Part shown: one piece after another, positions 1-64,000 of the stretch
Layout: every line of letters starts with the position of its first letter
Numbering within the stretch: position 1 is the stretch's first letter
NCBI GenBank assembly: GCA_019058245.1
Contig: JAHPZJ010000027.1
Location: forward strand, 16,330 to 80,329
Length of the DNA: 64,000 bases
Reading direction: 5' to 3'
Source: Promethearchaeota archaeon
Lineage (GTDB): Archaea > Asgardarchaeota > Lokiarchaeia > Sigyniarchaeales > SOKP01
Notes under the pieces: model-generated
What the model was told of the DNA's origin: nothing
The model's database searches: none
The model's input: the letters and a program-made list of their open reading frames with translations, nothing else
Program-made: the position numbers and the translations under genes

Positions 1-185
1 CTTTTATTGTAAAAAATAGATTTATATATTCCTTCTAATATATTTTTTTTAGTTCAAAATAAAGTTAGGTATATAACAAATAACAGAAATAATTAGTTTT
101 TTACAACAATAATTAGTTCTTCTGATATATATGAAAAGAATTCTCTTAAATAATAACTCTACAAAAATATTAATATGAATCTAAT

Positions 186-1004
186 ATGATCGCTATGAAC
201 ACCACTCGAAATCCAGATCAATCTAATAAAAAATTGCATATGCTCGGTTATGGGTTATTAAATATTTCAGATCTCAAGTCTGGTGGAAAACTTAATGTGA
301 CTTTTCAATATGGTATAGGGGTATCGCTAATTCAAAATATTTTCGAATTATATAAAAATGAAATTGTCAGCAAAAAACAGGGAAATTCTATTGTTCCTTT
401 AGAAGAATTTACAATTTATATTCAGTATTTTAAAAATGGAGAAGAAAACATATCTGTAATAATATATATGGAAGAAAAGGAACCAAACGTACCTGTAAAT
501 TATCCAAAATTATACTTTTTGTCGAAAAAAATCAATAAACAAATTCTTTCTGGGACACCCATACCAAAACTAAGAGATATTTTTAAATCTGAGATTGAGA
601 TTCCAAAATCTGATGGGGTTATAGCAATATTCATTATTGGATCCACTGGAAGTCCATTTGTTTCAAAGATTAATAAAAGTCGTTCAAGTATAGCTGAGCA
701 TGAAGTTCACATAGGTGGATTTATTTCAGCTTTATTATCATTTTCAAATACAATTATCGGTGAGGAAACTGGCGCCAAGCTTAAAGAGATTAATTTTGGA
801 AACCAACAATTTTACGTCATATCAAAGAGTAATGTTATTTTTGCCTTTTTAGTTGAAAATATGAATTCATTACTTCAAAGATATATGTATCTTCTCACGG
901 ATGAATTTCTTTTCGATTTCCGCGACTATATAAAGGATTTTAATGGGGATGTTACTCCATTTAATGAATTCGAAAAGAAAATAAATCAATATTTTATAAT
1001 TTAA
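186..1004 (+). CDS. Hypothetical protein with C-terminal longin/roadblock-like (profilin-fold) domain, first gene of chemotaxis cluster
   Basis: C-terminal AIFIIGSTGSPFVSK...GGFISALLSFS...LKEINFGNQQFYV...F...NGDVTPF pattern typical of Asgard longin/roadblock-like proteins; 18 nt upstream of cheW. Confidence 0.6.
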   Translation: MIAMNTTRNPDQSNKKLHMLGYGLLNISDLKSGGKLNVTFQYGIGVSLIQNIFELYKNEIVSKKQGNSIVPLEEFTIYIQYFKNGEENISVIIYMEEKEPNVPVNYPKLYFLSKKINKQILSGTPIPKLRDIFKSEIEIPKSDGVIAIFIIGSTGSPFVSKINKSRSSIAEHEVHIGGFISALLSFSNTIIGEETGAKLKEINFGNQQFYVISKSNVIFAFLVENMNSLLQRYMYLLTDEFLFDFRDYIKDFNGDVTPFNEFEKKINQYFII

Positions 1005-1022
1005 AAAAAGGTTATCAAAAAA

Positions 1023-1556
1023 ATGAGTCAAAAACAAGAATATGAAGGAATAAATCAAGTGTCTATCCTCTCCTTCCAGATTGGATGGGAAGAGTTCTGC
1101 ATTGATTTGAATGATGTTAAGGAAATAATTCAAGCAGGGTTAGTAAGAAAATTGCCTAAAAGCTTAGATTACATAGATGGAATCTATAATTATAGAGGAG
1201 AAATTATTCATGTAATTAACTTAAAGAAAAAACTAGAATTGGATCAATCTCTATTATATCAATCTCGAAATTCCTCATATAAACAAGATTTGAAATCTAC
1301 GAAGAAATTCATCATCATCCTAAAGATTGATAACAATTTAATTGGGGTTTATACAGATTCTATCCTTAGTATCGATCATATAAACCCTTCTGAGATAATA
1401 GGATTAAGTCCAATCTTTCAGACCAGTGTTGCTATTGATTATATTAAAGGAATTATTAAATTCGAAGAAAGACCAAGAATTCTGCTTGATTTAAGTAAAA
1501 TTTTCAATGATATTGATAAATTTAGAATTAAGCAAGATTTATCATCTTTAACATAA
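1023..1556 (+). CDS. cheW: Chemotaxis coupling protein CheW
   Basis: F.IG.EEFCIDL..VKEII, GIYNYRGEIIHVINLKKKL, GVYTDSI, ILLDL motifs; gene context. Confidence 0.9.
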   Translation: MSQKQEYEGINQVSILSFQIGWEEFCIDLNDVKEIIQAGLVRKLPKSLDYIDGIYNYRGEIIHVINLKKKLELDQSLLYQSRNSSYKQDLKSTKKFIIILKIDNNLIGVYTDSILSIDHINPSEIIGLSPIFQTSVAIDYIKGIIKFEERPRILLDLSKIFNDIDKFRIKQDLSSLT

Positions 1557-1583
1557 AATCAAATAAAAATAGGAGTTGATAAT

Positions 1584-1970
1584 ATGGTAAAAAATGAAAA
1601 AAAGAAGGTTCTAATAGTAGATGATGCTCAGTTTACGCGTAACATGCTTAAAAACATAATTAATAAAATTGAACAAATTGAAGTTGTAGGTGAAGCTTCA
1701 AATGGAGTAGAAGCAATCTCCTTATATAAAAAATTAAATCCAGACTTAGTTACTATGGATTTAGTAATGCCAGAAAAGGGTGGTATTGAAGCAACAGAGG
1801 AGATTCTGAAAATAAACCCAAAAGCAATAATTATTGTGGTTTCTGCACTAGGTCAAGAAGCTTTAGTTCTTGAAGCAGCAAAAAAAGGGGCAAAAGATTT
1901 CATTCAGAAGCCCTTCAAGAATGAGCAAATCTTAGAGGTAATGAACCGAATACTAAAATCTGGCGAGTAA
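1584..1970 (+). CDS. cheY: Chemotaxis response regulator CheY
   Basis: Stand-alone REC domain: IVDD, DLVTMDLVMP (phospho-Asp), VSA, FIQKPF; AGGAG upstream. Confidence 0.93.
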   Translation: MVKNEKKKVLIVDDAQFTRNMLKNIINKIEQIEVVGEASNGVEAISLYKKLNPDLVTMDLVMPEKGGIEATEEILKINPKAIIIVVSALGQEALVLEAAKKGAKDFIQKPFKNEQILEVMNRILKSGE

Positions 1971-2055
1971 ACTCACCAAGAAGAGTATTATGAATGCAAT
2001 CATCAAATAAATATAAAAAAAAGGAATTAAAATAATAAGGATATAAGGTGATTAT

Positions 2056-4131
2056 GTGTCATCTAAAGACGATATAAAACTTTTTATAAGTGAAGCTGAG
2101 GATTTGATTCAGAAGACGGAGGATGAAATTCTAACTCTGGAAGAAAATCCTAATAATTCTAAACCGATTAAAGAACTCTTCTTCACATTTCATACATTAA
2201 AGGGATTAACCGCAATGGTTGGCTTTGACAATTTATCTAAGTTCTGCCATCATTTTGAATCATTTTTAGATAATGCTCAGAAGAATAAAGTTTCTAAAAC
2301 GAAAAGAGATAATTTCATAGACATGCTATTTGAGAGTCTTGATGTGTTAAAAAATGTCTTAAATCAGGTAAAAAAAGGAGATATGAAAGATATTGATGCA
2401 AATTTTGTTGAAGATATAAAAAATAGCTTTGAAAGTTTTGAAACTGAAGAATATGATATCACCTTTATTGAAGCTTTAAATTTAGAAGAAATTTCTAAAT
2501 TACTTAATCAGAATCAAAATAAATCATTCAAGATTTATATTCGTCTTGAAGACACCTGTGTTTTTAAAAAAGTAAGATTATTCATTATCTTTAGAGCATT
2601 AAATGAAAATGGTAAAATATGTTGGACTAATCCTGTTCCTGAGGAGTTAGAAAGAGCAACAATCAGAAATGATTTTGAAATATACTTTATCACTAAAAAT
2701 AATAAAGAGAATATTTTCCAGATTTTAGATGAGATCTTAGAAATAGAAAACATTGTTATTACACCAATAAAATCTGAAGAATTCAAGAATACAATTGCCG
2801 ATCTCAAGGGAAAATGGGAACTTCAAAAATCAGCTTCAATAAGTGATGATATAATTATTGAAGATTATGATGAAGAAGTTGATGTTGAAGAAATTGAGAG
2901 AGTTTCTCATATTACAGAGGGTTATACAGATGGTACTGTTAAAATTATGAGTGTTAAAGTTAATATTGAATATCTAGAGGAACTAATGAATTATTTCGGA
3001 GAGTTGGTAATAATGAAAAATCATATTAGTCAACTTTTAAAAGAAAAAGAAGATAGAACACTAGCAAGATTAATCGATAAAATGGATAAACCCTTTTTAG
3101 ATATTCAAGAAATTCTTTTTAAATTAAAATTAGTTAGAGTTGAATCAACTTTCAGAAAATATAAACGCTTAGTTCGTGATGTGGCAAATGAAACAGGGAA
3201 AAAAATAAGACTAATTTTAGAAGGAACTAATGTTGAAATCGATAGAAAAATTTTAGAAGAAATTAATTCTCCTCTAGTTCATTTACTTAGAAATGCAATT
3301 TATCATGGTATTGAACCACCAAAAGAACGAATTAAAAAAGGTAAAGATGAATTTGGAATCTTAAAACTAAGAACATATAGAAGAGCAGGATCAATTTTTA
3401 TAGAGGTCCAAGATGATGGTGCTGGTATTAATTATGATAAAATAAGAGAACAGGTTGTGAATAAAGGATATTATGATATAGATGAGGCCAAAGAATTAAC
3501 CAAAGAAGATTTAAATCACTTTATTCTTTTACCTGGGTTTTCTACACTCTCGGATGCAGACCTTATTTCAGGGAGAGGTATGGGGTTGGCTATTGTAGCC
3601 GAGAGAATTAAGGAATTGGGTGGTGATTTTAGCATCCATTCAGAAAAAGATATAGGTACGAAATTTACATTAGACGTACCCTTTACGAGGGCAATATTAA
3701 GAGCTCAATTAATCCAAATAGCTGATGATTTATTTGCAATTCCAACTGAAAATATAAAACAAATATATTTTTACAATCCTAACCAAGTTGAATACATTGA
3801 GGGAGAACAATATTATAAAATAGATTCAAAAATAGTACCTTTAATTCATTTAAGTGACCATTTAAATATGGTAAATGAAAGTGAGACGAATTCTCATAAA
3901 AAAATCGCTATATGGTGCCAAAAAGATGAAGAAAATTCAGCAGTATTTGTTGCTGATAAACAACTTCAACAGTTGGATGTAGTTGTTAAACCTTTTAAAT
4001 CTAATTTTTCTGACTCTCGTGATATATTAGGTTCTACAATTACAGGTGAAGGAATTATTTGCCTAATAATTGATGTGTTGAGCATTATTACCTCTAAAAC
4101 AAATGAAAAAATAATTTCTAATTTAACATAA
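2056..4131 (+). CDS. cheA: Chemotaxis histidine kinase CheA (HPt-P2-dimerisation-HATPase-CheW)
   Basis: HPt FHTLKG, N-box HLLRNA, G1 DDGAG, F-box PGFST, G2 SGRGMGL, C-terminal CheW-like domain; GTG start with AGGTGA upstream. Confidence 0.96.
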   Translation: MSSKDDIKLFISEAEDLIQKTEDEILTLEENPNNSKPIKELFFTFHTLKGLTAMVGFDNLSKFCHHFESFLDNAQKNKVSKTKRDNFIDMLFESLDVLKNVLNQVKKGDMKDIDANFVEDIKNSFESFETEEYDITFIEALNLEEISKLLNQNQNKSFKIYIRLEDTCVFKKVRLFIIFRALNENGKICWTNPVPEELERATIRNDFEIYFITKNNKENIFQILDEILEIENIVITPIKSEEFKNTIADLKGKWELQKSASISDDIIIEDYDEEVDVEEIERVSHITEGYTDGTVKIMSVKVNIEYLEELMNYFGELVIMKNHISQLLKEKEDRTLARLIDKMDKPFLDIQEILFKLKLVRVESTFRKYKRLVRDVANETGKKIRLILEGTNVEIDRKILEEINSPLVHLLRNAIYHGIEPPKERIKKGKDEFGILKLRTYRRAGSIFIEVQDDGAGINYDKIREQVVNKGYYDIDEAKELTKEDLNHFILLPGFSTLSDADLISGRGMGLAIVAERIKELGGDFSIHSEKDIGTKFTLDVPFTRAILRAQLIQIADDLFAIPTENIKQIYFYNPNQVEYIEGEQYYKIDSKIVPLIHLSDHLNMVNESETNSHKKIAIWCQKDEENSAVFVADKQLQQLDVVVKPFKSNFSDSRDILGSTITGEGIICLIIDVLSIITSKTNEKIISNLT

Positions 4132-4185
4132 TTTTTTAAGAAGAATTAAAGTATCAAAAGAAGATAAACTTGGAGGAAACATAAT

Positions 4186-6213
4186 ATGGGTTTTAAAAAA
4201 ATTGATATTGACGAATTAAAAACAAAAGCAAGCCCAACTTTTCTTGGTATACCTATCAGGGAAGGAGGTAAACTTATCCAAAAAAGCTATAGAGAAAAAA
4301 AAATTGAATCAAGTTACATGGGAACAAGCTCAGAAGTATTGATATTAAATGAAGAATTTTTGGAATATGATTATCAAAACGATGGAACAAGAAAAGGAGT
4401 TATAGGTAATGGAAATATTTCAATTTTCAATAATTCTATTAAAGATAGAATCTGGGATGCAAATTTACAATTTTCTGGCTCACAGTTTAATAACCAGAAA
4501 GCCGAAAATAATCTTAATTTAGGTGTCTTTGAACCTAATTCAAATAAAGTATTGAAATATGAAATTATAAATTCTGAGGATTTGCCGGATTTAATAAATG
4601 TAACTGAAAGTATTGATAACCTTAATGAAGATATTGGAATCTTTAGAAATAGTTATGAGGATTTAGAATTAAGTAATCATGAAATCTTGGAAAAAAGTCA
4701 GGATAAAAATTATTTATTGTTATGGGGAAAAGAGAATAAGGTAAAATTTACAATTAACATTGCTAACGTATCATCATATACACTTGTTAATATTAAGTTT
4801 AAAAAATTATTTGCAAATGTTTTTTACGATTTGGAATTTAAGTGCGAAAAAAGTAAGGAATTTAAAGTTATTAGAAATTCTATAGAAAGTTCATTAAATA
4901 ATATTAATCCAGGTGAAAGTATTGATATAGTTATTTATGCAAAAGTATTTCCCAAAAAGAAAGAAAATATCAAAACAGGAAATATTGAATTAACATTTAA
5001 CTTATCAAATAGAGTAATTTCCGGAGTAACAATCGATCATTTCTCAGCATATTCTCATGCGATGCATGCCATTAAAAAAACGGAAAAGATTCACGAACCT
5101 AATAACTGGAAATGTTCTCTTATATTCGAAAACTTAAGTGATTTTTCATTAAAATTGAAATCTATCCAAATATTTGATAAAAATAAAAAAAATAAAATTC
5201 TGGATTTAGATTCTAGAACACTAAGAAAACAAGTAGTCAATCCTCATGGTAAATATAAAACAGATTCTTTTTATTTTGTTGATGAAAAGGAGCCAATATT
5301 TTCAAGAAAAGTTGAATATTCTATTGGTTACAAGACTGAAAAGAATTCAATGATTACTTCCAGATATGAAGATAATTTCTTTGTCATTGCTCATTCAACA
5401 ACAAAAAAGAAATTATCAGACGAAGAGATTAAATCATTTGAAGAGGCTTCAGTACATTCCCAAATAACAATCAGTAATCAAGGGACGATACCAATCAGGG
5501 GTCTACAAATTATAGAAAAAATACCTGAAGATTTTTTACCTACAGGAAATATTTCAGATTATACATTAAGTAAATCCTCGGGTAAATTAATAATTGATGA
5601 TCTTGAATTAAAAATAAAGCCTGATGATGAAGATTCTTCTCATGAACACACCATAGAATTAAATATCAATTTAAAAACCAGTAGTTTAAATTCAGTAATT
5701 GATGTGGATAATTTCTTAGAGTTAAAGTATCCTCTTAAAGCAGTAAACCCAGATTATAAAAGAGATTATAATTTTCCACTTAGAGTTTATATCTTTTACT
5801 CAAAATATAAGGATTCTGATCGAAAAGAGTATTACATGATATCGGAAGATCTTTCTGATATGGATAAATCTAAAATAAGAATTACTCATAAAAGAAGAAA
5901 AGTTACTATTGGAAAACAGATTTATCCAGGAAGGAGCGCTAATGAATTTGCTATTTATATTATCGCAAAAAATGGTTCAAATATGAAAATGAATGATATA
6001 AATATTACAGATTCTTTTCCAGATTCATTTGAAATGATCTCCTCAAATGCAGAATATAAGCTCACTAAATCAAAGAAAAATGCTGAACAAAAAATATCCT
6101 TTACAGTTGATACTCTTTTACCTTACCAAGAAAAAGAGATAATGTATTATTTAAAAAATATAACTGAAAAAGAGATAAAATCATCAGAATTAGAGTCATT
6201 TTTTGTTGGATAA
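4186..6213 (+). CDS. Hypothetical cytoplasmic protein with several predicted beta-sandwich (Ig/DUF11-like) domains
   Basis: 675-aa ORF with GGAGG upstream; repeated ITI.N.G..PI..L.I.E.IP / I.AKNGS.....DINITDSFP..F patterns; no signal peptide or TM. Confidence 0.55.
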   Translation: MGFKKIDIDELKTKASPTFLGIPIREGGKLIQKSYREKKIESSYMGTSSEVLILNEEFLEYDYQNDGTRKGVIGNGNISIFNNSIKDRIWDANLQFSGSQFNNQKAENNLNLGVFEPNSNKVLKYEIINSEDLPDLINVTESIDNLNEDIGIFRNSYEDLELSNHEILEKSQDKNYLLLWGKENKVKFTINIANVSSYTLVNIKFKKLFANVFYDLEFKCEKSKEFKVIRNSIESSLNNINPGESIDIVIYAKVFPKKKENIKTGNIELTFNLSNRVISGVTIDHFSAYSHAMHAIKKTEKIHEPNNWKCSLIFENLSDFSLKLKSIQIFDKNKKNKILDLDSRTLRKQVVNPHGKYKTDSFYFVDEKEPIFSRKVEYSIGYKTEKNSMITSRYEDNFFVIAHSTTKKKLSDEEIKSFEEASVHSQITISNQGTIPIRGLQIIEKIPEDFLPTGNISDYTLSKSSGKLIIDDLELKIKPDDEDSSHEHTIELNINLKTSSLNSVIDVDNFLELKYPLKAVNPDYKRDYNFPLRVYIFYSKYKDSDRKEYYMISEDLSDMDKSKIRITHKRRKVTIGKQIYPGRSANEFAIYIIAKNGSNMKMNDINITDSFPDSFEMISSNAEYKLTKSKKNAEQKISFTVDTLLPYQEKEIMYYLKNITEKEIKSSELESFFVG

Positions 6214-6251
6214 TAAAAAAATAATTAAGATAAAAATTAGGAGGAAGAAAT

Positions 6252-7094
6252 ATGAAACTACAATATTATGAAATGATGGATGATAAATCTAAAAAATATT
6301 TATTATATCTCATCGAACAAGTCTTGCCCCAATTCACTGTAAGTGAACTTAAACTTTTTTTGGAAGATTTTTCTAATAACCTTAAAAATGGAAAAAAGTC
6401 TTCAAAATCAGCTAAAAATTATGTTGAAATAGGAAATGATGCAGGAAAATTAGCTGATTTATCAAACTTAACCATAGAAGAGTTAAAATTAATGTTCCAA
6501 ATTTATATAAGCCGAGAAAAAAATGATAAATTTAGTATTAAGTGGCGGTTTTATCAATATCTTAAATACATGTTAGATTTAGACCTAAAATCAGTTAAAG
6601 TTAACCAAGATCTTAATCCAGACTCATTAATTGATTTGATTGTTGAAACCGTAGAAAAAGAAGTAATTCTTATATTATGTTATGATGTTTTAAGTATAGA
6701 CATTTATAATAAAGCTATAATTAAGATAAATGAATTTGCAAAGGAAGAAAATTTAATTCCTGATAGAATTATTTTTGCTGTGGGTAAATCATTTCGTAAT
6801 ATACCAATTGATATACCTATAAAAATTATCAACAAGGAGCTTATACCTGAATTATGGATTGAATGGATTGAAGAGAACTGTCCCTTCAATAGAGAAGATT
6901 TAATTATTGTAAATGATAGAGAACTAAAACTCGCGGGTTTTAACTTTACTAATATAGAGGATATGCTGAATTATATATTTAGATATTCCAATGGTGGGCA
7001 AATTACCATATATAGACAGGTCGATTTTTTTACAGAAGTTGATGAGGATGAACCCGAATTGGAATTAATTTGGAAAGGAATTATGTTAAAATAA
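6252..7094 (+). CDS. Hypothetical protein in chemotaxis cluster (possible degenerate restriction-endonuclease-like fold)
   Basis: 280-aa ORF with GGAGG upstream; IDLIVET...ILILC segment only loosely resembles a PD-(D/E)XK core. Confidence 0.45.
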   Translation: MKLQYYEMMDDKSKKYLLYLIEQVLPQFTVSELKLFLEDFSNNLKNGKKSSKSAKNYVEIGNDAGKLADLSNLTIEELKLMFQIYISREKNDKFSIKWRFYQYLKYMLDLDLKSVKVNQDLNPDSLIDLIVETVEKEVILILCYDVLSIDIYNKAIIKINEFAKEENLIPDRIIFAVGKSFRNIPIDIPIKIINKELIPELWIEWIEENCPFNREDLIIVNDRELKLAGFNFTNIEDMLNYIFRYSNGGQITIYRQVDFFTEVDEDEPELELIWKGIMLK

Positions 7095-7135
7095 AAATTA
7101 AACAGAAAAAATAGGAGAAAAAAGAGGTCAACAAT

Positions 7136-9127
7136 ATGTTAGAAACTGAATTTCAAAATAACGAATTTAAAGATACAATAAACGTAGTAATTATTCAAGT
7201 TCTTGATGAAAGATATCTTATAGAAGTTAAAAATATAAAGGAAATTTATGTTCCAGGGGATAATATCATTCCCGTTCCTTTAACAGATAAATCCATACTT
7301 GGTATTATTAATATAAGAGGAGAAATTTATTCAATTATCTCATTAAGACATAATATATCTGATGATAATGATATTGATTATGGTTTATCTAACACATCAC
7401 GGATTTTACTATTAGAATATGAAGACTTAAAAATAGCTTTATTAGTAGATTCCGTAATTGGCGTTAAAAATATTCCCCTTTCAATCTTCAAAAAACAAGG
7501 TACTATTGTAAAAACAAGTATTGATTTCAGATTGATAAAATTAACTGGAATTTTTCAGGATGAAGCACTTATATTATTAGACCTACAAGCTTTAATTCAA
7601 CCTTATTTGAAATCTCAGGTTAAGAAAGTAGAGAAAAAGATAGAACAAAAACCTAAAGTCCTTGAACGTGCTAAAATCCACCCTAAAGTGAAGCCAAAAA
7701 CAACACCAGAACCTAGCAGCATTGAATCAGCTGTTATAATCCCTCAAAAAACACCATCTGAAATGCAGCTGACTAAGATTCCAGTAGAAAAAAAACGAAA
7801 ACAAGTATCATTATCGAATGAACAGCAAGATATTCTTAGAGAGATTGGTAATATAGGAACTGGAAACGCTGTTACAGCTTTATCACGACTAGTTAAAAAG
7901 AAAATAGATGTTACTCTCACAGATGTAGGTATTATACCTTTAAATGAATTACCAAAACAATTTGGTGGTGCTAAAGAGAAAGTATGCGGGATTTTTTGTC
8001 ATATAGATAAACCATCTCAAGCAACTATTTTAAATATTTTTGAAATGCAACCACTAATGAAATTGATAGCACAATTAGCGGGGCCTCAATCTAAGATAGA
8101 TCCTAAAAAGGTGAAATCTAAAAAAGATCTTGATGATTTTGCTATTTCCACTATTGTAGAGATGGGTAATATTATGGCAGGGCATTATGCCTCTGCATTA
8201 GCTGATTTATTAGAAACAAAAATGCTGATTGATATTCCGGAATTTACAATGAGTAAAGCTGGAGAAATTGGAGAATTTCTTTCTAAAGAATTAGAATCTA
8301 TTGCGGAGTATTTTATTATAATAAAAACTTCAGTAAACGTAGCGGATTTGAAACTGACAGGTATGTTCTTCTTTATCCCTGATCTTGAAACGTTAAAGAC
8401 ATTTTTCAATAAATTAGGTATTGAACATGATATACCTGTCAAGATAATGACAACTAAAAGAGCAACTGAAATCCCAAGTATCGATAAGATAAAGCTTTCA
8501 GAAGTGCAAAGAGATGCGTTACAAGAAGTCGGAAATATTGGTGCTGGAAATGCCGCTAACGCCTTAGCTCAAATGATTAACAAAAGAGTAGATATAAATA
8601 TTCCATCAGTAGAGATGGTTGAATTGGATGAGTATGCAAATACTATGAGTAATAAAAATGAGACCCTTTTGGTCGCTTGGAGTAATGTTACTGGTAAAAC
8701 TCGAGCTACTGTCCTGACATTGTTTAATATAAAAGATGCTATTGATATAACCTCAATAATAGTAGATGATAGAGATAAAAAACAAATCGATCTTAGAAAA
8801 AAAATTAGTAAAGCGTCTGATTTTCCTGAGCTTTATCATAGTGCAATATCTGAACTAGGGCATATATTAGGTAGCCATTATGTAAGTGCAATTGGGGATT
8901 TATTAGGTATAAGATTAATGACAGAACCTCCAGATATGAGCGTGGACACGGGACGTCAATTATTTAAAATTTTAAAAGAGGAAATTGGATTACTAAAAAA
9001 ATTATCACTGGTTATTACTACAAATGTGATTATCACAGACATTAAAGTTACTGGTACTTTCTTGTTCATTCCCAACTTAGAAACATTACAAGAATTATTG
9101 GAGGCACTTTTAAAGTTTTATTCTTAA
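7136..9127 (+). CDS. CheW-CheC-CheC fusion protein
   Basis: N-terminal CheW (GIINIRGEIYSIISLR, ALLVDSVIGV), K/P-rich linker, two CheC-family domains (REIGNIG/VEMGNIM; QEVGNIG/SELGHIL). Confidence 0.88.
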   Translation: MLETEFQNNEFKDTINVVIIQVLDERYLIEVKNIKEIYVPGDNIIPVPLTDKSILGIINIRGEIYSIISLRHNISDDNDIDYGLSNTSRILLLEYEDLKIALLVDSVIGVKNIPLSIFKKQGTIVKTSIDFRLIKLTGIFQDEALILLDLQALIQPYLKSQVKKVEKKIEQKPKVLERAKIHPKVKPKTTPEPSSIESAVIIPQKTPSEMQLTKIPVEKKRKQVSLSNEQQDILREIGNIGTGNAVTALSRLVKKKIDVTLTDVGIIPLNELPKQFGGAKEKVCGIFCHIDKPSQATILNIFEMQPLMKLIAQLAGPQSKIDPKKVKSKKDLDDFAISTIVEMGNIMAGHYASALADLLETKMLIDIPEFTMSKAGEIGEFLSKELESIAEYFIIIKTSVNVADLKLTGMFFFIPDLETLKTFFNKLGIEHDIPVKIMTTKRATEIPSIDKIKLSEVQRDALQEVGNIGAGNAANALAQMINKRVDINIPSVEMVELDEYANTMSNKNETLLVAWSNVTGKTRATVLTLFNIKDAIDITSIIVDDRDKKQIDLRKKISKASDFPELYHSAISELGHILGSHYVSAIGDLLGIRLMTEPPDMSVDTGRQLFKILKEEIGLLKKLSLVITTNVIITDIKVTGTFLFIPNLETLQELLEALLKFYS

Positions 9128-9248
9128 ATTAATCATTAAGAATTATTTTTATCTCAATTTTATTCTAAAATTTCAAAATCGAATGAAGAAGATTTATATT
9201 TAAAATAAATCTAAATAGAATATTAAAAATTATAGATAGGGATTAAAT

Positions 9249-9803
9249 ATGTTAAAAAGCGGTTATTACGACTTTATTTATGAAGTACAAGGTGAAACAC
9301 TTAAACTAAGGCCCGAGAAGATGTTTGATCCCAATTGCGTGTATTTAATAGTAGATAAGGAGTTAAAACTTATTTGGATCTGGGCGGGTAGTCATTCTCG
9401 ATTATTTCATCGATATATGGCAGCTAATTTTGCAGGAAAACTCAAGACAAAAAAGAAATTTTATAATTTTAAATATGAAGTCGTTAAAGAAGGTATTGAA
9501 CCTCCTGAATTTCATATAATATACAAAGAGATTAAAGAACAAAATTCTACTATAACCTATCCTGGGCAATCTAGATATATTGTTAAACAAACTCAAGCCC
9601 CAAGTAGTTATGGGGGAACTTCATCTTTAGATACAAGTTTAGAATCTAAAATAATTCTAGATGGTCGAGAATTATCAAAATCTGTCAAATCTCGTATTAA
9701 AAAAATTTTATCTGAGATAAAAGAAATTCAATCACATATAACTTATTCAATTAATCATATCCAACAACGTTTTGCCGAAATTGAAAAATTATTAGAAAAT
9801 TAG
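9249..9803 (+). CDS. Single gelsolin/villin-domain protein with C-terminal coiled coil
   Basis: FDPNCVYLIV...IWIWAGSHS...AANFA..L...VVKEGIEPPEF matches the gelsolin repeat consensus; heptad pattern at C-terminus. Confidence 0.75.
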   Translation: MLKSGYYDFIYEVQGETLKLRPEKMFDPNCVYLIVDKELKLIWIWAGSHSRLFHRYMAANFAGKLKTKKKFYNFKYEVVKEGIEPPEFHIIYKEIKEQNSTITYPGQSRYIVKQTQAPSSYGGTSSLDTSLESKIILDGRELSKSVKSRIKKILSEIKEIQSHITYSINHIQQRFAEIEKLLEN

Positions 9804-10076
9804 AGTGTTTAGAAACGATAAGAATTAAGGATATTAGATTTGATTCGAATTATTTAAAACTGCTAACGTACCTATTAATTAATAATATTGAATTTACTTC
9901 TGATTATAATAGAAGAAATATTGTCAAAAGAAGAATCAGTTATTGAATTATTGAAAGGAGGTAAAAGTCAAGAGAATTGTTAATTTTAGGAAAAATAGAG
10001 TAAAAAATTTAATCAGAATATAATTAAAAACTTAAAGTTTGTTATAATCATATGTAATTGAAAAAAGAGGGCTCAA

Positions 10077-11219
10077 ATGTCGATTAAGGTTCTTTTAGCG
10101 GAAGATTCAAGCTATCAGAGAAAGCTAATAACTGATATGCTATTATCAAGCAAGGAGATTTCTAAAGTAGAAGTTGCTAAAAATGGAAAAGAAGCTATTA
10201 AAAAAATTGAGTCAGTAAATCCAGATGTTTTAATTTTAGATTTAATAATGCCTAAAATAGACGGAATAACGGTGTTCAAATTCCTTTCAGAACATTATCC
10301 AATACCTACAATAATATTTACAGCTAAATCTCCAGAAACATTAGATGATTCTGTTCAAGCTTTACTTTTAGGAGCATTTGATTTTATTGTAAAACCAAAA
10401 GGACTATGGAAAGAAGAACTCCCCAAATTAAAAGAAAAATTAATTTTTAGTACGCTTTATGCGAGTAAAATAAAAAAGACCTATGAAAAACGAAATTTAT
10501 TAATAAAGAAATCTTTCGAGAAACCTCTTAATTTGATAACTGAACAATATCAAATAATTAAAAAGCCTAAACCAAAGATTGAAAAAGCTCTGAAAATAAC
10601 ACCCTTACTTGAAGGTAAATTAACACCCAATGCAATAGTTATAGGAACTAGTACTGGTGGTCCTAGAACCTTAAAAACAATATTAAAAGATATTCCAAAA
10701 GATTTTTCATCACCAATTTTAATGGTTCAACATTTAGATGAATTCTTTATGAAAGAATTCTCAAAATCATTAAATCAGGTCAGTAAAATTGAAGTTAAAA
10801 TTCCTGTTAATGGGGAAAAAATTCTTCCAGGAATTGCTTATCTTAGTCCAGGAGAAAAACATATGGAAGTTGCCCAAAGAAACAAGATACAATACATTAA
10901 AATACTTGATGGGGAGCCTGTTAATTTTTGTAAGCCTTCGGTGGATGTTTTATTCCTTTCAGCAGCAAAAGTATATAAGGATCGAATTTTGGGGATCTTA
11001 CTAACAGGTTTAGGACAAGATGGTGCAGCTGGTTTAGAAGCAATTAAAAAAGGAGGAGGCCAAACAATTGCAGAATCAGAACAAACATGTGTGGTATATG
11101 GTATGCCTAAAGCGGCGGTAAAGAGAGGAGCTGCAAATTTAATCTTACCTAATTACCAAATTAAAGAACATATGTTAAAATTTGCTAGAAAAAATAAGGG
11201 TAATCCAATATATTCATAA
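10077..11219 (+). CDS. cheB: Chemotaxis methylesterase CheB (REC + esterase), copy 1
   Basis: REC domain plus GTSTGGP, VQHL, PSVDVLF, LTGLGQDG (Ser-His-Asp intact). Confidence 0.95.
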   Translation: MSIKVLLAEDSSYQRKLITDMLLSSKEISKVEVAKNGKEAIKKIESVNPDVLILDLIMPKIDGITVFKFLSEHYPIPTIIFTAKSPETLDDSVQALLLGAFDFIVKPKGLWKEELPKLKEKLIFSTLYASKIKKTYEKRNLLIKKSFEKPLNLITEQYQIIKKPKPKIEKALKITPLLEGKLTPNAIVIGTSTGGPRTLKTILKDIPKDFSSPILMVQHLDEFFMKEFSKSLNQVSKIEVKIPVNGEKILPGIAYLSPGEKHMEVAQRNKIQYIKILDGEPVNFCKPSVDVLFLSAAKVYKDRILGILLTGLGQDGAAGLEAIKKGGGQTIAESEQTCVVYGMPKAAVKRGAANLILPNYQIKEHMLKFARKNKGNPIYS

Positions 11220-11240
11220 GGTTATAACCAAAACTTTAAG

Positions 11241-11789
11241 GTGAAAAAGATAAAACCCCATGGATGTATTGAAAAACCAAACACTGATGGAAAAATTATC
11301 TTACCAATAGGGCATTATGCTATTGTAAATTGTAGAAATAAACCAAATAATATTTATACAAAAATATCAATTTATGGATTAGGGTCTTGTATTGCTCTGA
11401 TACTTTTTGATAGTAAAAATAAAGTAAGTGGAATGTCTCATATATTACTTCCAAAATGTCAACTAAACAAAAAAATTGAATATCCTCACAAATATGCTGA
11501 TCTCTCAGCAAATCTGTTACTTCAAGAATTATTAAACCGTGGAGCAATTAAGAAAAATATAAAAGCTGTGATTGTTGGGGGTTCAAAGATTTTTGAATTA
11601 GATGAAAATGGTATAGGGATTAATAATATCAAAGCAATTAAAAATGAATTAAAAAAATTAGAAATTAAGATTATAGGAGAAAATACAGGAGGATCTGAAG
11701 GAAGAGTTGTCATATTTGACACTAAAGATTTCTCAGTCTATGTTAGATTAACAAGAGAATCAAATCTTCAAAAAATAAAGTATTCATGA
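11241..11789 (+). CDS. cheD: Chemoreceptor glutamine deamidase CheD
   Basis: GLGSCIAL, GMSHILLP, KYAD, GGSKIF, NTGGSEGR motifs. Confidence 0.92.
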   Translation: MKKIKPHGCIEKPNTDGKIILPIGHYAIVNCRNKPNNIYTKISIYGLGSCIALILFDSKNKVSGMSHILLPKCQLNKKIEYPHKYADLSANLLLQELLNRGAIKKNIKAVIVGGSKIFELDENGIGINNIKAIKNELKKLEIKIIGENTGGSEGRVVIFDTKDFSVYVRLTRESNLQKIKYS

Positions 11790-11815
11790 TATAATAATTT
11801 TAAAAAGATTTAAAA

Positions 11816-12484
11816 TTGAGAGGATTAAAAATGAAAAAGCCAATTGATATAAAATTAACACAAGAACAATTAGACATTTTAAAAGAATTAGGTAATATCG
11901 GTTCTGGGCATGCAATAACAGCACTTTCCAAATTACTTAATATTAAAATCGATGTTTCATTGACATCCATAGATATTGTTCCTTTTTGGAAAGTTCCCGA
12001 ACTATTTAATAAGTCTGCAATTGATATGGTTGGAATCTATTCTAAGATTCCCTTTAAATCAGATTTAGCAATTATCCAATTATTTACAAAAGTATCGATA
12101 GTAAGTCTAATCAATATTTTATCTGATAATGACAAAATTATGGTTGATGATATAAAAACTATTGATGATTTGGATGATTTTTCAGTAAGTATTATAAGTG
12201 AAATTGGAAATATCTTATCTGGTCATTATACTAATGCTTTAGCTGATATGCTATCAATTAAACTGGTACCAAATGTTCCAAAAATCGCATTAGATTCTTT
12301 GAATGCTATTTTAGAAACCTTAATTGCTAAATTTTCTCAATTGTCAGATTATATGATTTTAATAAATACAAAATTAATAGTTTTAGATGTAAATATAGAA
12401 GGTATAATCTGTCTTATCCCTTCAATCAATATCTTAAAAAATCTATTTAATATTCTAAACTTAAAATACGATCTAAATCTCTAG
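11816..12484 (+). CDS. cheC: CheY-P phosphatase CheC
   Basis: Two ExxN motifs (KELGNIG, SEIGNIL); follows cheD; real start probably ATG 11831. Confidence 0.9.
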   Translation: MRGLKMKKPIDIKLTQEQLDILKELGNIGSGHAITALSKLLNIKIDVSLTSIDIVPFWKVPELFNKSAIDMVGIYSKIPFKSDLAIIQLFTKVSIVSLINILSDNDKIMVDDIKTIDDLDDFSVSIISEIGNILSGHYTNALADMLSIKLVPNVPKIALDSLNAILETLIAKFSQLSDYMILINTKLIVLDVNIEGIICLIPSINILKNLFNILNLKYDLNL

Positions 12485-12625
12485 GAAAGATATTTGATGA
12501 TATGTACAAATAAACAAGCTTAATTTATTTTCAGTGAAATTTTATTTTTGGGTTTTAGTAACATATATATTTTCTAACTTTACTATTTATTAGAATAATT
12601 AATTAAATATAATTAGGAGAGTTAT

Positions 12626-13984
12626 TTGACGATTGATGTGGTTATTGCTGATGACAGCGCATTTTTAAGAAAAAATATAGCAAATATTCTAAAAGAACAT
12701 GATTCAATTGATATTACTGGATTTGCGAAGGATGGAGAAGAAGCTGTTAAACTTGTTAAAGAAATTAGCCCAGATGTCTTAGTTTTAGATTTAGTAATGC
12801 CTAAAATGAATGGATTGGATGCATTCAAACTAATAATGGAGGAAAATCCCACGCCTACTGTTGTCCTTTCAGCTATTAGTCCAAAAAAACTGGACTCTTC
12901 CATTCAAGCTCTTTTAATGGGTGCTTTTGATTATATCATAAAACCAGGGGGTATTGGAGCAAAACCATTGCCAAGATTTCGTGAAGAATTACTCGCTAAA
13001 GTATTGTTAGCGTCTCAATCACAAATTAAAAAAATATTCAGAAAAGGAGAAATTATATTAAAAAAAGGAAGATCTCTCCGCCAGGAGATGGTTAATCGAA
13101 TTTTTGATTTTGGACAATATCTTAACAGATTAGAACCTATTCAAGAAATTGAGGAAGAACAAAAATACGATTCTTTCGAAATTATGAAGGTTAAGGCAAT
13201 CCTCAAGGATGAAACTAAGGGTAAATTAGCAGAGTCAGCATCGAGTGAAGAAATTAATAAGGCAATAATAAGTACATCAGAAACAAGTGAAGAAAGGATA
13301 GAACAGATATCAAGAAAATCAGCATTACTAAAAAAATCAACAAATGCACAATTTAAAAAGAGTAAAACAGTAAATATTCCTGATCTCTCCCCTATTAAAG
13401 GAACTACAATAAGTTCAAATATAATTGTTATAGGTGCTAGCGTTGGAGGACCTAGAACAATAACAACAATATTAAAAGAAATTCCAAGAAATTTTAAGGC
13501 ACCAATCTTAATCGTTCAGCATTTATCTTCTCATTTTACAGATGCTTTTGCAGATAATTTAGATATGGAATGTGAACTCAAAATAAAAGTAGCTAATAAT
13601 GGAGATTATATTAAACCTGGTTATGTTTATCTTGCCCCTGGAGATGTGCATATGGAAATCTCTGTTGAAAATAATACACCTCTAATCAAAGTTTATAAAG
13701 GAAGTCCTGTTAACTTTTGCATGCCTTCTATAGATGTATTATTTTTTTCAGCAGCAAAAGTTTATAGAAATCATGCTATGGGAATAATTCTAACTGGAAT
13801 GGGCTCAGATGGTGTAGAAGGTCTGGGAGCAATTAAAAGAGTGGGTGGAAAGACAATAGCAGAAGATAAAAGTACTTCTATACTTTATGCTATGCCAAAA
13901 TTTGCCTCTGAGAAAGGATATGCTAAACTTGTATTACCAAATTATAATATAAAAGATGAAATGATAAAATTCATTGGAAATTAG
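12626..13984 (+). CDS. cheB: Chemotaxis methylesterase CheB, copy 2 (long inter-domain linker)
   Basis: REC domain plus GASVGGP, VQHL, PSIDVLF, LTGMGSDG; TTG start with AGGAG upstream. Confidence 0.93.
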   Translation: MTIDVVIADDSAFLRKNIANILKEHDSIDITGFAKDGEEAVKLVKEISPDVLVLDLVMPKMNGLDAFKLIMEENPTPTVVLSAISPKKLDSSIQALLMGAFDYIIKPGGIGAKPLPRFREELLAKVLLASQSQIKKIFRKGEIILKKGRSLRQEMVNRIFDFGQYLNRLEPIQEIEEEQKYDSFEIMKVKAILKDETKGKLAESASSEEINKAIISTSETSEERIEQISRKSALLKKSTNAQFKKSKTVNIPDLSPIKGTTISSNIIVIGASVGGPRTITTILKEIPRNFKAPILIVQHLSSHFTDAFADNLDMECELKIKVANNGDYIKPGYVYLAPGDVHMEISVENNTPLIKVYKGSPVNFCMPSIDVLFFSAAKVYRNHAMGIILTGMGSDGVEGLGAIKRVGGKTIAEDKSTSILYAMPKFASEKGYAKLVLPNYNIKDEMIKFIGN

Positions 13985-14013
13985 AAAAAAATAATAATAG
14001 TTAATTTTTAGTT

Positions 14014-16197
14014 TTACCACGAAATGCCCTTTAAAAATTTGATATCCTGGATCAATCTTTGAGATTCATGTTTTGGAACCTCCATATACGCAAAAAATTC
14101 ATTTTGCCAAAATGCTCTTCCAGAAGAAATACTACGTATCTCTTCAGTAAATTTTATAGAATTTCTAACTGATAATAATATTTCAATTATTGCTTGATAT
14201 TCATTATCTTGATCAATAGTTTTAATTTTAGCCGAATATTTTGATAGTAGGGAAATTACATTTTTAATATAATTTGGGGGAAGTTGGATAATTGTGTGAT
14301 ATATTGGTTCCAATAAAATTAGTTCTGCTTCAGTCAAACCTCTTTTTATAGCATCATAAAACATAGCAGATATTTCAGTAAACAAACTCTCATGGGCGAT
14401 ATTTTCAAAACTTAAACTTTCAATTATTAATTTAATTTCTGTGAGTTTTTCTGAACATATTGGACCATTTAAATGAATATTTTCAAATATCTCAAGAATC
14501 ATATTTTTGAAAAAATCATCTGATTCTCCCTTATAAATTATTATATTTTGATCAAAATCACATTTCCAGAAATATTCAATTTCTTCCTCACTAAGTAAAG
14601 TTTTTTCCTTCAATATTTCTTTTAATTTGCTAATAGGTTTAATTGTTTTATAATCAATATTTCGAAAAAACCTTAAAGTCTTGTTATCTAATCTTTCAAT
14701 CTTTATTTTAAGGGAACCTTTACCATTTGGCGAAGTAACAGAAATTAAGGAAGAATTCAAACGACAAGATTCTTTAAAAACTGCTCGAGGTTCTGATATT
14801 GAAAGATTTACACCCTTCTTACCTATTTCATTAGCAGAAACTTCAAGATGTAGTGGTCCCATTCCACTCAATAAAAATTCACCATTTTCCTCATTTACTT
14901 CAAATTTTAAATTTGGATCCTCTACTAATAGATTTTCAATTAATTCTTTCATTTTATCTAAATCTCTTAAATACTCTGGTTCAATAGAAACCGTCATTAC
15001 AGGATTAGTAATATATTTCACACTTTCGAATGGCACCATTTCGTCAATACTGTTGCTATCTATTATGGTTTCACTACTCTTTATATTTTTAAGACCTTCT
15101 ATAGCTACTATATTACCAACAGGTACTTTTTCTGCTTGTTCCCTTCTTTGACCCATAAAAATAGCAATTCGTTGAATTCTCTCATATCTATTTTCATTTA
15201 AAAGAAAAATTTCCTTTCTATTCGTACAGCTACCTGAAAATATTCTTCCAGTGGATATTAAACCATGTTTGTCTACTTGAACTTTACTTAAATATACAAT
15301 TAATGGACCATTAGGATCACAATTAACCATTGCCTTTCCTAATTTAGAATTAATATCTCCATCCCATATTTTTTTAATTCTATATTTTTGTGCTTCTATA
15401 GGATTTGGTAAATGATCAACAACCATTTCCAATATGGCTTTATGAATTGGAAAAAATGTGGCCAAATCCGCGTAAGTTTTTTTAGAATAGGTCTCTTTCT
15501 TATATCTTTCTCTAATATCTTTAAATTTTAAGCTACTTTTTTCTAGAATACTTAATGTAAAACCCCATTTATGAAGTGCCGACCCAAAAGCAACATTACC
15601 ACCAAGAGGCGAAACTTTCCATCTTTTATTAAAAGGATGTGTAGCATATCTTTCTATAAGATCGTTGAATGATTTGATAATTCTTACATATTTCTTTCTT
15701 ATATCCTCATCGGAAAGTTTCAATTCTCTTATTAAACGATCAACTTTATTAATAAATAGTATAGGCTTAACACCCTCTTGTAAAGCTTGTTTAATGACTG
15801 TTTCAGATTGACTAATTACTTCTTCAACGGCATCAACCACCACCACTACGCCATCTACCAATCTAAGAGCTCTAGTTACTTTTCCACTGAAGTCTAAATG
15901 ACCTGGAGTATCTACTAAATTAACAAGAAAAGGATCATACCCTTCTAATGATTTCTCATAGTATAAAGATATGTTTGCAGACTTCATAGTTATGCCTCGT
16001 CTTTGTTCTTCATCAAGAAAATCTAAAGCACGGGCTTCTCCTGCTAAATCTGAGGATAGAAAACCCGCTTCGCTTAGTAGAGAATCAGAGAGTGTTGTTT
16101 TTCCATGATCTATATGACCAACTAAACCAAAATTTCTAATATTTTGAGTTTTTTCCATAAGATTCAGTATTTCCGCAATTTCTTTTCTGCGAGGCAT
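14014..16197 (-). CDS. Elongation factor EF-2 paralogue (diphthamide motif absent)
   Basis: GHIDHGKTT, RGITMKS, DTPGH, NKVD, SGMGPLHLE; domain IV lacks the HRG diphthamide loop. Confidence 0.88.
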   Translation of the reverse strand: MPRRKEIAEILNLMEKTQNIRNFGLVGHIDHGKTTLSDSLLSEAGFLSSDLAGEARALDFLDEEQRRGITMKSANISLYYEKSLEGYDPFLVNLVDTPGHLDFSGKVTRALRLVDGVVVVVDAVEEVISQSETVIKQALQEGVKPILFINKVDRLIRELKLSDEDIRKKYVRIIKSFNDLIERYATHPFNKRWKVSPLGGNVAFGSALHKWGFTLSILEKSSLKFKDIRERYKKETYSKKTYADLATFFPIHKAILEMVVDHLPNPIEAQKYRIKKIWDGDINSKLGKAMVNCDPNGPLIVYLSKVQVDKHGLISTGRIFSGSCTNRKEIFLLNENRYERIQRIAIFMGQRREQAEKVPVGNIVAIEGLKNIKSSETIIDSNSIDEMVPFESVKYITNPVMTVSIEPEYLRDLDKMKELIENLLVEDPNLKFEVNEENGEFLLSGMGPLHLEVSANEIGKKGVNLSISEPRAVFKESCRLNSSLISVTSPNGKGSLKIKIERLDNKTLRFFRNIDYKTIKPISKLKEILKEKTLLSEEEIEYFWKCDFDQNIIIYKGESDDFFKNMILEIFENIHLNGPICSEKLTEIKLIIESLSFENIAHESLFTEISAMFYDAIKRGLTEAELILLEPIYHTIIQLPPNYIKNVISLLSKYSAKIKTIDQDNEYQAIIEILLSVRNSIKFTEEIRSISSGRAFWQNEFFAYMEVPKHESQRLIQDIKFLKGISW

Positions 16198-16405
16198 GGT
16201 TCAACTAATTTATTATCTATAATTGTATTTAAAATTATAATTATTCTGATTAAAATTTTAGGATTTCCAAGAAATTAAATTAGCGGGAAATGATTTTTCT
16301 CACTACTCAAGATCTTCTTCATTTAATTGATTTTTTCATAATCAATCTCAGTTGGGTCAGATAGGTCAATGAAAAACTCATTTCCCTAAGTTAATAAAGT
16401 AAGAG

Positions 16406-17038
16406 TTATAATTTAACTTCTCCATCAATTCTGACTATTCTTCCGGCAATGCTCAATTTCCCATCACAGAATAGTTCTATAGCTTTTGGAAATACTTTAT
16501 GTTCCCATTTTAATATTCTAGGCCCTAATGTTTCTTTTGTATCTGTATCATAAACAGGTACACATTTCTGCATTATAATCGGACCATGATCTTCATGATT
16601 GTCAACAAAATGGACAGTTACTCCAGAAACTTTAACTCCATAGGCTAAAGTATCTTCGTGGGCATGCATACCTTTGAAACTTGGAAGTAGAGCAGGGTGA
16701 ATATTCATTATATTCCCTTTATAATGATTTATGAACATTTCACTGACAAAACGCATGTAACCAACTAGTACAATAAGCTCACATTTGTAATTATCTATTA
16801 CATTGATCATTTTCTGGTCATATTCTTCTCTAGATCCTCGATCTTTATCTGATTCAATCAAAACATATGGAATCTTATGGTTTTTAGCTCTTTCTATACA
16901 ATAGGCTCCTGCTTTATTGCAAATAAGTACTTCTACTGTGGCCTTATCTTTTAAAATCCCGGTTTCACATGCATTAACTATTGCTTCAAAATTAGAACCT
17001 GAACCAGAAGCAATAGCACCTACTTTAATTTTTCTCAT
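16406..17038 (-). CDS. purN: Phosphoribosylglycinamide formyltransferase
   Basis: SGSGSNFEAI, NIHPALLPSFKG, GVTVHFVD...DHGPII motifs. Confidence 0.95.
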   Translation of the reverse strand: MRKIKVGAIASGSGSNFEAIVNACETGILKDKATVEVLICNKAGAYCIERAKNHKIPYVLIESDKDRGSREEYDQKMINVIDNYKCELIVLVGYMRFVSEMFINHYKGNIMNIHPALLPSFKGMHAHEDTLAYGVKVSGVTVHFVDNHEDHGPIIMQKCVPVYDTDTKETLGPRILKWEHKVFPKAIELFCDGKLSIAGRIVRIDGEVKL

Positions 17039-17466
17039 AATTCAATTTAGTCTATCTTCACAAAAAAATATATCCAAATAATTAAAAATTATCAAATGGA
17101 AAAAAGATACAATATAATAATACAATAATTATTTTAGTTTTATTATAATGATAATGTTTTTATTTGATTGCACCATATCTATCCTAGAAATTTAGTAATA
17201 TTTCATTCTAAAAATTATTCTCTTTCGAAAAAAATATTATTCCGTGAGAGAATACGATACTATTTATTTAAAATAAGCATTTACAAATAACAAAACCATA
17301 TCTATATAAAAATTAAATTTCAATTGTTATTATTGAACACGTAACTACATAATTATATTTAAATCAAAAACCCCAAAAAATATGGATAAAAATCTAAATC
17401 TTACGATTTAACCATACTATTAAAAACGTATTTAGAAATATTAATTAACTAGCGTATTGAAGATTT

Positions 17467-19377
17467 ATGAGTTTTGAAAGTGAATTGAAACGAATCAAGG
17501 ATGAAATTGTCCAGAACCTTCCACCAGAAATAAGAGTCAAGAAGATTGAGTTTGAAGGACCTGAGATAGCTGTTTATTCTGAAAATTCAGACGTAGATGC
17601 AATTGAAAGCTCAACTATTTTAAAAGATTTAGCAAAAACAATGCGAAAAAGAGTTGTTTTTCGATGGAATGTTGATAAACGCAAAGATCCTGTTGAAACA
17701 GAAAGTTATATTAGAAATTTAGTAGCTGAAGATGCAGAAATTTCTAATATTGAATTTGATCATACCAGAGGAGAAGTAATAATAGAATCTGGGAAACCTG
17801 GACTCGTTATTGGTAAAAAAGGAGTTAATCTAAAAGAAATCAGGACTAACACATATTGGCAACCTAAAACTATAAGAACACCACCATTAACCTCAAGAAC
17901 AATTCAATTAATAAGAGGAATGCTTTCAAAAGAACGTCAAACTCAAAAGGATATTCTTTTAAGAATCGGTAAAAGAATTCATAGACCTGCTCTTTTTAAA
18001 AACTTAAACATTAGGTTAAGTGCCTTAGGTGGTTTTAGAGAAGTAGGGAGATCTTGCATATTAATGCAAACAAGGGATAGTAATGTACTACTAGATTGTG
18101 GATTGAATGTTGGGAATATCAATGATAGATTTCCATACTTTGATGTTCCTGAATTTTCATTAAGAGATCTTGATGCTGTTATTATATCACATGCTCATAT
18201 GGATCATTGTGGCCTTGTTCCATTTCTATACAAATATGGTTATCGTGGACCTATTTATTCCACATTACCAACACGAAATCTATCAACAATGCATCAATTA
18301 GATTTCATTCAAGTTTGTGAAAAGGAAGGCGTTCCATCACCGTATTCGAAAAGGGATGTAAAATCAACAGTCCTTCATACAATCCCACTTTCATGGGGGA
18401 AAGTAACCGATATTGCACCAGATATAAAATTAACACTTCACAATTCTGGGCATATATTAGGATCATCAATGGTACATTTGCATTTTGGAAAAGGGGACTA
18501 TAATTTTGTTTATACAGGAGATTTTAAATTTCAAAAAACAAGATTATTAGAGAAAGCTGCTGTGAAATTCCCTAGAGTAGAAAGCCTATTAATTGAAGCC
18601 ACTTATGGTGGTCCTCAAGATAGAATTCCTAGTAGACAAGAATCTGAAAAAGAACTCAAACAAATATTAAACTCTACCCTTAAAAGAGGTGGAAAAATTT
18701 TAGTTCCAGTTTTAGCTGTAGGTAGAGCTCAAGAATTGTTAATAGTCTTGGAAGAATATATTTCGAAAGGCTTTATTGATAAAGTACCAATCTTTATAGA
18801 TGGATTGATAAGTGAAGCAACCGCAATTCATACTGCTAATCCTGATTTTCTTAGTAGCGATTTAAGAGAAAAAATCTTACATCAAGGAAAGAATCCATTT
18901 CTAAGTGATTACTTTGAAACAGTTTCAGCTCAAGAGGAAAGATTAGATATTATAAAAGGTGGACCATGTATAATCATGGCAACTAGTGGAATGCTTATTG
19001 GAGGGCCATCTGTGCAATATTTAAAAGGATTAGCTAATGATGCAAAAAATTCATTGGTTTTTGTATCCTATCAAGTTTCAGGTACACTAGGGAGTCGAAT
19101 TCAGCGTGGATTTCGAGAATTTCAGTATGTTGATGCTAAAGGACGAACCCAACTCGTAAGATTGAACTTAAAAGTATTTACTCTTGAAGGTTTCAGTGGT
19201 CATTCATCTCGTAGTCAAATATCTCAATTTTTGAGAAGAATTCAACCACGACCTAAAACAATTATAGTAAACCATGGGGAAGAAAGTAAGTGTATCAGTC
19301 TATCGACAATGATACATAAGAAACTCAGAAAGAGTACAAAGAGCCCGAAGAATCTTGAAACTGTATTCTTAAAATAA
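17467..19377 (+). CDS. fttA: aCPSF1/FttA beta-CASP ribonuclease (transcription termination factor)
   Basis: N-terminal KH domains (EFEGPEI, KPGLVIGKKG), HAHMDH, GHILGS, AVGRAQE, GFSGHS, NHGE. Confidence 0.95.
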   Translation: MSFESELKRIKDEIVQNLPPEIRVKKIEFEGPEIAVYSENSDVDAIESSTILKDLAKTMRKRVVFRWNVDKRKDPVETESYIRNLVAEDAEISNIEFDHTRGEVIIESGKPGLVIGKKGVNLKEIRTNTYWQPKTIRTPPLTSRTIQLIRGMLSKERQTQKDILLRIGKRIHRPALFKNLNIRLSALGGFREVGRSCILMQTRDSNVLLDCGLNVGNINDRFPYFDVPEFSLRDLDAVIISHAHMDHCGLVPFLYKYGYRGPIYSTLPTRNLSTMHQLDFIQVCEKEGVPSPYSKRDVKSTVLHTIPLSWGKVTDIAPDIKLTLHNSGHILGSSMVHLHFGKGDYNFVYTGDFKFQKTRLLEKAAVKFPRVESLLIEATYGGPQDRIPSRQESEKELKQILNSTLKRGGKILVPVLAVGRAQELLIVLEEYISKGFIDKVPIFIDGLISEATAIHTANPDFLSSDLREKILHQGKNPFLSDYFETVSAQEERLDIIKGGPCIIMATSGMLIGGPSVQYLKGLANDAKNSLVFVSYQVSGTLGSRIQRGFREFQYVDAKGRTQLVRLNLKVFTLEGFSGHSSRSQISQFLRRIQPRPKTIIVNHGEESKCISLSTMIHKKLRKSTKSPKNLETVFLK

Positions 19378-19573
19378 GCGTGATTAGTGAACTGGAAAAA
19401 TTGATGCCCTAAAATTAATCGATTGTTTATTTACATAAAAATATCGAATAATCAGGACATTAAAAATAATAAACTCATAATCTATTATTATTCTTTTGTC
19501 AATTTTTCGGAGAAAAAATAATTTTTTTAAATAGCATTAATTACTCTTTTTAAATAGTATTTTGTGGTAATCT

Positions 19574-20515
19574 TTGAATTTAAAAGACATTCATATTAAA
19601 AATCATTTGGTAACTATTTTTAGACATATTATACAAATTATCGCTTTTATTCTTATTAATTATCTGATTTTGGAATTTATCTTTAAAATTAATTTAAAGG
19701 CTTTAGAGAACTTTTTTAGAATACTACCAATTTTGAATTCTCCCCGAAATCCACTTTCAAAGGGCGCTGGAATTACAGAATATATTTTCTTTTCATTTAC
19801 AGAAGGGATTATACCAGTCTTTTTAATTGGAATTTTTATCCTAATCATTCTATTTACAAACAGATTCTTTTGTGGGTGGATTTGCCCCATAGGTACCATT
19901 CAAGACGCGTGTGCTGCGATACCAACTAATAAAAAGACTTTAAAGATTAGTACTCATAATTCTTTACTAAAACTTAAATATATAGTTATAATCATTTTAG
20001 TGATTCTTCTTATTCCATTAGCTCTTACTAAAGAGACGAATATAACCTACTATTTAGAATTTAGAGCCAGTATAGGAGATTTTGGGGATAAACCATTATC
20101 TTATTTCTCACTTTCTGAATATATTTTTTATTTCTTTCCAAATATAGCAATAAATGTCTTTCAAACTGCCAGTTTAGGACCTCTTTTTAAAAATTTTTTA
20201 GTTTTCTTTCTGACAATCTTCTATTTAATTATTATAGTTTTATCAGTTTGGTATCCACGAATATACTGTAGATATATTTGTCCATTTGCAGCATTATCTT
20301 CTACTATTAGTTCTTATTCATTCCTTAAATTGTCAAGAAGCCCTGTAAGATGTTTAGGAAGAACAGAGTGTGGTGTTTGTGAAAAAGTTTGCCCAAAACA
20401 AATAAGGATACTAGATGAACCCTTTGAATTCTTTACAGGAAAAGGCGAGTGTAATTATTGTCTAAAATGCAAAGAAGTGTGTCCACATGATGCGATAAAT
20501 ATTAAATTTGGATGA
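19574..20515 (+). CDS. Membrane 4Fe-4S binding protein (NapH/MauN/YccM-like)
   Basis: RFFCGWICPIGTIQD, RIYCRYICPF, two C-terminal ferredoxin-type Cys motifs; several TM helices. Confidence 0.85.
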   Translation: MNLKDIHIKNHLVTIFRHIIQIIAFILINYLILEFIFKINLKALENFFRILPILNSPRNPLSKGAGITEYIFFSFTEGIIPVFLIGIFILIILFTNRFFCGWICPIGTIQDACAAIPTNKKTLKISTHNSLLKLKYIVIIILVILLIPLALTKETNITYYLEFRASIGDFGDKPLSYFSLSEYIFYFFPNIAINVFQTASLGPLFKNFLVFFLTIFYLIIIVLSVWYPRIYCRYICPFAALSSTISSYSFLKLSRSPVRCLGRTECGVCEKVCPKQIRILDEPFEFFTGKGECNYCLKCKEVCPHDAINIKFG

Positions 20516-20611
20516 AAAATGCGATAAATTTTAATATTGAAGTGATATAATCTTCTTAAGATTCAATTCTTTCATATATCACTCTTATTTTTAATATAAA
20601 TACATAATCAT

Positions 20612-21829
20612 ATGGTTTTTAAAGTCATGGATAAACGAACAATTAAACTTTTGCAGACACGAATGAAAAGGGATGTGAATGTAGGAATTCATGGTATATT
20701 AGATTCAGAAGCTAGCAGATATTATAAAGAAGAAAGTGAAGAAATAAGACCTCCATTCTTTAGAGATGTTGATAGAATAGTTCATTCCAAAGCTTATGCC
20801 CGTTATATTGATAAATCTCAAGTATTTTTCGATATTAATAATGCAAACATCACTCATCGCTCATTACATGTTCATATTGTTTCAAGGATTGCTCGTCAGA
20901 TAGGAAGAGTTTTAAGATTAAATACCGATCTAATAGAAGCAATTTCATTGGGGCATGATATTGGACATGCCCCATTTGGACATCTGGGTGAAGATATTTT
21001 AAATGAAATAAGCAAAAACTATAAAATTGGGTCTTTTACTCATAATGCACAGGGAATTAGATGGCTTTCATATCTTGAAAAAAGAAATCCAGAACGTCCT
21101 GCTAATGGACTTAATTTAACATTGCAGGTTCTCGATGGGATATTATGTCATGATGGTGAAGTTAATGAGCAAAAATTAAAACCTATAAAAAGAAATGGAA
21201 AGTCTTGGGAAGATCATTTCAAAGAATATGAGGACTGTTTTAATGAGAATAAAATTAAGAGAATACCTATGACTTATGAAGCTATAGTAACTCGGTTCAG
21301 TGATACTATCAGCTATATAGGCAGAGATATTGAAGATGCAATTTTATTGAAATTAGTTTCTCGAGACCAAATTCCTAAATATTGCAAAAAAATTCTCGGA
21401 GATACAAATGCAAAAATAATAGATACTTTAATAACTGATTTACTGAACTTTAGTTTAGATAATGATATAATCGGTTATAGTGATGAAATTTTTCAAGCGC
21501 TAAAAGACCTGAAAACATTTAATTATGAAAATATATATATTAGAAGAGATTTAGAAGAGACATCCTCTACAAGGACATACTTAGATGAATTAAAAGAAAA
21601 ATTTTTCCTTATTTTCGAAAGATCATTAATAGATTTAGAGGAGGGAAATTATGAAGCACCCATCTTTAAAGACCATATTGAATATATTGATGATAAAAAT
21701 TATTCTACATATTATTTTCCACTTAAAGATGATAAAAAGCTAACTCTAATAACAAGAGATTATATTGCAGGGATGTCTGATAAATACTTTAATGAGATAT
21801 TTAGCCAGTTTCATAAAAAAGTAATTTAA
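20612..21829 (+). CDS. HD-domain dGTP triphosphohydrolase-like protein
   Basis: RDVDRIVHSKAY, HRSLH, GHDIGHAPFGHLGE, DYIAGMSD motifs. Confidence 0.88.
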   Translation: MVFKVMDKRTIKLLQTRMKRDVNVGIHGILDSEASRYYKEESEEIRPPFFRDVDRIVHSKAYARYIDKSQVFFDINNANITHRSLHVHIVSRIARQIGRVLRLNTDLIEAISLGHDIGHAPFGHLGEDILNEISKNYKIGSFTHNAQGIRWLSYLEKRNPERPANGLNLTLQVLDGILCHDGEVNEQKLKPIKRNGKSWEDHFKEYEDCFNENKIKRIPMTYEAIVTRFSDTISYIGRDIEDAILLKLVSRDQIPKYCKKILGDTNAKIIDTLITDLLNFSLDNDIIGYSDEIFQALKDLKTFNYENIYIRRDLEETSSTRTYLDELKEKFFLIFERSLIDLEEGNYEAPIFKDHIEYIDDKNYSTYYFPLKDDKKLTLITRDYIAGMSDKYFNEIFSQFHKKVI

Positions 21830-21938
21830 TTAATTTTACTTTTTTAATTCATATTTTCCCCATATACATCCCAATTTTTCTTTTATTCAAATTTGATTAT
21901 ATTATACTTATATCATAATGTATTTAATAATAAAAGGG

Positions 21939-22081
21939 TGGATTACACTAGGAGGATTATTGTAAAAAAGTATTTTCAGTTTATACGGGGTTTTTTTTTT
22001 CAGTCACACGGGGTTTTAAAAACTAGTTTTTTTTAAACTGATCTCTTTTTAAAATCCTCCAAAACAAGTGTGTGTAATCCA
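21939..22081. ncRNA. Putative structured non-coding element (long interrupted hairpin, ~145 nt)
   Basis: Nested complementary blocks: TGGATTACAC 21939-48/GTGTAATCCA 22072-81; GGAGGATT 21951-58/AATCCTCC 22053-60; AAAAAG 21965-70/CTTTTT 22045-50; TCAGTTTA 21976-83/TAAACTGA 22034-41; internal direct repeat TTTTCAGTnnAnACGGGGTTTT. Confidence 0.5.
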
Positions 22082-22311
22082 AGTAAATTAATATTGATCT
22101 TAATAAATAAATCTATCTTATTTGACAAAAAAATAAAAATAAAAAAATAGTTATAATTTACAAGCTTTTTAATAATATTCTTATGAATTAAGATGTTGCT
22201 ATCATGATATTAATTCGATTCATAAGTTATTTTACCAAATTTTAATTGTTAGATAAATAATTAGGATCCTTTAGATTTCTAAATAATTCATATTAAAGAT
22301 TTTATTTTACT

Positions 22312-23403
22312 TTATATCATTAAATTTCTGACTTTTAAACATTTTCGGAATATATAAATATAAATTAATACGAAAATTATATCTGTAATTAAATTACCTA
22401 TTCGATATATAAGCAATGAATTATTGATGTATCTCAAAAAATCAATAGTATTACTAATAAATTCAGATATTGTATTTAGAAAGCTAATTATTCCCAATAT
22501 CGACATAACATATAAAACACAAGCGGAAGATGTATTTATCTTAAAATCAAACCATTTCACTCCATCTGTCGTATTGTTCAAATGAGATTTTCTAAATTTT
22601 AGACAACAAACTAATGAATATAAATAAAACCCTAAAACAATCGATGGTATCAGGAAAAACAGTAAAATTGAAAAAATATCAGAGGGAATAATAGTTAAAG
22701 TAAAATCGAAAATATAGATAAATATTATAGAGCAGATACTTATAATACCAATCGTGGTTCTAATAAATATAATTAAAGTAGAGGTGCTATTTAATTCAAA
22801 TCTAAAAAATTTTGTTTTATTACTATTCTCATCTGTAAGAGGCTCCATCTTCTTTCTATCTCTTTTTGAGAATAATAAGCATTTATATATTGTATATCCA
22901 TCAATCAGAGCAAAAAAGATTGCTTCAATTAAAATCAATATAATTGGCATAAGAAAAATAAATATTCCCGGTAAATCTATGAACCTATTCAAGCTAAAAA
23001 TTATTATATAAATTGTTCCATAAATCCCTGCAAAAAAACTAATTAATCCAAATAATGACATAAAGAAAAGAACAGTGGCAGAAGTTCTGTTCATACTAAA
23101 TCCAAACCAATCTATAGAATTATTTTAATCAATTAAATACTTATCTCTCGTTATTAAACAAGAAAATAAAGTATAAACCATTATTGATAGTTGTATCAAA
23201 TAGAGGATACTACCAATTAAAGTAATTATTAAATCGTTGATTGGAGGTATTGGTTGCATGTCGATAAAATCAAGGATATAATTATAACCGGTTGATATTG
23301 AAGAAATTAGAAATGCTATAACTAAATAAAAGAGAATTACTGTAGAAGTCTGGTCTAAACTAAATCCAAAAAACTTTAACTCTTCATTTCTCTGATCATC
23401 CAC
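22312..23403 (-). pseudogene. Four-repeat membrane protein gene interrupted by one in-frame TAA (23125-23127); ORF track splits it into 22312-23094 and 23125-23454
   Basis: Both ORFs share a frame; the 10 codons between them read NNSIDWFGFS, restoring the (W/F)FxFxxxxxS repeat head seen four times; likely GTG start 23403 with GGTGA upstream. Confidence 0.7.
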
Positions 23404-23518
23404 GGATATCACCTTATCTATGAAAAGTAAATATATGTATTTAAAATTAATCAATATAGGTTTAGATTTAAAAATTGAGAAAGTTTTTTAGAATTATCAA
23501 CTTATTAATAATTAAATC

Positions 23519-23620
23519 AGCCCAGTGGTGTAGCGGTCAAGCATCGGGGGCCCTGATAAGTCTAAACGTCTAGGATCTTGGAGATACCCCTGAACCACGG
23601 TTCGAATCCGTGCTGGGCTA
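23519..23620 (+). tRNA. tRNA-Gln(CTG) with 29-nt intron at 37/38 (23557-23585)
   Basis: Acceptor AGCCCAG/CTGGGCT with A1-U72, D arm GTGTAGCGGTCAAGCAT, T arm CACGG-TTCGAAT-CCGTG, anticodon CTG 23553-55, BHB geometry at exon junctions; CCA not encoded. Confidence 0.88.
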
Positions 23621-23699
23621 TTTTTATACTGGTATTCTTTGTTATCTACTTATATTTATATAATTGAATTTTCTTATTCTTAATTACAAACTAAGGAAA

Positions 23700-24425
23700 A
23701 TGATAGAAATGTTAATTGATCCAAAAGTAAATAAATTGATAATCTTTAATGGTGGCGGTGGTATTGTTGAAAGACAGATTAAACTATCCTTAAATCAAGG
23801 TTTAAATAAATTTGAGATTGCCAATGTACCCGCTTCATTTGATCCTAATTCTGCAGATATCCAATTAGAATTTATTAATCCAGGAGATAAAGATTCAATC
23901 ACCTTACAGCAAACAATTGTATCACTTCCAGATAGAAATACTTCTCAGCAGATTATAGACCGAGAAAAATCCGCAGCAACCAGTATTATTTCATATGCTA
24001 TTGATTTTACGCGTGAATTAAGAGAAAAAGTTTCTAATATATGTGAAGCAAGTTCTTATAGAACATTTGCGGATATGAAGGGTGTATTTGATTTTATAAT
24101 AAGTGCTTCAAAAGTGGGTGAAATAATTGTAAAGATAATATATTTCATTGCAGATCTCCGTATTAAATGGCAAACTACATTGCAAGTTGATATAAAAAAT
24201 GATGGCAAAAATGCTCAAATCGAAGGATTTCTCGTTGTGGATAATCAAACAGGATTTTCTTATGAAAATGTAGAACTTGGTTTTGCAATTTTCGAGTTAC
24301 CGAGTACTGACATGGAGATACAATATGATAATTTTGGTGAAGCCGAAGAAGAAATGGCTCAACAGGCGATTTCGAGCCTATCAAAACAAAAAAGAACTCA
24401 ACGAATGAGGAATTTAATGCTCTGA
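23700..24425 (+). CDS. DUF4140/DUF4139-like protein, N-terminal part
   Basis: IVERQIKLSLNQGLNKFEIANVPASFDPNS and W...L.VD......IEGFLVVDNQTG..YENVEL resemble DUF4140/4139; ATG 23700 preferred over TTG 23664. Confidence 0.6.
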   Translation: MIEMLIDPKVNKLIIFNGGGGIVERQIKLSLNQGLNKFEIANVPASFDPNSADIQLEFINPGDKDSITLQQTIVSLPDRNTSQQIIDREKSAATSIISYAIDFTRELREKVSNICEASSYRTFADMKGVFDFIISASKVGEIIVKIIYFIADLRIKWQTTLQVDIKNDGKNAQIEGFLVVDNQTGFSYENVELGFAIFELPSTDMEIQYDNFGEAEEEMAQQAISSLSKQKRTQRMRNLML

Positions 24426-24426
24426 G

Positions 24427-25116
24427 GTGAAAAAAGTGAAAGCTAATGTACCTACTCGTAAAAAAATAAAGCTTAATTGGTTTAAATCGAATTGTGCATT
24501 GAATATTGAGCGCAAGATTGCAATTGAATATAATACCAATTCAGTAACTTATAATAAAATAACTTGGGATGTTTTAGTTCAATATGTTCTCACAAAAGAG
24601 GGAGATCCTAAAGAAATTCCTGCAAATTCCCCAATGACGCTCTACAAGGGAGGCTTACCTTTCCTTTTCTTATCAACTTCAGTAACAATTGGGAATAAAA
24701 TAATCTCAGAGGAACTGATTGATTCAGATATTACTGTTGACGATGATATTATAAATGTTGATGAAGGAGAAGATAAAGTCACCTACGAAGATGCTCGGGA
24801 TCCTAAAGAGCATATTGAGGTAAGAACTCGACTTGATAAAATTACAAGGAAAATTACTATTGAAAACAAACTAGACAATGAAATAGATTTAGAACTTAAT
24901 TTCAAACAAACAAAAGATGTTTCTTTTATAAAATCACAACCTGAACCATCAAAAGTCGAAGAACCTAATTATAATTATAATATAAAAATACCTTCAGAGC
25001 AAAAAGGCAGTGTAATCTTAGATCTTCAAGCAAAAATTGTGAAAAGAGTTACAAGAATTAAACCAGAATATTTAAAATTAGAAGAAAATAGAATTAATAG
25101 GTTTAAAGATAAATAA
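24427..25116 (+). CDS. DUF4139-like protein, C-terminal part, coupled to upstream gene
   Basis: RKITIENKLDNEIDLEL beta-rich segment; starts 1 nt after upstream stop. Confidence 0.5.
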   Translation: MKKVKANVPTRKKIKLNWFKSNCALNIERKIAIEYNTNSVTYNKITWDVLVQYVLTKEGDPKEIPANSPMTLYKGGLPFLFLSTSVTIGNKIISEELIDSDITVDDDIINVDEGEDKVTYEDARDPKEHIEVRTRLDKITRKITIENKLDNEIDLELNFKQTKDVSFIKSQPEPSKVEEPNYNYNIKIPSEQKGSVILDLQAKIVKRVTRIKPEYLKLEENRINRFKDK

Positions 25117-25299
25117 CTAATTTTTTTTATTTTAAGCAAAAAAATTTTGATATTTTAGGTTGTCCCTAGTACATTGGGATTTTTTTTCTATATTTGATAT
25201 CTATTAAAATTCAAAAGTATAGGTATAAAACATTTAAAATTACAAATGTATTTTTATTACATAATTAAAACTTAAATTAATATAAAAAGTAGAAGTCCA

Positions 25300-25551
25300 A
25301 TGAAACTGGAACGTATTAAAATTGAAAAAAAAAGATTTCTTACCCTTACGGTTATCTTCATAATAGCAGGGTCAATTCTTCTTGTTTTATCTGGTATTTG
25401 GGTTGTATCATGAGGTGAAATCGTGTATTCTTACGAATATTTAATGATTCCCGCAATAATATGCTATGTGGGGGCAATTGCTTTTTTTATAGTATATTTA
25501 ATAGTAGTTATAATGCAATTTCGAATGAAAAGAATAAATCAAGCAAATTAA
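25300..25551 (+). CDS. Candidate small membrane selenoprotein A (83 aa, Sec38 from TGA 25411-25413)
   Basis: MKLERIKIEKKRFLTLTVIFIIAGSILLVLSGIWVVS-U-GEIVYSYEYLMIPAIICYVGAIAFFIVYLIVVIMQFRMKRINQAN; similarity to the paralogue continues on both sides of the TGA; SECIS-like element downstream. Confidence 0.8.
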
Positions 25552-25586
25552 AAATTATATCGAGAAAATGAGTATATATAAGATCT

Positions 25587-25657
25587 AACTTGAGAAAAAT
25601 GATTTCTATAAAAAAATTTTAGTTATAGGATGATTATCCCCGCAAGGGACTCAAGTT
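25587..25657 (+). promoter_or_regulatory. Eukaryote-type SECIS-like element 1 (3'UTR)
   Basis: Helix I AACTTGAG/CTCAAGTT; core ATGA-T 25599-603 and TGAT 25631-34; helix II TTCTATAA/TTATAGGA; loop AAAAATTTTAG; extra hairpin CCC-GCAA-GGG; T-run follows. Confidence 0.82.
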
Positions 25658-25788
25658 TTTTTATTTATATTTATAATGAATCATAAAAAAATAATCAAGA
25701 ATTTCACACACTAATATTAAAAAGAAAAAACTGATTTATATAGAATAATTATATAATAAATTAATCAACATTTAAAGGGAAAGATTCA

Positions 25789-26004
25789 ATGAAATATAGC
25801 ACAAGTAGAGAAATATTTTCTGGATTTACGGTTTTCTTTGTAATTATCGGTATATGTCTTCTTTTATTATCTGGTCTTATGGCTTGAGGAACACAAGTAT
25901 TTCCATACGCGTGGGTTCCAGCAATTATATGTTTTGTTGGTGCGATAATTTCCTATGATTCATATAAAAAAGTAGTAAAACAAGATTCTCGAAATAAAAA
26001 ATAA
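25789..26004 (+). CDS. Candidate small membrane selenoprotein B (71 aa, Sec33 from TGA 25885-25887)
   Basis: MKYSTSREIFSGFTVFFVIIGICLLLLSGLMA-U-GTQVFPYAWVPAIICFVGAIISYDSYKKVVKQDSRNKK; paralogue of 25300-25551; SECIS-like element downstream. Confidence 0.8.
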
Positions 26005-26053
26005 ATTATGTTCCTAAAGAATATACTGATAAACTCTGTTTAATTGTCATCAT

Positions 26054-26125
26054 TAATCCAAAAAAATGATTCCTATAAAAAAATCTTAGTTGTAGGATGA
26101 TTATCCCCGCAAGGGATTTGGATTA
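26054..26125 (+). promoter_or_regulatory. Eukaryote-type SECIS-like element 2 (3'UTR)
   Basis: Helix I TAATCCAAA/TTTGGATTA; core ATGA-T 26066-70 and TGAT 26098-101; helix II TCCTATAA/TTGTAGGA; loop AAAAATCTTAG; same CCC-GCAA-GGG hairpin. Confidence 0.82.
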
Positions 26126-26134
26126 CATATTTTT

Positions 26135-26494
26135 TTAACCAGTTCTTTTGATTATATGATATCCAAATTTGGACTTTACTGGTTGTGAAATCTCACCTAT
26201 CTTCAAATTCGTGCATGCATTCCAGAACTCCGGAACCATATCTCCTTTAGCAAATTCACCTAAATTACCACCTCTTTTCTTACTCGAACATGTGGAATAT
26301 TGGTTTGCCAATTGCTCAAATTTTTCACCTGCCTTTAAATCCTCATAAATCTCTTGAGCTTTAGTAAATTTTTCTACTAAGATGTGACTTGCTTTAATTT
26401 TTCCTCCACGAATGGGATTCCCTCCTGTTTTTGAGCCTCCTCCTTTTGATTGTGATCCTTTTTGAAATCCCTTTCCATATTTATTTTTTCCCAT
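26135..26494 (-). CDS. Parvulin-type peptidyl-prolyl isomerase with Gly/Lys-rich N-terminal extension
   Basis: ASHILV, YSTCSSKKRGGNLG, MVPEF, PVKSKFGYHII. Confidence 0.92.
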   Translation of the reverse strand: MGKNKYGKGFQKGSQSKGGGSKTGGNPIRGGKIKASHILVEKFTKAQEIYEDLKAGEKFEQLANQYSTCSSKKRGGNLGEFAKGDMVPEFWNACTNLKIGEISQPVKSKFGYHIIKRTG

Positions 26495-26573
26495 ATAAAT
26501 TCACTATAATTGAATAAATTTAGTTAAAAATTTCTGATATACTTTTTATAAGTCAAAAAATAAGTTAAATAGA

Positions 26574-26990
26574 TTAATTGATTATGAGATACCTGAAATT
26601 CTTAATCTCTTCAATGCTGTTTATTTCGACAACAAGTCTTTGGAATCCTTGAAGAGTTCCATCATAAACCATGAATGTGATAAAATTATTATTAACAAAA
26701 TTTTGGTTTTTACTTACTATTTCTTCTTTATACTCATTTTCAATTCGGTTTAGTTTCTTTTGAACATAATGATCATTTGGAGCAACTATAATCATATTAC
26801 CAATTATATTTTTTGTGATTGGGAGTAACTCGCTAGATGAATCGAGACTAGAGGATATATCCTCTGTTGACATTAAGCGTAATAAAGCATCTCGGATTAA
26901 TTTAGACTTATTATCATAATGATTTTTTGAAACAAGCTTATTTATGAACTTTTTAAGACTCTCGTTAATACTAATACTTATAATGGGCAA
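26574..26990 (-). CDS. Ribbon-helix-helix (CopG/NikR-like) transcriptional regulator
   Basis: N-terminal IISISINESL...YDNKSKLIRDAL RHH plus ACT-like C-terminal domain. Confidence 0.75.
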   Translation of the reverse strand: MPIISISINESLKKFINKLVSKNHYDNKSKLIRDALLRLMSTEDISSSLDSSSELLPITKNIIGNMIIVAPNDHYVQKKLNRIENEYKEEIVSKNQNFVNNNFITFMVYDGTLQGFQRLVVEINSIEEIKNFRYLIIN

Positions 26991-27065
26991 GTTTTTTCCT
27001 CTTTATTTCCTATTTAATATTAATACTAGATAAACAGATTTATAAATTTTTTTTACAAAATAGTC

Positions 27066-29438
27066 TTATAATTTAATAGATCTCGCAATAACAGTTCTGA
27101 AATTTTCGACATCATTAACTAATTTATCAGCGTCTTCATCGTTAATCTTATCATCTTTACCGTATTTATTCAATTGAGTAAGCCAAAACTCAATTCTACC
27201 AAGAATAGCTTCTTTTTCACCTAGTACTTTTCGCAGTCGTACAAAAGTATCATGTAATTTGTTTCTTATATTTTGAGCTTTCCATCTCAACATACAATAA
27301 TCAGAAATTTCTGCCAAATTTTGGGTTATCGCCATTACATCAATAGTTTTTTCTCGTTCCTCTGATTTAATCTTCCGTATTATATTTATTTCCTCAAATA
27401 AAAGCTCTATTATCTTAGCAAGGAAGCCAGTAAGTTGACCTGAATGGTTACACCAAACTCTAACCTCTAAAGACTGATTTACCTCAGATACATAAACTCG
27501 TGTTACAATTCTTCCACCACCAACCTTTGCTTCGGAACAATGCCAACTTTCTGCTTCATATTTTCCTTTCGCATCACTACCTTCATGAGAAGTGACTGTA
27601 CTTACTTCAAAACGCTTTATTGTTCTTACTGCCGCTCTAAATGCTAAGCGGGGGTCTAAATCAGCAATTAAAAATGCTCGAGCATCATTAGGAAGATCTG
27701 CAATAGCTATTTGGATATCTTCAATTGTAGCTAAACAAGAAACTACCAAAGGACATTTTATTTGCACTTCTTTTTTTCTTATATGGACAGTTTTTTTGTC
27801 TCCTGATGCCGTTTTGTAGATTACATCACCACCAATATTCGATATCCCACATTCTTTTGGTTCTAAATAGAAATCAACACCTCTAGAATTTTTAGCTTCG
27901 ATAACTGGTATATTTATTAGATGATCCTTCGCTTTATAACTAGTTGGTACATCTAAGAGTACTTTAACTGAATTAATTGTCATACTACCTTGATTACGGA
28001 TGACTACTTTAAAGTGTAATTGACCTCCAATAAAATCATATTCACGAACTACTTCAATTTTCCCACCATCAGTAGGTTCTTTAGTAATTTTCTGTGTTGA
28101 TTGATCTTTTACTTCCATTGGTACACTATAAGCCACAAATGTTCTCTTTGACATATCAATATATCCATCAATATCACCGCGAGCAATAATCTGAGCTAAA
28201 TTTTCTTCAATGCTTGATTCAGTTACTCCTAATCTATTAGCTAATTCTCTTAAAGGCATAGTTCTATATGCTCTTGCAAGTTCTTTTATTTTCTTCTCCA
28301 TATATTTATTTGTCATAAATTCTCTTCTTTGTGTAAAGATTCCTTTGATAGAACCTGTTTTTATAAGTTCATGAAGGCTTTTTCTTGCTAATTCTACAGC
28401 AATTTTTAATTTTGTGGCTAGTTTTGAAAGCTCAAATAATCCTGTCTCTTTAGAATAGTTTTTAATATCTTGATAAATTTGATCTGCTGTAATGATTTCA
28501 TTTCCACGATCTGCAAAAAATCCGTTAATGGATTTTGTTCTCATTATGTTTACACAAAATGACTTTACAAGTTCCGTTGGAATGTGAAAATTATTTGCAA
28601 GTTGTTTTAAGGAGACCCTACCTTTAGATTTTACTTCTTTTATCAAATTATCTAGGATATATTTTTGAGTATAATACGTCTCTTTATCTAATGAGAAAGA
28701 TCCTTTTATTTGGAATTGATTAATTAATTTATAAATTACTTTTATAGCTATATCAGAACTCATATCAAGCATTATTCCTAAATCTGCTACCTTAACTGAA
28801 CCTTCACTCTGAAACTTTGCTAATACTTTTTTCCGTATTTCGGTAGAGATATAATAAAACATCTGATTTTTTTGATCAATAATTCCATAGATTCTTTCTT
28901 CTTCTATATATTTATTGATGAATTTAACCATCTGTTCGGCTGAGATATTAAATGAATTCATAATTGTTGAAAAGTTAATTATCGGGGCTCTTTTTAATAG
29001 ATCCAAGAAACATTTAGGACATACTTCCCTTCCTATAATATGTCTTAATTTCTTACTACATAATGTCATTTTACTTCCTTTCATAAGGCCATATCTTATC
29101 GCTTCTCTTGCTAATTTCTCTTTTGATGGAAAAAATAAACCTGGGGTTTTTAGATATGAATTCCAAGCTTCTGGACAATCAGTATTAGTACATTCTAAAT
29201 AATATTGACCTGAAGATAACCTTTCCAATCTTAAAAGATGCTTACAAACAGGACATTCACTATTATCTACAACGGTACATTTATAGTTTCTTTCTATTGC
29301 CTTTACTTTTGAATAGAAGAGATTGTGTTTTCGACACTCATGAGTTTCTGTGGTTGCTATATGATTAATACAGAAACTGGAATTACATTTTTCACACGTA
29401 AAGTCGATTCTTTCGCTTTCACAAAATAAACATTTCAT
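27066..29438 (-). CDS. Multidomain protein: Zn fingers + tandem winged-helix (PCI/UFL1/DDRGK-like) repeats + Ig-like appendage/platform domain
   Basis: N-terminal CxxC/His clusters; about five repeats of G.(V/I).L..LA..L.I....I....L...G.I.G..D; C-terminal REYDFIGGQLHFKVVIRN...VDFYLEP...CPLV beta-sandwich. Confidence 0.7.
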   Translation of the reverse strand: MKCLFCESERIDFTCEKCNSSFCINHIATTETHECRKHNLFYSKVKAIERNYKCTVVDNSECPVCKHLLRLERLSSGQYYLECTNTDCPEAWNSYLKTPGLFFPSKEKLAREAIRYGLMKGSKMTLCSKKLRHIIGREVCPKCFLDLLKRAPIINFSTIMNSFNISAEQMVKFINKYIEEERIYGIIDQKNQMFYYISTEIRKKVLAKFQSEGSVKVADLGIMLDMSSDIAIKVIYKLINQFQIKGSFSLDKETYYTQKYILDNLIKEVKSKGRVSLKQLANNFHIPTELVKSFCVNIMRTKSINGFFADRGNEIITADQIYQDIKNYSKETGLFELSKLATKLKIAVELARKSLHELIKTGSIKGIFTQRREFMTNKYMEKKIKELARAYRTMPLRELANRLGVTESSIEENLAQIIARGDIDGYIDMSKRTFVAYSVPMEVKDQSTQKITKEPTDGGKIEVVREYDFIGGQLHFKVVIRNQGSMTINSVKVLLDVPTSYKAKDHLINIPVIEAKNSRGVDFYLEPKECGISNIGGDVIYKTASGDKKTVHIRKKEVQIKCPLVVSCLATIEDIQIAIADLPNDARAFLIADLDPRLAFRAAVRTIKRFEVSTVTSHEGSDAKGKYEAESWHCSEAKVGGGRIVTRVYVSEVNQSLEVRVWCNHSGQLTGFLAKIIELLFEEINIIRKIKSEEREKTIDVMAITQNLAEISDYCMLRWKAQNIRNKLHDTFVRLRKVLGEKEAILGRIEFWLTQLNKYGKDDKINDEDADKLVNDVENFRTVIARSIKL

Positions 29439-29598
29439 AGTTTGAAATATAATTTTAATTTTTGAATCTATATTATATTTAAAAAAATTCTAATTTAATA
29501 TTTTATTGGGAGACCAATTTTATTTTTTTAATATCATTGGAATTTTATATAGGATTTTAATTTTTGCATTATAATGTGAGAATTATTTCTGAAATAAA

Positions 29599-30330
29599 CT
29601 AAAAAGAAGATTCTGGGAATATATAAACCCCTAAAAATGATAAGATCATAATTATAGTATTAACTAATATTATAATAATTAACATAGTTAATATTATCCA
29701 ATTCCTTTTGGATGGAGCAGATTTCATAATTTGAGATGTTCCATGCTTAGCTAAAGCTAAGGGAAATAATCCGATAAATGTACCTAATGAAAAATAAAAC
29801 ACAGTAAAAATTCCATCAATAAACCCCAACCAACCACTTAACGAAAATGCTAAACATTGAGAATAAATGAAAAGCTCAAAAATACATGGAGCAAATCCTG
29901 CTAATATCCCAAATAAATAAGGAGTCTTGTTTTTTTCCCAATTAAATTCAAATATTTCATCTTTTCTTTTTGAATGAGGCATATAACCCTTGCTTGCATA
30001 AATAAATAACAAAATAAATCCTGCAAACATGGATGTTAATGCTCCAAAAAAATAGATTACATTTTTTGGTATTTCATGTATTCCTGGTATCAAGAGACGA
30101 GGAATAAAACTAATTAAAATAGTAATGCTGGCAATTAACATATTAGAGGTCATTAATCCTAAGCCATAAAGTACTAAGATAATGAGACTTTTTTTAGGAG
30201 TTTTCGAGATCCCAAATGACCAAAAGAAAAATATTGCTTTATCTTCACAAGGCATTAAAGTATGGAATATTCCTATAATAAAAGCGGGAGCAAAAATTAG
30301 TAATAATGGCTGAGGATTAAATTCTAACAT
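29599..30330 (-). CDS. NicO/UreH/DsbD_2-like membrane protein (metal transporter or sulfite-exporter-like)
   Basis: GIFHTLMPCED and GILAGFAPC motifs, about 6 TM helices. Confidence 0.6.
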   Translation of the reverse strand: MLEFNPQPLLLIFAPAFIIGIFHTLMPCEDKAIFFFWSFGISKTPKKSLIILVLYGLGLMTSNMLIASITILISFIPRLLIPGIHEIPKNVIYFFGALTSMFAGFILLFIYASKGYMPHSKRKDEIFEFNWEKNKTPYLFGILAGFAPCIFELFIYSQCLAFSLSGWLGFIDGIFTVFYFSLGTFIGLFPLALAKHGTSQIMKSAPSKRNWIILTMLIIIILVNTIIMILSFLGVYIFPESSF

Positions 30331-30404
30331 TTTTGTTTTAAATTTTAATTTAATGATAAAATATCGGATTTTTTTATCTGTTTATATATCTTCAATTATT
30401 ATAT

Positions 30405-31700
30405 TTAGAATTTATTATTAATTTTAGGCGTATTTCTTATTAAACAAGATTTACAAATGCTATAAAAAATTAATAACAAAAAAACAGTACTCGCAAAATT
30501 AAAAGGAAACCATCTTTGTGTAAGAACCCATATTCCAAAAAATGCTAAATCAAAGAAATTCAAGAAGAAAAAACTAGGTTTATTAAATTTTCTAGTTAAA
30601 TCTGAATTTTTAGGTAAATTAAATATGATGATTATCAAAAGTGGTGTTAGGATCAGAATGTGATGATCCCAAGAATCGAAATATCCCAAAAGCATAATTA
30701 AAATACCAAAAGTATATCCATAAATTAAATCATTATCCTCAAATCTTCTAACCAAATAAGTTATAAATCCTATTCCACCTAAAATAAAAAGAATAACTAG
30801 AAAAATTGGTAATTGAAAACTTAATAACTGTTCTTGTGAAAAACCTATAACTATAAGAAAGTTTTGAATTAATTTAGTTATACTAAATGAATGATTCACA
30901 ATAACAGTATCCTCTCCAGTAAGATTTACATTTAAAAACCCATGCAATAATTCAGGATGTATGAAAAATATGAAGAAATTTAACGATACTGGAATTAGAA
31001 AACCAACCAAACGAATAATTGACTTAATAAATTTAATTTCAAATTTCTTTTGCTCTAAGTCAAAATGAACCAACATTAAAAAGGGGAGCAAAAAGATAGT
31101 AATAGGTTTAAATAATATGCTAATCCCTAAAATAATACTTGCTATAAAATTATGTTTAGTATCTTCATATTTTAGGAAGAGAAAAAGCGATATTAAAATT
31201 AAGAGTGTAATATATAAATTAATTTGTCCCAAAATGTAATTAAATAGGTTAGGTAATCCAATTAGGAACAAACTAACATATAATACAATTCTTTTATCCC
31301 CTTGTTCATGGTCTTCTCTTCTAATAAGAACAATTAATTTATAGAGAACTAAAAAGATTAAAATATTTAATATTAGATTAATGAGTGTGAATACTATGAA
31401 TCCTAAATCAAAACCCATTAAATAAAAAGGGACAAAAAAAAGAGCAGATATTGGAAAATATCTAAATGGCCAACGACTATAATTATTTTTGTTGTATAAT
31501 TCATTCACATTGTTAATAAAAACTTTCCCTCCTTCATAATAAACTAAAAAATCATTTTGATCTCTCAAAAAAACCAGAGTTAAAATTAGCGCTAATATAA
31601 AGTAAAAAATGTGAATTATTACAGCATATCGAAAGATCTTGAATTCCCATAATTCCCTAAATCTTCTTTTTATTATACTCATATGAGTTTTCATAATCAA
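30405..31700 (-). CDS. GT87 (DUF2029) membrane glycosyltransferase, copy 1
   Basis: NDFLVYY, FRYFP, GQINL, FKP, SWDHH; multi-TM. Confidence 0.82.
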   Translation of the reverse strand: MIMKTHMSIIKRRFRELWEFKIFRYAVIIHIFYFILALILTLVFLRDQNDFLVYYEGGKVFINNVNELYNKNNYSRWPFRYFPISALFFVPFYLMGFDLGFIVFTLINLILNILIFLVLYKLIVLIRREDHEQGDKRIVLYVSLFLIGLPNLFNYILGQINLYITLLILISLFLFLKYEDTKHNFIASIILGISILFKPITIFLLPFLMLVHFDLEQKKFEIKFIKSIIRLVGFLIPVSLNFFIFFIHPELLHGFLNVNLTGEDTVIVNHSFSITKLIQNFLIVIGFSQEQLLSFQLPIFLVILFILGGIGFITYLVRRFEDNDLIYGYTFGILIMLLGYFDSWDHHILILTPLLIIIIFNLPKNSDLTRKFNKPSFFFLNFFDLAFFGIWVLTQRWFPFNFASTVFLLLIFYSICKSCLIRNTPKINNKF

Positions 31701-31710
31701 TCTCTATTAT

Positions 31711-32469
31711 TTATTCTCTATTTCTAGAAAATACCCATTTTTTCTTTTTTATTATAATTATTGTTAATGCTAAAAGGAATAAAAAAACCAATCCAATCAA
31801 TGTAGGTACGACATAAACAGGTAAATAATCTAAATTAATATCTAAAATTACATGATAATCCCCTATATAAAGTTTATAAGAATCTAGTATTCCTTGATCA
31901 TTATAGATAGCGATAATTTTAATATCTTTTGAGGGAACTCCATTTGATATTGCATTTTCTCTAATCTCAACATTTAAAGTAGGTAAAACTCTATTATCTA
32001 CATCATACCAATTATTAAGACTTAATTCTCCCATGTATTCTCCTACAGGAATAGGAAACCAAAATGGTACAAGAGAAGAATACTCAGAAAAATTCAATAT
32101 TTGAGAGTAATCATTAGGATTGGAATAATAGGTTATTTCAGAATCATTATCTTTTACACCCCAATTGTCCTTATTATTCCATCTCCATATACTAAAATTT
32201 AAACTTATGAATACCTCATCAGATTCAATATTATTAATTCTCCATTTCATACTTTTACCTTGACTCATGTTTTCGAAAATTCCTGAATCATCCCATCCTT
32301 CACCAAAAATACTAGTTATTTGCCTTTCATTACATACTTTACATTTCCATATTAATTCTTGATCGTTTTGTATCCCTATACTATAAGCAGCAACACTAAT
32401 ATGCAAAATTCCAATATATAATAGTAATAAAATGAGAGTAAAGTTCAATAGAATAACCTTCCTCTTCAA
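31711..32469 (-). CDS. Secreted, C-terminally membrane-anchored surface protein
   Basis: N-terminal signal peptide, C-terminal TM followed by KKKK; NxS/T sequons. Confidence 0.7.
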   Translation of the reverse strand: MKRKVILLNFTLILLLLYIGILHISVAAYSIGIQNDQELIWKCKVCNERQITSIFGEGWDDSGIFENMSQGKSMKWRINNIESDEVFISLNFSIWRWNNKDNWGVKDNDSEITYYSNPNDYSQILNFSEYSSLVPFWFPIPVGEYMGELSLNNWYDVDNRVLPTLNVEIRENAISNGVPSKDIKIIAIYNDQGILDSYKLYIGDYHVILDINLDYLPVYVVPTLIGLVFLFLLALTIIIIKKKKWVFSRNRE

Positions 32470-33740
32470 TATTTTTCAACTCCCATTCTTTTTTTTCCTT
32501 TATACTTTCGTAAACAGTATTTACATATTCCATAGAATGATAAAATCAAAAAGAACGTAGCTGCAATATTATATGGAAATAATGGATATATAAGGTACCA
32601 AACACCTACAAAAGCAAGATCAAAAAAACTAAAGAAAAATAGACTTAATTTTATTGAACCAGTTATTTCAGAGTAACGAGGCATGTTAAAAATAATTAAT
32701 ATTAAGATAGGTGTTAAATTAAGTAAATGGTGATCCCATGAATCAAAATAAGTTAGCAACATAATTATAATTCCAAAAGCATAACCATATATAATAGAAT
32801 CCTTTTCTAATCGATTTATTATAAAAACGATGAATCCTAATCCTCCAACTATGCTAATTACAACTAAAAATATAAAAATTTGATTAAATGGAATATTGTA
32901 AAAATAACAGAAGTTAATAATTATTTTAGTTATACTGAAAGAAAAGTTTAGAGCAATTGGATTATTACCTGTAAAATTAGTATTTAGGAATCCTTCCCAT
33001 ATACCAGGGACTAGCAAAAATATAATGAAATTAAATAAAACAGGTATAATAACTCCTATTATTCGAATTGCACTTTTAAAAAAGTCGAATTTTAACCTTT
33101 TATTCTCTAAATCAATATTAAATATGATTAAAAATGGTATCAAGAAAAAAGCAGTTGGTTTAATAATAATACTTATTCCTAGAATAATGCTTCCAATCAA
33201 TTGCCATTTAAAATCTTTATATTTGAGAAAAATATAGAGAGATAATAGGATAAGAAGGGTGATATACAAGTTTATTTGACCATATATATAATTTAATACA
33301 TGTGGTAGGCCCATCAAGTAAATAGAGATATATAAAATGACTCTTTTATCGTCCTTTTCATGATCTTCATTTCTGATTAACAAAATTATTTTGAAAAGAA
33401 AAATACAAATCAGAAAGTTAAGGAATAAATTACAAATATTAAAAAATATAAATCCAACTTGAAAATTCAAAAGAGAAAATGGAATAAAAAATAATGCAGA
33501 TAATGGTAGATATCTAAAATCCCATAAATAATATGTTTGATTGTAAAGATTCTCAATATCATTGAGAAATATCTTACCTACATTATAAAATATTATAAAA
33601 TCATTTTTTTCTTGATTAAAGGCAAAAAAAAGTATGATTGAAAGAATAAAATAAAAACTATGAAGTATTAAGGCATATCTAAATACTTTGTGTTCCCAAA
33701 GTTCTTTAATTCTATGGATGCTTCTGAAAATTAAATTCAT
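32466..33740 (-). CDS. GT87 (DUF2029) membrane glycosyltransferase, copy 2
   Basis: NDFIIFY, FRYLP, GQINL, IKP, SWDHH; clear paralogue of 30405-31700. Confidence 0.82.
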   Translation of the reverse strand: MNLIFRSIHRIKELWEHKVFRYALILHSFYFILSIILFFAFNQEKNDFIIFYNVGKIFLNDIENLYNQTYYLWDFRYLPLSALFFIPFSLLNFQVGFIFFNICNLFLNFLICIFLFKIILLIRNEDHEKDDKRVILYISIYLMGLPHVLNYIYGQINLYITLLILLSLYIFLKYKDFKWQLIGSIILGISIIIKPTAFFLIPFLIIFNIDLENKRLKFDFFKSAIRIIGVIIPVLFNFIIFLLVPGIWEGFLNTNFTGNNPIALNFSFSITKIIINFCYFYNIPFNQIFIFLVVISIVGGLGFIVFIINRLEKDSIIYGYAFGIIIMLLTYFDSWDHHLLNLTPILILIIFNMPRYSEITGSIKLSLFFFSFFDLAFVGVWYLIYPLFPYNIAATFFLILSFYGICKYCLRKYKGKKRMGVEKY

Positions 33741-33888
33741 TGAGCTATTTTCAAATATTTATTTTTATTTTAAATTGTTAAATTAAATTACTTTAATTAT
33801 AAATTAAAATATTTAATATTTTATATTAAAAAGCTCTTTCAATATATCTTGGTTATAAAAATAGTTTTCATAATAAAGGAAAGTATCC

Positions 33889-34983
33889 TCATTTTTTTCT
33901 ATTTATCGAGAATTCTTTCTGAAAAAAACCTGATTCAATAATTTTCTTTTTCTTTTCACTGAAATCTGAAAGGATTTCAAATGGATAATAAATATTTTTT
34001 TCTTCTTGATATTTTAATATCCTTTTTCTAGTTAAATATATCGAGTATTTGGAAATATCACACCCTATCCATCTCCTCTTTAATTTTTCAGCTATTAATA
34101 ATGTCGTACCAGAACCACAAAAAAAATCAGCAACTAAGTCTCCTTCATTGGAGCCTATTTTAATGATTCTTTCAAGTAATTTATGATGTTTTTGAGTAGG
34201 AAAACCAGTATATTCTTTTGAAGCAGGTTGTAAACAAGGAATTTTCCACACGTCATCCATCTTTTTGTCTGTAACAATTCTGTAGATTACATGTCCATTC
34301 TCATCTTTCGCATTTTTTAAAACACCATTTACCATCTTTCTTTTTAATTGTTTTTGAGGTTTTTTTCGAGCTATTCTAATTTGATTAAAAGTATAGTTAT
34401 TAGATTTTGAATATACTAAAATTGTATCATAAGCTCTTGGTAGGTTTTTTTTTCCAGCAGAATATTTGTTATAATAATACCAAATAATATTATTGATAAA
34501 TCTATTCTTACCAAAAATATCATCTAATATTAATCGAATATAGTGATTCGCATGCCAGTCTGAATGGATAAAAATTAAACCCGTTTTTGATAAAATTTTC
34601 TTGAATAAAATTATTCTATCATACAGCATTTGTAAATAAGAATCTAAATCTCTATCCCAATGGTCATAATATGCAATAGAATCATAATGATTATCTTTTT
34701 CTTTTATTTTAATGTGGTAATTAGTACCAGAGAAGAAAGGGGGATCAATGTAAATTAAATCTATTTTTTCTTTGAAATTGTTTAATAAATAATATAAAAC
34801 CTTTAAGTTGTCTCCCCAAAAAATCTTATTTATCCAGATTTTAGAGCGGTTAAAATTCTCTCTATTTTCATTAAAATTAGCTCTATGATATTCAAAATAT
34901 TTAAAAAAATCAGGATGAAATTCTTTTTGCTCTCCTAATTTAAAATTATTAACTTTTTTATTTTCCCAAATTAATTTTACCAT
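33889..34983 (-). CDS. Site-specific DNA methyltransferase (N6-A/N4-C, beta class)
   Basis: IYIDPPF (motif IV) precedes DFFCGSGTT (motif I); FPTQK. Confidence 0.9.
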   Translation of the reverse strand: MVKLIWENKKVNNFKLGEQKEFHPDFFKYFEYHRANFNENRENFNRSKIWINKIFWGDNLKVLYYLLNNFKEKIDLIYIDPPFFSGTNYHIKIKEKDNHYDSIAYYDHWDRDLDSYLQMLYDRIILFKKILSKTGLIFIHSDWHANHYIRLILDDIFGKNRFINNIIWYYYNKYSAGKKNLPRAYDTILVYSKSNNYTFNQIRIARKKPQKQLKRKMVNGVLKNAKDENGHVIYRIVTDKKMDDVWKIPCLQPASKEYTGFPTQKHHKLLERIIKIGSNEGDLVADFFCGSGTTLLIAEKLKRRWIGCDISKYSIYLTRKRILKYQEEKNIYYPFEILSDFSEKKKKIIESGFFQKEFSINRKK

Positions 34984-35017
34984 TCTTATAATAAAAAGAA
35001 GTTATCTTATTAATCTC

Positions 35018-35746
35018 CTATTTGTTTTGTTCTAAGAGATTATCAAATTCTCTATCTGAAAGAAATCCTTTATGGATCATAATCTCTTTTACTTTTTCAA
35101 TAAGTTGAGGTGCTACTTTAGCTTCTGCGATTGTTTCCTCAAGTGAAGCAATATTTTGCTTTAGATCTTTAATTTCTTTTTCTTTAGTTTCTCGTTCCTC
35201 TTTTAGACTTTCAGTTTCTACATATTTATCTGAAACTGATTTTTGTAATTCCTTTTTAATACTCTCAATCTCATTTTCTCGTTGTATCAGATCTGCTTTA
35301 ATATCTTCATTTTCTTTTTCTAATTTAGATTTAGTTTTATTTTCCTCCTTTTCTAAAACTTCAATCTTTATATTAGCCTCTTTTAATTTATTTTCCAATT
35401 CTTCAACTTTAGAATTAGTTTCAGTTACTTTCTTTTCTAAATCCACTTTTGACGATTTCAATTTATTAATTTCAGCATCACCATAAAGCTTCTCTTCTTT
35501 TGCTCTTTCATAATTTTTATTTATCTCCATAAATTTATTATTTAATTCTTCAAGTTTTTTACTTGTTTCAGTTAAATCTTCTTTAGTCCTCTTAAACTCA
35601 CTTGAAATTTTTTCTAAATCTTTTGTTTTTTGAGTTAATTGCTTTTCTAAACTATTAATCTTTGCTCTAAGATCTAGCAAAATTTTGCCCTCAATAGCAA
35701 GCTTCTTTTCTGGTTTTTCTTCTGCTTTTGCCCAATCAATTGAAAT
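35018..35746 (-). CDS. Long coiled-coil protein, paralogue 1; probable ATT start at 35746
   Basis: Conserved head SIDWAKAEEKPEKK..IEGK.LL.LRA lies upstream of annotated TTG 35680; heptads; tail KGFLSDRE. Confidence 0.75.
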   Translation of the reverse strand: MSIDWAKAEEKPEKKLAIEGKILLDLRAKINSLEKQLTQKTKDLEKISSEFKRTKEDLTETSKKLEELNNKFMEINKNYERAKEEKLYGDAEINKLKSSKVDLEKKVTETNSKVEELENKLKEANIKIEVLEKEENKTKSKLEKENEDIKADLIQRENEIESIKKELQKSVSDKYVETESLKEERETKEKEIKDLKQNIASLEETIAEAKVAPQLIEKVKEIMIHKGFLSDREFDNLLEQNK

Positions 35747-35901
35747 TTCTCTTCCACCTTTACAATTTTTTGATAATTTTTATTTTTTTGATAATTGTAA
35801 TTTTGTATTATAATATATTTGTTTACTTAAAATTGATTATATATAAGATATACATCACAATATTTAATATAAATTTGAGAAAATGAAGTATAAATAATTT
35901 T

Positions 35902-36630
35902 TTAATCTTCAATTTCTTCTAATAATGGTTCAAGCTCTTTATCAGATAAAAATCCTTTTATCTCTAATATATTTTTAATTTTAGTTATTATTTTTGATGC
36001 ATTTATGATTTTTGATACTTTAATTTTATAATCTTGCAGTTTTTGAATCTGCTCTTCCATATTTTTTTTTTCCAAATTTAATTTTGTTTTTAGATTTTCA
36101 ATATCTTTGTTTTTATTATCTATCTCACTCTTAAATTCTTGAATTTGTTTATCCTTGCTTAGAAGCTCTTTTGTTTTATTTAATATCTCTTCTTCCTTAA
36201 TTTGAATTTCTCTATCCTTATTTAGGATTTTTTGTTCGTGATTAGTTGAACTTTCTACCAGGTAATTTAATTGATCCTCAAGATTTGAAACTTTTGCTAA
36301 CGTATCAGTAAATTTCTCATTCAAATTTGACTTTTCCTCTTTCAATTTAGCAAATTTGATATCTAAGAGTAGCTTTTCTTCCTTGACTTGGTCCAAAGAT
36401 TTTCTAGCAGAAGATCTTCTTTCCGTTAGTTCTGTCAGACTAATTTCTCGACCACTTAATTTTTCTTTAGTTATTTTTAATTCATTTTGAGTTTTTTCTA
36501 GTTTTTTTTTATTTTTCTCCAATTCTATCTCTAATTCCTTTATGTTCGCTCTGAGTTCTAGTAAAAATTTTCCTTCAATGGAGAATTTCTTTTCCGGTTT
36601 TTCCTCAGCTTTAACCCAGTCGATTGAAAT
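35902..36630 (-). CDS. Long coiled-coil protein, paralogue 2; probable ATT start at 36630
   Basis: Head SIDWVKAEEKPEKK..IEGK.LL.LRA upstream of annotated TTG 36522; heptads; tail KGFLSDKE. Confidence 0.75.
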   Translation of the reverse strand: MSIDWVKAEEKPEKKFSIEGKFLLELRANIKELEIELEKNKKKLEKTQNELKITKEKLSGREISLTELTERRSSARKSLDQVKEEKLLLDIKFAKLKEEKSNLNEKFTDTLAKVSNLEDQLNYLVESSTNHEQKILNKDREIQIKEEEILNKTKELLSKDKQIQEFKSEIDNKNKDIENLKTKLNLEKKNMEEQIQKLQDYKIKVSKIINASKIITKIKNILEIKGFLSDKELEPLLEEIED

Positions 36631-36756
36631 TTTTATATCACCTTTTAAACCTAATTTTTGAGAATATTTAAACTATCTATAATCTTTTATAAAAAACAAT
36701 TTTTTTAATTTAAAAAAATTGAATCATTTAAAGAATAGTGTTTAATCTTAAATTTA

Positions 36757-37557
36757 ATGGTTAAAATAACGTTTGGGACTGCTGGCTTTTTCTATCAAGA
36801 CTGGATAGGTTCATTTTATCCTAAAAGATTAGACAATTCACAATTTTTAAGATATTTATCAAAATACTTCAATATTGTCGAAATTAATTCAACATTTTAT
36901 AATTTACCATCTGCAGAAATGTTAATTAACTGGTATAATCTTGTGCCAGAAAGATTTCGTTTTATAATCAAAATATGGCAAAAAATAACTCATAATCTTA
37001 ATGATCCCGAAATTGATTATAGAATCAATGAATTTTTCAGTAGATTAAGCCTTTTAAAGGGAAAAATTTTTGGTTTCCTTTTACAATTTCCTCCCTGGTT
37101 TAAATATACTCCCACTCACTTTAATCAATTAATATCTTTAATCAAAAATGTTCCACCTCAATATAAATACATAATCGAATTAAGACATAATTCTTGGTTT
37201 GATAAGGATTATCTACTTGAAATTATTGATGGTCATAATATAATACTTGGAACTACATACATGCCAGAAATTTTGCCCTACTATATGCAAAATCAAAAAT
37301 TCTATTATATTAGGTTGATAGGAGATAGAACTCTTACAAAATTTAATCGAATTCAAAGAAGCCAAAAAGATAGTTATAAAGACTTGTTCAAGAATATTCA
37401 AAACATATTAAAAGATAAAAATATATATGAAATATTTATCATTGTCAATAACCACTTCCAAGGACATGCTCCTGAGTCAATTAATTTAATACAACAAAAG
37501 CTTGGTTTATCTTATCATAATTTTAATAACCAAAAGAATATATTTGACTTCATCTAA
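36757..37557 (+). CDS. DUF72 family protein
   Basis: GTAGFFY.DW.G.FYP, VEINSTFY, LLQFPP, ELRH.SW, YIRLIG, NNHFQGHAP. Confidence 0.9.
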   Translation: MVKITFGTAGFFYQDWIGSFYPKRLDNSQFLRYLSKYFNIVEINSTFYNLPSAEMLINWYNLVPERFRFIIKIWQKITHNLNDPEIDYRINEFFSRLSLLKGKIFGFLLQFPPWFKYTPTHFNQLISLIKNVPPQYKYIIELRHNSWFDKDYLLEIIDGHNIILGTTYMPEILPYYMQNQKFYYIRLIGDRTLTKFNRIQRSQKDSYKDLFKNIQNILKDKNIYEIFIIVNNHFQGHAPESINLIQQKLGLSYHNFNNQKNIFDFI

Positions 37558-37624
37558 TAATATTCTTTTAATTCTTAATCTTGAATAAGAAACCTTTAAA
37601 TATATTTGATTTAACTATTTTTTT

Positions 37625-38887
37625 ATGGAATTTATTGATAATTTAAAGAAATTAGGTAAGGACTGGAGATTATTAGTCATAGTAATTTGGATGCTAGTCG
37701 GAATTGCTTTAATTCCCATTCGCGATCCTCCTATTGTTTCTTTAATCGGTATAATAATATATTTCCCTTTTTTAGTTTTTTTGATGTATTTATTTTTACT
37801 TTCACTGGTTTCTAAGAAAAACATATTTGAATACCCCACTTGGAAAATAATATTACTTTTAGTATTATCATTACCGATTATGTTGCTAATTTCAATAATA
37901 CTAATAGCATTATTTTTAATTTCAGTTATAACTTATTTCTTTTTTACATCTTGGTTTATTTTATATGGGTGTTTTTTAACAGGGAAGAGTGTCGACAATC
38001 AGTTATCTAAGACTCCCAAAGCAAAACCATTTATAAGAACACTTATTTTTATTGGAGGTTTAGGTGGATCTCTAGCGTTATTATATTTTTTTCAAATTAT
38101 ACCTACAATAATAGATCTCTCGGTAATAACGGACATCTCTATTGATTTTCCCTGGTATTTAGATGGTGTTTTTATACTTATTGGAGCAATATTAGTTGGA
38201 TTCGGGATTACTGTTATCATTTACAAATTTAAAAAGGTTTTTAATGGCTGGTTTGGAATATTTGCACTCCTAGTTACATTTTATACATTATTTCTCGCAC
38301 TTAAGATCCATCTTTATGGTGCTGAAACAGAACCTAAAGGATATGAAGATATTTGGGCGTATTTTACATTAATAATTCCAGATATGATTATTATCTTTTA
38401 TTCTTTGAGCATGCTTATGGGATCTCAAGCAGAATTATTAAGCAAGAGACTTAAAAGATTTGGACTTGATACCGTGATAATCTGGTTAATATTATCAAAA
38501 GTTACTTATGAATTTATACATTATTTTCCATATGATGAATTAAGTATTTTTAAGATTCCTTTAATTCAATGGTTTGCTGAGAATATAGATAATGATTTTA
38601 TTAACTATATTAAGAATATTGCAGTTTTGGCCTTTTTTGTATTATTATTGATTATTATAGGAATCTATGAAATTCGAAAATATTCTATAGAACAATTAAA
38701 TCTATCAAAATTACCTGAAGACGAAATTAAAGAAACTTTACCTTTACTACCTACTACTGAAGACCAGACTTCTCCTTATGAAGAATCTGATCAAATTTCA
38801 GAGGAGCGTAAAATAAGTGAGAATAATGAAACATTAAGTAATGCTAGAGAAGACTCTGAAAATGACTATACTGATGAAATTGGATAA
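37625..38887 (+). CDS. Multi-pass membrane protein with acidic C-terminal tail
   Basis: About 10 hydrophobic segments; D/E-rich tail. Confidence 0.7.
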   Translation: MEFIDNLKKLGKDWRLLVIVIWMLVGIALIPIRDPPIVSLIGIIIYFPFLVFLMYLFLLSLVSKKNIFEYPTWKIILLLVLSLPIMLLISIILIALFLISVITYFFFTSWFILYGCFLTGKSVDNQLSKTPKAKPFIRTLIFIGGLGGSLALLYFFQIIPTIIDLSVITDISIDFPWYLDGVFILIGAILVGFGITVIIYKFKKVFNGWFGIFALLVTFYTLFLALKIHLYGAETEPKGYEDIWAYFTLIIPDMIIIFYSLSMLMGSQAELLSKRLKRFGLDTVIIWLILSKVTYEFIHYFPYDELSIFKIPLIQWFAENIDNDFINYIKNIAVLAFFVLLLIIIGIYEIRKYSIEQLNLSKLPEDEIKETLPLLPTTEDQTSPYEESDQISEERKISENNETLSNAREDSENDYTDEIG

Positions 38888-39044
38888 ATTTTTTTAAACT
38901 ATAAGTTATTTTTTATTTCTAAAAGTTCTTTTTTCCTTTATATCGCTAATTCAGAATAAATCAAAAATCTCTCATAGATTAATAGTTTAATAAATAGTTT
39001 TATTAAAGACTAATTCAAAAATTATCATACGTAATCTATAATCC

Positions 39045-39572
39045 GTGTTTGATATGAGTGATTTTGAAACTAATTCTGAGGAAATCTTTCTTAAGAAATT
39101 TGAAAAGTTAGCTTTAAATATTGAAAAATTGACAGATGAAATTTCAAATATGAAGAGAAAATTAGATAAGAATTATAAAATTAATAGAACTTTCGGTTTA
39201 AAATCTGTCAGAAATTCTGAACCCTTAAATTTTGCAAGAGATGTCATGGGAATTGGAAGTCCTACTAAAAGATATCTTCTCTCATTGAGAGCAATAACTG
39301 AAGAATGGAAAGGGAGAAAGAATGACATTCTGATTACAATTAGACAGCAAGAGAAAGAAACTCATATGGATTTGAAAGCTCTTGGGATTAGAATTTCAAT
39401 AAGTGATGTTAAAAATATTCGTGTCTTATCGAAACAAATTCTCTCATTATTGTATATCTCATGTGAATTACAGGGACTCGCCATTAACGAGATTTTAAGA
39501 GAAATCCTAACAGAAATAAATGAAGAAGGAACAAAAATGCTTCAAGAAATTAGACAAAAAATGTTATTTTAA
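39045..39572 (+). CDS. Hypothetical protein with N-terminal coiled coil
   Basis: 175-aa ORF with normal codon usage; no recognised motif. Confidence 0.55.
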   Translation: MFDMSDFETNSEEIFLKKFEKLALNIEKLTDEISNMKRKLDKNYKINRTFGLKSVRNSEPLNFARDVMGIGSPTKRYLLSLRAITEEWKGRKNDILITIRQQEKETHMDLKALGIRISISDVKNIRVLSKQILSLLYISCELQGLAINEILREILTEINEEGTKMLQEIRQKMLF

Positions 39573-39795
39573 GATTTCCTCAAATCATACAGAGATTAAT
39601 CCTCTCCTCTCTGAGAAAACTTAGTAATTATATTTACATTTTACTTAAAAAGGTTCGTGAAACAAGAATTTCACGATCAAAAATTAGCAACTCTATTATT
39701 ATTGTATCTTTAAAAAGCATAAATATTATATTTTGTTCAAATCAAGGATTATTCATTAGAATTTAAATAAAATAAAAAAAAAGAGGGAGTATAAT

Positions 39796-40593
39796 ATGGA
39801 ATATAAAGAAATTATTTTTCAAAAAAAGAATAGAATTGCCTCTATAACCATTAATCGACCTCAGCGATATAATGCTTGCAATCTCCGCACTGTTTATGAG
39901 TTAATCGATGCATTCGACCAATGCTGGGATAATGAAATTGGTGTTATTATTTTTACTGGAATAGGAGAAAAAGCCTTTTGTACTGGTGGAGATCAAACAA
40001 CACGCGAGAAGGGTGGGTATGAGGGGGAATTACTATTACCACTTGAAGTTGGTTGGCAACGTGTAACAAATTTAATCCGTACCTTACCTAAACCTGTTAT
40101 TGCTCGAGTTAATGGTTATGCGATTGGCGGTGGTCATGTTTGGCATGTAAATTGTGATCTCAGTATTGCAGCTGAGCATGCACAATTTGGACAAGCAGGA
40201 CCACGTGTGGGGTCATTTGATCCAGGATATGGAACGGGAGATTTAATGCGTGCAGTAGGGATAAAACGTGCAAAAGAGATTTGGTATTTATGTCGCCGTT
40301 ATACAGCACACCAAGCTTTACAAATGGGGCTTGTGAATTCTGTTGTTCCTTATGAAAAATTAGATGAAGAAATAGATCAATGGTGTCAAGAATTATTGGA
40401 AAAAAGTCCTATAGCTTTAAAAATGTTAAAATATGCCTTTTTAGCTGAAACTGATGGAGTAACAGGTATTACTCAACTGGGTGTTGGCGGGCTTTCTCTA
40501 TATTATGGTACTGATGAAGCTGTAGAAGGAAAGAATGCTTTTATAGAAAAACGAAAAGCCGATTTTAATCAATTTAGAAAGAAACAGTCATAA
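39796..40593 (+). CDS. MenB/BadI-like crotonase (naphthoate synthase family)
   Basis: AFCTGGDQ, GYAIGGGHV, FGQAGPRVGSFDPGYG, AKEIWYLCRRY, YYGTDEAVEG. Confidence 0.85.
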   Translation: MEYKEIIFQKKNRIASITINRPQRYNACNLRTVYELIDAFDQCWDNEIGVIIFTGIGEKAFCTGGDQTTREKGGYEGELLLPLEVGWQRVTNLIRTLPKPVIARVNGYAIGGGHVWHVNCDLSIAAEHAQFGQAGPRVGSFDPGYGTGDLMRAVGIKRAKEIWYLCRRYTAHQALQMGLVNSVVPYEKLDEEIDQWCQELLEKSPIALKMLKYAFLAETDGVTGITQLGVGGLSLYYGTDEAVEGKNAFIEKRKADFNQFRKKQS

Positions 40594-40600
40594 TTGAGAA

Positions 40601-42349
40601 TTATTTCTCTATTAGGATAAGCTTATTTTCATCCAATATAATTTTATTCTTATTTAAGGGACTAAGGTTATAAGTATTTTTCATTGTATTAACAATTAGA
40701 TTTCCAATAAACCTAAGCTTAAGTGTATTAAATAAATCATTAATCATTTGTAGATCTTGGGGAATTGAGACTCCAAAAAAGGGATTTAAAAATAAGTATA
40801 TACTTGCACAAATTATCATCCCTATGATCAAACTTATCGTACCATCAAATGGAAAGATTAATAGAATGAAGAATAAAATCAATAAATTAGGAATCAATCT
40901 ATATAATTGAAAGTTATATTTAATTTCTAATTTTTTTTTGAGTTGAAATAAAATATAAGGTAATAAAAAAAGTGAAGAAATAATCATAACAATCCCTATT
41001 CCTAGTATCTTAAAAAGGAAAATAAAAAACGGAGTAGTTGCAATTATTATTAATAAAGTTATTCCAAAACCTTTAGCAGCTACGTCGGCATTTCCCGAGC
41101 CTATTAGAGCATTTCCAAATAATGTTGCATATCCATAGATAAATTGCCCTGAAATAATAAGAATGAATAAAGTTTGAGCCATATTGAATTGATCTTTATT
41201 AAAAACCCCATTTTCTATAAAAAAGCCTCTATGTAAGTAAAATAATATTTCCCCAGAAAGAGCAATCATTGCAGTCATAAAACCTAATGCTAAAATACTC
41301 GAGATTCGTGTAGAAGCATTTATAGACTCCTCTATGGTCTCATGATTATCTTTTACATTTGCTTCAGCTATTTCAATATTTAATGGAGCAGAATAATAAA
41401 GAATTACCGATTTTACAGCACCATAAGTTAACAAAACAGTCAATAAACTCAAACCAAATCCTTGTGTTGAAGGATCGGTAAAAACTGCTAGGTAGATTGC
41501 AGCAAAAAAAAATAAAATATCTTCAAAAAATCTAGAGTTTTGAATATTCGTTATCATAGAATACACCGAATTTTTCATATAATCCCATATTTGATGTTTT
41601 TTAATCAAATTTCTGTATTTTGAGGGTGCTTTCTTTCTCATAGCTTGAGATGTTAGATGCGACTTCAAAATCTCAAATATAGAATAAGGTGCTAATCGTA
41701 TAAAAAAATAAATTAAGAGAATTAAGGTAATTATATTGAAACATGGATAAAATGCAAATAAAGAAGGATTCAGATTAAATGATATGAAAATATATGCAAA
41801 TATTAATAAAAATATTCCATTAAATATTGATGTAAAAGCAATTATATCATATCTATTTCTAATTTCAATTCCAATTTGAAACATTAATGTACCATAAATC
41901 AAAAAAGTAGAGAAACCAGAAGCAAAGATACATTCTCTTAATAATATATTTGTTAAAAAAAACCAAAAAATAAAAGGAATAATTATCATAATTAATCCTA
42001 ATCCTAATCCAATTAATAATAATAGCTTGGAGTAAGTAGTAGCTTTCAATCGTCCAAATTCCTCATCAATAACAAATGCAGCTTTAATTTCCGCGATAAA
42101 ATATCTAGAAATCCCAATTCCAATTAAACTAACAATCCCATTAATAGCTGTTGTTAATCCAAAATATTGTAACCCATCCCAACCTGTACCTAATATTACA
42201 AAAATCCAAATACAAGCTGCATTAATTAATGAAAAGAACATATTAAGAGATCCAGAAGTGACTGCTCGCGAACTACCTTCTTTTGCAAAAAAATTATGTT
42301 CTCTTATGAATTCAATTTGGAATTTTTCTTTTTCTGGTTTTTTTTCCAT
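40601..42349 (-). CDS. MATE/Wzx-like flippase or transporter
   Basis: About 13-14 TM helices with MOP-superfamily-like layout. Confidence 0.6.
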   Translation of the reverse strand: MEKKPEKEKFQIEFIREHNFFAKEGSSRAVTSGSLNMFFSLINAACIWIFVILGTGWDGLQYFGLTTAINGIVSLIGIGISRYFIAEIKAAFVIDEEFGRLKATTYSKLLLLIGLGLGLIMIIIPFIFWFFLTNILLRECIFASGFSTFLIYGTLMFQIGIEIRNRYDIIAFTSIFNGIFLLIFAYIFISFNLNPSLFAFYPCFNIITLILLIYFFIRLAPYSIFEILKSHLTSQAMRKKAPSKYRNLIKKHQIWDYMKNSVYSMITNIQNSRFFEDILFFFAAIYLAVFTDPSTQGFGLSLLTVLLTYGAVKSVILYYSAPLNIEIAEANVKDNHETIEESINASTRISSILALGFMTAMIALSGEILFYLHRGFFIENGVFNKDQFNMAQTLFILIISGQFIYGYATLFGNALIGSGNADVAAKGFGITLLIIIATTPFFIFLFKILGIGIVMIISSLFLLPYILFQLKKKLEIKYNFQLYRLIPNLLILFFILLIFPFDGTISLIIGMIICASIYLFLNPFFGVSIPQDLQMINDLFNTLKLRFIGNLIVNTMKNTYNLSPLNKNKIILDENKLILIEK

Positions 42350-42533
42350 ATATGGAGTATACTCTAAACTAATTATTGATATTGAATTAAAGGGATGTAA
42401 AAAAGTTTTAGAAATTAAAAAACTAAAGAGTAAATCTCATATTAAAAATTTTTATTCATCGAATAATAAAACATATTTTTATGAAAGCTTTTTTAATCAG
42501 CATAATTAAAATTCAAAAATTTATATCATAAAA

Positions 42534-42707
42534 ATGAATAAAGAAGAAATCATATGTGCGAATTGTGGAGAAAATACATCCAATGAATTATATGAATGTA
42601 TCGAATGTTATAATCAAATATGTGAAGAATGTGCTAATATCTGCAAGAAATGTGGAAATTATTTATGTGATGGTTGTTATCATGAACATAAGAAGAATTG
42701 TAGATAA
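42534..42707 (+). CDS. Small Cys-rich zinc-binding protein (57 aa), not in ORF track
   Basis: MNKEEIICANCGENTSNELYECIECYNQICEECANICKKCGNYLCDGCYHEHKKNCR: five CxxC plus HxxxC; stop abuts next ATG (TAAATG). Confidence 0.8.
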   Translation: MNKEEIICANCGENTSNELYECIECYNQICEECANICKKCGNYLCDGCYHEHKKNCR

Positions 42708-43112
42708 ATGAAAGGCTCTTATATCTTAGTTATATTTTTTGGAACAGGAAAAGAGATTAGAATTGGTGCTCTTGGAAAGATTTTTTTTTCTAATGGGTAT
42801 TATTGTTATATAGGATCTGGTATGGGGAATATTGGATCTTCTACATTATTGAACAGAGTAAAAAGACATATTCTAAACCAGAGTGAAAAAAAAATCCATT
42901 GGCATATAGATTATATGTTAGCAGATACAGCTTCCATAATAACTAAAATCTACTTAATCCCTTCAATTGAACGATTAGAATGCATTATTGCTCAAGAACT
43001 ATCTAATTATTCTGATGATTTTATAAAAAATTTTGGCTCTTCTGACTGTAACTGTGAAAGTCATTTGTTCTATTTTAAGAACTTCACAAAATTAAGTAAA
43101 TTATTGCGATAA
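42708..43112 (+). CDS. GIY-YIG (DUF123/Uri) nuclease family protein
   Basis: KGSYIL, YCYIGSG, RVKRH, HWHIDY, FGSSDC.CESHLF. Confidence 0.88.
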   Translation: MKGSYILVIFFGTGKEIRIGALGKIFFSNGYYCYIGSGMGNIGSSTLLNRVKRHILNQSEKKIHWHIDYMLADTASIITKIYLIPSIERLECIIAQELSNYSDDFIKNFGSSDCNCESHLFYFKNFTKLSKLLR

Positions 43113-43358
43113 ATATGGAAAAAAAAATAATATCAAAATTGCTCCTGAGCTATAAACAAGTATATACCAGTAAAGCCAAAATATATCTCCTTTTTGGGGT
43201 TCAGTTGGATGATATGTAATAAGGATGAAAGCATCATTAATAAAGTGAGATAAAAAAGCAAATAAAATGGTAAATATAATATTAATCGGAAATATAAAAA
43301 TCTTAAAACAAAAGATCTGGATTAATTTACCAGTTAGAACATGAGTAGGTAAATTTAT
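43101..43358 (-). pseudogene. Probable truncated membrane metal-dependent hydrolase (YdjM-like) fragment without canonical start
   Basis: Open frame NLPTHVLTG...FAFLSHFINDAF...YHPTEPQKGDIFW...FFPYLSQ*; HxxxG and SHxxxD motifs; only ATA available as start. Confidence 0.45.
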
Positions 43359-43498
43359 TATCTTCTGCTTTAGATAAAAAGATCATAATCCAGATAAAAA
43401 TAATGATAATAAAAATTCTTAAGTTTAGAAATAATTTTTTATTAGTACATATTATTTAAAACAAAAGAAGATAACTCAAATAATGAAAAATAGAGAGT

Positions 43499-44446
43499 GT
43501 GAAAATTATTATGGGAATGTTAGATGGAAAAGTAGCAATTATTACAGGTGCTGGTAGGGGATTAGGTCGTGAAGAAGCTTTACTTTTTGCCAAAGAAGGG
43601 TGTAATTTAGTTGTTAACGATTTAGGTGCAGGTTTTGATGGTAGTGGGGCTGAAACAAAGGTTGCTGATGAGATAGTAAAAGATTGCGAGAATTTGGGAG
43701 CAAAAGCTATAGCAAATTATGATTCCGTAACAGATTTCAATAAAGCTAAAGCCATGATCGACCAAGCAGTTTCTGAATTTGGGAAATTGGACATTCTTGT
43801 AAACAATGCAGGTATTCTTAGAGATCGAATGCTTTTTAATATGACAGAGCAAGAATTTGATGATGTTGTTGCTGTACATCTAAAAGGTACTTTTAATATG
43901 ACTCGTCATGCTGCTGCTTATTTTAGAACCACTGTTAAGGCAAATGAGTCACTTGGAAATTTCGGAAGAGTTATTAATACAGCATCTGATGCAGGTCTAA
44001 CCGGGAATTTGGGGCAAACTAATTATGGAGCAGCAAAAGCCGGTATTGCAGCATTTACTATGAATGCTTCGATGGAACTAAAAAAGTATGCTACAGTTAA
44101 TTGTATCGTTCCATTAGCAAGAACTCGTTTAACTGTTGATGCAACTCCACAAACTGCTGAATTTATGAAGAAACTCGATAAATCAGGCTATGATATTTTT
44201 AATCCTGTTAATGTAGCACCTATGGTTGCATTTCTAGCATCAGATAAAGCTTCAAAAATCAATGGTGAAGTATTTAGAGTTGTAGGAGATCGTATTATGT
44301 TATTCCAAGGATGGCATACTGTTCATCAAATTAACAATGATCATAAGCCATTTACCCCTCAATTGATAGCGGAAAGAATTAACGAATTAATAAAAGCAGC
44401 ACCCAAAAAAGAAAATTTATTTGGTCTTTTAGGAGATCTGGTTTAG
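43499..44446 (+). CDS. Short-chain dehydrogenase/reductase (3-hydroxyacyl-CoA dehydrogenase-like)
   Basis: [28 protein letters not shown]; likely start ATG 43511 or 43517. Confidence 0.92.
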
Positions 44447-44512
44447 CAATATTTTAAATTTCTTTTTTTCTTTAATTTTTTTTTTTTTCTATAAGTGATT
44501 TGTGTGAAATAT

Positions 44513-44791
44513 TTATTCCAAATTATGAGTTATTTCTCTGAAAATATGATAAATAAGCATAATAATTCTATCAAAATCTTTTTCAGATATATTAGAGTTA
44601 TTGTTTTCCAGTTTGTTTAACAAAAACTCTAATTTATCTAATCCATTTTTGAGATATGAAATTTCTTGTTTATTTCTTGTTCTTTCAAATCGAGTTTTTA
44701 AAAAAATTATCTCACTTAAAAGCATTTTTACCATCTTTACTTTTCTTAGTTGAATAATATTATCATACGACCACAAAACTATTTTACTCAT
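44513..44791 (-). CDS. Hypothetical small helical protein
   Basis: 92-aa ORF with GAGGT upstream. Confidence 0.5.
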   Translation of the reverse strand: MSKIVLWSYDNIIQLRKVKMVKMLLSEIIFLKTRFERTRNKQEISYLKNGLDKLEFLLNKLENNNSNISEKDFDRIIMLIYHIFREITHNLE

Positions 44792-45017
44792 TTTTAAACC
44801 TCTAAAGTGATATTTTTCCTAAATTATAATAAATAAAAAGTGAATAAATGTCTTAAAGAGACCAATATTTAAGATTCAATTTATTATTAAAATTTTAAAT
44901 AATCTTAAACTTACATTTAAAAAAAATTTAAGAATTTGGATTTAGTATTAAATGAAAAGAAAGCGCTATGATTATATGTAATCTAATTTATTTCTCTCTT
45001 TGTTTACACTCTTTTAA

Positions 45018-45488
45018 TCATTTTTCCTCAATTAAATCTTTATAGAAGTCATCACTATACATATCTTCATCATCTTTTTCTCTTTTCATATCCAGATACA
45101 TATAGTAAGCACTTATTAAAGCCCCTCCAAGTAATCCAACAGGAATTCCTGTTAAGACGACATTTAAAAACCAAACTAAAAAAAAAACAATGTTAGGATA
45201 ATAGATTAATGTATCCAATAAAGAGATTAGGAACGCTGACATAATACCTCCAAATATTCCTACTATTATACCACATGATAATATTTTTTGATTCTTAGAT
45301 CTATTTCTTAACGCATAAAACACTCCAATAACAGTACCAATTAAAAATTGAAGATCATAAATAAGATATAAACGTACAAAAAAAGTATGAGTAGTTAAAT
45401 AAGCTATAGCTGAGACTATAACATTAAAACTTAAACCTAATTTAACATTGCGTTCTTGAAAATATTCAATAAAATTCAAAATATCCAC
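45018..45488 (-). CDS. Hypothetical 4-TM membrane protein
   Basis: Four hydrophobic Gly-containing helices, acidic tail. Confidence 0.65.
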   Translation of the reverse strand: MDILNFIEYFQERNVKLGLSFNVIVSAIAYLTTHTFFVRLYLIYDLQFLIGTVIGVFYALRNRSKNQKILSCGIIVGIFGGIMSAFLISLLDTLIYYPNIVFFLVWFLNVVLTGIPVGLLGGALISAYYMYLDMKREKDDEDMYSDDFYKDLIEEK

Positions 45489-45566
45489 TGAAATATTGAT
45501 TTTTCAAAATAATGGAATTAAGAAAATGAAAAAACAATAATATAAGAAACTTTTCAAAATAAATTG

Positions 45567-46358
45567 TTATCTGTCAGCACCAGGTATGTCCTTACCTTTT
45601 GTTATTGCCTTTGTTATTCCTTTTTTTACTATTTTTGTAGGATCCACCAGATTTTTTAGACCCTGTACTGCGGCATCTCCTGCCTGTCCAAGAACATCAC
45701 CACTAATTGTGCCTCCACCAATCAATTCTTCCGCAATAACTCCTACAGCTGGAGTTAATGCGGCAGATACAATTGTGGTAACTGCTGCTATGGCTACAAA
45801 CTTTGCAATTTTTAGGGCAATTGGACTATCATTTCCTTTTTTAGCCTTTTCATCATCTCCTACAGCTTCTAAGGATCTTGTAAGCCCCTTTATTAATCTA
45901 TTTAAAGCATCTTCCTTCTTCAATTTATTACCTTTATAATAAATACCATCCTTATAAGCAACCTCTAAGAATTTTGTTAAAGATTTATATTTTACAACTT
46001 TTTTATATCCATTCCAGCCCTCTTCTTGGAAATTTGTCAATATAGAAGTGCATGGTTTACCATTCTTTACATTGAATACATAGATTTTTGGCTCTTTTTT
46101 ATCACTAAGATAAATAGCTTCATAAATAAAATCTCCAATTTCTTCTTTATTACCTATTAATATCCTAAAATTAATTTTATCAGTATTACCTATCAAACCC
46201 TTAGAAAATTTTGCTAAAGCTACTTTTCCTTTTTTCGCTTTTTTTTCTTCCTCCATAACTGTGTCAGAACGTTTTTCTTCAAAATAATCATTTAGAACAT
46301 CAAAAGCATCTTTAAATACCTTTTTAGCCTTATCAATCTCCTTTCCCATAAATTTCAC
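45567..46358 (-). CDS. Hypothetical protein with C-terminal Ala/Gly-rich hydrophobic helices
   Basis: Lys-rich soluble N-terminal part; IAKFVAIAAVTTIVSAALTPAVGVIAEELIGGG segment. Confidence 0.6.
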   Translation of the reverse strand: MKFMGKEIDKAKKVFKDAFDVLNDYFEEKRSDTVMEEEKKAKKGKVALAKFSKGLIGNTDKINFRILIGNKEEIGDFIYEAIYLSDKKEPKIYVFNVKNGKPCTSILTNFQEEGWNGYKKVVKYKSLTKFLEVAYKDGIYYKGNKLKKEDALNRLIKGLTRSLEAVGDDEKAKKGNDSPIALKIAKFVAIAAVTTIVSAALTPAVGVIAEELIGGGTISGDVLGQAGDAAVQGLKNLVDPTKIVKKGITKAITKGKDIPGADR

Positions 46359-46647
46359 TTCACTTTAATAGATTTGGGTTACATTAAATATTAAAATCAA
46401 AATATTTATGTTTATTTCTTTTGAAAAGCTTTATTAAGCAAAATAGTTAATGAAATCTAGTCATTTATATTGTAATTACTATATAAAATATTTTTATTTT
46501 CTGGAATTCATTCTTTTAAGATTTTTCTCATCAGATATTAAGAAAAATTTGATTTTTAAACAAGATTCCTATACTTAAATAATAATAAATCTTAAATAAT
46601 AATTATAGAATTAATCTTCTCAATAACATAAATGTAAATTGAGTTAA

Positions 46648-47001
46648 ATGAGTGAAAGAATAACTGAAATACTCGATAGTTTAAAGTCAATAAAAGGGGT
46701 ACATGGTGCTGCTTTAATTGAGAAATTTGGCCTAATAAAAGGGAGTGCTCTGCCTGGTTGGGTTGATCCTGAAGCCGTTGCCGCAATGGTGACATTGATA
46801 TTAAAGGCGAGCCAGAGAGCAACGAAAGAATTGGAACAGGGTCAATTTTTTAGTGCTATTATAGAATCTGAAAAAGGCAAAATCCTTTTTAGCGAAATTA
46901 AAGGAAATATTTTGACTATAATTACCACTCGTGAAGCAAAATTAGGTATAATTAATTTAAAACTAGATGCTGCTAGTTCAGCATTAGGTGAATTGATTTA
47001 A
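46648..47001 (+). CDS. Roadblock/LC7 domain protein
   Basis: GVHGAALIEKFGLI.GS.LP..VD...VAAM, ELEQG, IIESEKGKI, AKLG pattern. Confidence 0.88.
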   Translation: MSERITEILDSLKSIKGVHGAALIEKFGLIKGSALPGWVDPEAVAAMVTLILKASQRATKELEQGQFFSAIIESEKGKILFSEIKGNILTIITTREAKLGIINLKLDAASSALGELI

Positions 47002-47118
47002 TTTTTTTATTCTTTTTTTTTAAATAAGATATTAAAAAGTTTATTATCTTCTTCTCAAAATTCATTACTTAAGATTTAAAACTTAATAAAAATAAATATA
47101 TTACAGTATAATAGAGAG

Positions 47119-48033
47119 GTGATTTATCTGGTATTTATAAATTTAGAAGGTAAATTTGATAATAATTATTATTTATTAGATGGTATGACTATGGGAACGC
47201 AGAAGTATCTTTCAATTTATATCATAGAACATAATGGAATGCGATTAATGATTGATGTTGGAGAATCTTTCAAAATTCGTAAAATTTTAAAAAAACTCAA
47301 AGATATGGGATTATATCCAATCCATAAAATCTTATTAACTCATTCTCATTGGGATCATGCTCAAGGGCTTTCAAAAATAATTAGTTCTATGAAGGATTTG
47401 GATATTGAAATATTAGCTTCTGAAAATGCTATTGAGAATTTAAAGCATCCTGAAAATATGATTAAAGGATTTGAAAATATGGGTGATTTATATCCTTTTG
47501 ATGAAGAGATTACTCCTTTGAAGGAAGGAGACATTATTGATATAAATGGATTAGAATTAGAAATAGTCAACTTATTTGGGCATACTAAGGATTCTATAGG
47601 GATTATTGATAAAATCAATAAAAATATATTCGTGGGAGATGCAATTTTAGAGAGATTAGATCAAAATGCTTTTTTTGTACCTCTCATGCCCCCTGATTTT
47701 CATGAAGAAGAACTTCTGAAAACATTTAATAAATTACGAAATATGAAGGATGAGTTAAACTCTATCTCTTTAAGTCATTTTGGAGTATGGAAAGATAATC
47801 ATTTTGAACAAATATTAGATGAGATGGAATCTTTATACTTTAAAGTCAAGAACTCCTTAATTGAATGGTATATAGAAGATCCATCTATAGACTCTATAGT
47901 AAATAAATATTTTAGAAACTTTACACCTAATTCCAAAATTTGGAATGAGAAGGCATTTGTATTTATTATCGATATGATGCTAAATGGTTTAAAAATTTGT
48001 GGATTAATAAAAGAACAACCTATCTCACACTGA
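47119..48033 (+). CDS. Metallo-beta-lactamase fold hydrolase
   Basis: LTHSHWDH, GHT, FVGDA, SHFG. Confidence 0.88.
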   Translation: MIYLVFINLEGKFDNNYYLLDGMTMGTQKYLSIYIIEHNGMRLMIDVGESFKIRKILKKLKDMGLYPIHKILLTHSHWDHAQGLSKIISSMKDLDIEILASENAIENLKHPENMIKGFENMGDLYPFDEEITPLKEGDIIDINGLELEIVNLFGHTKDSIGIIDKINKNIFVGDAILERLDQNAFFVPLMPPDFHEEELLKTFNKLRNMKDELNSISLSHFGVWKDNHFEQILDEMESLYFKVKNSLIEWYIEDPSIDSIVNKYFRNFTPNSKIWNEKAFVFIIDMMLNGLKICGLIKEQPISH

Positions 48034-48046
48034 TCAAATTAATTTT

Positions 48047-49531
48047 TTAGTCAATTATTCCTTTTTTTTCTAATATTTTAAGTATAATATTTCTAGCAAT
48101 GTGAGGATCTGCTTGTCCTTTAGTTTTTTGCATTATTTTTCCAATTAATGCTTCTTTTGCTTTTGGATTTACACGACAATCTTTTACAATATTTGGATTT
48201 TCTTCTATAACTTCATTCCCTAATTTTATAAGAAAATTTTCATCAGAGATCCTTTTTTTACCTTTTATTTCAAGAATTTCTGAAATTGAAAAACCTTCTA
48301 ACATATCTTCTATCATAGTTTTTGCAATTTTGGTGGTAATTTTTCCTTCATTAATGTATCTGATAATATCAACTATTTGATGAGGGTGTAATTTTGTATC
48401 TTTTATTGTTTTATTTTGTTCATTTAATACTCTTAAAATATCATTCATTAACCAATTACAATATTGTTTATATTCATTTGGTCCAAATGAAGCATCCGAA
48501 TTTACCCCTTCCTCGTAGAAATCGGCTATATCTTTATCCAAAACTAAGTTATCTGAATCAAATTCTGACAAATCATATTCTCTTCTAAGTCTTAATGACC
48601 TTTCATTCGGCATTTCAGGCAAATCATCTTTAACTTGTTGTATAAAACGATTATCAATTTCTATTGGAACCAAATCCTCTTCAGGAAAATAACGATAATC
48701 TGCTTCAAATTCTTTAGTTCTTAAAGAGATTGTAATTCTTCTTTTATCATCCCAATGTCTTGTTTCCTGTATTAAATCTTTTCCTCTTTTAAGTAGGTTT
48801 TTTTGTCTTACAATTTCATGTCTCAGAGCTCGTTCTACTTCTTTAAAACTATTGATATTTTTAACCTCACTACGCTCATGTCCTTTTATTGAGATATTTG
48901 CGTCAACTCTTACTGAGCCTTCAAGATCTAGTCTTGAGATTCCCGAATATTGAACTATTGATTTTAATTGCTTTAAAAATTCACGGGCTTCTTCAGGTGA
49001 ACTCATAACAGGTTCAGTCACTATTTCTATTAATGTAACTCCCGATCTATTATAATCAACCAGTGTATAAGGTGAGGTTGCTATACTTCCTTTATGAACT
49101 AATCTTGCTGGGTCTTCTTCTAGATGAATTCGATTAAGAATTACATCTTTCTTATGGGAATTTAATTTAATAGTGATTTTTCCTCCATCCGCGAAAGCTT
49201 TTCCTCCTGCTTTATTATATTGGCTAATTTGAAAGTTTTTAGACATATCCGGATAAAAATAATTCTTTCTAAAAAAATACATAGATTTATTTATTTCACA
49301 ATTTAACGCAATCGCTAATCTAGTTGCAAAATTAATTGCTTTTTTATTTATCACTGGAAGAGATCCTGGCAATCCAATACAAACTGGACAAACATAAGTA
49401 TTTGGATCTTTTCCACGATAATCATTGCTACAGCTACAAAAGAGTTTTGTTTTGAGATTTGTTAATTGAATATGAACTTCTAAACCAATGATAACATCAT
49501 TATTTTGAATACTCATATTTAATTTCCTCAT
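48047..49531 (-). CDS. gatB: Asp/Glu-tRNA amidotransferase subunit B
   Basis: IGLEVH, CPVCIGLPGSLP, RKNYFYPD, HLEED, DYNRSG..LIEIVTEP, DYRYFPE. Confidence 0.96.
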   Translation of the reverse strand: MRKLNMSIQNNDVIIGLEVHIQLTNLKTKLFCSCSNDYRGKDPNTYVCPVCIGLPGSLPVINKKAINFATRLAIALNCEINKSMYFFRKNYFYPDMSKNFQISQYNKAGGKAFADGGKITIKLNSHKKDVILNRIHLEEDPARLVHKGSIATSPYTLVDYNRSGVTLIEIVTEPVMSSPEEAREFLKQLKSIVQYSGISRLDLEGSVRVDANISIKGHERSEVKNINSFKEVERALRHEIVRQKNLLKRGKDLIQETRHWDDKRRITISLRTKEFEADYRYFPEEDLVPIEIDNRFIQQVKDDLPEMPNERSLRLRREYDLSEFDSDNLVLDKDIADFYEEGVNSDASFGPNEYKQYCNWLMNDILRVLNEQNKTIKDTKLHPHQIVDIIRYINEGKITTKIAKTMIEDMLEGFSISEILEIKGKKRISDENFLIKLGNEVIEENPNIVKDCRVNPKAKEALIGKIMQKTKGQADPHIARNIILKILEKKGIID

Positions 49532-51000
49532 TTAGTTACTGGTGCAATTTTACGATAGATATTTAATTCTTGTTCCAGCTGATAAGCAATGTTAAGAATT
49601 CCTTCCTCATCAAAATAATCTCCAATTATTTGAAATCCTACTGGCATGTTATTACTATTAAATCCACATGGGATTGTTATTGCTGGAATACCTGCTAAAT
49701 TGACAGGACAAGTTAAAATATCTGCGAGATACATCTGCAAAGGATCATTAATGAATTCTCCAATTTTAAAAGCTGTAGAAGGCATAGTAGGAGAAACAAT
49801 GGCATCACAATTTTTAAAGGCTTCTATAAAATCATTTTTTATTAAAGTTCTAACTTTAAGAGCCTTAATATAGAACATATCATAATATCCCGCAGAAAGA
49901 GTATATGTTCCTAAAAAAATTCTTCTTCTCACTTCAGGACCAAAATTTTCATCTCTAGTCCTACTAAAAACGTCATAGACATCTCCTGAAAGATTTTTAC
50001 TCATAATTCCATATCTTAAACCATCATATCTCGCCAAATTTGAACTTGCTTCACTCATACAAATCAAATAATATGTGGCAACAGTATATTCTAAATGAGG
50101 TATTGAAACAGAAATTATTTTTGCCCCTAATCCTTCTAATTTAGTAATAGCCTTTTTAACAACATTCTCTACTTCTTTATTAACTCCTTCTCCAAAGAAT
50201 TCTTTTGGAACTCCTATAACTTTTTTATTTATTGGTTTATCTAATCCTTTAGTATATTTTTCAACTTTTTTATCTACTGAAGTAGAATCAAGGGGATCTT
50301 TGCCTGAAATTATTTCAAGCATTAAGGCGGAGTCATAAACGCACTTAGTAATTGTACCAATTTGATCTAATGAATTTGCAAAGGCTACTAACCCATACCT
50401 AGAGACTCTTCCATAGGTTGGTTTTAATCCCACCTTTCCGCAAAATGAGGCTGGACAACGAATACTACCACCAGTATCACTTCCTAAAGCTAGTATTGCT
50501 TGTCCTGATGCGATACTAGCAGCACTACCACCACTCGATCCTCCTGGTACCCTTGTTATATCCCAAGGATTATAAGTAGGACCATAACAACTGTTTTCTG
50601 TAGAAGTACCCATAGCAAATTCATCCATATTTGTATTACCGATATGAATTGCTCCTTGATCCTCAATAAGACGTTCAATAACAAACGCATTATAAGGTGG
50701 TCGATAACCTTTCAATATTTTTGAACAACAAGTTGTTGGAAAATCTTTAACACATATAAGATCTTTATTCGCTAGAGGTAAACCATACAAACCTCCAATT
50801 TTTTTACCGTTTTTTAGATCTTTATCAAGTAATTTTGCTTTATCTAAAGCTTTTTCTTTCGAGAAATTAACAAAAGAGTGTAATGAACCCTCTGTCTCCT
50901 CTATTCTTACAAAACAACTTTCTAATAACTCTTGAACTGAGATATCCTTATTTTTTATCTTTTCAATTAATTCATATCCCATATATTCTAAGAGTTTCAT
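49528..51000 (-). CDS. gatA: Asp/Glu-tRNA amidotransferase subunit A
   Basis: Amidase signature GGSSGGS, GSDTGGSIR, SSNLARYDG, GPEVRRRI, YLADILT; 4-nt overlap with gatB. Confidence 0.96.
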   Translation of the reverse strand: MKLLEYMGYELIEKIKNKDISVQELLESCFVRIEETEGSLHSFVNFSKEKALDKAKLLDKDLKNGKKIGGLYGLPLANKDLICVKDFPTTCCSKILKGYRPPYNAFVIERLIEDQGAIHIGNTNMDEFAMGTSTENSCYGPTYNPWDITRVPGGSSGGSAASIASGQAILALGSDTGGSIRCPASFCGKVGLKPTYGRVSRYGLVAFANSLDQIGTITKCVYDSALMLEIISGKDPLDSTSVDKKVEKYTKGLDKPINKKVIGVPKEFFGEGVNKEVENVVKKAITKLEGLGAKIISVSIPHLEYTVATYYLICMSEASSNLARYDGLRYGIMSKNLSGDVYDVFSRTRDENFGPEVRRRIFLGTYTLSAGYYDMFYIKALKVRTLIKNDFIEAFKNCDAIVSPTMPSTAFKIGEFINDPLQMYLADILTCPVNLAGIPAITIPCGFNSNNMPVGFQIIGDYFDEEGILNIAYQLEQELNIYRKIAPVTK

Positions 51001-51414
51001 ATAAATTAAGCCAAAATCTATTGCAAGTTTTATGATAAATAAAAAATAGAAAACAATTAATACTTAAGTATGAAAATCAACTTTAATTTCTTAGGGTGAT
51101 TTTCTTAGCATAATTAAGAAAAAAGATTTTCATATCTCATAATTAATTAAATATTGATTTTTTGTTCAATTATGTATGAAAATATAGAGAAAAATATTAT
51201 TGTATACTATTAATTTATCTAATTAATGGCTATATCCGTCTTTATATGTTATTACATCAATTTTTTCTTCCTTAGAAAATAAGTTCGGAAAAAACACCTA
51301 TGTTATTAGAAAAACAAGAGATTGAAAGAAAAGTTCTATCCATAGAATAAATTTTTTATAATTTAATCAATATTTTTTTTATATTATTAAGAAATTTAAG
51401 GATAAGATGTAAAT

Positions 51415-52716
51415 TTGATATTTAAATTCCATGATTATTTACCCGAAGAATTAAAGACAAAATATTTCGATTTTATACCAAATTATTACCCAAATGATAA
51501 GTTTTGTAAAGATTTATTAGAACAAATAAAAGCATCCTATAACAATTGTAGATACTATAAAGAAAGTCTCTGTAAAAATTTTAATTTTACAATACCTGAG
51601 GATTTATCAATTGAAGATTTAGAAACAATACCATATCTTCCAACAGATATTTATAAAAAATCAGAGGAACGGACAATGCAACTTTTAAAAGTACCTCTTG
51701 ATAAAATTGCACTCTTTTCCTGCTCATCATCTACATCGGGTGATCCCTCAATAGTTCCTAGAACATTAGGGGATTTTGATCAATTGCAATATAATTCAAT
51801 TAAAGTCTTTACAGAATTCTTTAAATGGAAGGATTATAAAGTTGGTTCTAAAAGAAGTGTTGCTTTTAATTTTGCCCCAGATCGCTTGTTTATGTCATTG
51901 ATGGTGAGAAAGAATGCTAAAGGATTTGAATTTATTGAAAAAACTCGCTATTTCACGGCTTGTATGAACAAACCTTGGGAATATTATGGGTATGAGGAAT
52001 ATTTAGTAAAAATGAAAATTTTAAAAACAATTTGGGCAATTATTTCGACTTTTTCAATAAAGGGGGGCTTTATTTTAGATGTAACAAAAATGTTAAAAAT
52101 GATTAAAACAATTTTGAAAACTGCATATTGGAAAAAAATAGAAGTAAGTAAAATTATATTCGGTGGAAGCCCACTCTTAATGAATAATATGTTTGAGAAA
52201 AGATTATTAAAAGAAAATATATTTTATGACCTTGATGGAATATCCTTTGTTGGGTGTGGTGGTGGTGGTTGGGAGGGTGTTAAAGGTGAGGCAAAGTTAG
52301 ATGCCGTAAATAAAGTTAAATTTATAGAAAATTATGAAAAAGTTTTTAACATTAAACCAAAATGTATTGCGGATATTTATGCATTTACAGAAGGACCAAC
52401 ACTTTTTGGAGGACATTGGTCTGAAAAATACCAGGATTTCTTATTACATTGTCCAGATACATCTAGGATAATTGTAAGAGATATTGAAAAATTAGAACCT
52501 GTTAATGAGGGGATGGAAGGTTTATTAGAAGTAATTACACCATATGGCGTAAATGGTACTATAAATCAAGCAGTTCTAATTGATGATATTGTAGAGCTCA
52601 TTTCAAAAGATAGGTGCCCGGAGTGTGGTTATCAAGGTGCTACATTTAGAATTTTGGGACGGTTAAAAAATCTTCAAGGTAGAAGTTGTTCATCTATTAT
52701 TAACTGGATTTATTAA
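51415..52716 (+). CDS. LuxE/PaaK-like acyl-protein synthetase
   Basis: IPYLPTDIYK, SSSTSG, GGGWEG, DIYAFTE, FRILGRL...RSC. Confidence 0.78.
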   Translation: MIFKFHDYLPEELKTKYFDFIPNYYPNDKFCKDLLEQIKASYNNCRYYKESLCKNFNFTIPEDLSIEDLETIPYLPTDIYKKSEERTMQLLKVPLDKIALFSCSSSTSGDPSIVPRTLGDFDQLQYNSIKVFTEFFKWKDYKVGSKRSVAFNFAPDRLFMSLMVRKNAKGFEFIEKTRYFTACMNKPWEYYGYEEYLVKMKILKTIWAIISTFSIKGGFILDVTKMLKMIKTILKTAYWKKIEVSKIIFGGSPLLMNNMFEKRLLKENIFYDLDGISFVGCGGGGWEGVKGEAKLDAVNKVKFIENYEKVFNIKPKCIADIYAFTEGPTLFGGHWSEKYQDFLLHCPDTSRIIVRDIEKLEPVNEGMEGLLEVITPYGVNGTINQAVLIDDIVELISKDRCPECGYQGATFRILGRLKNLQGRSCSSIINWIY

Positions 52717-52992
52717 TGTTTCTTAATAATTTTCTTGTTATTTATTTTCTTATTTTAGGATCTTTTGATGTTGATATTAGAACCTTATAGGCAATAAAAA
52801 TGAGTATATTAATCAAGTGGATTACTATATTCAATCACCTTGATTTGTTTAAGTTTGAAAAAAGATCTAAGAGATTAAAAGAAGTCTATAGAATAGTGCT
52901 GAGAAAGACAAATTTGGCTATGAGACAATCAAATTTAAAATTTTGGGAACACATTTATAAGTTCTGAACTACAACTTCCTTTATCATTTTTC

Positions 52993-54294
52993 TTAGGGCG
53001 TCTTCCTTGTTAGAGTACGAGGAAACGGTATAGCATCTTTAATATTATCTATTCCACATAGCCACATAACAACCCTTTCAACTCCTACGCCATAACCAGA
53101 ATGGGGAACACTACCATAGCGTCTTAATTCAAAATACCACTCATAATTTTCAGGATTTTCACCGTCAGATTCTATTCTTCTCATCATATCATCAATTAAT
53201 AAAGAACGTTCTGATCCCCCTACAATTTCACAATATCCTTCTGGTGCTAGCATATCAAAACATAGCGCTTCTTTAGGATTGTCATTACTAGGTGGTTTGT
53301 AAAACCCCATGATCTCTATAGGATAATGAGTTACTACAACAGGAACCTTAAAATGATCTGCTATCTTTGCTTCTTCAATGGTTCTTAAATCCTTACCCCA
53401 AGGAACATTCATATTGTATTTAGAATTGAGAATTTCTAAGGCTTCCGAATATTTAATAGTAGGATATTCTGCTTCAGCATAATGCTCTAGTAATTTAATA
53501 TCTCTTTCTAAAATTTCTAATTCTTTTCTATTATGTTGTAAAACTTGCTTAACAATAAATCTAATCTCATCCTTCGCAACATCGGTAACCTCATCTAATT
53601 GCATCCAAGCAGCTTCCATTTCTGCCATCCAAAATTCTGATAAATGTCTTGAAGTTTTAGATTTTTCAGCTCTGAAAGTTGGTCCCATATTATATATTTT
53701 CCCTAATGAAAAAATACCTGCTTCAGCATATAATTGCCATGTTTGGCTAAGATATATTATATCATTGAAATATTTTACTTCAAATAAGGTAGCTCCTCCC
53801 TCAGATTGGCTAGGCTGAAAAATTGGGGCATCAAACTCATAAAATCCATTACTTCTAAAAAATTCATGGATCGCTCCAACAATAGTATGTCGTACTTTTA
53901 AAATAGCATTTAATTTTCTGGATCTTAACCATAAATGTCTATTATCGTATAATAATTCTGGAGATTGGTGTTCTGTAATTGGAAACGGTTCAGCAATTTG
54001 AATTATTTCCAAATCTGAAACTGAAACTTCGTAACCTGTAGGTGCTCTATCATCTTTCTTTAATTCACCTGATACTTTTACGGAAGATTCAATTGTTAGT
54101 TTTTCAGCCATTTCAAAGATCTCTGGATTCTTAGCTTTAGAAACAACACACTGAATTATATCTGATTCATCTCTTAATACAATGAAAATAAATTTATTCG
54201 ATTTTCGTTCTCTGTAAATCCAACCTCTCAAATTTACCTTCACTGTGCCTTTCTGAAGAGCTTCATCAATTGTTGTGTATTTTAAATTTCTCAT
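52993..54294 (-). CDS. asnS: Asparagine--tRNA ligase
   Basis: OB fold, YLSQTWQLYAE, FRAEKSKTSRHLSEFWMAEME, EIVGGSER, WYFELRRYGSVPHSGYGVGVER. Confidence 0.9.
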   Translation of the reverse strand: MRNLKYTTIDEALQKGTVKVNLRGWIYRERKSNKFIFIVLRDESDIIQCVVSKAKNPEIFEMAEKLTIESSVKVSGELKKDDRAPTGYEVSVSDLEIIQIAEPFPITEHQSPELLYDNRHLWLRSRKLNAILKVRHTIVGAIHEFFRSNGFYEFDAPIFQPSQSEGGATLFEVKYFNDIIYLSQTWQLYAEAGIFSLGKIYNMGPTFRAEKSKTSRHLSEFWMAEMEAAWMQLDEVTDVAKDEIRFIVKQVLQHNRKELEILERDIKLLEHYAEAEYPTIKYSEALEILNSKYNMNVPWGKDLRTIEEAKIADHFKVPVVVTHYPIEIMGFYKPPSNDNPKEALCFDMLAPEGYCEIVGGSERSLLIDDMMRRIESDGENPENYEWYFELRRYGSVPHSGYGVGVERVVMWLCGIDNIKDAIPFPRTLTRKTP

Positions 54295-54397
54295 TGTTAG
54301 ATATACGATTATCTATATATATTTACATTGTATATTCAAAATTTATAACTAAATTAATAGGAGATATCTAAAAAATTTGACTGTAATATTAAAAAAT

Positions 54398-55183
54398 CTA
54401 TTCTTCTTCTTGTTTCTTGAGAAGATATTTGGAGAAAATATTCATGTAAAGACACTCTTCTGGGCTCATCTCCGGAGTTAGCTGAGGATTATCTGTAAAT
54501 ACTACATTACTATTCCTAATTATAACTACTGGTGTTTGTTGATCAGCTTCACTTAATAGAAATTGAGCAGCACTCGCAAGATCATCCGCTATTGCTCTCA
54601 TTGTTATTTCCATAGGTCTTTTGAAAAGATCAGGATTCCCACGTAAATCCTCAACAGGTTCAAATCCAGCTGTTGCTATAGCTATTCCAATAGTCCCTTT
54701 TCTAAGGGGTTGAACTCTAGAATCTGCAATAATTACACCAAAATTATTAACTTTAAATTCTTTCTTTAAATGTCTCCAATAAGACCAAACCACTTCATTT
54801 AAATCTTTTGGTAACAACACAACATTTCCTATACCCGCATTTGATTGATCAATTCCGGCATTAGCTATTAAAAAGTCATTAATTTTTGCTAAAATAACAT
54901 GCCTCATCCCTCCAAGAATCATAGAGGATTCTTGCAAAATTAATTCGACAAATCTCTCATCCATATCATATTCTTTTGCTAACATTTTAGCTCTTTTTGA
55001 CACTTTTTCTACTTCAGATAAATTAATTACCCTTCCCTGAGATGTAGCAATTACTTTTTCAGCAATTACAATGATATCTCCTTCGATGATTGATTTTCCT
55101 TGATCCTTAATAGTGTGAATAATAATTTCTAATAAAGGATCTCGTTTTTTAATGAGGGGTAGCTTTATTGAAAATAATTCCAT
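54398..55183 (-). CDS. cofE: CofE-family gamma-glutamyl ligase
   Basis: IAEKVIATSQGR, ANAGIDQSN, VIIADS, DLRG..DLFKR, DDLASAA, TPVVIIR. Confidence 0.85.
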   Translation of the reverse strand: MELFSIKLPLIKKRDPLLEIIIHTIKDQGKSIIEGDIIVIAEKVIATSQGRVINLSEVEKVSKRAKMLAKEYDMDERFVELILQESSMILGGMRHVILAKINDFLIANAGIDQSNAGIGNVVLLPKDLNEVVWSYWRHLKKEFKVNNFGVIIADSRVQPLRKGTIGIAIATAGFEPVEDLRGNPDLFKRPMEITMRAIADDLASAAQFLLSEADQQTPVVIIRNSNVVFTDNPQLTPEMSPEECLYMNIFSKYLLKKQEEE

Positions 55184-55240
55184 AGCAGATAATAGAATAA
55201 TACTTATTTGATATATTTTTTTCCAATTAATAGATAAGCA

Positions 55241-56104
55241 ATGAAGAAGATATACTCAAAATTATTTAATTTTTTAGAAATCGGTGATGATTTACCCACT
55301 ATAATAGTTGGGGTTATAAATCTAAGCCCTGAATCATTTTATAAAGGTTCAGTTTATTTAGAACCTGAGAAAATTAAAAATGCTGCTTTAGATATGATAG
55401 AAAATGGCGCTCAGATTCTTGATATTGGGGGACGTTCTACTGCCCCTTGGTCTGAGAAAATTACGATAGAAGAAGAAATAAATCGCATAAAAACTGCTAT
55501 GGAATCCGTATGTAACGTTATTCCAGATAATATAATAATATCAGTGGATACTCAATACAGTAAAGTTGCTGAAGTTGCTTTTGAAATTGCTGATAAAAAA
55601 AACAAAAGAATAATTATCAACGATGTAAGTTGTTTAAAAACAGATCCTTCTTTAGAAGATTATATAATTGCTAAAGATCTTCCAATTATTATAATGGCAT
55701 CAAAAAAAATTCCTGGAGATCTATGTACTATTGAGGAAATTTCAGAAGAATTCAAAAATATTATTATATCTCTAAAAAATAAGGGTTATGATGATAATAA
55801 GATTATACTGGATCCTGGAATTGGCCATTGGATTGAAAAAAAAACTCATATATACGATTTAAAGATAATAGGACACTTATCTAAACTTAAAGAATTAGGA
55901 AAACCAATATTGGTTGCAATATCTAGAAAATCCTTTATAGGAACGACTCTAAATATACCTGAACCTGAAAAAAGATTAGATGGAACGCTTGCAGCAACTG
56001 CAATTGCAATTTTTAATGGTGCGCATTTAGTGCGAACTCATGATGTTAATATACAACTTTTAGACTTTGTTAAAATGGCAGAAGAACTTCGAAAAAATAA
56101 GTAA
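55241..56104 (+). CDS. folP: Dihydropteroate synthase
   Basis: GVINLSPESFY, DIGGRSTAP, ISVDT, INDVS, LDPGIG, SRKSFIG, VRTHDV. Confidence 0.93.
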   Translation: MKKIYSKLFNFLEIGDDLPTIIVGVINLSPESFYKGSVYLEPEKIKNAALDMIENGAQILDIGGRSTAPWSEKITIEEEINRIKTAMESVCNVIPDNIIISVDTQYSKVAEVAFEIADKKNKRIIINDVSCLKTDPSLEDYIIAKDLPIIIMASKKIPGDLCTIEEISEEFKNIIISLKNKGYDDNKIILDPGIGHWIEKKTHIYDLKIIGHLSKLKELGKPILVAISRKSFIGTTLNIPEPEKRLDGTLAATAIAIFNGAHLVRTHDVNIQLLDFVKMAEELRKNK

Positions 56105-56465
56105 CTTTGTTATTCTTACATTCTAAAACATTTAGTTAATTTGTGAATTTTATATATATTTACTTTTATCATATTAGTAATATATTAATATAGAAGATCT
56201 TATCTATTATAGATTAATTTATAAAAAAATTGTATTTTTTTAGTTACCTAGTTAAACAAATCAATTGATTAAAAAAATGGGATTCGAAGGCTAATATGAC
56301 CGTATTCCTAATAATAACTCGATTTACCCTAATTTCCAGCTCACTTGAGTATTATCTCAGATTTTTCTTGCCTAAAGTATTAGCCAATGGAGTGAATAAA
56401 GTTAAAAACTAGTTAACTTTTTTTTAAATTAAAATTTTAAATTCCCAAATTCGGAGTGAGAACCT

Positions 56466-56876
56466 CTGGCGAAGATTTTTCAAGATTTGTGGATTATGTC
56501 TGAAGAAGGAATTGTCTTATTCAGTCGCGTTTTTGATCCCAAGGTTGATGATCAATTATTTGGGGGACTAATGAGTGCTTTGAATACTATTGCAGAGACA
56601 CTTTCTGAGGGAGGGTTATCCAATTTTCAATTAAGCAATATGCGATTTGCGATAATGAAAATGAATAATATCTTATTCATCGCAAATGCCTCACTTTCGA
56701 TTAAAGATAAAAAACTTAGAGAAGAAATACAAAAGATTGCCGAAAAATTTTTCGTAAAATATCCAAAGAATATAATTATGGATTGGGACAATGATATAAG
56801 CATATTCGATGATTTTGAAAAGGAGATCGAAAATACCTTGAAAAATCCTATGAAAAAATTCTGGAATGGATTTTAA
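56466..56876 (+). CDS. Longin/roadblock-like small protein (possible CTG start at 56466; ORF track uses TTG 56487)
   Basis: DLWIMSEEGIVLFSR...QLFGGLMSALN..AE...F...YP....WDNDISIF..FE pattern; GGAGTGA 6 nt before CTG. Confidence 0.7.
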   Translation: MAKIFQDLWIMSEEGIVLFSRVFDPKVDDQLFGGLMSALNTIAETLSEGGLSNFQLSNMRFAIMKMNNILFIANASLSIKDKKLREEIQKIAEKFFVKYPKNIIMDWDNDISIFDDFEKEIENTLKNPMKKFWNGF

Positions 56877-57178
56877 GTAAAAATTATTGATTAATTTAAG
56901 CAACTAGTCTCAAATATTTATTTAAAACACGAATTTTATAAGAAATCTTCTTTGAAGAATATGACTTGTAGATTGAATATCTGCAAGAATTATGAATATT
57001 TAAGTAAAATCATATTGATAAATGAACAAATCCTTTTATTTGGTCTAGATATTCCGAGATATCTTATTTTTGAGCGTTGAAAAACTGCACATATATTTAA
57101 ATGCGTGGCTTTCCTTTATTTATATGTAGATCAATAAAATATCATGGTATTTTGAATATTTTTATGATTTAAAATTAA

Positions 57179-59224
<2,046 letters not shown>

Positions 59225-59272
59225 TTCTTAATTAAAAATCTAAAATAATTTAAAATTGAGATGGTGTCATAA

Positions 59273-61711
59273 TTGACTTCAGAACAAATTGAAGAAATTT
59301 TATTAAAAGATGAAATGCAAAGTGCCTACATCGATTATGCTATGAGTGTAGTCGTTGGGAGGGCCATTCCAGATGTTAGAGATGGTCTTAAACTTGTACA
59401 TAGACGTATTATCTATGCTATGGCAGAAAATAATTGGAATTATAATACGTCACATGTTAAATGTGCTAAAATTGTTGGAGAAACTCTTGGTAATTTTCAT
59501 CCTCATGGCGATATGGCAGTTTACAATGCATTAGTTCGAATGGGACAAGATTTTTCTTTAAGATATCCATTAATCCATCCACAGGGGAATTTTGGGTCAA
59601 TAGATGGAGATCCTCCCGCAGCTTATAGGTATACTGAAGCAAGATTGTCTCAAATTTCAAATGAATTAATTGAAGATATTGATAAAGAAACAGTAGAATT
59701 TGTACCTAATTTTGATAATAGTACTGTTGAACCACTATATTTACCAGCGAAACTTCCAAATATTTTGTTAAATGGTACAAAAGGTATTGCTGTAGGAATG
59801 GCAACATCTATGGCACCACATAATTTATCAGAAGTTTGTAATGGTATTATAGCAACTATTGATGAGCCTGATATTTCAATAGAGGAATTAATGGAGATAA
59901 TTAAAGGACCTGATTTTCCAACAGGTGGTATTATTACTGATACTAATGGAATCTCAAATGCATATCATACTGGTAATGGGACCATAAATATTAGCGGCAT
60001 AATCGAAACTGAAACAAATGCGAAAAATACTAGTCTGATCATTACAGAAATCCCATATTTAGTGAATAAAACCGATTTAATTGAATCTATTGCCAGATTG
60101 ATTAAGGATGGTATTCTTAAGGATATTAAAGATTTGAGAGATGAGTCAGATAGGAATGGTATGCGTATTGTATTAGATTTATCTAAAAACGCTCAACCAG
60201 TAATAGTAAAAAATATTCTCTTTAAGAGAACGAGACTTCTCACTACTTTCAACATAACGAATTTGGTTTTAATTAATGAAGGCAAACAACCTAAAATTCT
60301 AAATCTAAAAGAGCTAATTAATGAATATATTGAACATCGATTAATAATAATTCAAAGAAGAACCGAATACCTTCTCAAAAAGGCAAAAGATCGCCTTCAT
60401 AGGGTTGAAGGGCTTTTAATTGCATTAAATGATATCGATAATGTAGTAAATTTGATAAAAAATTCAAAAGATACTAATGAAGCTAAAACTAAATTAAAAA
60501 CAGCGTATAAGCTAAGTGATATACAGGTTCAATCAATTTTGAGTATGCCATTATCAAGATTAACAAATTTGGAACAGCAAAAGTTAATTGATGAGCAAAA
60601 ATCATTACAAGCGAGTATTAAGGAATACAATAAAATTCTGAAAGAAAAACAGGTTCGCTTAAATTTTATCAAAAATGATTTAATGGAATTAAACAAAAAG
60701 TATGGTGATGATAGAAAGACTGAAATCAAAATGGTGGAACATCAAGAAATAAAAGAAATCGAAAAGATTGATTTAATCAAAAAAGAAACCACCATAGTAA
60801 TTTTTACAAAAAACCAATATATTAAAAGAATCTCAGTAGAAGAATATCAAGCTCAAAGACGAGGAGGTCGTGGGAAAAAGAGTATGACTATTCGTGAGGA
60901 AGATTTTATTACAGATCTATTTGTTTGTACAACTCATGATACCATTCTAATTTTTACTTCGAAAGGAAGAGTCTATTCTATTAGATGTTTTGATATACCA
61001 TTACAAAAGCGAACTGCTCGAGGAAAACCAATTATTAATTTTATCCCTCTACAATCAGGCGAAAATATTTCTGCTATGATACCGATTAATAACTTCAATA
61101 CGAATGAAATGCTTATTATGACCACAAAGAAAGGGATTATCAAAAAAATTCCTCTAAAATTATTTTCTAAATTTAAAACCACAGGAGTAAGAGCTCAAAG
61201 AATCAGACCAGATGATGAATTAGTTAGTGTTAAAAGACTCTCAAATGAACTCCAAGATATTTTTATAGCTACAAAATTAGGTTATGCGGTGAGATTCGAT
61301 GAATCAGAATTGCGTGAATTAGGAAGAAATTCTATGGGAGTAAAAGGAGCAGAATTAAGAGAAAATGATGAAGTTATCGATACACTCCTTGTATCTGATG
61401 ATGAGATAATATTAACTCTTACCCAAAATGCATATGGTCAAAGAACATATGTGAAAGAATACCGTAAAACCGGACGAGGGGCAAAAGGAGTTAAAAATAT
61501 AACACTTGATAAAGCTAAAGATGATAAAGTCATTGCTACAAAAATTGCTAAACACATGGACTTACTAATTGGAACAGAACAAGGGCAAATGATCCGATTA
61601 CCTGTTGATTCAATAAGAATAACTCATAGAACTGCTAAGGGTGTTCGAGTCATTAAGCTTTATGAAGATGATTTTGTTGTAGCAATTGGAAAGTGTGAAG
61701 AAGAATCATAA
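59273..61711 (+). CDS. gyrA: DNA gyrase subunit A
   Basis: PDVRDGLK, FHPHGD, AAYRYTEAR (catalytic Tyr), GyrA box QRRGGRG, beta-pinwheel repeats. Confidence 0.97.
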   Translation: MTSEQIEEILLKDEMQSAYIDYAMSVVVGRAIPDVRDGLKLVHRRIIYAMAENNWNYNTSHVKCAKIVGETLGNFHPHGDMAVYNALVRMGQDFSLRYPLIHPQGNFGSIDGDPPAAYRYTEARLSQISNELIEDIDKETVEFVPNFDNSTVEPLYLPAKLPNILLNGTKGIAVGMATSMAPHNLSEVCNGIIATIDEPDISIEELMEIIKGPDFPTGGIITDTNGISNAYHTGNGTINISGIIETETNAKNTSLIITEIPYLVNKTDLIESIARLIKDGILKDIKDLRDESDRNGMRIVLDLSKNAQPVIVKNILFKRTRLLTTFNITNLVLINEGKQPKILNLKELINEYIEHRLIIIQRRTEYLLKKAKDRLHRVEGLLIALNDIDNVVNLIKNSKDTNEAKTKLKTAYKLSDIQVQSILSMPLSRLTNLEQQKLIDEQKSLQASIKEYNKILKEKQVRLNFIKNDLMELNKKYGDDRKTEIKMVEHQEIKEIEKIDLIKKETTIVIFTKNQYIKRISVEEYQAQRRGGRGKKSMTIREEDFITDLFVCTTHDTILIFTSKGRVYSIRCFDIPLQKRTARGKPIINFIPLQSGENISAMIPINNFNTNEMLIMTTKKGIIKKIPLKLFSKFKTTGVRAQRIRPDDELVSVKRLSNELQDIFIATKLGYAVRFDESELRELGRNSMGVKGAELRENDEVIDTLLVSDDEIILTLTQNAYGQRTYVKEYRKTGRGAKGVKNITLDKAKDDKVIATKIAKHMDLLIGTEQGQMIRLPVDSIRITHRTAKGVRVIKLYEDDFVVAIGKCEEES

Positions 61712-61716
61712 AACAC

Positions 61717-62079
61717 TTATTCTTTCTTTTTCAAGTATGGAATTAGACAAAGAAAAATTAGATTATCCTCACCGATATTATCTATTCCATGTCTTTCATT
61801 TGGCGGAATATATACAAAATCACCCTCATTTGCAATTTCAACTTTACTCTCATCATTATAGAATTTTCCTTGTCCAGTTAACACATAAATTTCGTGATCT
61901 TCAGAATGATTATGAAGAGGAATTTTTTGCCCTTTTCCAACCTTTATTCTTCTCATAGCAAAATTTTTGGCCCCTAAATTTTCATCAATTAACCATCTAA
62001 TAGAAATTCCATCTGCTTTTGTTCCATCAGCTAATACAGCTTCCTTTTCTTCGACTTCTTTATAATTCTTTTTTAACAT
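61717..62079 (-). CDS. Cupin domain protein
   Basis: PLHNHSEDHEIYVLTGQG, GDFVYIPPNERHG. Confidence 0.9.
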   Translation of the reverse strand: MLKKNYKEVEEKEAVLADGTKADGISIRWLIDENLGAKNFAMRRIKVGKGQKIPLHNHSEDHEIYVLTGQGKFYNDESKVEIANEGDFVYIPPNERHGIDNIGEDNLIFLCLIPYLKKKE

Positions 62080-62262
62080 AAATAAATTAAAATACTTAAT
62101 CTATAAAAATTATAGTTTGTTGATTTATTAGCTTCTTATAAATGAGTTTTATCAATTAGAATTCTTTACATAAAAAACAACACTTAAGATAATTATTTAA
62201 GTTATGATTTAAATAGCTTAGAATAAATCAATATTATATACCAAAATTACCATCTAGAAATT

Positions 62263-63195
62263 ATGACTAAGAATATAGCAATAGGTTTCGATCACTCCCA
62301 TAATAATAAATTAACAATTGAAAACAATGCGTTTTCTGATTTTATTCAGTATCTTTTTGATTCTGATTTTAAATTGGGAAAAATTGAAGCAGGTTTAACA
62401 TATGAAAAATTATATAATTATGATCTCTTAATAATCGGTGTACCTCATCTTGGTCCAGATCTTGATCCTGACGAAATCGATGATTTAGTTGAATATGTTA
62501 AGAATGGTGGAAGTCTCCTTATTATTAACGATGGGGGTGGTGATTATGAAAATAAAAATAATCTTTCTGAATTAACCAAAAACTTTGGTATTGTTTTTAA
62601 TTCAGATATATTATTTGATGATAAAAATTTCTCGCAAGAGAATTCTCATCCAATAATTAAAGATTTTAGAAGTCACTTTATCACAAGAGATATTACTCGG
62701 ATTATTCATTCTAATGGTTGCTCTATAAAGATCGATAAATCAATTGAAGATGAAGATATTGATGTGAATGGCTTAGCTTTTTCTTCAGAAAATTCTTCAC
62801 GGCAAAAGTATTTCAATGGGGATGAATGGCTGGATAAATCTGAACAACATATTCCAATCGCGGGCGTTTCACATTATAACTCTGGAAAAGTCGTTGCAAT
62901 AGGAAATTTATCAATATTTTCAAGTTTGAATAAATCTTACGGAATATTAGCAGGTGATGATTTTAAATTTGTTACAAACATTGTTTCTTGGTTGTTGAAT
63001 AAAATAGACTCTGATCAAGAGCAAGAATTAAAACCAATACTTACTACTGTTGCTATTAGCCAAGATTTATACTATTGGATTAAAGAAATGATTAACAAAG
63101 GGAGATGGGCAAATCTCGAGGAATTGGTCAATTTTGCTTTAAGAGTTACAAAAATAAGATTGAAAGATGCAGAGAAAGATGTTAGAGATGAATAA
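62263..63195 (+). CDS. GIFT/DUF4350-like (IFT52/GldG, GATase-like) domain protein with C-terminal RHH-like segment
   Basis: IGFDHSHNN, YDLLIIGVP, EYVKNGGSLL, FGIVFNSD, GKVVAIGN..IF, NIVSWL; tail TTVAISQDLYYWI...GRWANLEELVNFALR. Confidence 0.65.
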   Translation: MTKNIAIGFDHSHNNKLTIENNAFSDFIQYLFDSDFKLGKIEAGLTYEKLYNYDLLIIGVPHLGPDLDPDEIDDLVEYVKNGGSLLIINDGGGDYENKNNLSELTKNFGIVFNSDILFDDKNFSQENSHPIIKDFRSHFITRDITRIIHSNGCSIKIDKSIEDEDIDVNGLAFSSENSSRQKYFNGDEWLDKSEQHIPIAGVSHYNSGKVVAIGNLSIFSSLNKSYGILAGDDFKFVTNIVSWLLNKIDSDQEQELKPILTTVAISQDLYYWIKEMINKGRWANLEELVNFALRVTKIRLKDAEKDVRDE

Positions 63196-63709
63196 AGATC
63201 ATCTGTTAATGGGGCTTATAAGTGATACGCATATACACTCAAATTTTCCAGCTATTTTAAATCAAATTATAGATGATTTCAAGGAAAAACAAATTGATTA
63301 TTTAGTTCATTTGGGCGATTATACTAGCCATAAAGTATATGAAAACTTCCAGAATATATTCAGCAAAGAGAAATTTATTGGAATCATAGGTAATATGGAT
63401 GATTCAAATTTGAAGAAAGAACTTCCAGAAAAAATGCAATTAGAGTTGTTTGGACACAAAATCTTTATAACCCATGGTGAAGGTGGACCTCATAGTATTA
63501 TTGACCTTTTAAACCGAAGGTTTGATTTATCTAATTATGATATTATAATTTTTGGTCATGCACATCGACCTTTCAATAAAACAGGGGAAGATGGAAAATT
63601 ATATATCAACCCTGGCTCTCCAACAGATAAAAGATTTACGAATATTAACTCCTATGGATACTTAAAACTAACTCATGAAAAAATTGAGCCAGAAATAATT
63701 TATTTATGA
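63188..63709 (+). CDS. YfcE/MJ0936/Vps29-like metallophosphoesterase
   Basis: ISDTH, HLGD, GNMD, THG, FGHAH, INPGS; ATG 63188 overlapping upstream stop preferred. Confidence 0.9.
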   Translation: MNKDHLLMGLISDTHIHSNFPAILNQIIDDFKEKQIDYLVHLGDYTSHKVYENFQNIFSKEKFIGIIGNMDDSNLKKELPEKMQLELFGHKIFITHGEGGPHSIIDLLNRRFDLSNYDIIIFGHAHRPFNKTGEDGKLYINPGSPTDKRFTNINSYGYLKLTHEKIEPEIIYL

Positions 63710-63724
63710 TAGAAAAAAATTAGA

Positions 63725-64000
63725 TTAAGCACTCTCCATAGGTTTTCCAGAGAGTTTTTTGTAATGATTCAATACTGCTTGGCGAGCAGCATAAACAAAA
63801 GCTCTCTTTACGTTTACGCCCTGGATAGCAATAGTTTCATATATTAATACATGGTTCAATCTCGCAGTATCAAGTGCTTGACGTATTTTAGATATTTCTA
63901 CAATATCCTCTAAATCTCTTTTATTAGCTAAAACTACTGTTGGTACTTCTGGTGGATCAAATTCTTTAGTGGGTATTAATTTATCCCCATAGAATCGGAG
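63725..64000 (-). CDS. Small Ras-superfamily GTPase (MglA/Arf-like), C-terminal part only (runs off window)
   Basis: Minus frame reads ...VPTVVLANKRDLEDIV...IYETIAIQGVNVKRAF...KPMESA*; G4 NKRD and G5 region. Confidence 0.8.
   Translation of the reverse strand, partial: LRFYGDKLIPTKEFDPPEVPTVVLANKRDLEDIVEISKIRQALDTARLNHVLIYETIAIQGVNVKRAFVYAARQAVLNHYKKLSGKPMESA

Follow-up and report, generated by a model that had tools for sequence, protein, structure and literature searches.

Tandem two-helix membrane microproteins with in-frame UGA codons and 3′ lokiSECIS elements are strongly supported selenoprotein candidates in a lokiarchaeal genus

The window, a 64,000-nucleotide stretch of DNA (G000:C27:16330-80329) from a lokiarchaeal assembly of 3.09 Mb with 29% GC that is 76% complete, holds two small unannotated open reading frames (ORFs) in tandem, each interrupted by one in-frame TGA. 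Gene A (25300..25551, + strand) encodes an 83-aa two-transmembrane (two-TM) hairpin protein, as judged by hydropathy, charge and a family profile match, and gene B (25789..26004, + strand) a 71-aa protein of the same kind; both end in TAA. In gene A, the TGA (25411..25413, +) is followed by GGT (Gly), placing selenocysteine (Sec, U) at position 38 in the context V-V-S-U-G, and in gene B, the TGA (25885..25887, +) is followed by GGA (Gly), giving U33 in L-M-A-U-G. The original prediction for this DNA had described two paralogous ORFs with a TGA-Gly pair between two membrane helices and with similarity on both sides of the TGA. The ORFs and TGA positions were verified, and in the alignment the proteins are about 40% identical, with the likeness flanking the TGA on either side. 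A cysteine in helix 2 (PAIIC) had been put forward as a conserved redox partner of Sec; it is common to A and B, but Cys occurs there in 9 of 35 family members and 7 of 26 lineages, so that this role is not supported.

Behind each gene lies a copy of a 55-nt repeat, at 25595 and 26062, the two copies being 95% identical. Each copy is part of a larger element, and the two elements lie 47 and 61 nt past the stop codons. Element A (25587..25657, +) consists of a lower helix (25587-25594/25650-25657), AUGA at 25599, an upper stem of 8 bp (25604-25611/25623-25630) plus U-U, an 11-nt loop of the form AAAAA..AG, the 3′ GA at 25632 and a GNRA-type side hairpin at 25637-25649. Element B (26054..26125, +) repeats this plan, with a lower helix at 26054-26062/26117-26125, AUGA at 26066, an upper stem at 26071-26078/26090-26097 and a side hairpin at 26104-26116. 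The lower helices of A and B differ in sequence and are both still paired. The AUGA motifs are 188 nt (A) and 181 nt (B) past the TGA codons, in agreement with the near-identical SECIS-shaped elements first noticed about 180 nt downstream. In PMC4989117 (Mariotti 2016), the lokiSECIS is defined by AUGA, a 9-bp stem, an 11-nt loop beginning with adenines and ending in AG, and then GA; both copies match this exactly (the ATGA stands at 25599 and 26066, the stem has U-U and 8 pairs and is followed by TGAT, and the loop reads AAAAA..AG).

Genes A and B lie in a variable stretch whose left edge is an intron-containing tRNA-Gln(CUG)-like gene (23519..23620, +), recognized by eye and missed by ARAGORN. 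In G077 the same tRNA gene adjoins a family locus; there it has an additional T-loop insertion, and directly next to it stands a truncated gene A remnant with an orphan SECIS (L013). To the right, a convergent parvulin (PpiC) gene (26135..26494, − strand) is the fixed marker of the locus in related genomes. Also kept at the locus in congeners are a NikR-like ribbon-helix-helix regulator (window 26574-26990, −) and, 3.6 kb away, a DsbD_2-family membrane gene (window 29599-30330, −). The latter could supply electrons, but this is only a lead because the gene is not beside the other loci of the family.

Several lines of evidence bear on whether the internal TGA codons are read as Sec. First, the decoding machinery, whose absence would have counted against the original prediction, is present. 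SepSecS scores above its cut-off, an elongation factor encoded 5 kb from SepSecS has SelB/EFSec as its best family, the genome encodes a PSTK-like kinase, and a tRNA-Sec(UCA) gene lies directly upstream of SepSecS, outside the window (G000:C14:82523-82675, +). This tRNA gene is split by two intron-like insertions, one in the D-arm and one in the T-loop, whereas the copies in G080 and G072 have none. Rfam and ARAGORN overlooked it on account of these insertions, and a search with the tRNA-Sec of G080 revealed it; counts of tRNA-Sec in Asgard MAGs may accordingly be too low. SelD was not found in the 76%-complete assembly, in which its neighbour genes are missing too, and falls in an assembly gap; a Sec-type SelD is present in all five congeners examined.

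Second, TGA is otherwise an ordinary stop in this genome: of 1459 long ORFs, 205 terminate with it, and the reading frame then stays open for a median of 9 codons, no longer than after TAA. The five database matches with 'W' at the Sec site, which might have signalled tryptophan in homologues and hence a refutation, all proved to be TGA translated with code 4. On the strength of these matches and of the ordinary use of TGA as a stop, we rejected recoding as Trp.

Third, the element is specific and is tied to known selenoprotein genes. A strict lokiSECIS pattern occurs four times in the 3.09-Mb genome and in none of 6 shuffles, and a relaxed pattern 11 times as against 1-5 in shuffles; the four strict matches are elements A and B, the element of a VhuD gene and that of another TGA-containing ORF. 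A covariance model built from the family's elements finds the SECIS behind VhuD and VhuU of the same genome, and the side hairpin is common to these, excluding the possibility that bona fide selenoprotein genes lack the element. Across 29 family copies, pairing holds in 90.2% of the cells, compared with at most 54% in slid registers, and in 96.6% for the upper stem; both partners vary in 11 of the 18 pairs, and none of 500 shuffles equals this. Kinship among the copies somewhat inflates this covariation test. Free folding of the element is unremarkable (z −0.7 to −2.2), as expected from its non-canonical core, and an Rfam search of the element gave no family match.

Fourth, the TGA is retained in diverged relatives. 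When 154 genomes of the order were searched by profile and by SECIS pattern, UGA-type two-helix genes turned up in at least 15 belonging to the genus and in two belonging to its sister genus; a later search, with six extra members, raised these counts to 18 and 4. Around 40 relatives keep the TGA at a median identity of about 27%, often in tandem arrays, providing the conservation across homologues that a selenoprotein family calls for. Our curated set comprises 35 UGA genes in 26 clusters at 50% identity (median identity 27%), many of them found through the SECIS or by adjacency and not by protein similarity. U and G are the only invariant columns among 17 aligned sequences; in the curated set, the residue before U is small in 30/35 and Gly follows U in 29/35. 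All 35 have 30-49 open codons past the UGA, compared with the median of 9 past ordinary TGA stops, and a SECIS lies 116-948 nt past the UGA in each of the 34 members with downstream DNA, some members sharing one at the end of an array. Beyond the genus and sister genus, no convincing member was found when 400 genomes were searched across the phylum. Eight members came from a set of 1.84 billion proteins, and none from a metagenome pattern scan.

The arrays themselves are variable. They mix Sec, Cys-loop and residue-free members and reach eight small two-TM ORFs in G072. Two family copies are frameshifted and one is truncated with an orphan SECIS; evidently, the arrays turn over. The loop of two sister-genus members (L132:1504-1719, −; L051:3708-3924, +) contains TGA three times (U-G-U-G-G-U); in L051, the copy also has a one-base frameshift in a T run. 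Small membrane ORFs in or beside arrays at L039:6457-6654 and 8720-8917 (−) and L043:2822-3202 (−) have a loop Cys pair (C-x-G-x-x-C-P) and no TGA.

Fifth, the codons beyond the UGA are under purifying selection. When six disjoint orthologue pairs are pooled, dN/dS comes to 0.29 upstream of the UGA (Fisher p 5e-9) and 0.24 downstream of it (p 1e-12), which excludes a lack of coding conservation past the TGA, another outcome that would have spoken against the prediction. Orthologous array genes of G080 and G072 likewise give pN/pS values of 0.11-0.13, as in ordinary purifying selection. For gene B, the orthologue in G069 is 75% identical and has both TGA and SECIS; pN/pS against the closest orthologue is about 1.25 while neighbouring genes are at 0.11-0.21, and from these sequence comparisons selection at the locus may be relaxed or diversifying.

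Sixth, the element tends to be lost with the codon. A same-locus homologue in another assembly has GCA (Ala) in place of the Sec codon; the stems of its element persist and both GA motifs are gone. Of nine non-UGA relatives, five lack the element altogether, in two it is decayed, and in two more, both in G052 (L041 and L088), it is intact. Three non-Sec relatives (L073:1465-1680, L149:1158-1457 and L041:6740-6967, all −) use the TGA of the former SECIS AUGA as their stop codon, with the element at intact, partial and gone stages of decay. At one helix-2 position, three genes of a single sub-lineage have TGA where two others have TGT, a Sec/Cys pair of the kind that Sec decoding predicts.

A Cys homologue at the Sec site is the usual computational proof of a functional Sec. 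The Cys-for-Sec homologues that were sought do not exist at the loop site among the matches from the genomes and the 1.84 billion proteins, where the substitutes are Ala, Glu, Ser or Trp, never Cys. ORFs of 131 aa with four helices were considered as Cys-type ancestors and rejected, as they have no Cys or UGA at the site and are probably matches of hydrophobicity.

Taken as a whole, the evidence strongly supports real selenoprotein genes, in which a 3′ lokiSECIS lets EFSec and tRNA-Sec read the internal UGA as Sec; in genes A and B, this reading of the internal stop is almost certain. No protein, 75Se or ribosome data are available. The central claim of the original prediction, a family of Sec-containing two-TM microproteins with their own 3′UTR SECIS, is upheld, and none of the four outcomes named as refuting it (no Sec machinery, Trp or other disruption at the TGA in homologues, no coding conservation past it, and an element absent from bona fide selenoprotein genes) was met.

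What the proteins do is far less certain. Mean counts of Lys plus Arg in family members are 2.4 at the N end, 0.4 in the loop and 2.8 at the C end. An AlphaFold2 model of the gene B product has helices at residues 2-29 and 39-70, with U-G in a turn between two short strands, at modest confidence (pLDDT 73, about 65 at the loop). From the charge bias, read by the positive-inside rule, and from this model, we infer that Sec would face outward and both basic ends the cytoplasm. We propose that the product is a helical hairpin of 63-87 aa holding a small-Sec-Gly motif in a tight turn on the outer face. The helices would be a variable scaffold and the exposed selenol the one conserved chemical group. 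Because the family lacks a conserved resolving Cys and the site never has Cys in place of Sec, we favour selenium-specific surface chemistry with an outside partner over a thioredoxin-like cycle. The selenolate might capture soft metals or electrophiles or oxidants, or form intermolecular Se-Se or Se-S bonds, activities that are inferred and not shown. The genes would be accessory, duplicating, diverging and getting lost in tandem arrays in which one SECIS can serve several upstream genes. This complete account, from Sec decoding through the hairpin to an exposed surface selenolate function, is the one we prefer, tentatively and at somewhat less than even confidence, its chemistry being inference throughout.

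A different fate of the same product is conceivable, with TM1 acting as a signal peptide that signal peptidase I removes by cutting immediately ahead of Sec. What remains would be a single-pass peptide of 30-50 aa whose N terminus, a free Sec-Gly exposed at the surface, is a strong nucleophile and metal chelator, and the six members with U-G-H would gain an ATCUN-like N-terminus. Such processing is compatible with Sec insertion and in part with the surface-selenolate hairpin. The members have a basic n-region and a hydrophobic core, as in a signal peptide, and their residues from −8 to −4 are more polar; the residue at −1 is small in 30/35, and the −3/−1 pattern stands directly before U in 27/35 (19 of 26 lineages), compared with 2-17/35 at upstream positions. 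Position −3, however, is mostly Ile or Leu and not Ala, and the counts are overstated, as members are related. Several non-Sec relatives keep small-x-Gly, but this would be explained equally well by a tight turn at the hairpin tip. Cleavage is inferred, and we regard variable arrays of selenium-only surface peptides, without Cys counterpart and released by signal peptidase with a free N-terminal Sec, as unlikely though worth keeping in view; if real, they would represent a selenoprotein chemistry and a gene organization not described in any domain.

Rather more doubtful is a reading of the arrays as hypervariable cassettes of a surface or immunity type. Like variable membrane genes for immunity or for decoys, they would act against viruses or competitors, with the specificity residing in helices and loop and with Sec as an accessory residue. 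The tandem arrays of up to eight ORFs with their mixed Sec, Cys-loop and residue-free members, the scattered distribution within the genus, the siting next to a tRNA gene or flanked by conserved genes, the rate of gene B relative to its neighbours and the low median identity would all suit such genes. But the UGA and SECIS are the most conserved parts, in 26 lineages below 50% identity, and an incidental and costly recoding would not persist in this way. The orthologous array genes of G080 and G072, moreover, evolve under the ordinary constraint given above, and no toxin or defence gene was seen beside arrays.

It is also quite improbable that the recoding itself is what is selected, as a selenium sink or a selenium-dependent switch that yields the full hairpin or stored selenium when selenium is available and a one-helix stub when it is not. 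The absence of Cys among the substitutes is what one would expect if selenium or readthrough, not thiol chemistry, were what matters, and members with two Sec residues or the U-G-U-G-G-U loop, as well as the varying copy number, can be read the same way. One Sec per 70 residues would nevertheless store selenium poorly, the constancy of its position and of the Gly context implies a role in structure or chemistry, and no regulator or target is linked.

That no selenoprotein exists, the TGA being a true stop or Trp and the repeat a terminator or mobile-cassette repeat, is very unlikely. At L087, the stems have persisted (50.6 bits) after loss of the core, suggesting that the hairpin may also have a role at 3′ ends, and some SECIS copies lie behind non-UGA genes. 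Against this stand the ordinary use of TGA as a stop, the purifying selection past the TGA, the decay of the K-turn core once the UGA is lost and the presence of the same element behind VhuD and VhuU.

A seleno-lipoprotein, with x-x-small-U-G as a lipid-modified lipobox bearing Sec for Cys, is highly improbable: a strict lipobox ([LVI][ASTVI][GAS]C with U for C, some as L-S-A-U) occurs in 12/35 members as against 0-7/35 at other positions, but 23/35 do not fit (gene A does, gene B does not), Lgt is absent from the five genomes searched, lipoproteins are rare in Asgard archaea, with AliA reported from Euryarchaeota and DPANN (PMC12462473), the second TM helix is already an anchor, and Cys would do equally well yet never occurs.

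With the surface-selenolate hairpin as the preferred reading, the family can be compared with known systems. PMC11227280 (Huang 2024) reports seven families from 409 Asgard genomes, which were searched for homologues of families already known; a 2026 review (PMC13188914) counts eleven archaeal and 119 prokaryotic selenoprotein families. The two-helix family matches none of these. The seven Asgard families are soluble enzymes or thioredoxin-type proteins; the original prediction, too, had contrasted soluble archaeal selenoproteins with tiny membrane proteins. Searches with 17 members gave no consistent Pfam or NCBIfam match, only scattered single-member ones, and no homology to the known archaeal families (SelD, FrhA/VhuU, VhuD, HdrA, PrxL, AhpF-N, DsbA-like, FdhA, FwdB, HesB-like). 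Foldseek against the PDB returned nothing at E<=0.001 and generic helix pairs only, and an Atlas search with P0010 nothing at >=0.9. A literature search found no report of a two-helix family, most subscription journals being outside its coverage. The recoding system has been described before; neither the protein family nor its arrangement in arrays has, as far as searchable papers go.

The lokiarchaeal lokiSECIS genes (VhuU, HdrA-VhuD, PrxL; PMC4989117, PMC11227280) share with the two-helix family the type I SECIS, its position, the machinery, the use of one SECIS by tandem genes and, in some relatives, UGA stops that overlap the AUGA. The GNRA side hairpin, present in the elements of the family and of VhuD and VhuU here, does not appear in the descriptions consulted. 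The reported Asgard families are soluble or thioredoxin-type and have Cys homologues, whereas the two-helix family is a variable membrane hairpin of 70 aa, in arrays, with no domain match and no Cys homologue at the site. Published Asgard selenoproteomes, built by homology to known families, cannot see such a family.

The family brings membrane microproteins into an archaeal inventory made up of soluble redox enzymes. It also runs counter to the practical rule by which a functional Sec is expected to have Cys homologues; as there is none at its Sec site, such genes escape searches built on Sec/Cys pairs. As substrates for testing lokiSECIS function without SBP2, it offers short genes that carry a 70-nt SECIS of their own, natural variants whose core has decayed, and SECIS-sharing arrays.

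SELENOK and SELENOS are small single-pass membrane selenoproteins with Sec near the cytosolic C terminus, decoded, like the two-helix family, through a 3′UTR K-turn SECIS. The loose resemblance to them that had been suggested holds for size and not for topology (two TM helices, with Sec mid-chain and inferred to be outside), and there is no Pfam match. Bacterial membrane and peptide selenoproteins (PMC13188914: MerT-type transporters with C/SxxU, YeeE/YedE with GUxSG and a selenobacteriocin with SGUG) likewise have Sec in or near membrane helices or a small-U-G motif, but use an in-frame bacterial SECIS, and two-helix members have no Pfam or NCBIfam match to them. No peptide-modifying enzymes were seen beside two-helix arrays.

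Three further TGA-containing candidates were observed outside the family. A one-helix GG-U-G-C membrane selenoprotein candidate with a strict lokiSECIS (L024:3182-3442, −, corresponding to G000:C13:146181-146441) has matches in 33 of 53 congeners. It resembles the two-helix family in being small and membrane-anchored, with a basic N terminus, Sec after TM1, often U-G and the same SECIS subtype in the same genus; it differs in its separate loci, a polar Gly-rich linker, UxC/CxU motifs, a variable amphipathic tail and being commoner, and no homology between the two is detectable (hhalign probability 7%, 8 columns). At L025:3291-5286 (−), corresponding to G000:C10 ~58250-60290, two paralogous ORFs have adjacent TGA-TGA codons (C-U-U and D-U-U) and a lokiSECIS each, and the fragment tested had no Pfam match. 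Finally, the SECIS model gave a 43.5-bit match at G000:C15:24364-24450 (−), with AGGA instead of AUGA and an apical mini-stem, directly behind a long TGA-containing ORF.

Follow-up and report, generated by a model that had tools for sequence, protein, structure and literature searches.

The elements analyzed here are closest to the lokiSECIS, which is described in the text of Mariotti et al. (2016; PMC4989117) as an AUGA, a 9-bp stem counting the U.U pair, an 11-nt loop and a GA. According to the text of that paper and of Huang et al. (2024; PMC11227280), the loop begins with five adenines and ends in AG, the element is placed close behind the stop codon, and one element may serve two genes. 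The text of Huang et al. also describes an internal loop without conserved nucleotides, and their Asgard type I eSECIS-like structure is the same as the lokiSECIS. How Asgard archaea, from which SBP2 is absent, read such eukaryote-like SECIS elements without it is posed as an open question in the text of both papers. Another relevant architecture is the k-junction, which is defined in PMC10573300 and represented by the TPP riboswitch as well as by the DUF-3268 RNA (PMC10573300; PMC4005666). Tested examples fold with ions alone, L7Ae failed to fold two k-junctions tested, and no SECIS is reported as a k-junction in that paper (PMC10573300).

Here, we have analyzed a window of 64,000 nt (that is, the whole stretch of DNA examined) from a metagenome-assembled Lokiarchaeia genome (Promethearchaeota; 3.09 Mb, 29% GC and 76%-complete) and identified two elements that very probably signal the reading of UGA as Sec in two tiny, unannotated membrane-protein genes. 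Locations of all features are shown in Table 1. Both SECIS-like copies were found where the preliminary description had placed them, and each has a core consisting of AUGA, 8 bp plus U.U, an 11-nt A-rich loop ending in AG, and GA. This core matches that of the published lokiSECIS; thus, the short helix II, which had been presented as a new SECIS variant, was already known. On the other hand, the genes served here, unlike those described with the lokiSECIS, fall outside all seven Asgard selenoprotein families that have been published. The text of these papers lacks both a third arm, which such elements share across Lokiarchaeia, and this family of membrane proteins. The elements share with the eukaryotic type I SECIS the AUGA/GA core, the apical adenines, the lower helix and the position in the 3' UTR, but they have a shorter helix II (8 bp plus U.U instead of about 11-13 bp) and an additional helix that sits on the 3' strand, which gives a three-way junction instead of a two-way internal loop. 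The GAA/A bulge and the short all-GC upper stem of the methanococcal aSECIS are absent from the element, and no Rfam model matched anywhere in the window at the gathering threshold. In all likelihood, the two elements are a genuine Loki-type SECIS pair.

Table 1 Locations of the features discussed (plain positions refer to the window; G, C and L numbers denote genomes, contigs and loci)
Feature	Position	Strand
ORF-A, candidate selenoprotein of 83 aa, membrane protein with two helices	25300-25551	+
ORF-A in-frame UGA, codon 38, candidate Sec	25411-25413	+
SECIS 1, core of lokiSECIS type plus helix I and a third (side) helix	25587-25657	+
SECIS 1 helix I	25587-25594/25650-25657	+
SECIS 1 AUGA	25599-25602	+
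SECIS 1 helix II	25604-25611/25623-25630	+
SECIS 1 apical loop, 11 nt	25612-25622	+
SECIS 1 GA	25632-25633	+
SECIS 1 side hairpin, 4-bp stem and 5-nt loop, abutting helix I	25637-25649	+
ORF-B, candidate selenoprotein of 71 aa, membrane protein with two helices	25789-26004	+
ORF-B in-frame UGA, codon 33, candidate Sec	25885-25887	+
SECIS 2, same architecture as SECIS 1	26054-26125	+
SECIS 2 helix I	26054-26062/26117-26125	+
SECIS 2 AUGA	26066-26069	+
SECIS 2 helix II	26071-26078/26090-26097	+
SECIS 2 apical loop, 11 nt	26079-26089	+
SECIS 2 GA	26099-26100	+
SECIS 2 side hairpin	26104-26116	+
tRNA-Sec, interrupted in D arm and T loop, directly upstream of SecS	G000 C14:82523-82679	
Pair of two-helix ORFs (65 aa) with two cysteines in the loop, within UGA-gene array (G007)	L105:7460-7654 and 9723-9917	-
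Family member with three UGA within six loop codons, SECIS downstream	L213 (G284 C121:12482-12697)	-
Two paralogous ORFs with adjacent UGA-UGA, each followed by SECIS (G000 C10)	L040:3291-3533 and 5107-5286	-
86-aa one-helix membrane ORF, Gly-Gly-Sec-Gly-Cys motif, three-armed SECIS (G000 C13)	L042:1685-1942	-
ORF of ~296 aa, near-N-terminal UGA, type II-like SECIS with side arm (G000 C15)	L065:1588-2475	-

The three-way fold that had been proposed was predicted by RNAfold for both copies (z-scores of -2.1 and -3.1). Helix I differs in sequence between the copies and is shifted in register by one base, and pairing is kept in both, as had been claimed. The two differences in helix II also preserve pairing, but each is one-sided and not compensatory. 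All three helices covaried across 48 elements, in which 86% of the cells were paired compared with 35-57% in slid controls, although these counts come from an alignment fitted to the model and from related sequences whose kin are not independent. The earlier suggestion of a SECIS that is selected for its RNA structure and contains a three-way junction was supported.

The side arm was analyzed in the same 48 elements. Its 4-bp stem was paired in 91% of cases and showed two-sided changes at three of the four pairs (again in the model-fitted alignment of related sequences), and RNAalifold chose the same register, in which four base pairs close a loop of 5 nt. This pentaloop is of YGCRA type, mostly Y-G-C-A-A, and may contain a sheared G.A. 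The arm is separated from helix I by 0-1 nt. The side hairpins of the two copies are identical, as had been noted, and their exact word is present at just two places in the 3.09-Mb genome; it is not an invariant feature, however, and varies in relatives. Three-armed signals were found behind vhuD, vhuU, prxL and selD in five Lokiarchaeia families, including Sec-vhuD in four further families (f2, f5, f6 and f7), and the arm is also present on type II selD elements. No Sec-vhuD was found in the two genomes of other Asgard classes examined. A hairpin that follows the 3' GA and precedes helix I goes unmentioned in the text of PMC4989117 and PMC11227280, although their figures may draw one.

Two other readings concern the arm only. 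The preliminary description regarded it as a GNRA tetraloop hairpin that might dock L7Ae, and docking to an RNA receptor could be considered as well. A GNRA word is indeed present in 38 of the 48 arm loops, and folds of single sequences favor the tetraloop, but the tetraloop register had no two-sided change at all and covariation not above shuffles, whereas the pentaloop register does covary; furthermore, in one relative (G080), longer arm stems close a 5-nt loop. We therefore rejected the GNRA register, and docking of L7Ae is disfavored because the two k-junctions tested with this protein were not folded by it (PMC10573300). This reading as a whole is quite improbable. It is less improbable, though still unlikely, that the arm is purely structural, stacking on helix I and stiffening the junction with a loop that has no partner. 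The small gap to helix I and the variable lengths of arm stem and loop in distant families would fit such a role; however, a G, then a Y, then R-A recurs in loops from different gene families and lineages, which counts against it because these bases would be superfluous in an arm with a structural role only.

The position of the arm fits the definition of the k-junction. It emerges from the non-bulged strand, follows the 3' GA at a distance of three bases and adjoins helix I, and the 5' strand is the bulged one; a tandem G.A sequence is thus accompanied by a third helix that sits beside the C-helix on the non-bulged strand. Known k-junctions share these features as well as a short connector to the third helix, which adjoins the canonical helix (PMC10573300; PMC4005666). 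They differ in that the 5' bulge of the present elements is longer (5-7 nt, where a k-turn usually has 3 nt), the connector is 3 nt, and the architecture is known here from sequence instead of a solved structure. We consider the chance that the tandem G.A pairs and the third helix fold as a k-junction to be about even. Such a junction would kink with metal ions alone and would need neither SBP2 nor L7Ae, and folding in ions alone fits the absence of SBP2 from Asgard archaea. EFSec, the ribosome or another factor would then read both the apical A-loop and the third arm's conserved loop. With a conserved arm in the k-junction position, the pre-eukaryotic signal has to be pictured differently.

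A covariance model including the arm was used to search the source genome. All 10 matches at E<1e-3 were located behind UGA-containing ORFs, namely two vhuD, one vhuU, one prxL, the two ORFs of the window and four further candidates, and a pattern scan of the genome added a third vhuD SECIS. It should be noted that the training set of the model included two known-gene elements, one of vhuD from the source genome and one of vhuU from a relative. SECIS 1 and SECIS 2 were among the best-scoring matches (92 and 87 bits), and the model had matches in all 60 genomes of the family. A dispersed repeat or a terminator behind ordinary genes, which the preliminary description had named as the outcome that would refute its reading, was rejected: model matches at E<1e-3 in the genome scan were confined to the 3' flanks of UGA-containing ORFs, and no terminator-like match was found. 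A few orphan or degenerate SECIS copies remain where the gene was lost, and copies without an intact UGA gene directly upstream were observed at L131, L157, L114:6613 and L107:7691.

Components of the Sec machinery identified in the source genome include genes for SecS, a PSTK-like protein and an EFSec-like GTPase (480 aa, with a score slightly below the TIGR00475 cut-off). The tRNA-Sec gene, located by BLAST using a relative's Rfam match as query, has a TCA anticodon, is split by two insertions and adjoins the SecS gene. selD was not found in the 76%-complete source assembly; it was detected in all five relatives. Among the long ORFs of this genome, TAA accounts for 72% and TGA for 14% of the stop codons, and genome-wide reassignment of UGA was rejected since 273 long ORFs terminate at TGA.

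SELENOK and SELENOS are small eukaryotic membrane selenoproteins with one Sec, a 3' SECIS, one helix and a cytosolic C-terminal Sec. ORF-A and ORF-B are likewise small membrane proteins with one candidate Sec and a 3' SECIS, but they have two helices with the Sec in a mid-chain loop, and no homology to SELENOK or SELENOS was found in Pfam or NCBIfam. Both small hydrophobic ORFs had been overlooked by ordinary ORF calling and do not figure in the preliminary description, and each is followed by its SECIS at a distance of 47-61 nt. They are paralogues (39% identical) with aligned UGA codons, which are placed in the inter-helix loop; AlphaFold predicted a helix at residues 3-30, a loop with the Sec site and a helix at residues 39-70 (pLDDT 71 and pTM 0.38). 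Neither ORF had a Pfam or NCBIfam match at cut-off, only weak hydrophobic ones, and no homology to SelD, FrhA/VhuU, HdrA, FrhD/VhuD, Prx-like, AhpF-N or DsbA-like proteins was detected in these databases at cut-off. In a protein index searched with six family members, the sole match was the truncated form of their own product, and no homologue with Cys at the Sec site was found. Judging from sequence comparison, both folds are very likely Loki-type 3'-UTR SECIS elements with a three-way junction that recode UGA as Sec in two small membrane genes; each would be a functional element acting on the sole in-frame UGA of the gene just upstream, and the two units of gene and SECIS are likely to have arisen by tandem duplication. 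With regard to the flanks, a parvulin gene (PpiC-type, with a Gly/Lys-rich N-terminal tail; 26135-26494, minus strand) ends 10 nt from SECIS 2, and a tRNA-like gene with an intron (Gln-like reading; 23518-23620, plus strand) was missed by ARAGORN. The stretch between these two genes differs among relatives.

Further members of the membrane family were collected, partly by their proximity to a SECIS. Among the resulting 27 members from 16 genomes, UGA was the only invariant column, usually in the context Ala/Ser-Sec-Gly, and the frame stayed open for 30-49 codons past the UGA in every member, whereas only 10.6% of true TGA stops were followed by 30 open codons. Pooled dN/dS was 0.40 before and 0.37 after the UGA; by this measure, the half downstream of the UGA is under purifying selection. 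A profile built from protein sequence only had relatives in 11 of 53 same-genus genomes, and 16 of the 17 matches contained an in-frame TGA. The family is patchy, with convincing matches in one Lokiarchaeia family only among 300 Asgard genomes. Its genes occur in arrays, with as many as five UGA genes in one array and with some pairs sharing one SECIS. In one member, a second UGA takes the place of a Cys of its orthologue, and one homologue with Ser-Gly and no UGA shares its SECIS with an upstream UGA gene. The Cys-loop neighbors in the array of G007 were rejected as proven homologues, as both scored within shuffles.

If the UGA were a true stop, the products of the genes would be peptides with one helix, or split pairs with re-initiation from a Shine-Dalgarno (SD)-like word at the UGA, and the RNA would be a terminator or stability element. 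It is true that an SD-like word overlaps the UGA of ORF-A, that an in-frame GTG comes four codons further on and that T-runs follow both elements, but an in-frame start 2-6 codons past the UGA is present in only 7 of the 27 members and not in ORF-B, for which reason split genes with re-initiation were rejected. Moreover, the family TGA is never swapped in spite of the prevalence of TAA stops, the same RNA follows known selenoprotein genes, and the lack of terminator-like matches speaks against the terminator part, all of which makes a true stop extremely improbable. Alternatively, the SECIS family may be real and the two copies decaying relics in a variable island between the tRNA gene and the parvulin gene. 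The patchy presence of the genes (10 matches in 64 parvulin-anchored loci), the truncated ORF-A with a degenerate arm in G024, the existence of orphan elements and a dN/dS above 1, based on few changes, between ORF-B and its closest orthologue in G043 are all compatible with decay. However, both ORFs are intact, both elements score among the best, and G043 keeps ORF-B together with its UGA and its SECIS; decay of the two copies is thus also very improbable, if slightly less so than a true stop.

Under the preferred reading, that is, Sec insertion at both UGA codons, the products would be two-helix membrane hairpins with both termini inside, as suggested by charge, and Sec in a short outer loop. 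Termini of the family members are basic and the loop is neutral, which, together with the hairpin predicted by AlphaFold, indicates that Sec most likely faces outward. Since only Sec is conserved, divergence is fast and the genes occur in arrays, we tentatively suggest a surface selenol trapping soft metals or oxidants, a role that we would not put at even odds; channel-like, defense or selenium-sink roles are also conceivable.

The arm-including model cleanly separated true elements, and it brings up selenoprotein candidates, membrane proteins among them, that were beyond the reach of homology-seeded surveys. A broader scenario joins these points: the Lokiarchaeia SECIS would be a self-folding k-junction whose third arm replaces SBP2, the eukaryotic SECIS would have arisen by loss of the arm and recruitment of an L7Ae-family protein, and the extended model would expose, in a single genome, no fewer than four selenoprotein families so far unlisted, including a fast-evolving, tandem-arrayed two-helix membrane family with outward-facing Sec. 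Taken jointly, we consider this scenario possible but somewhat less than probable. With respect to the additional candidates in the source genome, the two UGA-UGA ORFs of L040 may represent a Sec-Sec selenoprotein family. They had matches in 103 of 120 family genomes, nearly all with two TGA codons, and no Pfam match; as their open frames extend over about 150-170 aa, translation probably starts further upstream. The one-helix ORF of L042 is not homologous to the two-helix family; its relatives, which were found in 21 of 120 genomes, almost all contain TGA. The ORF of L065, for which 37 of 39 matches contained one TGA, is a candidate selenoprotein. In addition, a weak SECIS-like match (E 0.15) was observed behind a 281-aa ORF with one UGA (L069; G000 C13:15862-15933).
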